DNA of 63,738 bases, counting the filler, from Guillardia theta CCMP2712 (lineage: Eukaryota; Protista; Cryptophyta), in the NCBI RefSeq assembly GCF_000315625.1. It is 4 parts of 4 records of this genome, joined end to end, with 100 filler letters (N's around TTAATTAATTAA, not from the genome) between each part and the next. Parts side by side here need not be neighbours in the genome. Positions count along the whole stretch, not along the records: positions 30,874 to 52,552 come from NW_005434593.1; 3 more parts are not named here. One strand, given 5' to 3'. The translations under genes and the position numbers were made by a program. Below the pieces are notes generated by a model. That model made no database searches and was not told the origin of the DNA. It was given only the letters and a program-made list of their open reading frames with translations. Below, one piece after another: positions 1-63,738 of this stretch. Positions within the stretch are counted from its first letter, which is position 1; every line of letters starts with the position of its first letter.

Positions 1-92
1 AGAGTTGACAGAGTTTTACTTCCAAATTAAGTTGACAGTGACAAGTTGTTGCTTGTAGGCTTCGTTTCTTATTTACATCTAAGTTTGAGAGT

Positions 93-1661
93 CACTCAGA
101 GTTACCCTCGCGCTGGCCGCAGCCTCGCTTGAACTCGGCAGCGTCGTCGATGCCGGTAGCTGGTCGGAACTTGAACTTCCGGAAGGTACGGCAACCCCAG
201 GAGAGTCTTGATCCGGCGTGTCTTCCCCTGAGTCTACTTCCTAGAGAGCATGGGTGAGCAGAGGTTGACAGAAGAGACCGCAGGACTTACAGGAAGTTTC
301 TTGAGGCCTCGACGTCTCTGATACTTCTCGAAAACGTCCTTATCGTACACATACCCATGCTTCTTTACAAACCTGCCAACTATCGTCAGCACCAGCATAT
401 CGTCCTCTGAGCCATTCACCGATTGCGCAGCCCGTAGTCCAAACCGGAGGTGGCAGGGGCGGGCGCGTGATTGAGGGGCTTGTAGCCCAGCCGACGAAGC
501 ATCATGAAGAACCTGCCGCCAGCTTCACACGCGCAGCCATGGCATTGCAAGTCTGCTTACGCTCTGAGAGAAAACCTCTCGGGGTTGTCTTCGAACCACG
601 AATGCACGTCCTGCATGTCTTGTCAGCTCAACTCCCCGTCACTCCCCCGTTGTCTCCTCCTACCTTCCACCACTGGTCCACGTTGTGCACTTCCCACATC
701 TTCAGGCCGAGGGGATTCAGCTTGGGATCCGAGCTCTCATCCACATTCTCCAAGCTGACAACTCCTTTCGACTGCTCGTCCTTGAGGAAGAGTCGGAACG
801 CCATGGCCTGGTTCGCCTGCCCTGAAGAAGAACCTGCCTCGCTCCTCTGCGCCAGAGCTTCTCGCTGCCACTTGTTGCCGGCACTCTTACGTCCTCTCTT
901 GCCGCCATCGTCTGAGGATGATGCCAAGCTCTGGCTCTCATCAAAACTTCGCTTCTTGCTCTCAGTAATTGACTGCTGAATCACTTCCAAACCAGCACCC
1001 GTGTACTGTGGTTTCGGAGCTAGAATGATCGACTTCGACGCGATTTGACCAATCTGACCAATCTGCCTCATAGTTTGATTGAAAACGATCGGCGGCTTCT
1101 GCGTTAGAGATGACTGAGCAAATGGCAAATGGTGAAGGGAGCCTGGAGGGTTGTTCTGCTGCGTAGCCGTGTTTAGACTGTTGAAATTAGCCTGCAACGA
1201 GGTTGAAACGAAAGGAAAAGTGCTATACAGATTATTTTGTTGCAGGAGAAGGAGTTCTGGTGACAGATTGGAGATGGAAGACGATGCTAGCTTGCTGTCG
1301 ACCATCCCACCGAGCGGGTTCCATTGATTCTTCCAGCCCTTCGATGAGCCAGGGCTGTTCAAGTCGTTGGGACTCGCCAGATCAGGATTTCTGTGGGCAG
1401 GAGCATAGGAGATGGGTGGGGCTCTTTGCGAAGAAATTTGTCCAGGCCCAAGGCATTGGAAGTGGTCAGAAAGCTGAGTCCGGATGAGTGAGGAAGCTGC
1501 ATCATGGCAGACACGTCGAGACTAGCAAGGGGGTTGGTTGGGCCAATGCCGACAATAGGATTGATGACCCCGATCTGCATGTTCAAGTTCTGCGGTTGAA
1601 GTTGCTGGTGGTCTTGTGACGGTGTGCTGAGCTGCTTGTTTAGCAAATGATCTTCCATCAA
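93..1661 (-). CDS. Multi-exon hypothetical protein: Q/N/S-rich N-terminus, basic NLS-like patch, globular C-terminal domain (possible DNA-binding regulator)
   Basis: ORFs 1359-1661, 628-1362 and 234-419 plus short introns give ...GGKRGRKS...AFRLFLKDEQSKG...DVHSWFEDNPERFSLR...RFFMMLRRLGYKP...GRFVKKHGYVYDKDVFEKYQRRR. The first junction could not be resolved. No family confidently recognised. Confidence 0.55.
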
Positions 1662-3849
1662 AGTTCAGCCAAGCTCCTTCTGCCCACCTTCCTTGTCATT
1701 CAGACTTTGCTCCAGGGACTCTTAGCAACCTACAAGCCCTGCATTCATATGCACCTTAAGCCTGATGTTTTCTGAGAGCAGGGCTGATCATATCTGGATA
1801 TATCTGATGAGGCTTGTTTCTTCAAGAGAGTGGCAGGGAGAAACAAAGAGGAGAGTGCAAGTGAACGCAAGCTCGAGGAAGCGACAATGTACGGACCAGG
1901 AAGAGAAGTGGGAGAAGTTAGGAGTCCGCGACGGGAGAAGTAGGAGAGAGGATACAGGAAGGATCGATGGTTATGATGAGAAGAATCAAGGGGAGCGGGT
2001 GAAGGAGAGGGAGCAGAGGAGGTGAGGGTCAAGCCGAACTCGCGTTCTGAGGGCTATGGGGGACAGTCAAGGAAGGATTGCCGCGGCAGGGGTGGGGTGA
2101 TATAGCAAGAATCTCGAGATTGAATTTCAACTACCCCCTACCCCCCATCCCTAGAACATGAAATAGGGCATAAGGGTCAATCCCATGGGGGTAGCTTCCT
2201 TCTCCGGATCGCAACGGTTGGGTGTCGCGAGTCTATGGGTGGGGTAGGTGGGGGTAGTCCACTTCATCGCAATTGTTCCAGACTGCAAGGGTGGTCTTAT
2301 ATGAGGGTGGGTGGTTGGTAGATTCGAGGGTACAAGGAGGGAGACACGACCAGGGTGGTCAACAAAAAAGAGGTCATTCCGTAGGGTGGGGTCATATGGA
2401 CAGCGAAAGAGACGCAAGGTACCCAGATATACGAGTAGATGACCGACGGGGTGGGTGGTGTTCTGGCTAGCTAGTCGGCATCTTGGGCGAGGGGGTTAAA
2501 CAGAAGAGGGTCAGAGGGGGGTGAGGGGGTGGTCGCTAGCTCACGAGACAGGCGTTTAACGCGTTATTTGTTTTTGAGATACACCCGAGTCATGAGCGCT
2601 GGGTGGGGGTAGGGGTAGGGGTAGGGTTGTAAAGCACGGGGGTTGGTTGTAATGGGTGTAAACTAAGGATGGAGAGGGTGGGGGTGGGTGGGGAGAGACG
2701 GTATCACCCGGCAAAGGCGAGGTCAAGATGAGAGGTCCAGGGCACTAGTGAAGCTCATAGTAAATCAATGAGGTATACCCCCCACTTCTCCTGCAGTCAA
2801 AACCAAAGGAGAGTCGCCTGGCTCCTGTCGCCAATTTGTATTTTTTTATTGCCAGGGGTAAAAGCACCTTCAGAGCTGATTGCACGGGTAGTGGTACACT
2901 AGCGGGATATGAACTAGGGGGTAGGAAAAGGGAATGGAGTATGGTTGGGTAAGTGAATTGTTTGGGTAGGGGTATAGTGGTGGGTGGGTTTCAAATTTGT
3001 AGGTGGAGTCCGTGTTGCGAAGAGGTCAAGTAGACCTCCATCGGATTTAAACTTGAGGAACAACATAGAGTTGAGGCTGCAGGGGGGGTGGGTATAGATG
3101 ATAAGATGCAGGGTAGAACCATACTGCTTAGGCTTGCACTATGAGGTCCTCGTGTGGGTGGGTTAAAACAAGAAATTCTGAGGGGGTGGGGTGAGGGGGT
3201 CATCCAATAGGGTTAGAACGAAGAGGACAATCAGTTCAACCTCGAGATTGCAGATCCCGTGCCACACTACTTGATACATTATGAATTGAAGGGGTGTGTA
3301 ATGAATCGTTGCATTTTAACGGCGACGAAAAGGCGCAGGACAAGAAAGTCGACCTCGAGATTGCGCGCTTCCCCTTAACCACTTTACCACAGCACCTCTT
3401 TTAGATTTAGCAGGACCCCCACCCATCCAATAGTGGTGATGGTACCCCGTTCATACTGGTTTGAACGACTGTCAATGTGCTCCGGGGCGGACTTCTCGGA
3501 GTTTGTTCGTGAAACGTTGCGGTTTGAGGGTCGATCAGCGTATCCCTCGTCCCCCCTCATGTCCTTGCATCGTTTCCTCCCCGTGCCCACGACGTGCCCG
3601 TCATCCCCTTCGCAACTTGGACCCCCACCCCCTACTCTGATGCGCCCCCTCGGGTTCCCGGAAGGGTGGGGGCCTCATCGCCTTCTCTTTCAGTACTATG
3701 GTGGTCCGGTCTGTGAACTCGGCCGGGCCCGGCGAGGGCGGCGGAGACTCCGGCGGGCCGCAGATCAAGTGCCATGGCGGCCCGGTAACACTGAATTCTG
3801 AGGCGAGCCCTGCATTTCACTCCCCAAGTAGCTCGAGGCTTGAGGAGAG

Positions 3850-3893
<44 letters not shown>

Positions 3894-4109
3894 GAGGAGA
3901 GAGGAGAGAGGAGAGAGGAGCGAAGATAAGGGAAAAGTAAGAGGAGGGAGGTGACAAGATTGGCGAAGAGAGCATACGGTAGGGAGGGAGAGGATGGGCA
4001 AAAGGAGGGAGGAGCATGCATACTCGGAGGAGGGAAACCAAAAGCGGAAGGAAGATCAGGGCGCACGAGTAAGAGTGGAGCGACGGGCGAAGGTGACAGC
4101 AGAGGTTCG

Positions 4110-5474
4110 CATGGTTGCTCAGATAGTTCTCCCTGGGAAGCGAAAGAGGATGGTAGCAGCGGAGAGACCAGCAGGGATGGGGCAGCGGGAGCTAGAGGAT
4201 CTGAGGGAGGACGAGGGCTCCTCTCCTCTGTCGTCCATAACTGAGATGGAGAGAGAGGAGGAAGTCAACCTCGCGTCCAAGTCTTGCAGGCCCGAGGAGA
4301 TGGGGGTCGCTCGATGGGTAGGGGAACGAGTGGGGAGGGAGGAAGAGAACGAGCTGTACGAGAGTTTCGCCAAGAACGGAGACGTGATCTCCCTGCTCGA
4401 CTGCGTCTACGTGAAACCGGAGGAGAAGGACCAGGCTGCGGTGAGGCGCCGCCATGCTGACTGGCGATGAGTTGAGATGCAGTATATCATGAGGATTCGA
4501 AAGCTGTGGGGATGCTCGACGACCGGGCAGATGAAGTTCCGCGGTCAGTGGCTGTACAGGCCACAGGATACGAAGCATGGCAGCTCGTGCTGCCTGCATG
4601 CTCGTGAGGTGACGCAGAGGCAGGGGGGGCACAAGAGTGAGGAGGGGAGGGAAGAGGAACAAGCAAGCTGGGAGACGGTCTCTGATCAACAAGCTTGCAG
4701 GTGTTTTTGAGTGACTGGGAAGATGAAAATCCGATCGACTGTGTGCAAACCAAAGTGAGTGCGACAAAGAGAAGGGGAGGGGCAAGGGGTAGAGGGAGAA
4801 GGCGAGGCTGATGGCTGCCGGGGGAGCAGGAGAGAGGAGGAGAGGAGGGAAGAGGTGTGAAGCATGAGAAAAGTGACGGGTGTTGCTCTCATCGCAGTGT
4901 AATGTTCTCTTCCTCGACAAGCCTCCGACAAGGGAGGCTGATGCTTCTGACTCCTGCCAACCCTCCTCTCCTCTTGGACGAAGATTTCATTATGTCTGCT
5001 GGAGATCATACAGGTACCTCAGACAATCCTTCCCCGCCCCTCCTACCTCCTCATCCTTTGCCCCTTGTATCCTCCTTTTTTTCCCTCTCCTCCCCCTTCC
5101 CCCCTTCTCCTTCTCCTCCTCCTCCTCCTCCTCCTCCTCCGTCTTCTGACTCTTGGTTTCTCGCCTCAGTGTTCACACGGGGGAGATCAGAGAGCTTGCA
5201 GACTCGTTGCCAGGGAGGAAGAAGACGAACCCTATGAGCCAACGGCTGAAGGAGCTCCGGGGGGAGCAGGAGGTCATCGGGGGGAGGGAGCGTGCATGTG
5301 CTGAGCATAAGGCAGGTGCTGCTTCTCCAAGTGAGCGACGGGCGGGTAAGAGCAGCGCTTGTGTCTGGCAACGTTGATACTCCTCTAGCGCGCCAGGGAG
5401 GCCATGCAAGAGGCTGGCCACTTGTACGCCGACGCTCTGTCGAGGTAAAGGAGGAGGAGGGAGGAGGAGGCTGA
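4110..5474 (+). CDS. BAH (bromo-adjacent homology) domain chromatin protein, multi-exon; ends approximate
   Basis: Spliced LYESFAKNGDVISLLDCVYVKPEE / YIMRIRKLW..GQMKFRGQWLYRPQDT..HARE / VFLSDWEDENPIDCVQTK / CNVLF matches the BAH consensus. Confidence 0.8.
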
Positions 5475-5911
5475 AGCTGCTCCACCATGCCCATCCAGCA
5501 CATCTCGCGCCTCATCCTCTCGCAGCAGACTTACACGCTAGTCCTGCGAAAGAAGCTGCCGGCAGCAAGGCAGCAAGTGACAGCAGCAGCCACCATGCGA
5601 CGCCACAACGCGAGAAGTAGATCATCTCCTGCCAGCCTCTTCCCCTCTACCTGCCCTCCAACCCCCCTCCTCCTGCATTCCGGCCCAATCCTCCTCCCCT
5701 TCTCATCCCGCCCGTTCTCATGCTTTGCAGACTTCCTGGAGCTCGAGCTGTTTGCCGTCAAGCTCAGCGAGCAGAGGAAGGGACTAGGCAGGAGGAGGGA
5801 GGAGGGAGGGGGGTGGGGGTGAACAATTGTTGTGCTGGTCGTTTCCTCCTATCCAAGGTGGTGGCGCATTCAACTCTGCACGGGTGAGGAGTGGCGGACG
5901 ACGAGAGAAGG

Positions 5912-5946
<35 letters not shown>

Positions 5947-6299
5947 GAGGCGCAGGCCTGAGGACCTGCGGGTGACACTGGGAGCAGGTTGAGATGGATC
6001 CTCACGTACGCTGATGACACCGCCGTTCCTTTCTTCCTCTCCTGTGGCTTCACCCGCAAGGTTTTTGCAAGCCTCTCCTCTCCTCTCCTCTCCTCTCCTC
6101 TCCTCTCCTCTCCTCTCCTCTCCTTCCCTCCCTCCCTCCCTCATTCTCATCGACTTCACAGGTGACGATCGCTAAGAGCGTCTACGCCCCCGTTATGACC
6201 GAGTACGAGCACACGCTGCTGCTCCAGGTCTGCCTCCTCCCCTTCCTTTTCCTTCCAGCCTGATCCTTGTTGGCAACAGCGTGACATTGAGATTGAGGG

Positions 6300-9200
6300 A
6301 ATCAGCGATCATTCAGACTATCCCTTCCTCTTTTGACAAGCTGGGAAAACCTCGTCCCCTTCCTTCAGCCGTTCTTCCCTGTTGCCAGCATCTCGCGTGC
6401 TCGTCGCAGTCTGCGACTGTTCTTGCCGTCCTCCTCCTCCTCTCCGCCCATCGCACGCAGGGCATCTTCTGCTGCCTCATGCGGCCTCCGCAACCTGGTG
6501 AACGTCAGTGAGCGACTATCTTCCTCCTCCTACCTCAGCAGAACTTCGCTCCTGTTGCCCCACAGTTGTCGCTTCAGCCGCGTCTCTTTCCAGCACAGGA
6601 GGAGGGCGAACGAATAGCAGAAGAGAGCAGCAGGATAGTCGCTGACCTCTGCCATCTTCTTGTTCCCTCGCATCTTCACCTCCTCTGCCAACTTTGTACA
6701 AATTCTCCTCAAAGCATTCTCCTCCTCCTCCTCCTCCTGCTTCCCCATCTCCTCCTCTTCCCCCTCCTCCTTGCTGTCTCTTGTCAAGGAGCATGCAACC
6801 CTCTGCAGTGTCGCTAGAGCTTCTTGGTTCAGGATTCCTCGCCGCCCTTGTCGCATCATCTATGCAGGAGGCTTCAACATCCTCTTCGAGCTCCTTCCTC
6901 CTCTACCTTGAGCGCCAGCGCTATCGTCTCTGCTGCCGTCCCTGTCATCTGCGCCAGGATGAAACTCTCGCCGCTTTCCTCAAGGTCGAAGAAGCCCTGC
7001 ATCAGCTCATCCTCCTCCTCCTCCTCCTCCTCCTCCTCCTCCTCCTTTACCTTCACCCACCACACCTTTCCTTGAGCTGCCTCGCCTTCTTCAGTCTTTG
7101 CCGCCTCTCCTTCCAAGTCCACAGCAACTGCATCTCTTGGTTCAGCAGGAGCTGAGAAGTTTGCGGACGAGGAGGAGAGAGAAACGAGCAAATCGAGGCG
7201 CGAGGAAGAAGAGGAGCAAGTAAAGGGAGAGGAGGACAGGAGGAAGGAGCTCAGGGGAGGTGGGGTTGAAGGGGAGGAGGAAGCTAGGGTCCATCTGACC
7301 GGCAAGCAGGCGAACCAAGCGGTCTGGCATGCCCTCAGCGTCCAGCTGGAGGAGGAGATCGCCGCAGCCGCCGGCATCTCTGCTGGCTTCAGCGAGGAGG
7401 AGGAGGTTGAGGAGCGAGTCTGAGAGCCCCAGTATCCCCGCCTGCTCCCTCGACCTTCAGCTGCTCCTTCCTCCCTCTCCATCTCGCACCCACCTGCAGC
7501 TCGAGTAGACTGCTTCCCCTCTTATCGTCCTGGCAGCGCACGAGCGCCTTCCCCTGCTTCAGCTGCTCCTCGACATGCCGGAAGCAGCTGAGAAGCAGAG
7601 GCAGGTAGCCGCTCAAGCTGAAGATGACGAGGATGATCACGAGAAGCCACATGATGACGATGAAAGTGAGAATGAATGAAAAAATGAAAAAATGAATGAA
7701 AGAGGGAGGGAGTTGAGTGATGCATCTTTGAGCTATGGGGAGGAAGAGGAGGCTTACATGATTCGCTTCCGTAGCTGGAGGAGATGCAGAGAAACCTCAT
7801 GAGCAGAATACCTGAAGCAAGTGAGATGACGCGGAGAGGGAGAGAAAAAAGATCGACGAGAGCGAGTTAAAGAGAAGAAGCAAGAGAGAGAAAGAGCAAT
7901 GGGCAGCATCCGAAAAAGCATCAGGTAAATGAGGGCGACGTGGACAAGGACGAGGAGAAAGGGGTTAGGAAGCGAACATGTCCGGATGACGCGAGAGCGA
8001 GGAGATGATGTAGGCGATTGGCTCGAGAATCTGCTGACTTGTTAGCAAAGAGAAGCGGAAAGGACGAGGGAGAGGCGAGGAGGGGACAGGAGACAAGGAA
8101 GTCGAAGGTAACAACAAGCAAGGACAAGGTGAAGAAGAAAAGGGAGCGAAGAAGTTGCTGGTCGAGGTTGGAGGGCAGGGAGGCACCTGAAAATCATTTT
8201 GGAGGGCAGGAGGGAAGGAGGAGCTGCTCAGGTTCAGAGGCGATGAGAGCATATGAGGGCATACCAGTAGGAGGCCTCGAGGTAGGAGAAGAGCTCCTTC
8301 ATGTTCTCCTGCGCCAGGCACGCGATGCAACGTCACAGATAAGGCACGGGGAGGCACCAGAAGGAGGGGAAGAGAAGACGAGGATACACCGGTCATGTCA
8401 TCTCCTCCTAGAACCACCCCTTCCTCCTCCTTCTACCTGCTGCCCACACCTCTGCTCCTCTCTTCTCCTTGCAGGTTTCCTCTACTACACATGCTACTCC
8501 ACAATCGCCACTTTGGCCATTTTCAATATCATGACATTTATCAACATCTACATCTACATCTACATCTACATCTACATCTACATCTACATCTACATCTACA
8601 TCTACATCTACATCTACATCTACATCTACATCTACATCTACATCTACATCTACATCTACATCTACATCTACATCTACATCTACACATCTACATCTCCATC
8701 TTCATCTTCATGACAACCATCGTGTCATTCACCTCAATGGATTCACCAAATTCAGGTACGTCAGGACGTGCAAGGCTCAGACAACAAATCTGAAGGGAAG
8801 GTAAGAAAGAAGAAAGGGAGGAGTAGGCAGAGATCTCAAGGAGCGACGAAGAGAAGAAAACCCGGGGGGGAGGCACAAGGTGAAAGAGGAGGAGAGGAGG
8901 AGTGGAGGAGAGGAGGAGACGAAGAGGACTTCAGGACCTGCGCGATGGACTGGCCGGAGGATTCAAGGAGGTGAAGACGGAAGACGTCGGAGCCCGTGAG
9001 AGGATGCGGGGGCGAGCGATAGAGCTCGCGGTACTCCTGCTGCTTCTGCTCATACTCCTCCTTCTGCATGGCTGGGCAGGATGAGAGACAAGACAAGAGC
9101 CTCAAGTCAAGATCGCATGTTGCTACCGGATGCATGCAGGAGACACGCCATGACGTCTGTCAACGAAGAACTTCGAGCCTAACGAGCACACTAACCAACA

Positions 9201-11134
9201 AACATGAAGCCGAGCAGTGAGATGGTTCTGAAGGGGAGGAGCAGGAGGAGCAGGAGGAGCAGACACCATCGAGCAAGGCCCTTACCCTTTTGCTGATGAG
9301 AAGGAAGGGATCCAACACGAGCAAGCTCTGAGCATGGCAAGTGAAAGAGTGAAAGTAAGGGTCCTGAAGGTGAAGCTTGTCCTCGCCTGCAGGATGGAGA
9401 GGATGGAAAGTCTCGACCAGGGCAGAAGGCGACTGAACATGGCAAGTGAACCAGCAGGTCAAAAGAGATGATGTAGCTTGAGAGATGATGTAGCTTGAGA
9501 GATGATGTAGCTTGAGAGATGATGTAGCTTGAGAGATGATGTAGCTTGAGAGATGATGCAGCTTGAGAGATGATGTAGCTTGAGAGATGATGTAGCTTGA
9601 GAGATGATGTAGCTTGAGAGATGATGTAGCTTGAGAGATGATGTAGCTTGAGAGATGATGTAGCTTGAGAGATGATGTAGCTTGAGAGATGATGTAGCTT
9701 GAGAGATGATGTAGCTTGAGAGATGATGTAGCTTGAGAGATGATGTAGCTTGAGAGATGATGTAGCTCTGACCTCGGTTGGTCCAGCACAAGTTGCACGC
9801 ATGCTTTCACGGCCCCTGCTTCATGCGCCTTATCTCAGCTCGCACCTCAACGCCTCCCTACCGCTATCAGCTAGCAGGCATGCGACAGGCTTGAGCCGCG
9901 AGCTGTCCTGTAGGGACGTGAGAGGAGGCGCCAGAGGTGACAGCAGAGACGAGGAGGAGGAAGCATCTGCCAGCATTGAGTGCGCGCCTGCCGCCAGACC
10001 CTCAGCATCACCTTGACAGCAGGTCCACGACCAGGCAGACAGTGGCTGCCTCCTCTGACTCGAGAAGCTTCGCCAAAGCCTGCACAGAGAGCCTGAGACG
10101 AGGCGTGCGACAAGAATGTGAGAAGCCAGGGATAGGAATAGGAGGAAAGATCGCAAGTATCGACCATCATGGAGGGTAAGCTCAGCAGACTGTCGAGAGT
10201 AGCCTGTATGCCGCAGATGATGAAGAGAAAACAGCAGAAGCATCAGAGTTACCTCCAAACTGCCGCGATTGGGACAAGAGGATTGAGAAATCTACAGGAG
10301 AGCTGAGCAGAGGCAGAGGAGTCAAGGGGGAGACGTGTTCCATGCTCGAGATTATGTCCACTAGTCTTGCTCTCCTCTGCATCTTTGCGCTAACACACTG
10401 ACGTCAAGTCGCAAAATCTCTCTCCCCTCCTCACCTTTCCGACGCATCCCCGACGTTCCGCATTCCCAAGGTCTCCCACACCTTGTCAGGAATGTCCTCG
10501 CCCACCGCGTCCCTGCAGGGCATGAGCAAAGGCAGCAAGCAGGAGACGTACGAGGCCTGGGCTTGGAGCATGGATTCCATGGTCTTCATCTCTTCGGCCA
10601 TCGAAACGTCTGGATGGTTCAGAGCTCGCTGTACAGCCGGCAATCGCATGACATGCTCGATGGCTGTCTCCTGTTGATCTCCTCGACTTGTCAAGGTTTC
10701 TAGCCAGAGGAGGGTAAGGATTGCCATGTCTCTCTGTGACCCACCTACACCTTCTTGTCTCCCGTTGCTGCCGTTACCCTCATCTTGCCAAGACGTTGAG
10801 CATGGGACATGGCAGGATGAGACACTCACTCTGATCTACTTCTTCTCCTGCCCATTCTCTTTCAAGACGTTTTCTTTCTATCTCCCACCTGTATCCCTGT
10901 TACGGCGATTGAGATCCTATGAGCTGATACCTTGATATCCACTCTCTCTTCTCCTCCTCTTCTTCGTCATCGTCTATGTTCTCCATCAACTTGTCCCATC
11001 TATCCCAATGTGTTAGTGAGCAGCAAACACATTTCATGCTCCTCCTCTTTCTCCTCTTTCTCGTCCTTTCTCTCCCGTCTTCTTCGCCGGTTCTGCACTC
11101 GAAGAGCACTTGACATACTTGCGGTAGTCGACCA
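6300..11134 (-). CDS. One or more multi-exon hypothetical genes; the first starts with a DYxKWD motif
   Basis: Spliced start [22 protein letters not shown] resembles the DYSKWD N-terminal motif of Cdc37 and some co-chaperone proteins. Downstream exon-like ORFs at 10431-10829, 6874-7482 and 6530-6859. Gene number and 3' end unclear. Confidence 0.35.
8545..8693. repeat. (CATCTA)n microsatellite
   Basis: Directly visible hexamer array. Confidence 0.95.
9464..9767. repeat. 17-bp minisatellite (AGAGATGATGTAGCTTG), about 18 copies
   Basis: Near-perfect tandem array without spacers. Confidence 0.95.
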
Positions 11135-11324
11135 TGGTGACTGATGCAGACTTCAACCTATACCAACATGAGGCGAGCAAGATATGACTTGTCACGATCN
11201 NNNNNNNNNNNNNNNNNNNNNNNNNNNNNNNNNNNNNNNNNNNNNNNNNNNNNNNNNNNNNNNNNNNNNNNNNNNNNNNNNNNNNNNNNNNNNNNNNNNT
11301 GATGCTCCTCATGTTGGGGGCTGT

Positions 11325-11745
11325 TCTCTCCATCTCTCCATCTCCATCTCCCCATCTCTCCATCTCCATCTCCATCTCCATCTCCATCTCCCCATCTCCA
11401 TCTCCCCATCTCCATCTCCATCTCCATCTCCATCTCCATCTCCCCATCTCCATCTCCATCTCCATCTCTCCATCTCCATCTCCATCTATCTCCCCATCTC
11501 CATCTCCATCTCTCCATCTCTCCATCTCTCCATCTCCATCTCTCCATCTCCATCTCCATCTATCTCTCCATCTCCATCTATCTCTCCATCTCCATCTCCC
11601 CATCTCCATCTCCATCTCCATTTCCATCTCCATCTCCATCTATCTCTCCATCTCCATCTCCATCTCCCCATCTCCATCAGGTCATCGCACACGGGGTGAA
11701 CTCTTCATCTTCATCTTCATCTTCATCTTCATCCTCATCCCATCT
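11325..11745. repeat. Degenerate (CATCTC)n/(CATCTT)n microsatellite next to an assembly gap
   Basis: Directly visible. Confidence 0.9.
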
Positions 11746-12649
11746 TGCTCGTAATTCGCTTGCAAGCACGATACTTTGTTCTCCTGAATCCCTACCCCTA
11801 CTTAGGAGTGCAATAAACGGGGTGGTGTGAAGTACCGGTACATCATTCCGATCTCTTAAATAGTAGGAACGTACGTGGGAAGGGGTGGGTGTAAGGGGGG
11901 TAGGGGGTAGCTGATTTGATCCAGAGGGGGTAGGGTAATGCGGCTGCTGGCACACGCGCATTGAGATTGTTGTTTCCCATAAAGGGCCTTTCATTGTGTT
12001 TAAAATTAAAATTTGTTACATAATTTCAATTTTTAGCTGAAAATATTCTGATTGGAATCTAATAGTGGGCTAAGGAGGAGCTCTGACGATAACAAGCCAA
12101 CAGCGTGTGGGCGAAGAGAGGAGAGGAAAGGGAGATAAGGTTGCGAGAGAAGAGCCAAGACGATGAGAAGCAGATGAAGCAAGAAACAACAAGATGAACA
12201 GCATGGCTCAAGCAGACGATGTGCACAACTGCATGGCTCAAGCAGATGGTGTACACAACTGCATGGCTCAAGCAGATGATGTAGAGAATAGCATGCAGAG
12301 ACAGACCGATGGTGGGGATGCATAACGCAGGAAGAGGCGAGAACAAGGATAGTGGTAATGCACATGACAAGGAATCATATCACGAGGATGAGAAGTGAAC
12401 GTGGTGGCGATAACGAAGGATTTTAATCATGGAGAAGTGAAAGTTGGAAGACGTAGGTAAGGAGGAGAGCAGGTAGTCGAAAAGGTGATGACGATCCAAG
12501 GCATGCTCGCAGTAATCCATCCTGGGTTTGCCACCAGATGGTTCGGCTCTGAACCTGCTCCCTGCAATTTTTTTCCGCATTGTCTTGCGAGTAGTTGACT
12601 CCGAAATGAGCAGGGGCCCGCGAGTTGGGAGTGTCGAGGGCATTCAGAC

Positions 12650-13526
12650 ATGGCAGCACCGCTAGATGGAGCAGGAGTGGAGGACATCGACCTATGTCGA
12701 TCCTCTCTCCTCGTTGAACAGAAGAGAATCTTCTTGAACTTGAGAGAGAATGCACGTGGACGGTACCTCCGAATCGCTGAGGTGTGTTGTCCTCAGGTTT
12801 TACCACCTGACATGCAACTCAGGTGACAGGAAGCAACCGATCTACCATCATCATTCCTTCTTCCGGTTTGATGCAACTTCGCAGCCTGCTCGACGAGTTC
12901 ATTGAGTACGCATTTTACATGTTGAAGTTTAAAGCAGTGATGATCCTTCAGACATGACAACGGAGTGGCCATGGGACAACAGGCGATGCTTGGGGTTAGA
13001 TCCATGGGCAGTTCTGGGTCTTTGATGACGTCTCTGATAGGACAACTATGGCGCAGTGGACATGAAGAAGAAGCCAGTCCGCAAGCCAAGGCGGGCTGGA
13101 GGCTTAGAAAACGGCGAAGGGACGGAGGGAGACGAAGATAGGAAAGTTTTCGTTGGAAATCTGTCGTGGTCCACAAACTCGGAGCAGTTGAAGAATCACT
13201 TCGATGTTTGTGGAGAAGTCGTCCGTGCTGATGTCAGCGCCCGACACATCTTGTCGCCATTCTGATACTGGCAAAGGTGTTCACGGAACGTTCTGGTCGC
13301 TCGCGTGGATGCGGCATTGTTGAGTTCACCTCGCCAGACGGGGTCGACTCTTGAGTGGAATCAAGAGGCAAGTGTGCTCACATGATGGCAGGCGCACAAT
13401 GCCATGATGATGATGAACAACTCTGAACTAGACGGAAGAAGCATCTTCGTGAGTTCAATGCCCCTCTCATCATATCAGGCCTGACTCGCACATTGCTTGT
13501 GATAGGTCCGCGAGGATCGTGGATGA
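12650..13526 (+). CDS. Single PUR (Pur-alpha) repeat fused to a C-terminal RRM; multi-exon nucleic-acid-binding protein
   Basis: Spliced MAAPLDG...LLVEQKRIFLNLRENARGRYLRIAE/VTGSNRSTIIIPSSGLMQLRSLLDEFIE is a PUR repeat. KVFVGNLSW (RNP2)...RSRGCGIVEF (RNP1)...LDGRSIF/VREDRG* is a Gbp/hnRNP-M-type RRM. Confidence 0.85.
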
Positions 13527-13698
13527 GACAGGCTTCATGGTGCATGAACGCATCTTACTTCCAAGGCAGGCTGGGGATAAGTTGTACGTTGAAATGGCGT
13601 GCCTCGAGTGTCAGCGATTGCGTGGTAGAGGAGCGTGAGAGGTCACGTGCTGGTAACTCGCATTCGTGTGAGCGGATGAGCTGGTCCGACCGGTTTTA

Positions 13699-14427
13699 TT
13701 AAACAAGCGCGGAAATACTTGAGATCATCATGGTGCGTTTGCCCAGGTCATGCAAATTCAAGCATGCGTTGTTACGAACCAAGGATCCACACCTGCCAAG
13801 AAAGCTTGAATTCAGGTGCTCCTCATATGCCGTAGTCTTGCCCACGCCGTTTCCGAAAGCTACAATGCGCATGAAGCCACCCAGAGCTTTGACATCCATC
13901 TCGCTCTGAGAGTCATGATACAAGAAGTCGTCGAGACGATCCAAGGTATCGAGATCCAAGCTGACATCATGGGACTCGCTGGGGTTTCTCTCTTGCTCCG
14001 AGGGGTTGAGTGCTGTATGCGAGGGAGGCTCACAGGTCTTGCAAGGTCGGGCCTTGTCATCGGAGCAAGCTTGCTGGAGGATCTGCTCCAGAGTTTCTGA
14101 GTCCACCGGGACCGAGACGAACTGATCCCTCGAACCAAACCAGCGCCGGAAGGATCTCAACCACCATGAAGTCTCTTCAGCGCTCCCTCCTACTTCCACT
14201 CTTGCAACACCTGCTGTCAAAGCTAAAGAGACATGAGCGTCCAAGTAACTGTCATGGAACCCGATTGTCTTTCTGCTTCCGGCCCAAGCAGAATGCTTTC
14301 CCACTCGAGCAATAGACTGAGCAGAGAGAGCAATCAGATCAACTCCCTCGGACTCAAATGAAGCGTTTTCAACATGCTTCCCGTCACCTAGCATGCACAG
14401 AGCTTTTATGGAACCCAACTTTCTCAT
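13699..14427 (-). CDS. Hypothetical protein (242-aa open frame, probably with further upstream exons)
   Basis: Long non-repetitive ORF. No recognised motif. Confidence 0.45.
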   Translation of the reverse strand: MRKLGSIKALCMLGDGKHVENASFESEGVDLIALSAQSIARVGKHSAWAGSRKTIGFHDSYLDAHVSLALTAGVARVEVGGSAEETSWWLRSFRRWFGSRDQFVSVPVDSETLEQILQQACSDDKARPCKTCEPPSHTALNPSEQERNPSESHDVSLDLDTLDRLDDFLYHDSQSEMDVKALGGFMRIVAFGNGVGKTTAYEEHLNSSFLGRCGSLVRNNACLNLHDLGKRTMMISSISALV

Positions 14428-14744
14428 CGTGCAACCCTGGTAGAATCAAGTCTCACCACTCTGACTGCATTCTCCTGGTAGTGAGCGAACGGTCAAGAGG
14501 TGACGACACCAATTATGACTTGCAGACTAGTTTGAGGTACTGAGATTCGGACGAAGACGATGAAAGCAAGATGACACAACAAGGGAATAGACGCCAAGGA
14601 TGAAGAAGCCTGGGGTTTCTGCGCCGCAACGGAGAAAAGTGGAGAGGAGTGGTGACGGGGAGGAGGGTGAGTAGGGGGTGAACCGCAGGAAGGGGAGCAG
14701 TCAGGAAGGGACGACTAGCAGTGTTGGGGAAAAGCAGGAGCAGA

Positions 14745-14940
14745 GGGAGGAAGAGGAGAGCGAGTAGGAGGAGAGCAAGGAAGAGGAGAGCGAGTAGGAG
14801 GAGAGCAAGGAAGAGGAGAGCGAGTAGGAGGAGAGCTAGGAGGAGAGCGAGGAAGAGGAGGGCAAGTAGGAGGAGAGCGAAGAGGAGAGCGAGTAGGAGA
14901 GCGAGGAAGAGGAGAGCGCTTAGGAGGAGAGCGAGGAGGT
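14745..14940. repeat. Purine-rich 15/30-bp tandem repeat
   Basis: Units GAGAGCGAGTAGGAG / GAGAGCAAGGAAGAG. Confidence 0.8.
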
Positions 14941-15897
14941 CGAAGGAGAACCAGAGGACAGTGGTGAGGATTATCTGAAAGGGGTCGCAGGTACAAGGAC
15001 AATGGTAGGTGGGGTAGTGGTGGTACAAGAGGACTGGGGAGAAGGGGGTGGTAAGGTGGTGGCCGAAGGACGAAAAGACATCGTTTGAGATGCGATGGGG
15101 GGCGAAACAATCGAAAACACTCTATTTCAATAATTCAGTCCCCACACTTGAGGAGAGACAGTAAAATGTATTAGATGCTTTTATCTATAGGATTTTTGCT
15201 GTCTTTTATTAACTAAAAGACTGGTTTGTCGGCGGATCCATAGCTAGTTGTCGTGGTGACTCCTTTTGATTCTCCGCCTTCATGCAGCGAGCGATGCTGC
15301 TGCTGCTGCTGCTGCTGGCGATAAGGGCTGGGGAGTCTAGCTATGAAGGCCCTGGCTGGCTGGTTGGAGGAGGAGCAGGAGGAGGATGCAGTGTCCCCTC
15401 CTTCTACGAGGCGCTTCCTCGACATCGCAACCAAGACGTTCCGACAAGGTGTGGCATTGCGCGCCTCCCCTCCCATGTGTCTGGGGTTCAGTCGCGCTGC
15501 TACTTCAGATCCTGTCGATGTCTTGATGATCCAGCAGGTTGGAGGTGCTGCTTAAGAGCCCGCTCGAGCATGTGGAAGGATTCTCCTTCTGCCTCTCCAA
15601 GGCCGCGAACTCAGTCGTGCGTCTCCCCCTCCTCTCCTCGTCCTCGTCCCTCACCTTACTCGGTAGAAGGGCAAAGTTGCAGCTCTCGTCCGAGCCGGCG
15701 ACGTGCAGATGATCGGAAGCGTCGACGACAAGGGCCAGGTAAGCATCTGAATCGTTTGGTTCGACTCACCCTTCTCTCCCCTTCTCTCCTTCCATTCTGC
15801 TTTTAGCTGGAAGCCGTCGCTGAAACCAAGGCTCTCGCAAATGGATTGACCCTGCGAGTCAAAGGTGAGAGGAAAGGGAACAAGAAGAACGTCAGGA

Positions 15898-15931
15898 AGC
15901 AGCAGCAGCAGCCGCAGCCGCAGCCGCAGCC

Positions 15932-15982
<51 letters not shown>

Positions 15983-16076
15983 GCAGCAGCAGCTGCCGCA
16001 GCAGCAGCAGCAGCAGCAGCAGCAGCGGCAGCGGCAGCGGCAGCGGCAGCGGCAGCGGCAGCGGCAGCGGCAGCAG
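15898..16076. repeat. (CAG)n/(CAGCGG)n microsatellite
   Basis: Directly visible. Confidence 0.95.
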
Positions 16077-16520
16077 GACATGGCTGGGGGGAAGAGGAGG
16101 AGGGGGTGGGGTTCTCACTGTGCATGCATTCAAAGGGTCAAAATCGCGATCCGACGGAGCTTCTGCCGTCTTTTCGGCTGCTTACACCATGACAAGCCCA
16201 CGAGCAACCGGTGAGGAGGATGAGGAGAAAGTGATGGAGGGCGCTGACAGAGGAGGGAGGGCACATCGCGTTCGACGAGTCGCGGCTGTTTGTCTCAGGT
16301 TGGAGATGCGAGGGAGAAGGAGGAGGTTAAAGTTGTTCTCACAGGAGTCGTTGGGACCCCTCGAGCTCTCTTTGGTTGCTGCATACCCCTCCCTCCTCCT
16401 CCTCCTCCTCTCTCCTCCTCTCCTCTCTCCTCCTCTCCTCTCCCCTCCTCCTCCCCTCATTCCTCCTCCCCTCCCTTCTTCTCCTCCTCCTCCTCCTCCT
16501 TCTACTACTACTACTACTAC

Positions 16521-16578
<58 letters not shown>

Positions 16579-16789
16579 GCTACTACTGCTACTACTACTT
16601 CCCCTACACCTCCTCTTCCTCCCTCTCCTTTNNNNNNNNNNNNNNNNNNNNNNNNNNNNNNNNNNNNNNNNNNNNNNNNNNNNNNNNNNNNNNNNNNNNN
16701 NNNNNNNNNNNNNNNNNNNNNNNNNNNNNNNAGGGGAGAGGACGGGAGAGGAGGGGAGGGGAGAGGAGAGGAGAGGAGAGGAGTGGACG

Positions 16790-17615
16790 AACCTTGAGGC
16801 CACTGATTGTATCCGTCGATCTGTCTCGATTGTATCAATGACAAATGAATTCCTTCACCTTCTCCTCCTCTACCAAACTTTTCCCTTCAAAATCTCCATT
16901 TTGAGCTCCGATGTCAACGCATTCCTTCCAATCTCGTGTCTGGAAGCGACTAGTAAGGGGAACACGAACGGGAATGAACATGGCAAATGGGGGAGGAAGA
17001 GGGGGAGGAGAGGGAGGACCTGTTTTGTCAGTTCGTCATCAAAGTATCCCCTGCTGTTCTCCTTGTTTCTCTTGATCTTGTATTTCTCTTCCTTGTCTTT
17101 CGCAAAGAATCTCTTCATCTCCTCATCAAATCGTTCAATGACTTCCTCGGGAATGCCATGGTTGGTGACCTGCAAATATGAAAGTGACCTTTCCTCTCCA
17201 GCTTCCCGTCCACATGCCTCCAACTCTCCTTCCTCCTCGCGCCCACCCCCCTGCCCACCCGCCCACCCTTCTCGTTCTCTCGATTTCCCGCCCTTGATCC
17301 TCCCTCGCTCCTCACCTGGAAAAAACCCCAGTCTCTTGCCGCATGAGAGATTTGCTGCACAGCATGCATGGAAGGGTCCAGCTTCTCAGCTCTGATCAGC
17401 TCAGCAATGTCGATGACTGGCGGCCCCTCCTGAGGCTGCGCTGGGAGGGAGAGAGAGAGACGTCTGGGCTTCTCCCAGAGCATGAGAGGCGGGTGATGCC
17501 CTTGCGAATCTTTATCCTCCCAGAGGCAACAGGGGAAACATGCTCTCGAGTCTAGAAGAACGTGTGAAACAAGCAAAAAACAACAAGAGACCAGTATGAG
17601 ACAAGCAAAGGACAA
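16790..17615 (-). CDS. 2-oxoglutarate/Fe(II) dioxygenase (DIOX_N, IPNS-like), N-terminal half; remainder obscured by gap 16632-16731
   Basis: PPVIDIAEL...QQISHAARDWGFFQ/VTNHGIPEEVIERF...FFAKDKEEKYKI...SRGYFDDELTKQ...DGYNQWP. Confidence 0.85.
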
Positions 17616-18255
17616 GTACGAGACAAGTGAGAGATAATTAGAAGATTAGCGAAAGATGTCATAGGTCTTGTCATATGATGTCTCATACCTTGACTCGAAC
17701 ATTAACAACGTTGCTGAAGCCAGACACGAATGCGAAGGCGCCATGGAAACCAGACAGGCACGTCACAAATGTCAAGAACTTGCGGAGGTGCATATGCAGG
17801 CCTGCAGCTGGACGATAAGGTTAATTTATGTGAAAAGACAAGAACAGATGGCAACAGTGCCAAAAACACAAAATGGAGTAGGTAAGCAGAAGCCGCGAGG
17901 AGGCAGTGGAGGAGAGACGAGAGACGGAGGGACGAAGAGAGGAGAGCATGGAAAGGGGAGGGGAACCGATGGGCTGGCTACTTCTCCTCTCCTATTCTCT
18001 TCTCTCCTCATCTCCTATCGACATTTCTTTGGGACGCGGACGCGTAGCCCCTCATCCCCTCATTGCCCTTCATGGCGATGCGACGGATAAACTGGGGGGT
18101 CCTCTGATTGTCCTCGTACTGATTTTTAACTTAACTTGAGCAAACGGCGGGATAAGGGGTACCCGTACCCGAGTAAAACTCTATTCTTTTGGGTAGGGGT
18201 AGGGCTAGGGTGGGGGTAGGGTGGGGGTAGGGTAGGCGGTACTGAGGGGTCAGTA

Positions 18256-18309
18256 CTTATCCTCCCCCTCCTTTGTTTGCTTCGGTTTGCCCTTCTTTTT
18301 CAGTCAATA
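18256..18309 (+). mobile_element. Isolated 54-bp 3'-terminal fragment of CRE-like family 2
   Basis: TTATCCTCCCCCTCCTTTGTTTGCTTCGGTTTGCCCTTCTTTTTCAGTCAATA matches the reverse complement of about 55029-55082 with one mismatch. Confidence 0.85.
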
Positions 18310-21300
18310 AAGAGCAGTCAGTAGTTGCGCAAACACGGACAGCAGACTGAGGGCTGAGACTGAGCCTGAGAGGTCTTATGCCGATGTCCTCTAGTGACAC
18401 AAACAGACGGAGCACAAGTTTGTTAGACTTGTACTGTGCCAAAGTAATGCAGACACCATATCGGAAGCGGCCTCGCACCAGGGAAGTGACCTTTACCGTT
18501 GGGTGGAAATCAGTTTCAGAATAGTCACAATTATATAGATGACTGCGTTACCGTACCATACGGTATCCTTTAGCACGTTGGAAGACTCGCGGTACGAAAG
18601 ACTGTTGAAAGAAGTTTTAGTACGATTTCGCAGTCTAAACGCAAGTTGTTTCAGCGCGAGATTGATTTCAGTTTCTAGGGTTTCGGGTGACGGGCATAGG
18701 TTCAATCCATCTGTGCAAACGTTCTGAGTCTTAACGCAGAAGCATGATGCCATGCAGCAGAGCTGAATTATTCGGTTCGCGAAAAGGAGATGTTTTCTCT
18801 TATCCAAGACCGTACGCAACTTGGCAACCGCCCACTGTGACGTCGGATGCCTCCGGAGAGCTCGACACCACTGGGGTCACCCGTGCTTGCAGCTCGTACC
18901 GCACAGCCCCGGTTCCTGGGCATTGCTGCGGCGTCGCCGCCGTCACGGGCGGTGTTGGTCTCGGCTACCGCTCAGTGACCATCGGACTCGGAGGCTAGTG
19001 AGGACGGGTTTTACTGGCAGAAGGTAAAAAGGAGTATAGGATTTACTGGCAGAAGGTAAAAAGTGCCTCAAGCAAAACAAAGCAGGAACAAGCTAAACCG
19101 GCATGCACACAGCGCACAGCGAGAAGCTGCCACCAGCACTGCTGGCACCCAGACGCGGCACCGCCAGCCCAAGCGCGAAGCCGCGCAGACAAGCAGCCTA
19201 AGGGTCAGGCAATCAAGCAACAAGGCGTTGCCCGGGGGTCCGCCTGGGGCAGCGGACGGAGGGAGGCTGGACACAGGAACACGGTACCGCTCGAGGTAGT
19301 CCTCCTCGCTAGCCTCCGAGTCAGCGGTAGCCGAGTCAGCGGTAGCCGCCTCAAAAGTACCTCAAGCAAAAGCCATATGGATTTACTGGCAGAAGGTAAA
19401 AAGTGCCTCAAGCAAAACAAAGCAGGATCAAGCTAAACCTCCTGGCACACAGCACACAGCGAGAAGCTGCACAATCACACACAAAACACAAGCCCGAACA
19501 CAACCAGCACTGCTGGGAGTGGATTTACTGGCAGAAGGTAAAAAGTGCCTCAAGCAGAACAAAGCAGGAACAAGCTAAACCTGCTGGCACCCAGACGCGG
19601 CACCGCCAGCCCACCAGCGTGCACAGGGTCTACACCCCGCTGTTTACTATACGGCCGCCCGGCTATCGCTCGCTTCCTCGCTTGGTACTCTGACCAGCCA
19701 ATGTCACGGACATTGCTCTCTCCTCATAGCCTGGACGTTCACTGCTCGAGATCTCTCCGTGCCCAGAAGCATCCTCTGGCGACCTTCTTCTTTGAGGCGC
19801 ACGACTTCGTTCATAATGAGACACAATGGATTTACTGGCATAATGCTGGACGTCGTGTGAAGGCTCCTGCACCGGCTGCAGATGCGGCGCGGCGATCCCA
19901 CCTGCCCCGGCTGCTGTGCCTGATGACGCAGGACGCCCCCCGGCATCTGTGGTACACATCCCTGGTTTGCGCGCTCTCGTCGACTCGTCTCATGAGCACT
20001 TCATTGCGGCTGCTTTTCTGCGCCGCTTCGCGCTTGGGCTGGCGATCATCGCCCGGGTCTCAGAGTCTGCTGACGGTTGGCGATGCCGCGTCTGGGTGCC
20101 AGCAGTGCTGGTTCTTTTCGGGCTTGTGTTTTGTGTGTGTTTGTGCAGCTTCTCGCTGTGAACTGTGTGCATGCCGGTTTAGCTTGTTCCTGCTTTGTTT
20201 TGCTTGAGGCACTTTTTACCTCGCGCCATCTGCAGCCGGTGCAGGAGCCTTCACACGACGGTAGAGGATCGCTCCAGCATTCAAGATTATGAACGAAGTC
20301 GTGCGCCTCAACGAAGAAGGTCGCCAGAGGATGCTTCTGGGCACGGAGAGATCTCGAGCAGTGAACGTCCAGGCTATGAGGAGAGGGCAAGGTCCGGGAC
20401 ATCGGCTGGTCAGAGTACCAAGCGAGGAAGCGAGCGATAGCCGTATAGTAAACAGCGGGGTGTAGACCCTCAGAGGGCGTGAACTCGTCCCCTCCCCGAC
20501 TATGCGGAAGCTCCCGCTTGAACCTCGCAAACTCTAGCAGGTCGGGATGCGCGGCGAGGTACTGCAGCGTCTGAGAAGATTCGCAAACATTGCGCTGCAT
20601 ATGCTATGACTACTCCTCCTCGAGCGTAAGTTCATCCCTCTTGCCATCTCGACGGTCGGTACCCTGCATCCTGACACCCTCCGCTTCATCTGGTATCTCG
20701 CGGACATCATTGCTCAGCGCTCGATGCCTCTTGAGGATGCCATGATGTGCCTGATGACGGCCCTGCTGCTGAGGTCCTGGCTCGCAAACGCGCCGCCACC
20801 TATCAGCGCCTCACTATGCAGCTGACGCTGGAGGCGCTCTTGTCTGGTGCGAGGCGCATGACGCCCTTGCGGGCGCAAGCACTTCTCGAGCCAGAGGACA
20901 GCTCCTCCAGTCCTCGGACTTTGTCGAGTCGCCCGAGGGGGAGTCTTCGCCGGAGGTCTCCGACTCCGATAAAACAAGGTATAGGATTACGATGGGGGAA
21001 ACACGTCGAGTGGCCCCGACGATCGGCGCGGAGCTGGCGAAGCGTCTCCGTCCCTCACTGTGACGTCGGGTGCCTCCGGAGAGCTCNNNNNNNNNNNNNN
21101 NNNNNNNNNNNNNNNNNNNNNNNNNNNNNNNNNNNNNNNNNNNNNNNNNNNNNNNNNNNNNNNNNNNNNNNNNNNNNNNNNNNNNNGCTTCCTCCCGGCA
21201 TCGGTCGGGTCACGCCGGTCCTTGGGCATTGCCGCGGCGTCGCCGCCGTCACGGGCGGCTACCGCTGACTCGGCTACCGCTGACTCGGAGGCCGGGCAAC

Positions 21301-21693
21301 GCCGGCTCCTTGTCGGCGGCTGCCCTTTCTCCGTCCGCGGCCGCCCGCTTTGTGGCGGCAGCGGACGTCTCGACTGACAGTGGTCAGTCGGCTGCCTCCG
21401 GGTATCGCGTCTAAGGGATTTTATTCCTTGCAGCGCCGGCTCCTTGTCGGCGGCTGCCCTTTCTCCGTCCGCGGCCGCCCGCTTTGTGGCGGCAGCGGAC
21501 GTCTCGACTGACAGTGGTCAGTCGGCTGCCTCCGGGTATCGCGTCTAAGGGATTTTATTCCTTGCAGCGCCGGCTCCTTGTCGGCGGCTGCCCTTTCTCC
21601 GTCCGCGGCCGCCCGCTTTGTGGCGGCAGCGGACGTCTCGACTGACAGTGGTCAGTCGGCTGCCTCCGGGTATCGCGTCTAAGGGATTTTATT
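21301..21693 (+). repeat. 134-bp tandem triplication spanning the element's stop codon
   Basis: Unit starts at 21301, 21435 and 21569. Confidence 0.85.
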
Positions 21694-22657
21694 CCTCCTG
21701 CATGCTCCTGCTGCTTGTTGCTTGATTGCCTGACCCTTAGGCTGCTTGTCTGCGCGGCTTCGCGCTTGGGCTGGCGCTGCCGCGTCTGGGTGCCAGCAGT
21801 GCTGGTTCTTTTCGGGCTTGTGTTTTGTGTGTGTTTGTGCAGCTTCTCGCTGTGGACTGTGTGCCTGGCGGTTCAGCTTGTTCCTGCTTTGTTTTGCTTG
21901 AGGCACTTTTTACCTTCTGCCAGTAAATCCTATACCTTCCTCCTGCATGCTCCTGCTGCTTGTTGCTTGATTGCCTGACCCTTCGGCTGCTTGTCGGCGC
22001 GGCTTCGCGCTTGGGCTGGCGCTGCCGCGTCTGGGTGCCAGCAGTGCTGGTTCTTTTCGGGCTTGTGTTTTGTGTGTGATTGTGCAGCTTCTCGCTGTGG
22101 ACTGTGTGCCTGCCGGTTCAGCTTGTTCCTGCTTTGTTTTGCTTGAGGCACTTTTTACCTTCTGCCAGTAAATCCTATACCTTCCTCCTGCATGCTCCTG
22201 CTGCTTGTTGCTTGATTGCCTGACCCTTCGGCTGCTTGTCGGCGCGGCTTCGCGCTTGGGCTGGCGCTGCCGCGTCTGGGTGCCAGCAGTGCTGGTTCTT
22301 TTCGGGCTTGTGTTTTGTGTGTGTTTGTGCAGCTTCTCGCTGTGGACTGTGTGCCTGCCGGTTCAGCTTGTTCCTGCTTTGTTAAGCTTGAGGCAGCTTT
22401 TACCTTCTGCCAGTAAATCCTATACCTTCCTCCTGCATGCTCCTGCTGCTGATTGCCTGACCCTTCGGCTGCTTGTCGGCGCGGCTTCGCGCTTGGGCTG
22501 GCGCTGCCGCGTCTGGGTGCCAGCAGTGCTGGTTCTTTTCGGGCTTGTGTTTTGTGTGTGATTGTGCAGCTTCTCGCTGTGGACTGTGTGCCTGCCGGTT
22601 CAGCTTGTTCCTGCTTTGTTTTGCTTGAGGCACTTTTTACCTTCTGCCAGTAAATCC
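21692..22657 (+). repeat. Four tandem 245-bp copies of the family-1 3' UTR
   Basis: Units begin TTCCTCCTGCATG at 21692, 21937, 22182 and 22427 and end AGTAAATCC(TATACC). Mirrored on the minus strand at about 25263-25840. Confidence 0.9.
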
Positions 22658-22661
22658 ACTC

Positions 22662-23914
22662 TCCACATCCCTGGAATCCGCGATCGAGGGTCTGAGCAGT
22701 ACGAGGGCTTGATGGCGGACGTGACGTTGGTCCACCCTTACATTGGTAGCTCTGCCGACCAGACCAAGTGGGGGGAGGTCAACCTCGACGCCCTCCATGT
22801 TGCAGCGTCTGAGAAGATTCGCAAACATTGCGCTGCATATGCTATGACTACTCCTCCTCGAGCGTTCATCCCTCTTGCCATCTCGACGGTCGGTACCCTG
22901 CATCCTGACACCCTCCGCTTCATCTGGTATCTCGCGGACATCATTGCTCAGCGCTCGATGCCTCTTGTCCATGCCATGATGCGGCGTTTGGTCGGCACTT
23001 CGTGCCTGATGACGGCCCTGCTGCTGAGGTCCTGGCTCGCAAACGCGCCGCCACCTATCAGCGCCTCACTATGCAGCTGACGCTGGAGGCGCTCTTGTCT
23101 GGTGCGAGGCGCATGACGCCCTTGCGGGCGCAAGCACTTCTCGAGCCAGAGGACAGCTCCTCCTCGGACTTTGTCGAGTCGCCCGAGGGGGAGTCTTCGC
23201 CGGAGGTCTCCGACTCCGATGGGGGACACCCTTCGAGTGGCCCCGACGATCGGCGCGGAGCTGGCGAGGCGTCTCCGTCCCTCACTGTGACGTCGGGTGC
23301 CTCCGGAGAGCTCGACACCACTGGGGTGCTTGCTGCTGGTCCGAGCTCGCCTGCTTCCTCCCCGGCATCGGTCGGGTCACGCCGGTCCTTGGGCATTGCT
23401 GCGGCGTCGCCGCCGTCACGGGCGGCTACCGCTGACTCGGCTACCGCTGACTCGGAGGCTAGCGAGGAGGACTACCTCGAATCCTATACCCACCTCGAGC
23501 GGTACCGTGTTCCAGTGTCCAGCCTCCCTCCTTCCGCTGCCCCAGGCGGACCCCCGGGCAACGCCGGCTCCTTGTCGGCGGCTGCCCTTTCTCCGTCCGC
23601 GGCCGCCCGCTTTGTGGCGGCAGCGGACGTCTCGACTGACAGTGGTCAGTCGGCTGCCTCCGGGTATCGCGTCTAAGGGATTTTATTCCTCCTGCATGCT
23701 CCTGCTGCTTGTTGCTTGATTGCCTGACCCTTCGGCTGCTTGTCGGCGCGGCTTCGCGCTTGGGCTGGCGATGCCGCGTCTGGGTGCCAGCAGTGCTGGT
23801 TCTTTTCGGGCTTGTGTTTTGTGTGTGATTGTGCAGCTTCTCGCTGTGGACTGTGTGCCTGCCGGTTCAGCTTGTTCCGTTTTGCTTGAGGCACTTTTTA
23901 CCTTATGCCAGTAA
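22662..23914 (+). pseudogene. 3' part of CRE-like family 1: REL C-terminus, acidic/Ser-Ala tail, stop at 23676, 3' UTR
   Basis: MADVTLVHPY..KIRKHCAAY..AFIPLAISTVGTLHPDTLRFIWYLAD..LLSGARR, then low-complexity tail to GYRV*. A small frameshifting indel lies near 22965. Confidence 0.8.
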
Positions 23915-26614
23915 ATCCTCGAGTCCTTAGACGCGATACCCGGAGGCAGCCAACTGACCACTGTCAGTCGAGACGTCCGCGCCGGCACAAAGCTGGCGGC
24001 CGCGGACGGAGAAAGGGCAGCCGCCGACAAGGAGCCGGCGCTGCCCGCCGCCGGGGTCCGCCTGGGGCAGCGGACGGAGGGAGACTGGACACAGGAACAC
24101 GGTAGCGCTCGAGGTTCAGCTTGTTCCTGCTTTGTTTTGCTTGAGGCCCTTTTTACCTTCTGCCAGTAAATCCTATACCTCCCGCTCGAGGTAGTCCTCC
24201 TCGCTAGCCTCCGAGTCAGCGGTAGCCGAGTCAGCGGTAGCCGCCCGTGACGGCGGCGACGCCGCGGCAATGCCCAAGGACCGGCGTGACCCGACCGATG
24301 CCGGGGAGGAAGCAGGCGAGCTCGGACCAGCAGCAAGCACCCCAGTGGTGTCGAGCTCTCCGGAGGCACCCGACGTCACAGTGAGGGACGGAGACGCTTC
24401 GCCAGCTCCGCGCCGATCGTCGGGGCCACTCGAAGGGTGTATAGGATTTACTGGCAGAAGGTAAAAAGTGCCTCAAGCATGACACGCGAACCAATCCAGG
24501 GTCTTCTTGCACACAGTCCACAGCGAGAAGCTGCACAAACACACACAAAACACAAGCCCGAAAAGAACCAGCACTGCTGGCACCCAGACGCGGCATCGCC
24601 AGCCCAAGCGCGAAGCCGCGCAGACAAGCAGCCTAAGGGTCAAGCAATCAAGCAACAAGCAGCAGGAGCATGCAGGAGGAAGAAAATCCGAAGGGTGTCC
24701 CCCATCGGAGTCGGAGACCTCCGGCGAAGACTCCCCCTCGGGCGACTCGACAAAGTCCGAGGAGGAACTGTCCTCTGGCTCGAGAAGTGCTTGCGCCCGC
24801 AAGGGCGTCATGCGCCTCGCACCAGACAAGAGCGCCTCCAGCGTCAGCTGCATAGTGAGGCGCTGATAGGTGGCGGCGCGTTTGCGAGCCAGGACCTCAG
24901 CAGCAGGGCCGTCATCAGGCACGAAGTGCCGACCAAACGCCGCATCCTCAAGAGGCATCGAGCGCTGAGCAATGATGTCCGCGAGATACCAGATGAAGCG
25001 GAGGGTGTCAGGATGCAGGGTAACGTCCGTCGAGATGGCAAGAGGGATGAACTTACGCTCGAGGAGGAGTAGTCATAGCATATGCAGCGCAATGTTTGCG
25101 AATCTTCTCAGACGCTGCAACATGGAGGGCGTCGAGGTTGACCTCCCCCCACTTGGTCTGGTCGGCAGAGCTACCAATGTAAGGGTGGACCAACGTCACG
25201 TCCGCCATCAAGCCCTCGTACTGCTCAGACCCTCGATCGCGGATTCCAGGGATGTGGAGAGTGGATTTACTGGCAGAAGGTAAAAAGTGCCTCAAGCAAA
25301 ACAAAGCAGGAACAAGCTGAACCGGCAGGCACACAGTCCACAGCGAGAAGCTGCACAATCACACACAAAACACAAGCCCGAAAAGAACCAGCACTGCTGG
25401 CACCCAGACGCGGCAGCGCCAGCCCAAGCGCGAAGCCGCGCCGACAAGCAGCCGAAGGGTCAGGCAATCAGCAGCAGGAGCATGCAGGAGGAAGGTATAG
25501 GATTTACTGGCAGAAGGTAAAAAGTGCCTCAAGCAAAACAAAGCAGGAACAAGCTGAACCGGCAGGCACACAGTCCACAGCGAGAAGCTGCACAAACACA
25601 CACAAAACACAAGCCCGAAAAGAACCAGCACTGCTGGCACCCAGACGCGGCAGCGCCAGCCCAAGCGCGAAGCCGCGCCGACAAGCAGCCGAAGGGTCAG
25701 GCAATCAAGCAACAAGCAGCAGGAGCATGCAGGAGGAAGGTATAGGATTTACTGGCAGAAGGTAAAAAGTGCCTCAAGCAAAACAAAGCAGGAACAAGCT
25801 GAACCGGCAGGCACACAGTCCACAGCGAGAAGCTGCACAAACAAGAGGGATGAACGCTCGAGGAGGAGTAGTCATGGCATATGCAGCGCGATGTTTGCGA
25901 ATCTTCTCAGACGCTGCAACATGGAGGGCGTCGAGGTTGACCTCCCCCCACTTGGTCAGACAGATAATGGCCTAAACCAATGTAAGGGTGGACCAACGTC
26001 ACGTCCGCCATCAAGCCCTCGTACTGCTCGGACCCTCGATCGCGGATACCAGGGATGCGGATGACAATGGATTTACTGGCAGAAGGTAAAAAGTGCCTCA
26101 AGCAAAACAAAGCAGGAACAAGCTGAACCGCCAGGCACACAGCGCACAGCGAGAAGCTGCACAAACACACACAAAACACAAGCCCGAAAAGAACCAGCAC
26201 TGCTGGCACCCAGACGCGGCACCGCCAGCAGCAGTAAAGGATTTACTGGCAGGAGGTAAAAAGTGCCTCAAGCAAAACAAAGCAGGAACAAGCTGAACCG
26301 GCAGGCACACAGTCCACAGCGAGCCCAAGCGCGAAGCGGCGCAGACAAGCAGCCTAAGGGTCAGGCAATCAAGCAACAAGCAGCAGGAGCATGCAGGAGG
26401 AATAAAATCCCTTAGACGCGATACCCGGAGGCAGCCAACTGACCACTGTCAGTCGAGACGTCCGCTGCCGCCACAAAGCGGGCGGCCGCGGACGGAGAAA
26501 GGGCAGCCTGCGGATATCGCCCTTCATCTATCGACCGAAGACTCCCCGGGCGGACCCCCGGGCCCCACCGGCTCCTACTTGTATAGGATTTACTGGCAGA
26601 AGGTAAAAAGTGCC

Positions 26615-28180
26615 TCAATATGCAGCGCGATGTTTGCGAATCTTCTCAGACGCTGCAACATGGAGGGCGTCGAGGTTGACCTCCCCCCACTTGGTCAGGT
26701 CGGCAGAGCTACCAATGTAAGGGTGGACCAACGTCACGTCCGCCATCAAGCCCTCGTACTGCTCGGACCCTCGATCGCGGATTCCAGGAATGTGGATATC
26801 GCCCTTCATCTTGCGGCCATGAGGATGGGAGGGTACCTGCCGTCGAGAACGAGGATCCCCCACTGTATCGATGACGCTCTGAAGACCAGCTTCGTTCAGC
26901 ATCGACCGAATCGTACGAGTAAGGTTGTCATGCGCCGTGGGAAGCTTGGAGGATCGGCGTTTGCAGGTCTGGAGATGATGTGCAGCAACGGAGGGGTCAA
27001 GCTCGCGCTGACATCCATCACATTCCGTCGGACACTGGCAGATCGGCATGCCATGGAGATAGCAGTCGAGCATCTGAGCATAGCGGTGCGGGAAGGCCTT
27101 GAGGGGGTAGTAGCTCGAGACTCGCATCGGAGAGTGGCTCAGGTCTCGCTCAGGAAAATGAGCGAAGATGGTAGACTGCAAGACCCTATCCTGCGACTTG
27201 AGCGAGTGTGTCCTGCGGCTGTGCAAGGTGAGGATATCACGCTGCTGATCCGTCAGCGCAGCGCGAGCATGCACATGGCGAGGGAAGACGCGCATGACAA
27301 GAGGGGTCACATTTCGCTGCGCAGGCGGAGGAATGAAGTGCTCATGAGACGAGTCGACGAGAGCGCGCAAACCAGGGATGTGTACCACAGATGCCGGGGG
27401 GCCCGGGCGTCCTGCGTCATCAGGCACAGCAGCCGGGGCAGATGGGATCGCCGCGCCATCTGCAGCCGGTGCAGGAGCCTTCACACGACGGTAGAGGATC
27501 GCTCCAGCATTATGAACGAAGTCGTGCGCCTCAACGAAGAAGGTCGCCAGAGGATGCTTCTGGGCACGGAGAGATCTCGAGCAGTGAACGTCCAGGCTAT
27601 GAGGAGAGGGCAAGGTCCGGGACATCGGCTGGTCAGAGTACCAAGCGAGGAAGCGAGCGATAGCCGTATAGTAAACAGCGGGGTGTAGACCCTCAGAGGG
27701 CGTGAACTCGTCCCCTCCCCGACTATGCGGAAGCTCCCGCTTGAACCTCGCAAACTCTAGCAGGTCGGGATGCGCGGCGAGGTACTGCGAGGAAGGCCAG
27801 CGGTGGTATTTCTCAAGCGCCAGGTGGACAGAGAGGTCAAAGCGACGAATCTGTGATTGGACCCGCGGGAGAAACGGAGATGACCCCTGGAGGAAGAAGC
27901 GCAGCTTCTGGAGATGGCTCGCCCTCACCAGCGTCTTGAACATGAAGCCATGCTGGACGAGCCCGAGCTTTGAGAGCTCTTCGTTGAGGGTAGAGACCTT
28001 CGCTCGGAGCTGACTAGCATGAAATCCATCCGTGCCGATAGGCAGGCCGCCAAGTGTAATCCCGCCAGTGACGACCTCGAAGTGAAGAAGTTGAGTCTTG
28101 AGACGGCGCTTAAGGCTCTTCTTCAGCTGCGAGAGATCAGGGTGTTGATGCCAGGAGGGGATGACTGGGAGGTCCAGAGG
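26615..28180 (-). pseudogene. 5'-truncated CRE-like retrotransposon ORF: last RT motif, thumb, zinc finger, REL endonuclease
   Basis: The frame is open upstream of ORF 26615-27943 and gives GITLGGLPIGTDGF (RT motif 7). It continues RELPHSRGG (thumb), CDGC..AHHLQTC (Zn), AHDNL, KGDIHI..MADVTLVHP and EKIRKH..Y (REL). Confidence 0.85.
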
Positions 28181-28799
28181 GGGGCCGGGTCACTCCGGCG
28201 GCACTGGGCCCGGGCCGGCCCGCCACAACGGTTCCGGAGGCTTCGCTCGGACCGTCGGCCCGGGACATCCTCTCCCGGGAAGTTGGCAGGTCCTAAAAGG
28301 TGGGCCTGCCTCAGAGTCCTTCAAAGGTCAAGGATAACATGGCGATGAGGTGAGAGAGTGGGTTCGCTCTTGGTGATGCCCTGCAGCTGCTCTTTGCTTG
28401 TGCTCCTTCCTCTTGCTGCTCCTGTACGCGCTCTTACTCCTGAAGCTCAGCCATCTTCCTTCTTGTCTCTTCCTTCTCTTTCTCTTCCCTTCCTTCTCTT
28501 CCTTCTCTTCCTTATCTGTCTTCACGGCACTTCCCTCCTCGTCTCTGTTTTACTCTTTGAGCTTGACATGTAGTATTCGCAGGAAGGAGCTCACGGCTGG
28601 TTCGTTCCTCATTCTCTCAGCTCTGCTCATCGCGAGCTTTGGCTTGGTGGGTCACTGGCGAGCTCGGTGAGGACAGGCTTATCACGCCTCTCAAGTGACG
28701 CTCGCACACTCTCAGCAGCCTTTCAATGGAGCAGCGACTTCAGCACACCCTCGTGCCGGGATCCTCCTCCTATCTGTCCGCAAGCAAATACTTGAAGCA

Positions 28800-30474
28800 G
28801 GTCAGCCCTACCTCCTAGCCCTGACCTGCTGGCCTAGATCCTGACGCTGCTGTAGCTGCAGGTACAGTCGGCAGCCGGACAAGTAGCGTATGAGAAGAAG
28901 CAGGAAGCGAAGCGTGAGGCTGCGATGCGAGAGGGGATGAAGCAGGCGAAGCAGCTCTATCAGTACACGATGAGACACGGTGAGAGCTTGATTGAGAACA
29001 AGTGAAGGTAAAGGGTTGCAGGTTATGGGAAAGATCAGGACAGGGAGATGTGGAAGACCCTTGAAGCTTTCAGTCATAGGAAGTGATTGAAACCGAGTCT
29101 TGCTCTTGTTGAAGTACTTGATCTTTGCTGTAAACTTTCATCTCCTCTTCATCTCCTCGCTTCGCTTTTTCCCTCTCCCCCCCCCCCTTCGTCTTCAGAG
29201 TACAAAAGTGCCTCATGTTCCTGGCGGCTTCTTGACGATGGAAGGCTCAAGTTTCTTCACTTCGTCCTGCGCATTTCGGCATGTCGGTATGGGTCAGGTG
29301 TGCATGATCGCACCTGCAAGAAGGACAAGATCTGCTCCTCGTTTTCAAGCTCCTCCTTCACCAAAGTAATTTCCGCCTGTTTGTGATGAGCATGGCCAAG
29401 TCGGAGTCTTCATTCTCACCTGCACTCGTCGTTGTGCCGCTTGAATCCTCAGCAGCTCCTCTACCAGCAGCTCAGTTAGCTCACTTCTCTCTCGTCACAA
29501 CCCGGCCTCACCATGCTCGTTTAGAGGCGAGAAGAACGGCTCGATGGTGGCCCACGCGGGCCCTCCTGTGCGAGGGGTCAGGCTGGTGCTGCGGGTCAGG
29601 CGCGTCACCGTTGGGCATGCGGGTGTTGCACATGCCGATCCTCTGAAGGAGACCCTGCGAGAGCCTGAGGAGGGACCGCGCGAGGCATCGGGAACCTCAT
29701 TGGGAGCGTTGAAGACGAACTCATCGTGTCGCTCGGAGACGACCGGCTTCTTCTGCGAGGGCTCTCCTGGTCCTCTCCCGTTAGACCTGAGCTAGCGAGT
29801 GCAGACGCGCACCGACGCGGGGGAAGAGCTTGAGCATGTGCTTGATCTCCAGCCCTTGCTCGGGCCCTGCGATAACAAGCGGGTGAGGGAAGGGAGAAGC
29901 TGGCACGAGCTTCACCATCATGAAAGAAGATGCGAATCGTGATCTCAAACTCTCCCCATCCCAGCTCGCAGACCTGACCCCCGCTCGTCAGCTCAGGCTT
30001 TCACTACTGGCATGAGACGTGAAACGGGGCTGTGTCGATAACTCGGGTGGGGTTGTTGAAGGAGGGATGCAGCTGAAAGATCACACGCTCAATGAGCGGC
30101 GTCAGGTCCTCGTTGTTCGCTCCGCGGACATAGACATGCCTGCAAGGGCATCACAGGAAGCTGCCTCCTCCTCCTCCTCCTCCTCCTCCTCCTCCTCCTC
30201 CTCCTCCTCCTCCTCCTCCTCCTCCTCCTCCTCCTCCTCCTCCTCCTCCTCCTGCTTTCTCCTCTCACCATTTGTGCGTCTGATACTCTTGGGCTCGCTT
30301 GCCTTGCCAGAAGGCGATGGTGCCATAGGCGAACGGCACTGTCACATTCCCCTCCTTGTCTCTCAGCGGCCACACGGCATTCGGAGGAGCCGAACTCTGC
30401 ACCTTGTCCTGCCCCTCGGTTGGCCCGTTGCCTTCACTCATGAGCAGATGAAGCTGATGCTGAGACCTGCTCAC
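28800..30474 (-). CDS. Multi-exon hypothetical protein with a coiled-coil segment
   Basis: Exon-like frames such as [23 protein letters not shown] and [20 protein letters not shown] with GT-AG boundaries. No family recognised. Confidence 0.35.
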
Positions 30475-30503
30475 AGGTTGAGACCTACAGTCAGCGAAAG
30501 CGA

Positions 30504-30773
30504 GAGTGAGTGAGTGAGTGAGTGAGTGAGTGAGTGAGTGAGTGAGTGAGTGAGTGAGTGAGTGAGTGAGTGAGTGAGTGAGTGAGTGAGTGAGTGAGTG
30601 AGTGAGTGAGTGAGTGAGTGAGTGAGTGAGTGAGGGATAGAGGGATAGAGGGATAGAGTGAGTGAGTGAGTGAGTGAGTGAGTGAGTGAGTGAGTGAGTG
30701 AGTGAGTGAGTGAGTGAGTGAGTGAGTGAGTGAGTGAGTGAGTGAGTGAGGGATAGAGTGAGGATAGAGTGAT
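30504..30773. repeat. (GAGT)n microsatellite at scaffold end
   Basis: Directly visible. Confidence 0.95.
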
Positions 30774-30873
30774 NNNNNNNNNNNNNNNNNNNNNNNNNNN
30801 NNNNNNNNNNNNNNNNNTTAATTAATTAANNNNNNNNNNNNNNNNNNNNNNNNNNNNNNNNNNNNNNNNNNNN
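30774..30873. other. Artificial scaffold linker N-TTAATTAATTAA-N
   Basis: 100-nt spacer with a six-frame stop sequence; recurs at 52553 and 60041. Confidence 0.97.
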
Positions 30874-30904
30874 CCCTCCCTGCCTGCCTCCCATGCAATT
30901 TTGT

Positions 30905-33142
30905 GTCTCGGGGTTTATCATTTTACTCAATAGCCCAGTTGGTCGAGGTTGCCGAACATGCGGTCAAGGTAGCCAACCCGCGTCCTTGCAAGCCCCTGGA
31001 GGCGCTTCATGTAGCCGTTGTGATAGAACCTCTCCTCCGACTCGACGAAGTTCCTCATCTGCTCTCGAAGCTCCTGTCTTCTGCTCAGGTTCATCATCTA
31101 CCAACATGGCCGCGTCGTCAGCGCAAGGAGGAGGAAGAAGGGGTCGAGGGTCAGCCGTACCTTCCTCGTCTTCCTCTTCTCGATCTCAATGTGCTCGTCG
31201 ACCGGCATCGAGTTTCGCAGCGACACCGTCACGTATCTCTTCCAGTCAGGGCAGTAATGCGGTGACGTGTGCACGGGTACAATCTAGTTTGCGATCAGAG
31301 CGAGCAAGCGACGGGTAGCGCCCCACCGTCTCATACGTGGAGTAGGACGGAGGTCCTGCAGTCCTACAGAACTTGACATTGTAGTGATCTCTCGGCCTGG
31401 GCAAGCAGTCAGGATCAGCCAGGAGTGCTGAAGTCGCTGGGGGGGGGTTACAAGATCGGGGTCCGGGTAGCGTTCAAAGTCTGGGTAAAGCGTTAGTGGG
31501 GGGGCTGGTACACGTGAGCAGGGAAAGAGACCGTCTGGAAGTGCTTCCCTTGTACGCCATGCTGTCTGTCTGTCTGCAGCAGGCTCATTTCTCCTTTCGT
31601 TTCTGATTTGATCGCTCGAATGAACTCAAGGTAGTTGATCGAGTTGCTGTCGTCGGCGTCTATCTCGAACCAGAGATTTTCAATCTGTCATCGATTCTGA
31701 GCTCCTGCTCGCGGATACATAACGTCCGCACCTCATCTTTTGTGAAACCTTTCTTCTCCAAGACTTCCAGTGCTTTAAGAAACTGACATGAATGTTCAAT
31801 ACCACATGTTGCAGGAATGGGTCAACCTCGGATTTGTCTATAACGCCCGATCCATCCTTATCGATGTTCTTGAACATATCAAGTAGAGAAAGGCCTGAGG
31901 AGGGAGTGTGAGCTGATGAAGAGCAACCGAGAAACAAACTAGCCTCTTCTCTTCAACTTGTTCACGAAGGCCAGAAGGGTCTTGGACGACGAAGGGTCAG
32001 CCTGGTTGCCGTCCAACGATGACAGCGAGTTTGATGTTCTACCCAGCAATGAGATGAGCGAAACACAAACATCATCGCTTCGATCAACCTGTGCGAAGAG
32101 ACTGAAGGAGAGTGATGTACAGCTCGGTGAACATCTAGGGAAAGCTCCCTCCGATTCACTGGCTTCAGCTCTTTCCTGGCTAGTTGCGTGAGGAATACTT
32201 TCTCTCTGCAAAACCTGTCATCGCATCACATCATACACAGATCATGTGCACCTCTCGAAGGACTTTCTGAAAGGTCTGTAATCATCAAAATCAGGCGTCC
32301 TGATTGTGTTCATAACCTTTTCGAGCCGTGTATCGCCATGTTCGTTGTGTGACAAAGATTTGAGATAATTGAACTCTTCGTCTGCTAGAGGAACATTCAG
32401 CCTGTGCAAAATCTGCCAGGCACGTGAGGCAACGAGGAACAAGCGCCGAGGTCTTCACCGTTCTCATGGTTTCATAGCTCAACACGCCATCGTTGGATGC
32501 TCTCTGAAGTTCTAGGTTGACGTCAGCGCTGCATCTTGACACCTTATCCCGTATCTGCATCCACAAGATGGTCATATACGCCATATGCACTGTTTCTTGA
32601 CGCGTCAAGGTTGACCGTGACAACTCACCCTGTTCTGCATTTTTCTCTCCACGTTGGAGTCAGAGGTACGATCCGACCCTTCACGAGACTGCGACTGAGC
32701 CACGTGGCTGGTCGACGGACGGTTGGTCACTCCAACCTGATTTCTGTGAAGCAGAATGAAATGAGACACAGCTCGACTGGTTTGAACATTCTTCACCTCC
32801 TCCTGCTGCTGTGAGAGCTTGCAGATCCTCTTGGGGTAGCTTGAAGCTTCAATTCCATGGTTTAATGCTGGCAGTGAAGTATCAGTGGTAGAACTGTGCA
32901 TCACCTTTTAATCAAGCTCGTACCCGAGAGGCTGAAGCTAAACGCTATTCAAGTCTACAGAATCTACTATTCTCTCAACGTGAGGCAGGGTAGATCACAG
33001 ATGTGAGGCTTGATTCATATGTTTCTATCTCTCCTCCTCCATCTCCACCATCATTGGTGGCTCATTTCATACTCATCACAGATGACACGTGCATCTCTGA
33101 ACAACATTCTTGCAAGTATCTCCCTTCTTTCTTCCATCATCA
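30905..33142 (-). CDS. EF-hand calcium-binding protein, multi-exon; ends approximate
   Basis: Paired loops DMFKNIDKDGSGVIDKSE (about 31880-31825) and EIDADDSNSINYLEFIRAI (about 31670-31610), plus a degenerate loop SNDGVLSYETM. Confidence 0.7.
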
Positions 33143-34473
33143 GATGACTTGAACCTGCCCTCTTCCTTCCTCTCTCTCTGTCGTTCCTACCCGCCGCAAC
33201 TCTTGCCCCTGCATGCACCAAACCCTGGCACACCACCAGGGTCTCTTTCTACTGCTCTCTTCACCCGGTAGTACAACCCTGAACCTGCGGCTCCTAACTG
33301 CCAGAAGGAACTAGTGACCCGCCGGGCGGCCCTCACTACTCTCAGTCAGGAGGCCCGGTTGCCGCCCGGGCCCGGCGTCCGATACGGTCGGCTGGGGGCC
33401 AGCTGCCACCGCGGGCCGCCGGGGCTGCCCGGCTCGCGAACGGTCCGATCAACCGGGGGGGCCGCTCCCGGACTGGGAGGCTCAGCGCCATGATTCTTTG
33501 AGTAAAGAGGAGTGTGATTCGTCGGACGGTCCGAGTCACTGAGTACAGTGAGTCACGGCACAATGACCAGCGTACGGACCACTCCTGACGGTGGCGCCCG
33601 ATGTACATCGAATGGCGTTGAATTCAACCTTATCTCGAGTTGGGGTCCGACGGCTCACGTCAGCAAAAGATAAGGGAGCCATGTGACCGGCGCCGCCCGC
33701 CACCTCAGCTACGAGTCATAGTAATACAGTGCTATGAGAGCTCAGCCGCTGCACAAGTCTGTCAGTTGAGCGGTAAGGTTAAAGTAACGCCGTCGTGCCG
33801 GCGATTGTGCCGTGACGGACCGTCGGCATGTGTGTAAAGCCTCCGTTTGCTCCTAGAAGACTGGGTGTCAGGCTTGTAAAGTAAGTCCTCTCGACAGCTG
33901 CTTGAGGTTTAGCCTACGCTCCCCGCCAGAGTCGTAGAGATAAGTCACTGGTACCGTCCGTACTGAAGGAGGTTTGTAGGGATTTCAACAATATCATTAC
34001 TAAACCTTCGACTCTCCTGATTGTCCTCGTACTGAACTTTAACTTACCTTTGAGTAAAGTTGGACTAAACCTTGGGTACAGACTAGTCAACCTGGTGCGA
34101 GTCGGGAGGTACCAATCTTGTAGCTGACACCACCCTACCCCCATGTTAGCCGAACAAAACGGTTGAACTCCTGAAATCTTTTCTCTACCCCCTCGAGCGT
34201 CTCTTACCACCCCTCTCCGGTCTGCCTACACCTCTTCGTACTACCCCCTCCCCCTCCCTCCTCAGATCTAGGAAGATAAGATGTTCCCCTTATTAGGATC
34301 AAAGCTCGCCAACTGCAGTCACTTTCCCCCTCCCTCCCTCCCTCCCTCCCTCCCTCCCTCCCCTCTTCCTCTATCCCTACATCCAAACCACTCTCTTACT
34401 TCCGCTCTTGATCCTACATTTGAGCATCTACCACCCTATCCTTCGTGACAAACCTCAGAACACACAAGTAACT

Positions 34474-34734
34474 ATGACTAAGGGCGATTGCTGTGCTCTT
34501 CCTCCCTCTCCCGTGCCCTCGCTGGCTTCTTCTTGGCTTCACGACATCGATTCTACCTCACGCAAGTCTTCTGCTGATGAAGGTAGCGGCTCCAAGACTC
34601 GCGTGGGGAGGAGGCTTCTTCAGTCATCCCTCGAGCGAGAGGACGGAAGCTGGACCACGATCTACACGAGCAGCTACGAGCCGACGGCGAGGAGGCTGTA
34701 CAACCAGAGCATCTCGTGGGACATCATGAACTGA
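34474..34734 (+). CDS. Small unknown-family protein, copy 1 (86 aa, C-terminal RLLQSS/YNQSIS module)
   Basis: Intronless MTKGDCC...VGRRLLQSSLEREDGSWTTIYTSSYEPTARRLYNQSISWDIMN; four paralogs nearby. Confidence 0.8.
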   Translation: MTKGDCCALPPSPVPSLASSWLHDIDSTSRKSSADEGSGSKTRVGRRLLQSSLEREDGSWTTIYTSSYEPTARRLYNQSISWDIMN

Positions 34735-36494
34735 GCTGCAGGGATAGAGAGGAGGGCGGAAGCTGGCGAGAAGGGGAGGGGAGGGGTCTAAGGAGGAGGA
34801 CGAAGGAAGTGTACATTAGTGTGAATAGTAAAACAGAGATATGAAGATCATATCGGAAGGCTCATCGAGAACCCTTGTCTTACCTGGCAGCGGTTGTAAG
34901 GGACATCACTCTAGTGTGCTATGCTGGCAAAGGAATATCAAAGGACGAGAAGCATGTAAAGGCTAGATGAGTCTGCAGTGTGACCCCTTATTACGTACGG
35001 GTGGCTTCCCTAACTCCTGGTACGAAGAGGAGCAGAAGCTCAGAAGCAGCAAGAGCTCGATCTAGGCGAGTGTGCGAGTCTGCTCGTGGACTCCCGCCGG
35101 TGCTCGCATGCCTTCAAGTTCGAACGTGCCTGTCTGCATTATCCCCAGGGGGTAGACAAATGTGCTGGGGTAGGGACGGAGGGAAGATGAACGTTTGTGG
35201 TACCCGTGGGCTGTCAGTACGCAAGGTACCCAAACCATGCATGTTCGATAAATGTGTCTATAAACCCCCCCCTGCCTCCTCTCTTGCTTGATCTCACTCT
35301 AACCATCCCTCATTCATTTTCTTTCTCTCCTGTGGTAGGTTTCATGTCTCTAACTCTCCCCTCCCTCGCCTTCTTCCTTGGCATTCATGATGGTTTCTTC
35401 CGAGTCTCTCTCCCACTTTCCACAGGTTCTGCTTGCAACTATGAGATTTGGTTGGTCGTGGGCTCTCTCGTAACCATCCACCTTTCCCAACCTATCTGTC
35501 CGCGTCGTCTCTTTTGTCATTTTTATTGATACCAAGCTTTCAGTCCCTCAGTTCACGAGTTTCTCATTAACATCGCCGCATAGCTCCCGACTGTGCTGTC
35601 AGTCACAGTTGACTCAAATTGATTGTTCACGTCATTCCCCGATACCTGTAGTACGTAATGTACGAATATAAACAAAACCATTTCCGCGTGCCTAGGTCTG
35701 TCCGTGTGTCTTTCCAATACAATGTCTCAACCACTTCACGAATTTCTGTTCTGTAACACAACATCAAGTTCTGTGGGAAAGCTAGGGCTAACAACCCCGC
35801 AAGCTCGCCCACGGAGCTGTCTGCGGTGTAGAGATGGCCCCACGACTAGTGTCGATAGCGGAGCTGTCTGCGGTGTAGGGATGACTAAACGCACGGCAGC
35901 TCTCGCTCGACCCATCCCCTTCCCGTGACACCTTGCTTGTGCTCCCTCCTGCCTCCTTCCGTCCAGCTCTCGTCTCCCTACCAGCCTCCTGCTGCGCCTT
36001 AGTCGAGCCTTTGCTCAGACCCTTGGCAGGTGATATGCAAGAGACAGGCGGCGGCAGAGTCTTCGCGCTCTTCCTGCCTTGGACATGCTTGAGGCCGGGA
36101 CGAGGGGGAGGTTTCAGAAAGGCAGACACCGGCTTGGGATCTGATCTCGGCAGTAGCTTAGACTTCTCGGACCCTGGCGGTAGAGTAGCCGACAGAGGCT
36201 TGAGGCCTTTCCATCTCCTCTCCGTCTCCGTCTCCGTCTCCGTCTCCCTCGCCCAGTCGCTCTCAGACTGCCGGGGGCTGTCGTCGTTGGGCTGGAAATG
36301 CTTTGCCGAGAGCGCCCTTGAGCTTGCGAGGCAGCCCGTCCGTGTAGGCCCTTGCCCATGACGAGCTTCTCGCGACGACGTCTACAAGCCTTGTAGGCGG
36401 CAAGCAAGCGTACTCTTGCGCTAGAGGCTGGGTGAGCATGGTGCAGATGTCTGTCTTTCGCGTGCTCTTCATGTACAAGCCCTGGTCTAGAGTC

Positions 36495-36890
36495 CTACCG
36501 ACTCTCTCTACGGGACGGTCGGGACTGACGAGCCGGGGCCGGGCGTCCGATCGACCTACACTCGAAGCATTGCGATCGCTGCTGGGCGTGCTGGCAGAGC
36601 ACTATCTCTCCTGCACTCCCGGCGAAGAGAGCGGCGAGGTCGGTGCCGGCAGAGAGCATCTGGGCGACGTCTGGCGGGGGCTGGGGGCCGAGGCAGGCGG
36701 GGGAGCTTGCAGCGGGAGACAGCCTGCAGTCCTTGCATCGGGATCGTCTCCGCCCATGGATGCAGATCGTCTCCGCCCATGGATGCTGGCTCCCCCGCAC
36801 TCCTTGCAGCAAGATCGCTGGCGCCCATGGCCCCGCGGAGCTCTCTGTCCTCGCTCGCGCCATGTCTCGCGTCAGGATCAGCGCAAACAT
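36495..36890 (-). pseudogene. Protein with CxH..RSxCxxC zinc-ribbon-like repeats, frameshifted
   Basis: HGRQRSCCKECGGAS, ICIHGRRRSRCKDC and LCQHAQQRSQCFEC. A 23-bp tandem duplication near 36742-36787 shifts the frame between repeats 1 and 2. Confidence 0.6.
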
Positions 36891-37920
36891 GCCGTCTGGT
36901 GTGCGGTACCGGTGAGGGCCCGGAGGGCCCTCACCCTTCCTCCCCCCCTGCAGCCGGGCGCCCGCAGGGGGGGAGGAAGGGTGAGCCTGCAGGGGGGAGG
37001 AAGGGTGAGCCCTTTTTTAAGTTCGCCCTTCCCTTAACCCCTGTGACAACTCAGCTGATCAATCTCACCATCCCATCTGTGACAGAGGTCCGATCACTGT
37101 CCGATCACTGAGTCCATCCGATCCTAGCACGAACGTCGAATGATTCTCACTAGCCTCGGACCCTGATAGCTTTGAATGAAGTGAATCACTGAGGCTCTTC
37201 AACGACCTTGAGTAAAAGTCAGCACCGTGACCGTCAAACAAACGAACTGAGTCAGCCAAAGACTTGAAGTTGGCCAGCCGCTGAGCGGCCATGACTCAAT
37301 AGTACCATACTGCTTTTAACTCAACTTTGAGTCGGAGTAAATGTTTGACCGTGCTCGGAGCCTCGGAGGTTGACTGACGGACCCCTACCCCCACCCACCC
37401 CCTCCCCCCACCCCTCTCCCAGAGACTCTGACGTTTACTCAAAGTAAAGTTAATCTGACACTCTTTGGGCAGCTCCCGGATCGGTCTATAGCCGCATCTC
37501 AACCGTCCTCTACCTCAACGATTTCCTAAGTTAGCTCATTCACCATTCTCACATCCTTGCTCCATACCATCCTCCTGCCCTACCCCCATGGACCAGGCAC
37601 CCCTTTTAATCAACGAACCCCCCCCCTCCCCCAAAGCTACAAAATCGCACTGTTGGCTCGATTCCGTCACTCGCCCCCTCTCTGTAGCTTCCCAGTCTCA
37701 CTCTCGGTCGCTGTCCCTCCTCCCAGGCTCCCTTCCTCTCATACTTTTCTTCCTACATTCTCTCTCAGCAATCCCTCCCCCCCTCCCCCTCCCCCTCCCC
37801 ATCCCCACAACCCGTCTCGCGTACAGATCGTGCCAAAGTACCATCCTTTTTTATTGTGACTGTATGGATTGAATCACACAACCGCACAAGAATTCAAGTC
37901 ATAGATAAAGCCAGCAAACC

Positions 37921-38283
37921 ATGACCAAGGACGACTGCAGCTGCACTTTTTCTCCGTTCCCCTCCCACGTCGAAATGTCGCCGTCCACTATTCCTTGCTT
38001 TCACGGAATCGACGCGATCCCACGCAAGCCCGCTGCTGATCAAGGCAGCATCTTAGAAACAGGCATCATGCGCTCAAACTTCGATGAGCAGCAAGAGGAC
38101 TGGCCTGAAGCCAGCTTGGAAGAATCCTTCAACCTCCCTCGCAGCATCTCGAGGATTGGGAAGAGGCTGCTTCAGTCATCGATCGAGGCGGACGGAAGCT
38201 GGACGGTGATATCTGCAAGCTGGTATGATCCAACGGCGAGGAGGATGTACAACCAAAGCATCTCGAGGACAACGGCAAGCTGA
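37921..38283 (+). CDS. Small unknown-family protein, copy 2 (120 aa)
   Basis: MTKDDC...SLEESFNLPRSISRIGKRLLQSSIEADGSWTVISASWYDPTARRMYNQSISRTTAS. Confidence 0.8.
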   Translation: MTKDDCSCTFSPFPSHVEMSPSTIPCFHGIDAIPRKPAADQGSILETGIMRSNFDEQQEDWPEASLEESFNLPRSISRIGKRLLQSSIEADGSWTVISASWYDPTARRMYNQSISRTTAS

Positions 38284-38918
38284 ACAACAGAATCGATCGC
38301 ACAAGCAAGACAACAGTGGAAGAATTTAGGGACGATGTTATGGATAGTGTGATGCTGTTTGTTGATATAGTGTACAACTGTAATATTAAAGGCTTTGATG
38401 CGTTGAAGCATACACTTTGGACTTCTTGCAGTCTAATGGGGTATCCTGTCAGGATACCCCATTACGAAAACTAAAGATGCTCCTCCCAAGAGAATCATCG
38501 CAATCTTGTGGACGTGCGGCTGCTGAAGATGCCATCTGGTAGGACGCAGGGAATCTCCAGCCTCTAAGGAGTCCTCAGAGTGCACTGCATTGTGTTGCTC
38601 AGGTTCTGAAATGAGTCCCTTCGAGTGTACAACGTCCAATTCACTAATAAACTCAACTACTACTACACCGAGCCGTAAAGATGCTAATCAATAACTTTTC
38701 AACAACAACTCATCAACCTCTACACTGAGAAGGCTATCTGGAGGGTCCATTCCTCTTACATTTTGTTTGTTTTGTTCGAGTATTCTTCTTGTATCTTTGC
38801 TTTACTATTTACAACCAGTGTACACTTATTTACAGCCTGCCTCCTTGTTCCTCCCTTAAACTCCCTCCCCTCCCCTCCCCTTCTCGCCAGCTTCCGCCCT
38901 CCTCTCTATCCCTGCAGC

Positions 38919-39170
38919 TCAGTTCATGATGTCCCACGAGATGCTCTGGTTGTACAGCCTCCTCGCCGTCGGCTCGTAGCTGCTCGTGTAGATCGTGGTC
39001 CAGCTTCCGTCCTCTCGCTCGAGGGATGACTGAAGAAGCCTCCTCCCCACGCAAGCCTGGGAGACGTTGCAGTGGAAGGTAGCGCCGATGCCGTGAACGC
39101 AAGGATTCAGCGAGGGCATGTCCATGTGGGCGGGAGAGGGAGGGAGAGTACAACAATCGCCTTTAGTCAT
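38919..39170 (-). CDS. Small unknown-family protein, copy 3 (83 aa)
   Basis: MTKGDCC... with the C-terminal 43 aa identical to copy 1. Confidence 0.8.
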   Translation of the reverse strand: MTKGDCCTLPPSPAHMDMPSLNPCVHGIGATFHCNVSQACVGRRLLQSSLEREDGSWTTIYTSSYEPTARRLYNQSISWDIMN

Positions 39171-40342
39171 TGGAAATGGATTTGCAGAGTGAGGGATCAA
39201 ACTTGAAACCGATGGCAATCAAAGTGTACGAGTGATAGCTGTGTGAGGTCTCGTTTGCTAGCGATGGAAGATCTCTGATCGTTTCGTGCTCTTGAGAGTG
39301 TCTGTGAGCTCAAGAGAACAAGTGTAGAAGTCAGGAAGTGAGGGAGGACTTAATTTCTCGTGGTACGATGAATTGGGCAACAATCTGGTCATCCGAACAG
39401 ATCGGACCGGTGTGTATAACGTTCACGAAGGGGGTGGGGGTAGTGTCAGCGACAAGATAAGTCCGTTCGTGCAGACTCTGATAGGCCGGGAGCTTGGAGC
39501 CTTCCGAGGTAAAGTCCACTGATGAACAGGCGCGAGGTTAGGGCCCTTGAAGAGTATTTTGAAGGATGTGAGCGTTTCCCTACTCGTCATCTCAAGAAGT
39601 CGCCCGACGGGCCGTGACGCCGGAGGGCCGGCCAGAGTCATGGGCCACTCACGAATAGAACAACGATGATAGCTCGAGGCCCTGAGGATTTTACTTGTAG
39701 CCGAAGCTGAGTTGTGTTTGTCCTCGTACTGATTTTTAACTTAACTTTGCGTAAAAGACGGGGAGTCCCAGCGCCGTGACCACAGTTAACTGCATAACTC
39801 ACCCTCGGCTTTGAGTAAAATGTAACTCAGCACACACGTAGTACTGATTTTAAGTAAAAGAGGTTGGCACTGAATGTGCTCCGACTCGGCCCAGTGGAAC
39901 TCAGTGAATCAATCAGCGGATGATCAGGGCGGATGATCAGGGCGGTGATCTTGACGACAGCATTGTGACAACTTTGACGCGCACGGGCACCCATCTGTCA
40001 TGCATCATCCGATTTGGTTGCGCAATGGCAGTCACGGATTGAACACAGGGGAGTCTGATCCAAGGAGAAGAATGCACCATCAAGTTACAAGTGCAAAAAT
40101 CCTAAGCACCGCTGCCAGTCACACCAATGTGAGCCAATGCGAGCCGACGGTGGCTGTACAACTTGGCGAGGGAGGGAAGGGGTCTAAGGAGAAGGGAACA
40201 AGAAGATTGTAAGAATTCAAGGTCCAGGTGTGCGAAATTTGATGCGTATATAGACAGGTCACGCAGGATCAAGGATTGCGGAGAAAAGGCTCAAATGGCT
40301 GGGTTTATTTACATTTCATCGGCTCCGCCTTTTCGTCCCCGT

Positions 40343-40711
40343 CTATTTCATCGTCTCCCTTGAGATGCTTTGATTGTACAGCCTCCTCGCCCTCCCGTCG
40401 TGCAAGCTCGCGTACGTCGTGGTGTATCCGCCGTCGGGGTCGTAGGAGGACTGAAGAAGGCGTTTGCCTATTCTGGGGCTACGGGGGGAGTTGAAGGAGT
40501 CCTCAAGGCTACTGGCAGAGCAGTCGTCTTGCACAGGGTAAAGGCTTGAATGAGTGCGTACAAGATCGAGGATGCTGCGACTAGCAGCAGGCTTGATTGA
40601 GCCGCTCGTAGACAGACTGTAGATGTCTGAGGAGGAGGATTGCTTTGAAGGCGACCGTAATGGGTGGTCGATGATTATTTCGGACGCGGAGGGATTGCTG
40701 GTTTCGATCAT
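40343..40711 (-). CDS. Small unknown-family protein, copy 4 (122 aa)
   Basis: ...SLEDSFNSPRSPRIGKRLLQSSYDPDGGYTTTYASLHDGRARRLYNQSISRETMK. Confidence 0.8.
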   Translation of the reverse strand: MIETSNPSASEIIIDHPLRSPSKQSSSSDIYSLSTSGSIKPAASRSILDLVRTHSSLYPVQDDCSASSLEDSFNSPRSPRIGKRLLQSSYDPDGGYTTTYASLHDGRARRLYNQSISRETMK

Positions 40712-40763
40712 CTTCTCAGTGGATCGGTTATATGCAGTATCGAGCCTTCGAAATTTCTTCGAT

Positions 40764-41318
40764 CTTCTTCGCTTCTTCGCTTCTTCGCTTCTTCGCTTCT
40801 TCGCTTCTTCGCTTCTTCGCTTCTTCGCTTCTTCGCTTCTTCGCTTCTTCGCTTCTTCGCTTCTTCGCTTCTTCGCTTCTTCGCTTCTTCGCTTCTTCGC
40901 TTCTTCGCTTCTTCGCTTCTTCGCTTCTTCGCTTCTTCGCTTCTTCGCTTCTTCGCTTCTTCGCTTCTTCGCTTCTTCGCTTCTTCGCTTCTTCGCTTCT
41001 TCGCTTCTTCGCTTCTTCGCTTCTAGCTTCTTCGCTTCTTAGCTTCTTCGCTTCTTCGCTTCTTCGCTTCTTCGCTTCTTCGCTTCTTCGCTTCTTCGCT
41101 TCTTCGCTTCTTCGCTTCTTCGCTTCTTCGCTTCTTCGCTTCTTCGCTTCTTCGCTTCTTCGCTTCTTCGCTTCTTCGCTTCTTCGCTTCTACGCTTCTT
41201 CGCTTCTTCGCTTCTTAGCTTCTTCGCTTCTTCGCTTCTTCGCTTCTTCGCTTCTTCGCTTCTTCGCTTCTTCGCTTCTTCGCTTCTTCGCTTCTTCGCT
41301 TCTTCGCTTCTTCGCTTC
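40764..41318. repeat. 8-bp tandem repeat (CTTCTTCG)n, about 70 copies
   Basis: Directly visible, with few variants. Confidence 0.95.
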
Positions 41319-41947
41319 CTGGGCTCCACCTGGCTTAAATGTTTTATGTTCCGACGACTGACCAATTGACCGTCAGCCGAATCTTTGACTGTTTTTTTTC
41401 TTCGACGAGATGAGCGAGTTAACTTTAAAAACACTCACGCTAAAATAGAGAACGTGCACCACGGTACTGATCCCGCCTTGTCAAGTTATGGCAGAGCCTC
41501 CGCTTCTCTTTCCCTTGAGACTTGATGAGACTCGAGAATTTCTCTCACTTCTCTTGACTGAGAAAGTCACCACTGAAACGACGTGAAGTGAGAACTCAGA
41601 ATGGGCGGCCAGAGGGTGGTCGACGGGGTTGCCGAGAGGTGTATCTAGTTGATGATGAGTGATACGATAAGAATGTTTACTACCGACTGATCTGGAGATA
41701 ACCGAGGAAACCCGCTTCATGACTACAACTGGAGAGAAAACAAGCCCGCCTCGTGAAGGTGTCTTCAAAATGCCATAATTTGAGTAAAAATCAAGCGATA
41801 TGAGATGTGCTGGTTGTGATTACATGTTGTTTGAAGTTTGCGAGTCCTTTACTTTTCTTACTAGATCATTCATATCGCACATCCATATCATACATCGCAG
41901 ATTTCCTCCCCTGCTCGACTACTTCACTGCTTCTACAGTTATCCATC

Positions 41948-42328
41948 CTATTTCATCGTCTCCCTTGAGATGCTTTGATTGTACAGCCTCCTTGCCCTCC
42001 CGTCGTGCAAGCTCGCGTACGTCGTGGTGTATCCGCCGTCGGGGTCGTAGGAGGACTGAAGAAGGCGTTTGCCCATCGAAGGACTGCTCATCGAAACATG
42101 TTTTGAAGATTTTGTTTTGGAACATTGGCTTGAATTGAAGGAGTCCCTCAGATTCGGAAATGGCCACTCAAGAATCTCTTCTCTGCTAAAAGGGTCGTGT
42201 TCAAAAGACAAAGCAGAGATATCAGCTACAATGTTTTCCCCGGAAATCTTAAGTTCTTCGGGACATTGCACTGATGGAGCATCCTTGTGGATATCGAAAT
42301 CGATGGGAATGGGCACGTTGTCGATCAT
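41948..42328 (-). CDS. Small unknown-family protein, copy 5 (126 aa)
   Basis: C-terminal 41 aa identical to copy 4; mostly unrelated N-terminus apart from LRDSFNS. Confidence 0.8.
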   Translation of the reverse strand: MIDNVPIPIDFDIHKDAPSVQCPEELKISGENIVADISALSFEHDPFSREEILEWPFPNLRDSFNSSQCSKTKSSKHVSMSSPSMGKRLLQSSYDPDGGYTTTYASLHDGRARRLYNQSISRETMK

Positions 42329-42877
42329 GCTGCTTGTTCTATGAAGGAATGCTGAGCACAGGTTTTCAGGATACTGAGAAGGACGAGGAGCAGAAGATCA
42401 GAATTGTGAACAAGAGGTGGATAGACGAGAGGAAGGGGAGGTTGAAGCAACGGAGTAGAGGGAGGGAACAGAACAAGGAGACGCTGTGGAGGATGAAGAC
42501 GGTGTTGTCTATGACTATTTATCTAGAGGGGGGGGCGGGGCTTTCGTAGTACATGTCAGCTTCATCGGTCTCCACCGGCGGAACCCCTACCCCAAATGAT
42601 CCCAAATTTCAACTGCAAAGGGGGGGTGAAGAGGGTACTCCTAGATGACCGGATTACTACAGAAAGAGAGGCGTACGACGTTAGAAGATCGCAACGATTC
42701 GATTGCTGACAAAACGGTTGATTCCTATCTTGTTGTCAAGGCCTCGCAGATAAATTGAATCGAGCAGTGAGGCGAGCTCGAAGTGATGATCTGAGGCAAA
42801 CCCGGTCAACAACAGAGGGGGTACTTGTACTGAGGAGAATTGAGGGGGTAGGGGTAGGTCTTGGCAAGTGCCTGGCG

Positions 42878-45677
42878 ATGGCGGCCGAAATGCTGGGCAA
42901 GGGAAAGCTGCTGGTGGTGGTGATGGTGATGGCGACAGGTAAGAGGAGGAGGAGGAGAGGAGGAGGAAACAGATGAAGAAGAGAAGGGAGAGCAAGAGTA
43001 AGGAGGTCGGGTGAGAATGGTGAAATGCAGCGGCGGAGGATCATACAGATACAAAAGACATATAGGGGACAACAGGCGTAAGGTAGACATAGAGCCTGAA
43101 GTAACGATGGATTGGGTAGAGAAGGAGGAAAGAAACGAAGAGAGGTAAAAACGAAAACTTTCTGTGAAGCGAGATCATACTATACAGGAAGAAAGAGGTT
43201 TGGATAGAATGTGGAGAATTTGGGCAATGAACAAGGGTCAGAAGTGAAAGATTCCCTCCCATGATGAGGATTTGCTGAAATCACTACAGGAGTCTCAGGC
43301 TTCAGCAGCTTTGGATCGCTCAGGTCACTCAGACCCCTTGCCTCCTCCATCCATCTTATCCCTCCCTGCCACTCGCAACCCTCTCCCCCTCCGCCTACCA
43401 ACCCCCCCTCTTCTTCTCCTTCCTCCCCTCCCTCCCCAACTCCTCTTTCCTGCTTACACATGCTGACACACAGCAGTTTGCACTCCTCTCCAAGACTTTC
43501 TCATCTTCCGATCAGACCGAGACGGGGAGATGTGAATCTTAGAAGGCTGGAGATGGTCGCAGACGCCGACATTGTTAATGGAGTATTCCCTGTGAGTGCA
43601 GACGCGCTCAAATACTTTCTGTGAGTATTGAAGTGTCATCTCTTTCATCTTTATCTCTATCTACATGATTATCTTCACCTTCATCGCCATGTCAATCATT
43701 TGTGTCACATTCGTTACTCATCATCTCCATCTCCATCATCATCTCCATCATCATCTCCATCATCATCTCCATCATCATCTCCATCATCATCTCCATCATC
43801 ATCTCCATCATCATCATCATCATCATATTCATAATCATCATCTCAATCATCATCAACATCACCATGAATCATTACTATCAGCTCCATCACCATACGAGCA
43901 CCCACAAGCAAGTGACTTTTGACGCCGCAGCGCCGGAGGAATCTCAGCATCAGTCTCGCACGGAGGGACGGTACCCATAGACGGTCCGACCGTTGAATCT
44001 TGTCAAATCGCTGGAGACGATTGTAACCTTCTGCCGTTACAGTTGTCAAGACAAGGCTTCAGACTGACCCTTCTATGAGAAATTCGAATTTCATAGTGGG
44101 AACGAAAACTATCATCAGGAACGAAGGAGCTTCGACGTTGCTGGGGGGTCTGGGTAGCACCTTGATAGGATATGCGATCCAGGGGTCGCTCAAGTACGGG
44201 TTCTACGAGCTTTTCAAGCCCGTCGTCCTTGCGAGTGAGAACGTGGGGGGGATGAGATGGTGGTTGAGGTAGCGAGTGAGGCAGAGACAGAGACGAGGAC
44301 GAGAACTTGAAGGGAAGAGAAGAAAGAGAATAACAGAGTCCGAGACAACGGCGAGGAAGTCAGAAATTTGAAAGCAAAGGAAGGAGGAAGGGAGAGGAGG
44401 AAGGGAGGAGGGAATGGGGGTCAGGGAGGGAAGTGAAGAGAGGGAGGAAGAGGGAGGGAGGAAGGGGGAGGGATAAATTGCAGACACGCGTTGCGTTTCG
44501 CTCTCCCCTGTTCTCAGCGTCGCCTTACAGCTTGTGAGCAGAAGTGACGGACCAGAAGCTCGTTGCCTTCCTCCTCGCTGCCGCCATGGCTGAGCTGATC
44601 GGCAGTACGGCTCTCTGTCCCCTAGAGGCCACCAGGATCCGACTTGTCGCCGATCCCTCCTACGGAAGGGAAGTTTTCGATGCTCTCCCACGACTGATCG
44701 AAGAGAAGGTATACAGACCCCTCCTGCCTCCTCATCCATCCCTCAATCAACCCCCCCCTCTCGAAACCCTCTCCCCCTCCGCCTACCAACCCCCCCTCTT
44801 CTTCTCCTTCCTCCCCTCCCTCCCCAACTCCTCTTTCCTGCTTACACATGCTGACACACAGCAGTTTGCACTCCTCTCCAAGACTTTCTCATCTTCCGAT
44901 CAGACCGAGACGGGGAGATGTGAATCTTAGAAGGCTGGAGATGGTCGCAGACGCCGACATTGTTAATGGAGTATTCCCTGTGAGTGCAGACGCGCTCAAA
45001 TACTTTCTGTGAGTATTGAAGTGTCATCTCTTTCATCTTTATCTCTATCTACATGATTATCTCCTTGTATTTCGTCTTCACCTTCATCGCCATGTCAATC
45101 ATTTGTGTCACATTCGTTACTCATCATCTCCATCTCCATCATCATCTCCATCATCATCTCCATCATCATCTCCATCATCATCTCCATCATCATCTCCATC
45201 ATCATCTCCATCATCATCTCCATCATAATCATATTCATAATCATCATCTANNNNNNNNNNNNNNNNNNNNNNNNNNNNNNNNNNNNNNNNNNNNNNNNNN
45301 NNNNNNNNNNNNNNNNNNNNNNNNNNNNNNNNNNNNNNNNNNNNNNNNNNAGAGCTACTCCCTCCTCCAGTCAGCAGACTTCGAGCAGACTCCTGCCATC
45401 AAGTTCACCATCTCCACCCTCTGCGCGATGGTAAGGGATGAGCGGGGAAAGGAGGAAGGCGGTGGAAGAGGAAGTTGTGCGGGGAAGGAAGGGAGGAGGG
45501 GGAGGGGGAGGAATGAGGAGGCGGGAGGCGGAGGACTAGGAAGAGAGCAGGGGGAGACAGAGAGAGGGGGGAGGAGGGGGACGGGGAGGGGAGACAGAGT
45601 GATAGGGGAGGGGAGGGACGGGGAGGGGTGGGGGGAGGAAGCGAGAAGGAGGCAGGCTGCAGATCCAGAACGAGGAA

Positions 45678-45714
<37 letters not shown>

Positions 45715-46212
45715 CGATGTTTCAGGGAGGTTAAGTGACGGCGTGTAGGTTGCAGCGATCGCAAGCTCGTTGGCGTCACAGCCTGGCGATTCGATCCTGT
45801 CGGAAGTGAACAAGGGAGGAGAGAAGACGATCGCAGATGTTATCAAGAGCTTCGAGTTGTCAGATTACTTCAGAGGAACTCAAGCGCGACTCGTTCATAT
45901 GATGTAAGTGCCGCAGCAGCCTCTTTGTTCTGCTCCTTCACTCCCGCTCACTGGTGGTTTGACTTGTGACTTGAACGCTTGAAGTGATGTGTTAGTGATT
46001 GTTTGCTTTTGCTCAACTTGAAATGATATTGCTCTTCGTCTCCCTCTTCCTCTCCCTCTTCCTCTCGTGCTGTATGCTGTACTCTTGTCATGATGTGTCC
46101 TTGATTCCTTCACATCTCTCATCGTTACAACAGGTCTATTGTGACGGTGCAGCTTGTCTTGTATGACATCATCAAGGCCTCTGTTGGTTTGAGTGCGACT
46201 GGAGCACACTGA
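42878..46212 (+). CDS. Mitochondrial-carrier-family phosphate transporter (PiC/MIR1/SLC25A3-like) with bipartite leader; interrupted by a gap
   Basis: KYFL/AGGISASVSHGGTVPIDV/VKTRLQ; GLGSTLIGYAIQGSLKYGFYELFK; ALCPLEATRIRLVADP; ASQPGDSILSEVNK; VQLVLYDIIK. Confidence 0.9.
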
Positions 46213-46559
46213 CACTTGCAAGAACTGACTCTAGACCTCTCCTCTCCTCTCCTCTCCTCTCCTCTCCTGTCCTCTCCACTCCACTCCTTTCCCTCTCCCT
46301 CCCATCTCTCTTCCCTTCATTCTCCTGTTCTATTTCTGTCTCTGCCTTTCCCTCTTCCAGTGGTCTACTCTGATTTTCCTTGGCTTGACAATCTTGTCAT
46401 ATTGAACTAGAAGTTGTCAATCGTTTTGTTTCTTCTCTTTCGAAATACAACCGCGAATTTTCTTTCATTCCTCTTCTCCTGTTTCTTCCTCTACAGGGTT
46501 TATTCCCATCCTGCAAACAAACAAGATGTCACCATCACATTGACTTGTGACATGCACAG

Positions 46560-48898
46560 AATCTTGGCTCACGTTGTGTTGTCTGTCATGTTGTGATGAG
46601 AGAAATTTCCCATGACATCTGAACATCAACGACGATGAGAACATGCTAACTTGCATTGAGAAGAAGCACCTGCAACGTTGGCGGATGTTTTGTTCAAGAG
46701 CGATTTGTGGGTGTAACCGAACTTTGCGAAGTGATGTTTCAGGCCCTCGATGATACCTGGAAGAGACGATGAGAAGAAAGATGAATTGGGATGGAAGGAA
46801 GCAGATAGAAAACGTTAGGAGAGGAGGACGGGGATGAGAAGAAAAGGAGAGGAGGGGAGAAAAAGCGACAGGGCGACAAGGATGGGGAAGCAGAAACAAC
46901 ATTCTACAACGCGAAACACAAAGGGCACATTTACAATATCCACAAGAGCAAGGAACTTGATCACAGATTTTCAAACATGGGAGGGCCAGATTTGAAAACA
47001 TCAACGAAAGCATCAAAATGAGCGCACCTCCTGCGTGCTTCCTGGTAGCTAAGATCACTTTCTCTAAGTTCTCGGAGTTCCTCCATCGGACAAGCCCTTC
47101 AGCAGCGTTCGCCACGAGAGCTCCGTGAACTCCTGAGTTGTTCAAACGTCAGATCCCAATCACAAGACAGAACAAAACTTCTTCATCATCTCCATCTCCA
47201 TCTCCATCTCCATCTCCATCTCCATCTCCATCTCCATCTCCATCTCCATTTCCATCTCCATTTCCATCTCCATCATCGTCGTCGTCGTTGACAAATTTTT
47301 GTTCTTCACACATCACATTTTCCAACACAAGAGACGTATTCAGACAGCATCTCCACAGCTCGACGACAACCTCCAACAATACCGTCCACAGGCTCAACAA
47401 GAATCCTCTACCCACCATCTCTCGTGATCTCGAACAGAGGCACGTCGTTCTCCCCATCCCCCGACACCATCATCTGTAAGCATGTCAGACAGCAGCGATA
47501 TGTGACTACGAGCATCACATTCGTCTTGTTGAAGCCCAAGATAGCAGAGCAGTGCAGAGTCGCGCTCCCCTTGCTGACCCCAGGAGGCACTAGCAGGACG
47601 TACCACTCGTACCCGCTCGACGATTGTATAGCGTCGAACTTCAGTCCCATCCTCCTCCTCAACGACGTGTCGAGGAGGGACAGGATCTTCTCTGAGACAT
47701 TCCTGCTGTTGGCTGCCAGCACGAACATGGGCTGTCCATTGTCATCTGCCAACGGCAGGAATTTGGTGATGTTGCTGCGGAGGGGAGCTAGGGTGACATT
47801 GACTGCGTCTCGCAGCTTCGGCCAGTTCCACAGCTCGTTCAACTTCTTCCTCCATTGCGCGTCAGGAACGGCCGTATGGTTGTCCCCGTCGAACCAGAAG
47901 ATCTCCGTCCCTTCGGAGCAGATGAGCGCCGTCGGCCGCTGCAGCACATCTCGATGGATCAGATCGAGGGCAGAGTGGAATGGTCGTCCGGTGTTATACA
48001 GGAGGCAAGACCCCTTCTTCTTGTACTCGTCGTTCCAGACTGTGAAGAAGTTCTTGATCTGCTCGTCATCACCAAGCAGCGTCCCGTCGAGGTCAGTCGC
48101 CAAGAAGACAGCGCTGTCTTCTGCCTTGGGGTATATCCTACACTTCCTCTCAAAGTCCTCGACCTTGGTCTCTCCATTCTGCAGAACAACCTTGTACTTG
48201 TAGGAGATGATGTCGGTATCGAAAATGGCTTCTCCTATCCAGTGCTGCTGTCTGATCTTGGACTTGTCCTGGTGCAACAGGATCTCGACCTTGACCCCCT
48301 GCGCGCCGCCTCTCCCACCTATCTCAACCACCACGTAGACTTTGGAGGCTGCAGGGATGCTGTCCAGGAGCAAGGAGAACCTCACTTGCGGCTGACTTCT
48401 CTTCACTGGGAAGGCTTCGTCGAACTTGTCGATGGTCACGGCGCCGCCCTCCTCCTCCTTCTCAATGTACTTGGATATCATCCTAGTAAAGCTGCTCCAA
48501 ATCCCCGTGGGCCCCTGAGTGTCTTCTCCTCCTCGGAGGTTAAGTGAACGACGTCCCACGACCTCCTCTTCTCTTCCTGCTGCATGATCTCTTGCCGCCA
48601 TGGCGTCTTGTCTTGCCGCCATGGCGTCTTGTCTTGCCGCCATGGCGTCTTGCCTCGTCCATGGCCGGATCTCCCTTGCATGGGCGATCAAACCTGGGTT
48701 CCGGATCCGCCTGCTTCCCCATCCTCCTCCTACCACATCCTGTGCTTGATCTACCAGGGTTCTCCTCTCTCCTCCTGACCCTGCTCCTAGTCCTGCTCCT
48801 AATCGTGCTCCTGCTACTCCTCCTCCTCCCTCCGCCATCGCCATCGCCATCATCGCCGTCACTGCGAGTAGCCGCATGGAGGGACGCAAGCAGGGCAT
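46560..48898 (-). CDS. Sucrose-phosphatase-like HAD IIB hydrolase with CBM20-like domain and signal/transit leader; 3' end approximate
   Basis: HAD motifs ATDLDGTLLG, YNTGR, SKGSA and SGDGEND, with later exons LVANA and GIIEGLKHHF. Upstream VRFSL..KVYVV..HWIGEA..ISYKYKVV resembles CBM20. Confidence 0.85.
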
Positions 48899-49243
48899 GA
48901 TGAGTAAGAGGGGGGAAGGCATAGGGGTAGGGGGTCATACCATCGCAGATTGGGTATGTCACAAAGGGGGGTAGAAAAGCTAAAAGTGGGGGGTGAATGT
49001 AGTACCAGGGTGGGTGGAGATACATGGAATGCATGGGATGGGTATGTCAGCGGATGAGGGGTTGACATATTAGATTACACTTATGAGGGTAGGGGTAGTG
49101 TTGGGGCCAGAAGGGGTTCTATTTACTGGGTATTGGTAGGGTAGGGTGGTTCTGCTGTGATGGCGGCGGGGAGGGAGGGTCGAGCGAGCGGCAAGAGGAG
49201 GACAGGAGGAGGAGGAGGAGGAGGGAGAGGTAGGCAGTATACA

Positions 49244-49244
49244 G

Positions 49245-49338
<94 letters not shown>
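49244..49338. repeat. (GAGCAG)n microsatellite
   Basis: Directly visible. Confidence 0.9.
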
Positions 49339-49622
49339 TCACCTTTGTCATCAGCAACGAGCACTCCTGGGGAATCATCATGCCACAGGGTTGAAGAAGC
49401 GGATTTTGTGGAGGATAGACGCTGAGTAATCAGAATGTGATGGAAAATCGCAACAGAGTCAAGAATCAAAGAACATGCTATCAGTGGAGTTGACAGGCAT
49501 GGTCAGAATAGAGGCAGGGTACTTGTTGATATGAATGTGTGTCGGAATATCCTTGGGCTTCACAGCCGTCTTCCCACAGTTGCCATCTCCTTGGTAAGAG
49601 ATCTGAACTTGTTTCGCAGGCC

Positions 49623-51165
49623 ATGTCGGAGGATTCAGCATTGGAGCAGGTGATCTCACGTATTCTTGTCATCTCGTTCATGCTGATGCCTGTATCTTTC
49701 CACACAGTACCTGATCCAGGCAAAGAACGCCAAGGGGAGAGCAGCCGCTATCCTGGTGGAACAAGCGATCTCCAACTCTTACGTCTTTCACTTTGCAGAG
49801 CTGTTAGAACATGAAAACATCATTGCTCTTGCTGCAAACGCAGAGACAAAACCATGGAGCGACTTGCTGCAGATCTTTGCGTATGGGACGTACGGAGACT
49901 ACGTGACCAATGCTGGGGCCCTTCCCCCATTAGATGAAAGTCAAAAGTTGAAACTGAAACAACTCACAATCATAACGTTAGCCAATCAGAACAAGGTGGA
50001 TGCTCGATTGTGTTGAGAATGAGGGTGAGAGGTTGTGTCAGGTCATCCCTTACGCGACTCTCCTCCAAGAGCTGGACTTCAAGGACACTAGATCAGTGAG
50101 CGAGTGATTACTTCCTGCACGCTCATGGCTGAAATGCGCGCTGCCCCTTGCGAAAGGTGGAAGACTGCATCATAGAAGGGATGTACTCCGGTCTCTTCAA
50201 GGGCAAGCTCGACCAAAAGAAGCAAGAGTTTCAGGTACCCCAGCATGAGATTGTTTGTGATGATGATGCAAATCGTACTCCCTCGTCCCATCTCGTCACG
50301 TTTCCAAACTGCCTCCCCCCCAGGCTTGCACTGTTTCACGGTCCTTCTTGCCAGGTGCAAGAGACTGCCGGTCGTGATTGCAAGCCAGGAAAGCTCCAAG
50401 AGATGATTGCTGTGCTGCAAGCTTGGGTACAGGTGAAGCATCCGACATGTTTTCAACTCATCCTAAGATATTTGGTTTCTCACACTTGTCTTCTTCCCAA
50501 CAGGCTGCGGAGAACACGTCGGGACAGATTAGAGACAAGATCAAGCATGCGGAAAACTGCCAGGAGGTGACGGGAAGACTTCGGCGCTTTCCTCTCCTCC
50601 TGACCTCTTCCCCAGGCGGAGTTAGGTCGGGTCAAGGACTTTCAGAATCGGGTGGACGAGATGAAGAAAACGCTGCAGGTGCGGGAATGTAGAGGCGGGC
50701 TCGCACTGAAGTGACGGCAACAGTCGGTACAAGGAGATCTAGAGGGAACTCAGTTGTCGGGACATTCCGAGAGCATGGAAATGGATGATGTAGCGTCCTC
50801 CCCACCCCCCACCCTACCCCAGGATCCTTTCCCTCCCTACCCCTCACCTGTCTTCTCCCCCAACTCCTCCTCATGCTCATTCCCCTGTTCGCGCTTCCTT
50901 GCTGTGCTGCTTGCATGTCTCTTTCCACCTCCTACCCTCCGCGTCCTTGCCCTTGGTGGATAACCCCCCCTCCCTCTTTCCTCGCACTTTCCCTTCCTCG
51001 CTCTCCTGAACTACTCGTCTTATGCTCGCTCTCCTATCCTCCCATCCTCTCTCTACCCTCCCTCCTCTCCTCGCCATCCATCGCTAACTTTTCTCGCAGG
51101 TTTCAAGGCCCAAGAGCAGGCCAAAGACGAAGCATCCGTCAGGGGCGAGCAATCCGCGTCACTGA
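49623..51165 (+). CDS. CSN7: COP9 signalosome subunit 7 (PCI domain)
   Basis: MSEDSALEQ/YLIQAKNAKGRAAA..VFHFAELL..LLQIFAYGTYGDY..QKLKLKQLTIITLA..IPYATLLQELD..VEDCIIEGMYSGLFKGKLDQK. Confidence 0.9.
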
Positions 51166-51256
51166 GTGGAGAATGAGGAGGAGGATGACGATGAGGATGG
51201 AGCATGTGAGGAAGGGGAGAAGAGCGAGTCGCTACTTATCGCTGCCTATGTTGATG

Positions 51257-52280
51257 CTACGAGTACAAGGACGAAGCAGTCGGGTCTCGCGCTCGTACCT
51301 GATATGATTGGTGTAAGAGGAGGACAAGGAAAAAGAGCAACAGGTGGACGAGGATCACGTAGAGGAGGAGGAGGAGGAGGAGGAGGAGGAGGAGGAGGAG
51401 GAGGAGGAGGAGGAGGAGGAGGGAAAGGCGAAGCGGGGTACCAGGTCCTCAGCGAGGTCGAAGGCCACTCGCTCCGATGGAAGGGAGTAGCGGCAGATGG
51501 GGCAGCTGCAGTGAGAGTTACAAGGACCAACTCCGCGTCCTCTTACCTGTTCTTCCTCTCCAGCCACTCCATGAGACAGTCGTAGTGGAATGGATGACCA
51601 CATGGCATCATCTGCGCACGATGAGTAGGAGGCAGAGGCTGGGAGGAAGAGGCAACCTTGGCCTTGCCGTTGACGGGGAACTCTTCCTGGCAGACAGCAC
51701 AGACGACGTCCTTCCCTTGGACTGTCTTCATGTCAAGGTTGAACCTCGCGTCTCGGCTGGCAGGAGGAGGGCCGCCCATGTCACCTGCAATAGCAATCAG
51801 CCCCTGTTCCCCCCTTTGAGCTCGGGCCCAGGTCTCTGACCGATCGGGACTGAGTGGAGGAGATCGGCGACGTCGACTTCGGTGATGAGAGACTGGAGCA
51901 GGTCATGGAGGGTCATGCGAGGAGGCTCCTGGCTGAGGACAGTGAAGGATCAGAGTCGAGACTGAGGGCTTGAAGGCTACCTGGTCGGAGCCTCCTGCTT
52001 CGGAGGTCCCTCCTCCTTCTCGGGGGACTTCTCTGCCTCCGCTGCCGCCATGTCGATCCAACCCTTGACCTCCTTTGAACGCTCGGCCTCGTCCTCCATC
52101 AAGCTCAACAGCGTCTCGAAGAGCTTCTTCCCTGCCTGCCAGAACTTTGCTCCCGTGTATCTCCAGGGAGACGTCAGGAGGGGAGGAGGACAGGAGGCTG
52201 AATGAACCTTGATCGGAGGAGCGAGAAGGCCCTCTTGCAGGCCTCATACAGCTCATCCCTCGTGTTCTTGTCCGCTTCAT
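51257..52280 (-). CDS. RING-H2 E3 ubiquitin ligase (RNF181/RNF126-like)
   Basis: GPPPAS..CAVCQEEF..MPCGHPFHYDCLMEWLERKN/SCPICRYSLP. Confidence 0.85.
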
Positions 52281-52483
52281 GGTAGTGTTTCGTTAGCAAT
52301 GCCACCAGTGATCGGGTAGCCTGCAATGAGTGTCAGGTATGGCAGCTGCGCAGCTTCAACCATCCCCCTCTACCCCATCTCGTCCACCCTCTTTCCCCCA
52401 TCCTCTTACCAACACTCCCACCTCCTTTCCTCCCATCGCATGCCATCGCACCCCTACATTCCTCTCTTCCTCTCCTCCTCCTC

Positions 52484-52518
<35 letters not shown>

Positions 52519-52552
52519 CACTATTTTTGTCGCTGGAAAAGAAAAGGGATCG

Positions 52553-52652
52553 NNNNNNNNNNNNNNNNNNNNNNNNNNNNNNNNNNNNNNNNNNNNTTAA
52601 TTAATTAANNNNNNNNNNNNNNNNNNNNNNNNNNNNNNNNNNNNNNNNNNNN
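52553..52652. other. Artificial scaffold linker
   Basis: N-TTAATTAATTAA-N, 100 nt. Confidence 0.97.
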
Positions 52653-52832
52653 GAGGATTCCATTTAGCTCCAAGAGCCAAGACTCTATCTTCATATGAAA
52701 TATTGCAATCAAAATAAAACTTTTGAAAGGCGTCATTGCCGGAACTCTGATACCAATAATCAAGATCTTCTTGAAGAGAAATATATTTAATTTCAATGCG
52801 TTTTTTGAATTTGGAGGTTGGTGTCTTATAAT

Positions 52833-53492
52833 CTATATAATTACAAGATATATGTATAGAACTTCACCAAGAGGATGAGATATAAGAATGGAGAATCCTT
52901 TTTCATCGTTGGAAATTGTATAATTCCAATTTTTGTTATTCAAGATAATGCATGCATTATGTATAAAAATAAAATCAGCGAGAGGTTTTGAGAGATATTG
53001 ACAAGAAACATTATGTTTAATGACATAGTTAGAATCCATTTGAATCTGTGTCAAAGATGTGATTCTAGGCAACAAATGATGAATAACTGTAAGTATGCTC
53101 ATAATGATTTGAACGGTATTGCTTCCACAGAAATCAATCATCATATGAAAGGGGTATTGACAATGATCAAGAACATGAAAATAGTCAGATATGTTATAGT
53201 GATCATTTGTAAGAATAAAGCAATATATTCTATGTTGATTTGATGAAATGACAACATGAAACTGATTAAATAGTGGATGAAAAAGGTCAATAATCGATTG
53301 ATTCATAAGAGCTTCTTCATGTGTTTGAGCATCAAAATTAAAACATAAATGGTGTGGATTGTTGTTATTACAACTACAGTGACAATATTGTTGAAATTTT
53401 GGAACAAATTCGGATTGTTCTATAATAACTCTAACAAGACATTCAATATCAACACAATGATCATGTTTTAGGAATGTTTTAAAATATGCCAA
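52833..53492 (-). CDS. Hypothetical AT-rich intronless protein (219 aa), probably viral
   Basis: Long ORF in the AT-rich island, overlapping the upstream gene by 25 nt. Confidence 0.6.
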   Translation of the reverse strand: MAYFKTFLKHDHCVDIECLVRVIIEQSEFVPKFQQYCHCSCNNNNPHHLCFNFDAQTHEEALMNQSIIDLFHPLFNQFHVVISSNQHRIYCFILTNDHYNISDYFHVLDHCQYPFHMMIDFCGSNTVQIIMSILTVIHHLLPRITSLTQIQMDSNYVIKHNVSCQYLSKPLADFIFIHNACIILNNKNWNYTISNDEKGFSILISHPLGEVLYIYLVII

Positions 53493-54142
53493 ATGAAGGA
53501 CTGTAATAAATGGTCAATTTGCTCAATGTTCTTATTGTATATGCATTTCGGACACATTGCTTTACGAATACATTGAAATTGTTTGGCAGGCTTATCAATG
53601 GCTTGTAAGATAGATTTAGCATCAAGTTCAAACCATGGTTCTGGACGGGAAGACTCATCAGTAAGGTGTGAGTTATAGATCTCAAATATAGCAACAATGT
53701 GAATGGAGTCCTGAACCCTTTTCAAGAGAGCCACATCAGCGATCTTGATTGCTCCATTAAATTCAAAGCGATGTTCAAGGTGAACAAAAGAATTATCTAC
53801 TTCAGGAATATCCAAGTCATATAGTATGGATTTACAATCCGAACACTTCCTGTACAGTGTGAAAGGGATGCCTTCTTCAAGGATATGCTTGATTGCTAAT
53901 TTAGCATCTTTATGAACCTGTGATTCAGAGGGACAGTTATAGTAAGTACAAGGATCCGTTTCCTTGAAATGAGCAAAATGATGGATTCTCTTATCGCCTT
54001 TACGAAGAATAAGAGGTTTATTGCAATCAGGACAGATATATTCATCCTTCTTGCTGGCAAATTTTGCTGGACAATATTTTCCAGATTTCTTGTGGATAGC
54101 TCCTGGATTATTGAATTTGTTTGACATTGATATATAATACAT
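53468..54142 (-). CDS. CoiA-like zinc-ribbon PD-(D/E)xK-type nuclease
   Basis: YICPDCNKPLILRKG..HHFAH; C..SESQVHKDAK; LEHRF..IADVALL..IFEIYNSH; PWFELDA. Confidence 0.8.
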   Translation of the reverse strand: MYYISMSNKFNNPGAIHKKSGKYCPAKFASKKDEYICPDCNKPLILRKGDKRIHHFAHFKETDPCTYYNCPSESQVHKDAKLAIKHILEEGIPFTLYRKCSDCKSILYDLDIPEVDNSFVHLEHRFEFNGAIKIADVALLKRVQDSIHIVAIFEIYNSHLTDESSRPEPWFELDAKSILQAIDKPAKQFQCIRKAMCPKCIYNKNIEQIDHLLQSFIWHILKHS

Positions 54143-55028
54143 ATATCAATATATTTCTTAAATATGTTATCATTTCAATGTGGAGTTTTCTTATAGAATA
54201 TAAAAAGTAAACTTCTAAACTTTTTGAATATTCTCAATATATTTTTGTTACGAGGATGGTAAGGGTTATAGTAAGGTTTTAGACTGTCTGCTGGGCGCCC
54301 TACATCGGGGGGGGGGGGTGTCTCAGTGCTTAGGGGGTCTTATTTTGGATAAGGTATATATATACGTCATTGCTGTTTAAAGGGGGTCGAGCAGACACTC
54401 AATTGTCAATACTAGAAGTATAGCATAGGATGATAAAGAGTTAGTAGGAGTACACTGAAACCTCGACAATATGCTTGTAGGTAGGGGTCAGATGAGTGTT
54501 GTAAAAATTCCCAGAGGAGTTTATCGTCACGGTGATTTTTTGAAGAAGCAGATTTGAAGTAGAAAGAGTTGTGAGAGATGGGCGTAGAAGGAGTATCTAA
54601 GTTGAATGATTCTGGAGCGAGAGTCTTTATTAAGGGGGAAGGGTTGATCGAAGCAGGACCAATAAGGGAAGAGGAGTGAGTGATTGGATGAGTATTGTAA
54701 TGTGAGGATGATGAGATGGTGTAGATCACGAGAGAGAGGATTATGTAGGAAGTGGATGGAGTGAGGGTCAGAGATGTGGAACCTGAAATCGAGGTACGGT
54801 AGTTGAGTAGGATGTGAGGGTTATGTTGAGTGGCGCGTAGGATGGTGAGATATAGTTTAGAGACGATGGAGTGCTTAAGTTTGATATTGGAGAGTATATC
54901 ATCATGTAGGAGTGTGAGGTCAATCATATTAGAGTTGATATAGATATAGATATAGATATAGATATATCATAGTATATACGGGAAAGTGTTAAATGGATAT
55001 GTGTGTGTAGGAGATGATGATTTTGTTG

Positions 55029-56770
55029 TATTGACTGAAAAAGAAGGGCAAACCGGAGCAAACAAAGGAGGGGGAGGATAAGGCCTACAAACCCGCCTCA
55101 ATAAAATACTAGGAAACGAAGGAGGCAGCGAAAACCGGCACTCCAACCACGCAAGCGACGGCCGCATGCACGACAAGCAGGGGAACAAGGATCAGGACAA
55201 AGAGCAGTAGCGCAAGGCCCCTGCGAGGAGGACGGCAAGACCCATACGAGAGCGATACTGCCGAAACAGGCGAGCACGCAAACGATGAAAGCCAGGGTCC
55301 CCATACACCGCCTCCTGAGCGCATCCATCCCACTCCGCTGTCAGCGTAGCTCCATGGTGATCCGCCAGGTACCAGAGAAACCGCAAAGCGTCAGCATGAA
55401 GAAGGGAAGAAAGGCCTTCGGCGGGTGATGGGTGCCATAACTTGCGCGATGATCGGAAATCTTCTGTTGGGCGGGGCCGGAGAGCGCAGAAAGTCCGACG
55501 GGGCTGCCGCTGCTGTTGTAGGGATGAGTCATCGTGAAGTCCAGAACCAGCCCATTCCAGGTGTGGGTGGAGAGGACGCGGTGCGCAAACGATCCGCATT
55601 GCGGGAGCTGGTCCCCCGGCCTGGCGAGGAATCCCTCACCCAGGGACGCAAAGTAGCCCTGAGACGCCGTACCCTTGCAGTCCAGCCCAATCATGACGAC
55701 AGGGTCATAGGCGAGCAACGTCGCCTCCGACGGAATGTGCTGATGCGTGAAAGGCCCTAGCGTGCACTGAAGGAGCTTGGCAAATCGAATCGCCCCATCT
55801 TCCAGACCGCCCGAGTGCTGAATCACCCGAGGATGAGCCTGAGTGAAGAAGTGGGTAAGGTCAGAGCGGTGGTAGCGAGTGAAGAGGCTAGAGCTCAATC
55901 GCCTCTGCAGGCTTCCTATGATAATTGGGCGTAAACCAGGTTTACCCGGCTTGGCAGCTGGGTAGTATATTCCCCCCCGCAGAAGGCTATCGATCTGGTC
56001 AATTCCGGTGCCATACCCCAAGAGTAGAGGTTTCAGAATGAAGTTCTTGTAGGCATCCTTGGTAGCCTCGTCCATTCGGAGGATAGGGCGCAAGAACTGA
56101 AAAGGTCGCCATCCTGTAAGATCCGCTGCAGCTGACTTGGTGAATTTACTCAGGACCTTATTGACATGCTTCTCATGAAGGATGGCATCCAAGAGAGATT
56201 CAGAGTCTGTATCTTCGTCGTCGCCCGAGGCCTCTCCGAATATGAGCTGATGACGGGAAGCTTGAAGGTTGCCTGGGTCAAGCAAGGAAACAGGGCTGGG
56301 GCTGTGAGGGAACTTCTCAAGAGTGTCGTGGTAAATCTGATCGAAGTCATCAGTCCGTAGGCCAGCCCCCGTGAGGGTACGTCTTGCTTTGTGAAGGTCT
56401 CGATTTTCATAATGTTCAAGGGCAATATCGAGCTTCCTGCGCTCAAGACTACGCCCGTTGGCCGCCGATTCCCTCGGAGCCGGAACCGGCGCCTGTGAGG
56501 ATCTCCCTCCACCACTCCCGCCGACGCCCCCGAGTCCAGCTCCTAACGCCTGTGAGGAACTTCCCACGTCTCCTCCGGTTGCCAGCAAGAATCTCTGGGC
56601 GTTGCTGCCGCCATCAGCTGTACCCTCAGAAAATTGGAGCTGTTGAGACAGTTTCTGAAAGAGTTTGTCCCAATGACCCTTCATAAAGAGTTTGACCCGG
56701 TGACAGATCTCAGCGTTTCCACGATTGATGGAGAGGCGAGGGCCCGGCGAGAGGAGCAATAGCGGGAGGG
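55029..56770 (-). mobile_element. CRE-like non-LTR retrotransposon family 2, internally deleted
   Basis: RVKLFMKGHWDKL; KSAAADLTGW (RT0); AKPGKPGLRPIIIGSLQRRL (RT1-2); QHSGGLEDG; IGLDCK (RT3). It then jumps to REL LVLDFTMTHP..QKISDHRASY..LHADALRFLWYLAD, followed by a 3' UTR. Confidence 0.85.
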
Positions 56771-56774
56771 CATC

Positions 56775-58455
56775 ATGCCATCCCAGAGAAGCCGAAGCTC
56801 CGACCCGCCAGTGGGCGCCCCCGCTCACCTTGCTCAAGCCCTCTCTGAGGAATTCGCCGACGTCCTCGTCGACGACCTGCCGCAAGGACTTCAGATCAAC
56901 CGGCCCCCTCAGTTTGACGCTCACATTCAGCTCAAGCCAGGGACCTTGCCCATTAACTGCAGGCCATACCGCATCCCCCTTCATCTTGAAGGAGAACTCC
57001 AGGCTACCATCGCGTACATGCTCGAACACGACATCATCGAACCCTCCAATAGTCCACGCTCCCCAACTGATCCCAAAAGCTACCGCTTTTGCTGCGACCT
57101 TCGCCGCTTGAACCAAGTCGTCTTGAATCAGCAGACCGCCGCAACTCCTACCGTCGATGAGATGTTGGAAAAGATCGCCGACACAGTCCGTCAAGGCAAA
57201 GCCCGTCGCAAAACCGATGAGCAGCTATGCATCACTACGCTTGATTGTATCAAGGGTTTTTGGCAGGTACTCGTACGTGTTCCTGATCGCCGATATCTCG
57301 CGTTCATCACACCGATTGGTCACTACCAATACAAGCGCCTACCATTTGGATTCATCACTGCTCCACCTGGGAAGCTCATGCCGATCACGTTCGCGCCGTG
57401 CTTCAACGCTGTCGCGAGCATCAGGTCTTCCTTAAGAGAGAGAAAGCTCAATTCTTTCGCACTGACTGAGTGTTGACTTCTTAGGTCACCGTGTCTCCGC
57501 CGACGGCGTGACGACCCAACACTCCAAGACGGCGGCTATCTCCGCGTGGCCGCTACCGACGACTACTAAACAAGTCAAGATGTTTCTTGGACTAGCTTCC
57601 TATTATCGAAAGTTCATCCGCAACTTCTCGACAATAGCAGCCCCTCTGACTGACCTTCTCCGCAAGGGCGCTCAGTTTCAGTGGACTGCAGCATGTCAAA
57701 GTGCGTTCGACAACCTCAAGCAAGCTCTGACGTCTCAGCCCCTCCTGCATCACTTCGACCCGTCCATTCCGACCGAAGTGCACTGCGACGCGTCCAACGT
57801 TGGAATAGGAGGCGTACTTCTACAGCAGCCTCCCAACGCCCCCGCCCGCGTCATCGGCTTCTACAGTCGTAAGTTGACTCCGACCGAACAACGATATCAC
57901 GCGACCGAACGAGAGTTACTNNNNNNNNNNNNNNNNNNNNNNNNNNNNNNNNNNNNNNNNNNNNNNNNNNNNNNNNNNNNNNNNNNNNNNNNNNNNNNNN
58001 NNNNNNNNNNNNNNNNNNNNNNNNNNNNNNNNNNNNNNNNNNNNNNNNNNNNNNNNNNNNNNNNNNNNNNNNNNNNNNNNNNNNNNNNNNNNNNCAAAGG
58101 TTCTCAGAACGTCGTCCCCGACGCTTCAAGCCGTCAAGATGAAGGTCCCCTCTCGACTGCAGTCGCTTCTCATCACGAGCAACTGTCCCGTCAAGAGGAC
58201 GGCTTCTTGCTCGCCTTCACCGTCAGCGCCTTGCAGCCTTTGTCGGACCAGATTCAAGCCGCCTACGAGACGTGCGACTTCTGTCGTCCTCTTATCCAAC
58301 GTCTCCGCGCCAAGTCTTCCGTAACTTCTTTTCATCTGGATGATGAGCTTCTGTTTTATACAGATTCGCTGCGCCGCATCCGCCTGTGCATTCCGCAAGC
58401 ATTGCGTCGAGAAGTTCTCTTCCGCGCCCACGACCTTCAGTCCCACCTGATAGGA
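56775..58455 (+). mobile_element. Ty3/gypsy LTR-retrotransposon pol remnant (RT, RNase H, start of integrase Zn domain), degenerate
   Basis: RPYRIP..IIEPSNSP..RFCCDLRRLN..LDCIKGFWQV..AFITPIGHYQYKRLPFG; FLGLASYYRKFI; CDASNVGIGGVLLQ; YSRKL..RYHATEREL; LCIP..AHD. The YxDD segment is deleted and there are frameshifts. Confidence 0.92.
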
Positions 58456-58456
58456 T

Positions 58457-59476
58457 ATGTTTACTGACTTCCTGTCTTTCTTAAGTAGGTCGCCGCAGTC
58501 ACATGCGTACGATCCGTCGGAAACTGTCATCCAGCAGGAGGCTGTTGTACGTGACGATAGTGTTGACAGTGGTCGTACAGTGCCTTCATGGTTGGAGAGT
58601 AGGGATGAAAACGAAAGAGATGGTCCCGCCCTTCCCTTGAAAGCCAGTTTTCGTGACATCGTGGAGGAAAACGAGCACCTACGCCGGACATGTAGAGAGC
58701 TCAGGTCTGTGGAACAGAGCAACATGGATAAGATGCACAATCTCGTAAATGCACTCGCAGAATCCCAGAGAGAAGCTGATCGCAAACTCCAGGATCTTGT
58801 GAGGGCACTTGAGGAATCCCAGCGAGAGAACCGTAGGCTTGCCAAGGAGGCAGCGGAGATGCGTGTACTGCTTTGTGAGCGGGTTCGGGAACCCGAGGAC
58901 AAGCCTCACAAGCTTAAGCATGCGGAGAATGACGGTGGTCAGATTTGCAAGCTGGATCCGAAGTCATTGTTGCAGTACAATGGTGAGCAGACCATGGAGA
59001 GGTCGGTGGTCTCATGGCTCGGATATATCGAAGGCAGGTGTATGGCTGAGCAAGATCAGTTCTCAGCTGAGCATGGTGATTGGGAACAGTTTGTGGAGAA
59101 ACTGTTGTTGAAATGGTTACCGTTCGAGTTTATTGAGAAACTTGAGCGTCATGTGCAGAAGCAGGCTAGGCAAGGGCCCAAGGAGTCCGTCGAGGCGTAC
59201 ACCGCAAGATTCCAGGCGATGGTTACACACCTGCAGGCGTGCTACCTTGTGTCCAAGAGACCTAGTGTTGCGCTAGGTAGCTGGGAACGCGCCTTTGTCG
59301 ATGGGATTCAAATGGACTATGCGCGTGCCATGCTACGGAAGGAATTGAGCATGCTATTTGCAATTAACAACTTCATGACGAAACTCGCGGTCACCTCATT
59401 GAACAAATTCTGTGCAAAATACCGTTCAAGACCAAACCTCGTGCAAGCCGCTGTCTCGACTTGTCCTTGTCCATGA
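58457..59476 (+). CDS. Retrotransposon gag-like protein (coiled coil plus capsid-like region)
   Basis: YNGE..VVSWL..WEQFVEKLLLKW..RQGPKESVEAYTARF..AFVDGI matches the Retrotrans_gag pattern. Confidence 0.7.
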   Translation: MFTDFLSFLSRSPQSHAYDPSETVIQQEAVVRDDSVDSGRTVPSWLESRDENERDGPALPLKASFRDIVEENEHLRRTCRELRSVEQSNMDKMHNLVNALAESQREADRKLQDLVRALEESQRENRRLAKEAAEMRVLLCERVREPEDKPHKLKHAENDGGQICKLDPKSLLQYNGEQTMERSVVSWLGYIEGRCMAEQDQFSAEHGDWEQFVEKLLLKWLPFEFIEKLERHVQKQARQGPKESVEAYTARFQAMVTHLQACYLVSKRPSVALGSWERAFVDGIQMDYARAMLRKELSMLFAINNFMTKLAVTSLNKFCAKYRSRPNLVQAAVSTCPCP

Positions 59477-59834
59477 AATAATACCATGCAACAAGCCATA
59501 AAATGATTTGCTAAAGCTGAAAACCTGTTGACAAAATCCGAAGTCTTTTCCTCTGACCCTTGTATCTCAACCTATCTGAAGACAACCAAACCAATTACAC
59601 TAAAGAGGTATGAGGATAAGAACAATCTGAACATGATGAAATTCAATGATATAGCAGAATGGGACATATCCAAAGATCATGTAAAACTCCTATTGGATTC
59701 ATTGAGTGAAGAGTACCGGGTGGGAAAGAAATGGTTTTTACCATTACAGAGCATCTTAGGGAGGACAAAGGACACGAGAGGCATAACTAAAGGAACCCTA
59801 GAGGGTATTTGTTTAGATTTATCAAAAACTTGAA

Positions 59835-60040
59835 ACCTCTGAACTTTTAGGGGGTATTTGTTCAGATCTATCAAAACCCTCTGAACTTTAAGGGGATGAT
59901 TGTCCGGCCGCTCAGGAAAGATGCGGAACATATGAGGGACTTTAAGGGGATGATTGTCCGGCCGCTCAGGAAAGATGCGGAACATATGAGGGGTATTTGT
60001 TCATATTCGGAGAGATGGACCTCTGAACTTTTAGGGGGTA
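59835..60040. repeat. 54-bp tandem duplication plus recurring CTCTGAACTTT(T)AGGGG motif
   Basis: Unit CTTTAAGGGGATGATTGTCCGG...ATATGAGGG occurs twice; the motif recurs near 59838, 59879 and 60021. Confidence 0.8.
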
Positions 60041-60140
60041 NNNNNNNNNNNNNNNNNNNNNNNNNNNNNNNNNNNNNNNNNNNNTTAATTAATTAANNNN
60101 NNNNNNNNNNNNNNNNNNNNNNNNNNNNNNNNNNNNNNNN
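60041..60140. other. Artificial scaffold linker
   Basis: N-TTAATTAATTAA-N, 100 nt. Confidence 0.97.
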
Positions 60141-60574
60141 GTGGATCACAAAGACCTTCTTGTTGTGGTCGCAAACTCACAGAGCCTACATCCCCAACTC
60201 TCATCTAGCAAGGTGATGAGACAGTCGCCCATGTCGTCAGCGCTCATTGCAGCATTGCAGGCGCTACCCTGAGCATCGATGGATGCACCTGCTAGGCCTG
60301 TCAGACGTCTCGGCCGTTGGTCAGGGAGAGCAGAGAATCGTCGCAGACTTGACGAATCGAAGCCAACAAGAGCATGAGCAAGGGCCGGAGGAGGAAGGAG
60401 GGAAGGGGAGAGGAAAGGCGAAGGGAGGGGAAGGGGAGAGTTGACACTGAAGGCTAATGTGTTTTTAATCTTTGCAAGCATGAGGGGATATTTTGAGGAG
60501 AGCACGAGTTTGGTAGAGGGCATCTACTTTCCTTTCATCGCGTCACAGTCCGTTTGTTCTGACAGATGTTCATT

Positions 60575-61974
60575 TCATTGCGAGCAAGCCACGCATGAGG
60601 GCCAAGTGCTATCACTGAACAGTCTAGTGCATGCCCTACACCACCACGATGACGGCGCAAGATCAGCCTTCCGATAGATCCTACGACCCACCTGACCTTC
60701 ATCCCGCGGTTCCCCCACTATGAACATGTCGTTTGCAGCTTCTCGCTTCACTCTACTCAGCGAGTCCGAGCCCTTGCGATCGGCGTAGTATACGTGCCCG
60801 TCCGCGGACGTCAGGTACCACTTGCCCGATGCAGCCATCAGGTCGTACTCCTGCCGGTCCTCGGGGCCTCGCGGGCCTCTCATCCCAGGCAGTCCCGGCA
60901 AACCTGCTGGTCAGTGAGCGACAAAACTCAAACTTGTAGGACACATATCGCTTCTAGCACACATATCGCTTCTAGCACACATATCGCTTCTAGCACACAT
61001 ATCGCTTCTAGCACACATATCGCTTGTTGCAGACACACCAGCTTTTCCGGGAAGCCCAGGAAGCCCCTCAAACCCTCTTCGACCCTCTTTGCCTGGGAGA
61101 CCTGCCATGACACAGTTACTCTCTTGTTCCTCTCCCCTCTCTTCATACCTTGCGCCCCCTGCTCCCCGACGTCCCCTCGAGGTCCCTCTGCTCCTTGCAG
61201 ACCTTGCATCCCCCTCACTCCTGCAGCTCCCGCCTTGCCCTCGTGGCCCGGAGCTCCAACATGTCCAGTGGCGCCATCCTTCCCTGAGAATCAGCATGTG
61301 ACTGTGTGAAAGTGCGAGTTGATATGGCTGCACCTCGAACCCCCTTGACCCCTTCCTGGCCTGCAGCGCCCGGCATTCCTGGACTTCCCGTCCCTCCAGG
61401 GGGGCCCGGAGGACCAGGTGGGCGCTTTGCAAACATTTTCATCAAGTCTTGGACATCTGCATCTAGCCTGTGAAAGTTTTCTCGCAGGTTGTTGTCTTGA
61501 GCTGTCAGCTTCCTTTGCGTGAGGACCAGGTGCTGCTGCAACATCTTCTCACTCCAATCTGCGTCAAAAGCTGGCGAGCTCTCAAATTCATTCGTCGGAG
61601 TCAGCGAGCTCTTGCTATGCTTGCTTTCCTCATCCGAGTTAAGTAGTAAGCCAGCTAAACATCCAAGCAAGATACATGTGAAGAGCAGGAGATGCGTCCT
61701 GGTGCTGCTACCAGCATCCTGATCGCTTAGAAGTCACGGACACAGCGAATCACAAGAATCGGCGCCGTCGAAACAGAGACAGAGACAGAGACAGAGACAG
61801 AGACAGAGACAGAGACAGAGACAGAGACAGAGATAGAGAATAGAGATAGAGACAGAGACAGAGGGTCAGTGACAGGAAGGGGCTGGGGTCAGGAGCTTAG
61901 AGCTTCATGCTTACTTGGCTTGGATGCTGCTGGCTCCAACCTGCCCGCGTCTCTTCCCTCATTTCCTGGCTCAT
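60575..61974 (-). CDS. Collagen-like (Gly-X-Y) type II membrane protein, multi-exon
   Basis: MSQEMREE../..HLLLFTCILLGCLAGLLL (TM), coiled coil, then PPGPPGPPGGTGSPGMPG..GMQGLQGAEGPRGDVGEQGAQG..GLPGKEG..GMRGPRGP, and a C-terminal CxxC..CxxC. Confidence 0.8.
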
Positions 61975-62359
61975 ATTTGTGGCATATACAGTGGACCATC
62001 TCCCCTCCAAGGCCCGGGCCCCCTGGGCCCGGGTGCCAGGCCGGGCTACGGGCCCGGGCCCCCCGGGCCCTGGGCCTAAACCACTGAGGTATGGGCTAGA
62101 GGCAGTGGTTGGCCCGCGGATGAGATCGAATATAGTAGTTCCACCGTGACGAGCAGTGACGAGGACGAGACTGAGACGAGATCGGACGGCCTGCCGCAGT
62201 GCCGCCGGGCCCGAGCCACGCCGTGACCGCCGCTGGCGGCGCCGGGCCGGGCCCCGGGTTGCAAACTTGAAAGTTGTCCGAGTACGGTCCGCCGCTGCGG
62301 CGATGCCGCGGGGCCGGGGTTTTGGCGGCTGGTGGAGTTTTACTCCGGCCTCGCAGAAG

Positions 62360-63715
62360 GTAAACTTCACTTCGAGGTCGTCACTGGCGGGATTACACTT
62401 GGCGGCCTGCCTATCGGCACGGATGGTCCGCGGCCACCAGCTTTGTGGCGGCGGCGGACGTCTCGACTGACAGTGGTCAGTCGGCTGCCTCCGGGTATCG
62501 CGTCTGAGTCTAAGGGATTTTATTCCTCCTGCATGCTCCTGCTGCTTGTTGCTTGATTGCCTGACCCTTAGGCTGCTTGTCTGCGCGGCTTCGCGCTTGG
62601 GCTGGCGATGCCGCGTCTGGGTGCCAGCAGTGCTGGTTCTTTTCGGGCTTGTGTTTTGTGTGTGATTGTGCAGCTTCTCGCTGTGCGCAGTGTGCCAGTG
62701 TGCCAGGAGGTTCAGCTTGTTCCTCAGTGCTTTGTTTTGCTTGAGGCACTTTTTACCTTCTGCCAGTAAATCGGACTATCCTTGCTAGTCAGCTACGAGC
62801 GAAGGTTTCTACCCTCAACGAAGAGCTCTCGAAGCTCGGGCTCGTCCAGCTTAGAGTCATGTTCAAGACGCTGGTGAGGGCGAGCCATCTCCAGAAGCTG
62901 CGCTTCTTCCTCCAGGGGTCATCTCCGTTTCTCCCGCGGGTCCAGTCACAGATTCGTCGCTTTGACCTCTCTGTCCACCTGGCGCGCGGCTTGAGAAATA
63001 CCACCGCTGGCCTTCCTCGCAGTACCTCGCCGCGCATCCCGACCTGCTCGAGTTTGCGAGGTTCAAGCGGGAGCTTCCGCATAGTCGGGGAGGGGACGAG
63101 TTCACGCCCTCTGAGGGTCTACACCCCGCTGCTTACTATACGGCTATCGCTCGCTTCCTCGCTTGGTACTCTGACCAGCCCATGTCCCGGACGCTGCCCT
63201 CTCCTCATAGCCTGGACGTTCACTGCTCGAGATCTCTCCGTGCCCAGAAGCATCCTCTGGCGACCTTCTTCGTTGAGGCGCACGACTTCGTTCATAATGC
63301 TGGAGCGATCCTCTACCGTCGTGTCGGAAGGCTCCTGCACCGGCCCGCCTGCAGATGGCACGGCGATCCCATCTGCCCCGGCTGCTACTAGGCTATGCCT
63401 GATGAAAAGTGCCTCAAGCAAAACAAAGCAGGAACAAGGGAGGGGGTGGATTTACTGGCAGAAGGTAAAAAGTGCCTCAAGCAAAACAAAGCAGGAACAA
63501 GCTAAACCTCCTGGCACACAGCGCACAGCGAGAAGCTGCACAATCACACACAAAACACAGGCCCGAAAAGATCCAGCACTGCTGGCACCCAGACGCGCAG
63601 CGCAACCCAAGCGCGAAGCCGCGCAGACAAGCAGCCGAAGGGTCAGGCAATCAAGCAACAAGCAGCAGAACATGCAGGAGGATTAAATCCCTTAGACGCG
63701 ATACCCGGAGGCTGT
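62360..63715. mobile_element. Second rearranged nest of CRE-like family 1 fragments
   Basis: LHFEVVTGGITLGGLPIGTDG, MFKTLVRASHLQKL... and 3' UTR copies in both orientations, homologous to 18830-28190. Confidence 0.9.
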
Positions 63716-63738
63716 CGACTGAATACTTTCAGTGGAGA

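Follow-up and report, generated by a model that had tools for sequence, protein, structure and literature searches.

The genomes of protists such as Guillardia theta hold very many lineage-specific genes. Described systems that invite comparison with the small-gene family reported here are orphan families whose tandem or inverted arrays show concerted evolution, the plant KRP/SIAMESE-type CDK inhibitors, bacterial Ig-like/cadherin-like repeats (Big_9, Cadherin_4) and the WW domain (PF00397), the last of which is a three-stranded sheet with two conserved Trp residues, 20–22 apart, the second followed by a Pro. The plant inhibitors we take to be similar in size, at about 100 aa, and in build: a disordered body that varies, a C-terminal element that is short and conserved, and basic-x-Leu motifs. 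The module family presented below has no counterpart among described families, folds or papers; full-text literature searches returned no paper on three family genes lying outside the window, nor on LLQSS together with Guillardia.

Within the window (the whole stretch of DNA that was analysed, 63,738 nucleotides), scaffold JH993045.1 of the G. theta CCMP2712 assembly GCA_000315625.1 contains five intronless ATG ORFs of 83–126 aa, lying on both strands:

34474..34734, plus strand: g1, 86 aa, module at 34603–34731; missing from public gene models
37921..38283, plus strand: g2, 120 aa, module at 38155–38280; annotated "hypothetical protein"
38919..39170, minus strand: g3, 83 aa counted from the ATG, module at 38922–39050
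40343..40711, minus strand: g4, 122 aa, module at 40346–40471; missing from public gene models
41948..42328, minus strand: g5, 126 aa, module at 41951–42076; the annotation gives 125 aa

The initial annotation had described five small ATG ORFs in mixed orientation without introns, and all five were located. The single-exon reading agrees with the compact public models (a 120-aa product over 363 nt and a 125-aa product over 376 nt, against neighbours of 291–348 aa over 1.9–3.3 kb) and with RNA contigs that are colinear with the genome. Three of the five copies in the window have no annotation, the family being otherwise represented in public records by scattered "hypothetical proteins". When the window and the related loci were translated in six frames and searched with a profile of the module, the five ORFs were recovered with E = 1e-25 to 1e-28, far above the chance level, and nothing else in the rest of the piece reached E < 0.1. 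An Rfam scan gave only sub-threshold miRNA-like matches, on a GC-rich tandem repeat at 36919–36993.

The motif string reported initially is present at the end of each of the five ORFs, which close with [VIM]G[KR]RLLQSS-x3/4-DG[SG][WY]T-...-ARR[LM]YNQSIS-x5-stop; alignment of the last 48 residues gave 20 invariant positions. Across the family the consensus is [KR]-x-[LM]-L-Q-S-S-x(3,4)-G-x-[WY]-T-x(9,10)-[AV]-R-R-[LMV]-Y-N-x-[SY]-[IML]-[SK]-x5-end. The module, 42 or 43 aa in length, has a constant position at the C-terminus and ends at the stop codon. The N-termini are diverged and rich in Ser and Pro, as had been noted, their S+P+T content being 26–40%. They retain the motif MTK.DC.C in g1–g3 and L-x-[DE]-S-F-N in g2, g4 and g5, with g2 possessing both (MTK.DC.C and L-x-E-S-F-N). 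To judge by their sequence, these residual motifs are traces of common, whole-gene descent.

The initial annotation had proposed that an HMM of the module be searched widely, and the range that emerged is limited to G. theta and Hanusia phi. When 1.84 billion representatives were searched exhaustively with a profile, the full module was found only at the C-termini of proteins of 120–146 aa, all belonging to G. theta, Hanusia phi or MMETSP records. Word-index searches added no further taxa, and scans of viral and metagenome contigs revealed no relatives. So far, then, the family appears in Guillardia and Hanusia (Geminigeraceae) only. G. theta has at least two further clusters (JH993056.1 and JH993006.1). 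Locus L002 carries four copies on alternating strands, with inverted repeats of 413 nt (98%) and 222 nt (95%), and locus L003 carries two copies; degenerate copies lie at L002 7859–8293 and L003 6433–6723. Counting these two degenerate loci, the family in G. theta comprises 11 loci or more, spread over three clusters, a figure which is a lower bound because three loci (~20 kb each) were read. Overall the products range from 83 to 146 aa, the clusters consist of inverted or tandem copies with degenerate ones among them, and two subfamilies are 24–36% apart, chiefly at third codon positions.

No domain had been recognised initially, and a match to a known Pfam or transposon family, a lack of transcripts or a module dN/dS near 1 had been named as contrary findings. 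Pfam-A matches were scattered and isolated, whether for the five window proteins or for the full set of 14 aligned members: each fell in one member (E = 0.014–0.24), and none came near the gathering score. Neither a transposase nor an RT domain was found in the family proteins, and no terminal repeats surround the copies. The WW domain offered a lead, being presumably similar in size (~40 aa) and loosely so in its G-x-W...Y-x-N spacing. It was rejected on several grounds: the module gave no WW match in Pfam at E up to 10 and no PDB sequence match; a second Trp is present in just three of 13 members (g1, g3 and L003-b), the subsequent Pro being absent; the W-to-Y spacing is 4–5 residues longer in the module; and AlphaFold2 places a helix over RR.YN, where strands 2–3 would be expected. 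The Big_9 and Cadherin_4 repeats share a "dGsYT...Y.g" hairpin motif with the module and accounted for three large matches in the exhaustive search. The large matches P0003, P0006, P0009 and P0007 proved to be bacterial Ig/cadherin-like or simple-repeat proteins in which a 19-residue hairpin motif is matched many times. Each match covers 19 of 50 profile positions at no more than 5.6 bits, the totals are sums over 26–55 repeats, and LLQSS and RR.YN are both absent; homology was accordingly rejected.

The structure was modelled with AlphaFold2, one model per subfamily, each built on 13–14 sequences. Both have a disordered N-terminus and a C-terminal helix (pLDDT 75–87), an amphipathic element in which ARR[LMV]YN..[IM]S is placed in both subfamilies. 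A two-stranded beta-hairpin is present in one of the two models and is weak (pLDDT ~66). The three beta strands of a polymer-forming unit, as suggested initially, thus give way to a predicted helix plus a weak hairpin. Searched against PDB chains, the module profile had no match up to E = 10; VIA-align, run on 48,161 chains, never reached Z = 2, and a fold search of the ESM Atlas gave TM-scores of at most 0.36. These blanks are weak evidence, given models whose confidence is low to moderate. A zf-BED row in the fold search (47 residues, TM 0.3) was dismissed as a generic beta-beta-alpha shape, the family having no Cys/His ligands. Feature searches of the ESM Atlas with g4 and the L002 copy gave 0.76–0.77, the noise level.

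On balance, the best overall explanation is a native Guillardia/Hanusia gene family with a selected C-terminal tail that probably docks on a partner, and we lean slightly towards it. With no signal peptide or membrane segment apparent, the products would be soluble proteins of the cytosol or nucleus. Judged from architecture alone, a soluble small protein with a partner-docking tail is the most likely role. The tail, an amphipathic helix after a possible hairpin, most likely serves as a docking element and folds upon binding. Its target would be either a conserved cellular partner or a second tail with which it pairs, and the variable N-termini may diversify what reaches the partner of the tail.

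Two pairs of genes in the window share identity patches that are confined to the module and its immediate vicinity:

34587..34786 = 38867–39066, inverted orientation: g1/g3 patch, 132 nt of module and stop 100% identical, plus ~55 nt of 3' flank
40343..40471 = 41948–42076, direct orientation: g4/g5 patch, 127 of 129 nt identical from stop codon to module start

Beyond the patches the likeness falls away. The N-terminal coding parts of g1 and g3 are only 62% identical, and their flanks are no more alike than shuffled sequence; the same applies to both the N-terminal coding parts (47%) and the flanks of g4 and g5. Modules 98–100% identical in paralogue pairs whose remainder is unalignable indicate that short-tract gene conversion acts on the module, holding it near-identical between some paralogues with otherwise unalignable sequence. 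The arrays evolve through duplication, decay and short-tract gene conversion.

A conserved element of 32–45 nt was also discovered near the family ORFs, with two copies in the window:

34021..34052, plus strand: conserved element, copy 1
39718..39749, plus strand: conserved element, copy 2, 548 nt upstream of g3

In each of the three G. theta loci it lies at a distance of 375–733 nt from family ORFs, a spacing with a uniform-placement P of ~0.001 at a threshold picked after seeing the data. Words of copy 2 are very abundant in contigs from the RNA runs, and the flanks of those contigs do not match the window. Rfam gave no match to the element, and no inverted partner lies close to it. It was considered as a spliced-leader RNA gene and rejected, its sequence differing from the 17-nt G. 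theta spliced leader (PMC5619915); the leader itself is absent from the window (no matches with two or fewer mismatches). Perhaps the tail works autonomously, as a cassette for docking or pairing that gene conversion keeps uniform, the N-termini diversify, and the RNA-abundant element co-controls what would be a Guillardia/Hanusia regulatory family; we regard this fuller picture as speculative, with something like one chance in five. If true, the docking cassette and the element would form a lineage-specific, condition-induced module (e.g. stress, cell cycle) with no counterpart elsewhere.

Alternatively, the tail may assemble with itself into homo-oligomers or polymers, making these structural proteins. 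The hydrophobic residues of the helix are spaced i, i+3/4 and a beta-hairpin may come before it, an element of 43 aa would hardly be stable by itself, and one paralogue is abundant in one study. We nevertheless consider self-assembly rather improbable: the models lack the three strands, repeats of a low-complexity or amyloid-like kind are absent, and no solved or predicted fold was matched.

A special case of the docking model would make the products cyclin- or APC/C-directed regulators, with KRLL/RRLL and RRLY serving as cyclin-docking or degron-like motifs. The [KR]-x-L-type motifs of the module resemble, we assume, RxL cyclin-docking motifs, and small disordered proteins with conserved basic-x-Leu motifs, the strings being present in most members, would suit such an analogy. 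The motifs are low in information, however; one family member has RTML at the first and the second varies between L, M and V. No Pfam similarity to CDK inhibitors was found, and the second motif lies within the predicted helix, so that we give the proposal little weight.

Slightly more doubtful still is the possibility that the identity patches, at 130–200 nt, mark a cassette that is mobile or carried on a repeat. The ORFs would then be borne by a dispersed element or have arisen around it, perhaps along with the nearby 32-nt element. Such a cassette would account for near-identical patches amid unalignable sequence, for copies in mixed orientation and for an element near family ORFs in all three loci. 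A module that is always C-terminal at the stop, N-terminal motifs that point to whole-gene descent, and subfamilies whose divergence falls mostly at third codon positions argue otherwise, as do the missing terminal repeats, transposase and RT domain and copy flanks at shuffled-sequence level. Moreover, the Hanusia homologues are under purifying selection over their whole length.

This selection was estimated from Hanusia versus Guillardia comparisons, in which dN/dS is 0.10–0.11 for the module and 0.17–0.47 for the N-terminal part, and differences at codon positions 1, 2 and 3 number about 37, 34 and 64. Among the window/L003-subfamily paralogues module dN/dS is 0.12–0.60, and between the two subfamilies pairwise values climb to 0.8–0.9, at saturation. 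All these values are approximate because dS is saturated at 1–2 and orthology of the Hanusia and Guillardia copies is assumed. Seven invariant and five near-invariant residues, the frame and the stop position have been kept over saturated synonymous divergence in two genera. With a value of ~0.10, well below 1, the module is under purifying selection. ORFs on the antisense strand of the modules were discounted as the frame under selection: their frame is inconsistent and their wobble positions are not the most variable ones.

Transcripts were detected. Unspliced contigs from presumed RNA runs span g3 at 38827–39315, a low-depth contig from a presumed RNA run covers 40439–40755 at g4, and the g5 transcript is abundant in run X2 (one study; depth 495), about 35–60 times deeper there than in the two other studies, with contig ends mapping at 41930–41947 and 42074–42103; g2 has no contig in any presumed RNA run. 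The paralogues are thus expressed very unequally in runs of contig form that are presumed, not certain, to be RNA; one raw-read run gave 46 reads of uncalibrated strandedness. In Hanusia, mRNAs of 938 and 948 nt each have the family ORF as their main sense ORF, one of the two has a poly(A) end, and the L002 copy at 8547–8966 has an identical protein among the MMETSP records. Coding is well supported by the low Hanusia–Guillardia dN/dS, the polyadenylated Hanusia mRNAs, the unspliced RNA contigs and a host-like GC3 (0.67, against 0.69 in the adjacent S6PP exon). All five ORFs are protein-coding genes native to the nuclear genome of G. theta.

That they might be decaying or neutral, recent orphan duplicates without function, is consistent with the two degenerate copies, the absence of g2 from the presumed RNA runs and dN/dS of 0.6–0.9 in some paralogue pairs; given the persistence of frame, stop and conserved residues and the low module dN/dS, we think it very improbable. 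Least probable of all is the initial suggestion that they are precursors from which the KRLLQSS–RRLYNQS stretch is excised, e.g. by an enzyme akin to site-1 protease, and possibly amidated. Although [KR]-x-[LM]-L resembles, we believe, site-1-protease sites, the processed peptide is made unlikely by the lack of a signal peptide, which had been observed initially and is borne out by hydropathy windows of 13 members that show neither a signal-peptide-like hydrophobic stretch nor a membrane anchor (Kyte-Doolittle, first 40 aa: maximum 12-residue mean ≤1.5, 19-residue mean <0.8), by G-K-R in three of 13 aligned members (only g2, g4 and g5, the other 10 having GRR, NHR, QRR, TKR, TRR, ERR or CCK), and by conservation that continues past the second motif up to the C-terminus.

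Scattered "hypothetical proteins" have now been given a family name and boundaries. The "undescribed system" of the initial annotation stands as an undescribed module in small intronless genes; "system" is too strong a word, what emerges being a lineage-restricted paralogous family rather than something of several components. The novelty is limited to the absence of a matching described family, fold or paper and does not extend to a mechanism; protist genomes being so rich in lineage-specific genes, one more orphan family is a small surprise to the specialist. Interest would be greater if the tail bound a conserved machine or if the 32-nt element were a shared control element. As it stands, the family illustrates the persistence of orphan genes in a model cryptophyte, with a short functional tail held by purifying selection and homogenised by conversion and a remainder that diverges beyond alignment.

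Compared with known systems, the plant KRP/SIAMESE-type CDK inhibitors have no sequence similarity to the family, and the likeness is one of analogy only. Orphan families whose tandem or inverted arrays evolve in concert differ in that they form a category defined by mode of evolution, not function, in which no described family has this sequence. It is with these arrays that the features are shared: a range of two sister genera only, clustered inverted or tandem paralogues, degenerate copies, short gene-conversion tracts and uneven expression among copies.

The piece at positions 30874-52552 is part of scaffold JH993045.1 of assembly GCA_000315625.1 (Guillardia theta CCMP2712) and is a cryptophyte nuclear contig that does not resemble human DNA. 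The initial annotation had described five small ORFs with a common C-terminal module here, and the ORF list and alignments bore out 5/5 of them, each initiated by ATG and ending in the module of 42/43 aa:

34474-34734, plus strand, g1, 86 aa
37921-38283, plus strand, g2, 120 aa
38919-39170, minus strand, g3, 83 aa
40343-40711, minus strand, g4, 122 aa
41948-42328, minus strand, g5, 126 aa

Across the last 48 residues of the aligned proteins 20 positions are invariant. Public gene models exist for g2 and g5 only, with one exon each, leaving g1, g3 and g4 unannotated. The claim that the ORFs lack introns, unlike the genes around them, agrees with these single-exon models and with the mitochondrial-carrier and sucrose-phosphatase-like neighbours, which are clearly intron-split. 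The latter (S6PP/Hydrolase_3; 47408-48922, minus strand) has a long N-terminal extension with a 21-nt tandem repeat at 48590-48652.

Six-frame scanning of two further G. theta sequences for the module revealed the same type of cluster twice more. The JH993056.1 locus (L002) holds four copies on alternating strands, one degenerate, arranged as two inverted pairs placed head to head, with 98% identity over 413 nt and 95% over 222 nt, and the JH993006.1 locus (L003) holds one intact and one degenerate copy, which brings the G. theta total to at least 11 loci. An alignment of all 13 members shows M1, S, G, R, R, Y and N without variation, and L, L, Q, S and T almost without it. Two subfamilies can be distinguished: one comprises the window and L003 copies and Hanusia phi protein P0005, with L-x-[DE]-S-F-N upstream of the module, and the other the L002 copies and Hanusia proteins P0008, P0010 and P0016. 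It is highly likely that these ORFs represent a true gene family. At L002 7168-8293, two family ORFs (proteins P0011 and P0015) lie on one MMETSP transcript; in P0015 the N-terminus of the copy at 7168-7554 is followed by the degenerate C-terminus of the one at 7859-8293. This fusion is either genuine or a chimera produced by assembly across the 222-nt inverted repeat.

When the module profile was run exhaustively with HMMER against 1.84 billion representatives, the full module was located only at the extreme C-terminus of proteins of 120-146 aa, which cluster look-up traced to G. theta, Hanusia phi or MMETSP transcriptomes. Word-index searches with a single protein and with the 13-member alignment returned G. 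theta and Hanusia phi and no other taxa, and relatives were not found in viral and metagenome contigs. The large matches in the exhaustive search were bacterial Ig/cadherin-like repeat proteins, which we rejected as non-homologous: they share only a 19-residue 'dGsYT' hairpin motif, repeated tens of times at no more than 5.6 bits per match. None of 14 members had a consistent Pfam match, no PDB chain matched the family profile at E values up to 10, and fold and Atlas feature searches with the family stayed at noise level.

Identity between paralogues in the window is patchy. The g1/g3 pair is 100% identical from the module through its stop codon (132 nt) and over about 55 nt of 3' flank; outside this patch, identity drops to 62% in the N-terminal coding sequence and to the level of shuffled sequence in the 5' flanks. 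In the g4/g5 pair 127/129 nt are identical, bounded exactly by the stop codon and the first module codon, and the remaining coding sequence shows 47% identity, the shuffled expectation. Since synonymous sites are identical within the patches, selection at the protein level cannot account for them. The simplest reading of these alignments is short-tract gene conversion, which would be limited to the sole stretch still similar enough to pair. A mobile cassette could also produce such patches, but is the weaker alternative: the position of the module is constant in every copy, subfamily differences fall mostly on third codon positions, and the N-terminal motifs show that the genes share ancestry over their whole length.

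Hanusia transcripts L004 and L005 were compared with their closest G. theta copies at the nucleotide level. The dN/dS values were 0.10-0.11 for the module, 0.17-0.47 for the N-terminal part and 0.15-0.32 overall, all of them approximate given saturated dS and assumed orthology; differences at codon positions 1/2/3 were about 37/34/64. Paralogues within the window/L003 subfamily gave module values of 0.12-0.60, and module comparisons between subfamilies were saturated. Family codon usage is host-like, with a GC3 of 0.67 against 0.69 for a neighbouring host exon, in a region of about 0.52 G+C. Antisense and other-frame ORFs across the modules were rejected as the frame under selection: their frame is inconsistent and wobble positions do not match variable positions.

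In both Hanusia mRNAs (938 and 948 nt) the main sense ORF is that of the family; one of the two has a poly(A) end, and neither has a spliced leader. The L002 copy at 8547-8966 has an identical protein in MMETSP. For G. theta, three presumed RNA runs from as many studies provided colinear contigs of 420-489 nt for g3 (38827-39315) and, for g4, a contig spanning its 5' half (40439-40755). The g4 module is also matched by contigs of 265-555 nt, yet at their ends these align exactly to g5 (41930-41947 and 42074-42103), so they are g5 transcripts. Contig depth for g5 was 495 in one study against 8-14 in the remaining two, and g2 had zero coverage in every presumed RNA run examined. The sole raw-read run yielded 46 reads, with an uncalibrated strand convention. 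In the g3 module, contigs of two studies depart from the reference at 38923, 38976 and 38981, by codon arithmetic N82S, a synonymous change in Y64, and S63R. Because g1 matches the reference at those positions, cross-mapping from it does not explain the differences, which represent variation between strains or alleles.

An element of 32-45 nt occurs near family ORFs at the following sites:

window 34021-34052
window 39718-39749
L003 7441-7472
L003 9264-9295
L002 10756-10787, a diverged form

The distance to a family ORF is 375-733 nt for all five copies, of which 4/5 are upstream, in either orientation; this proximity has P ~0.001 under uniform placement within the three loci, with a threshold picked post hoc. 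Conservation is confined to the core, and Rfam contained no match. Words of the element are very abundant in presumed-RNA-run contigs (summed depth 131-1452), with flanks unlike the window. It is not the G. theta spliced-leader sequence, and that identity was rejected.

Other repeats are also present. A perfect-looking 8-nt microsatellite, CTTCTTCG, in 69.5 copies, occupies 40764-41318 between g4 and g5. A 225-aa gene is publicly annotated across it (about 40728-41720, minus strand); this gene model is probably spurious because reading frames through the microsatellite translate to a KRRSEEAK repeat; the g4 frame is open upstream through it, without an ATG there. A 300-nt direct repeat (43364-43663 and 44752-45051, 99% identity), with matching (CATCTCCATCAT)n arrays, adjoins a 100-N assembly gap (45251-45350) inside the mitochondrial-carrier gene region and may be an assembly duplication. 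The GC-rich sequence at 36919-36993, a tandem or palindromic repeat of 23-24 nt, gave miRNA-family matches on both strands that fell below threshold (38 bits, where the gathering score is 76) and most likely reflect chance.

AlphaFold2 was run twice, with g2 and an L002 copy as queries and 13-14 sequences. Both models left the N-terminal part at low confidence and without structure, and both placed a C-terminal helix over [AV]RR[LMV]YN..[IM]S... (block pLDDT 75-87), in which, judged from the sequence, hydrophobic residues recur with i, i+3/4 spacing. Only the first of the two models showed a two-stranded hairpin (LLQSS / G.WT..), at pLDDT ~66. These models lend no support to the three-strand, polymer-forming unit suggested in the initial annotation. 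Its alternative, a processed peptide, is likewise unsupported, as hydrophobic stretches that could form a signal peptide or membrane segment are absent from every member. N-terminal parts are mostly acidic; modules of the window subfamily are basic and those of the L002 subfamily near neutral. The proteins would probably be soluble, and the conserved tail might serve as a docking or pairing element, a role we propose only tentatively.

We conclude that the ORFs form a family of small proteins that is native, under selection, expressed in part and restricted to its lineage, with concerted evolution of the tail. The earlier interpretation stands in part: the family is undescribed, but the fold and peptide proposed for it do not hold. 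Because nothing known matches, the family counts as new. The G. theta genome is rich in orphan families, and this is one among many.
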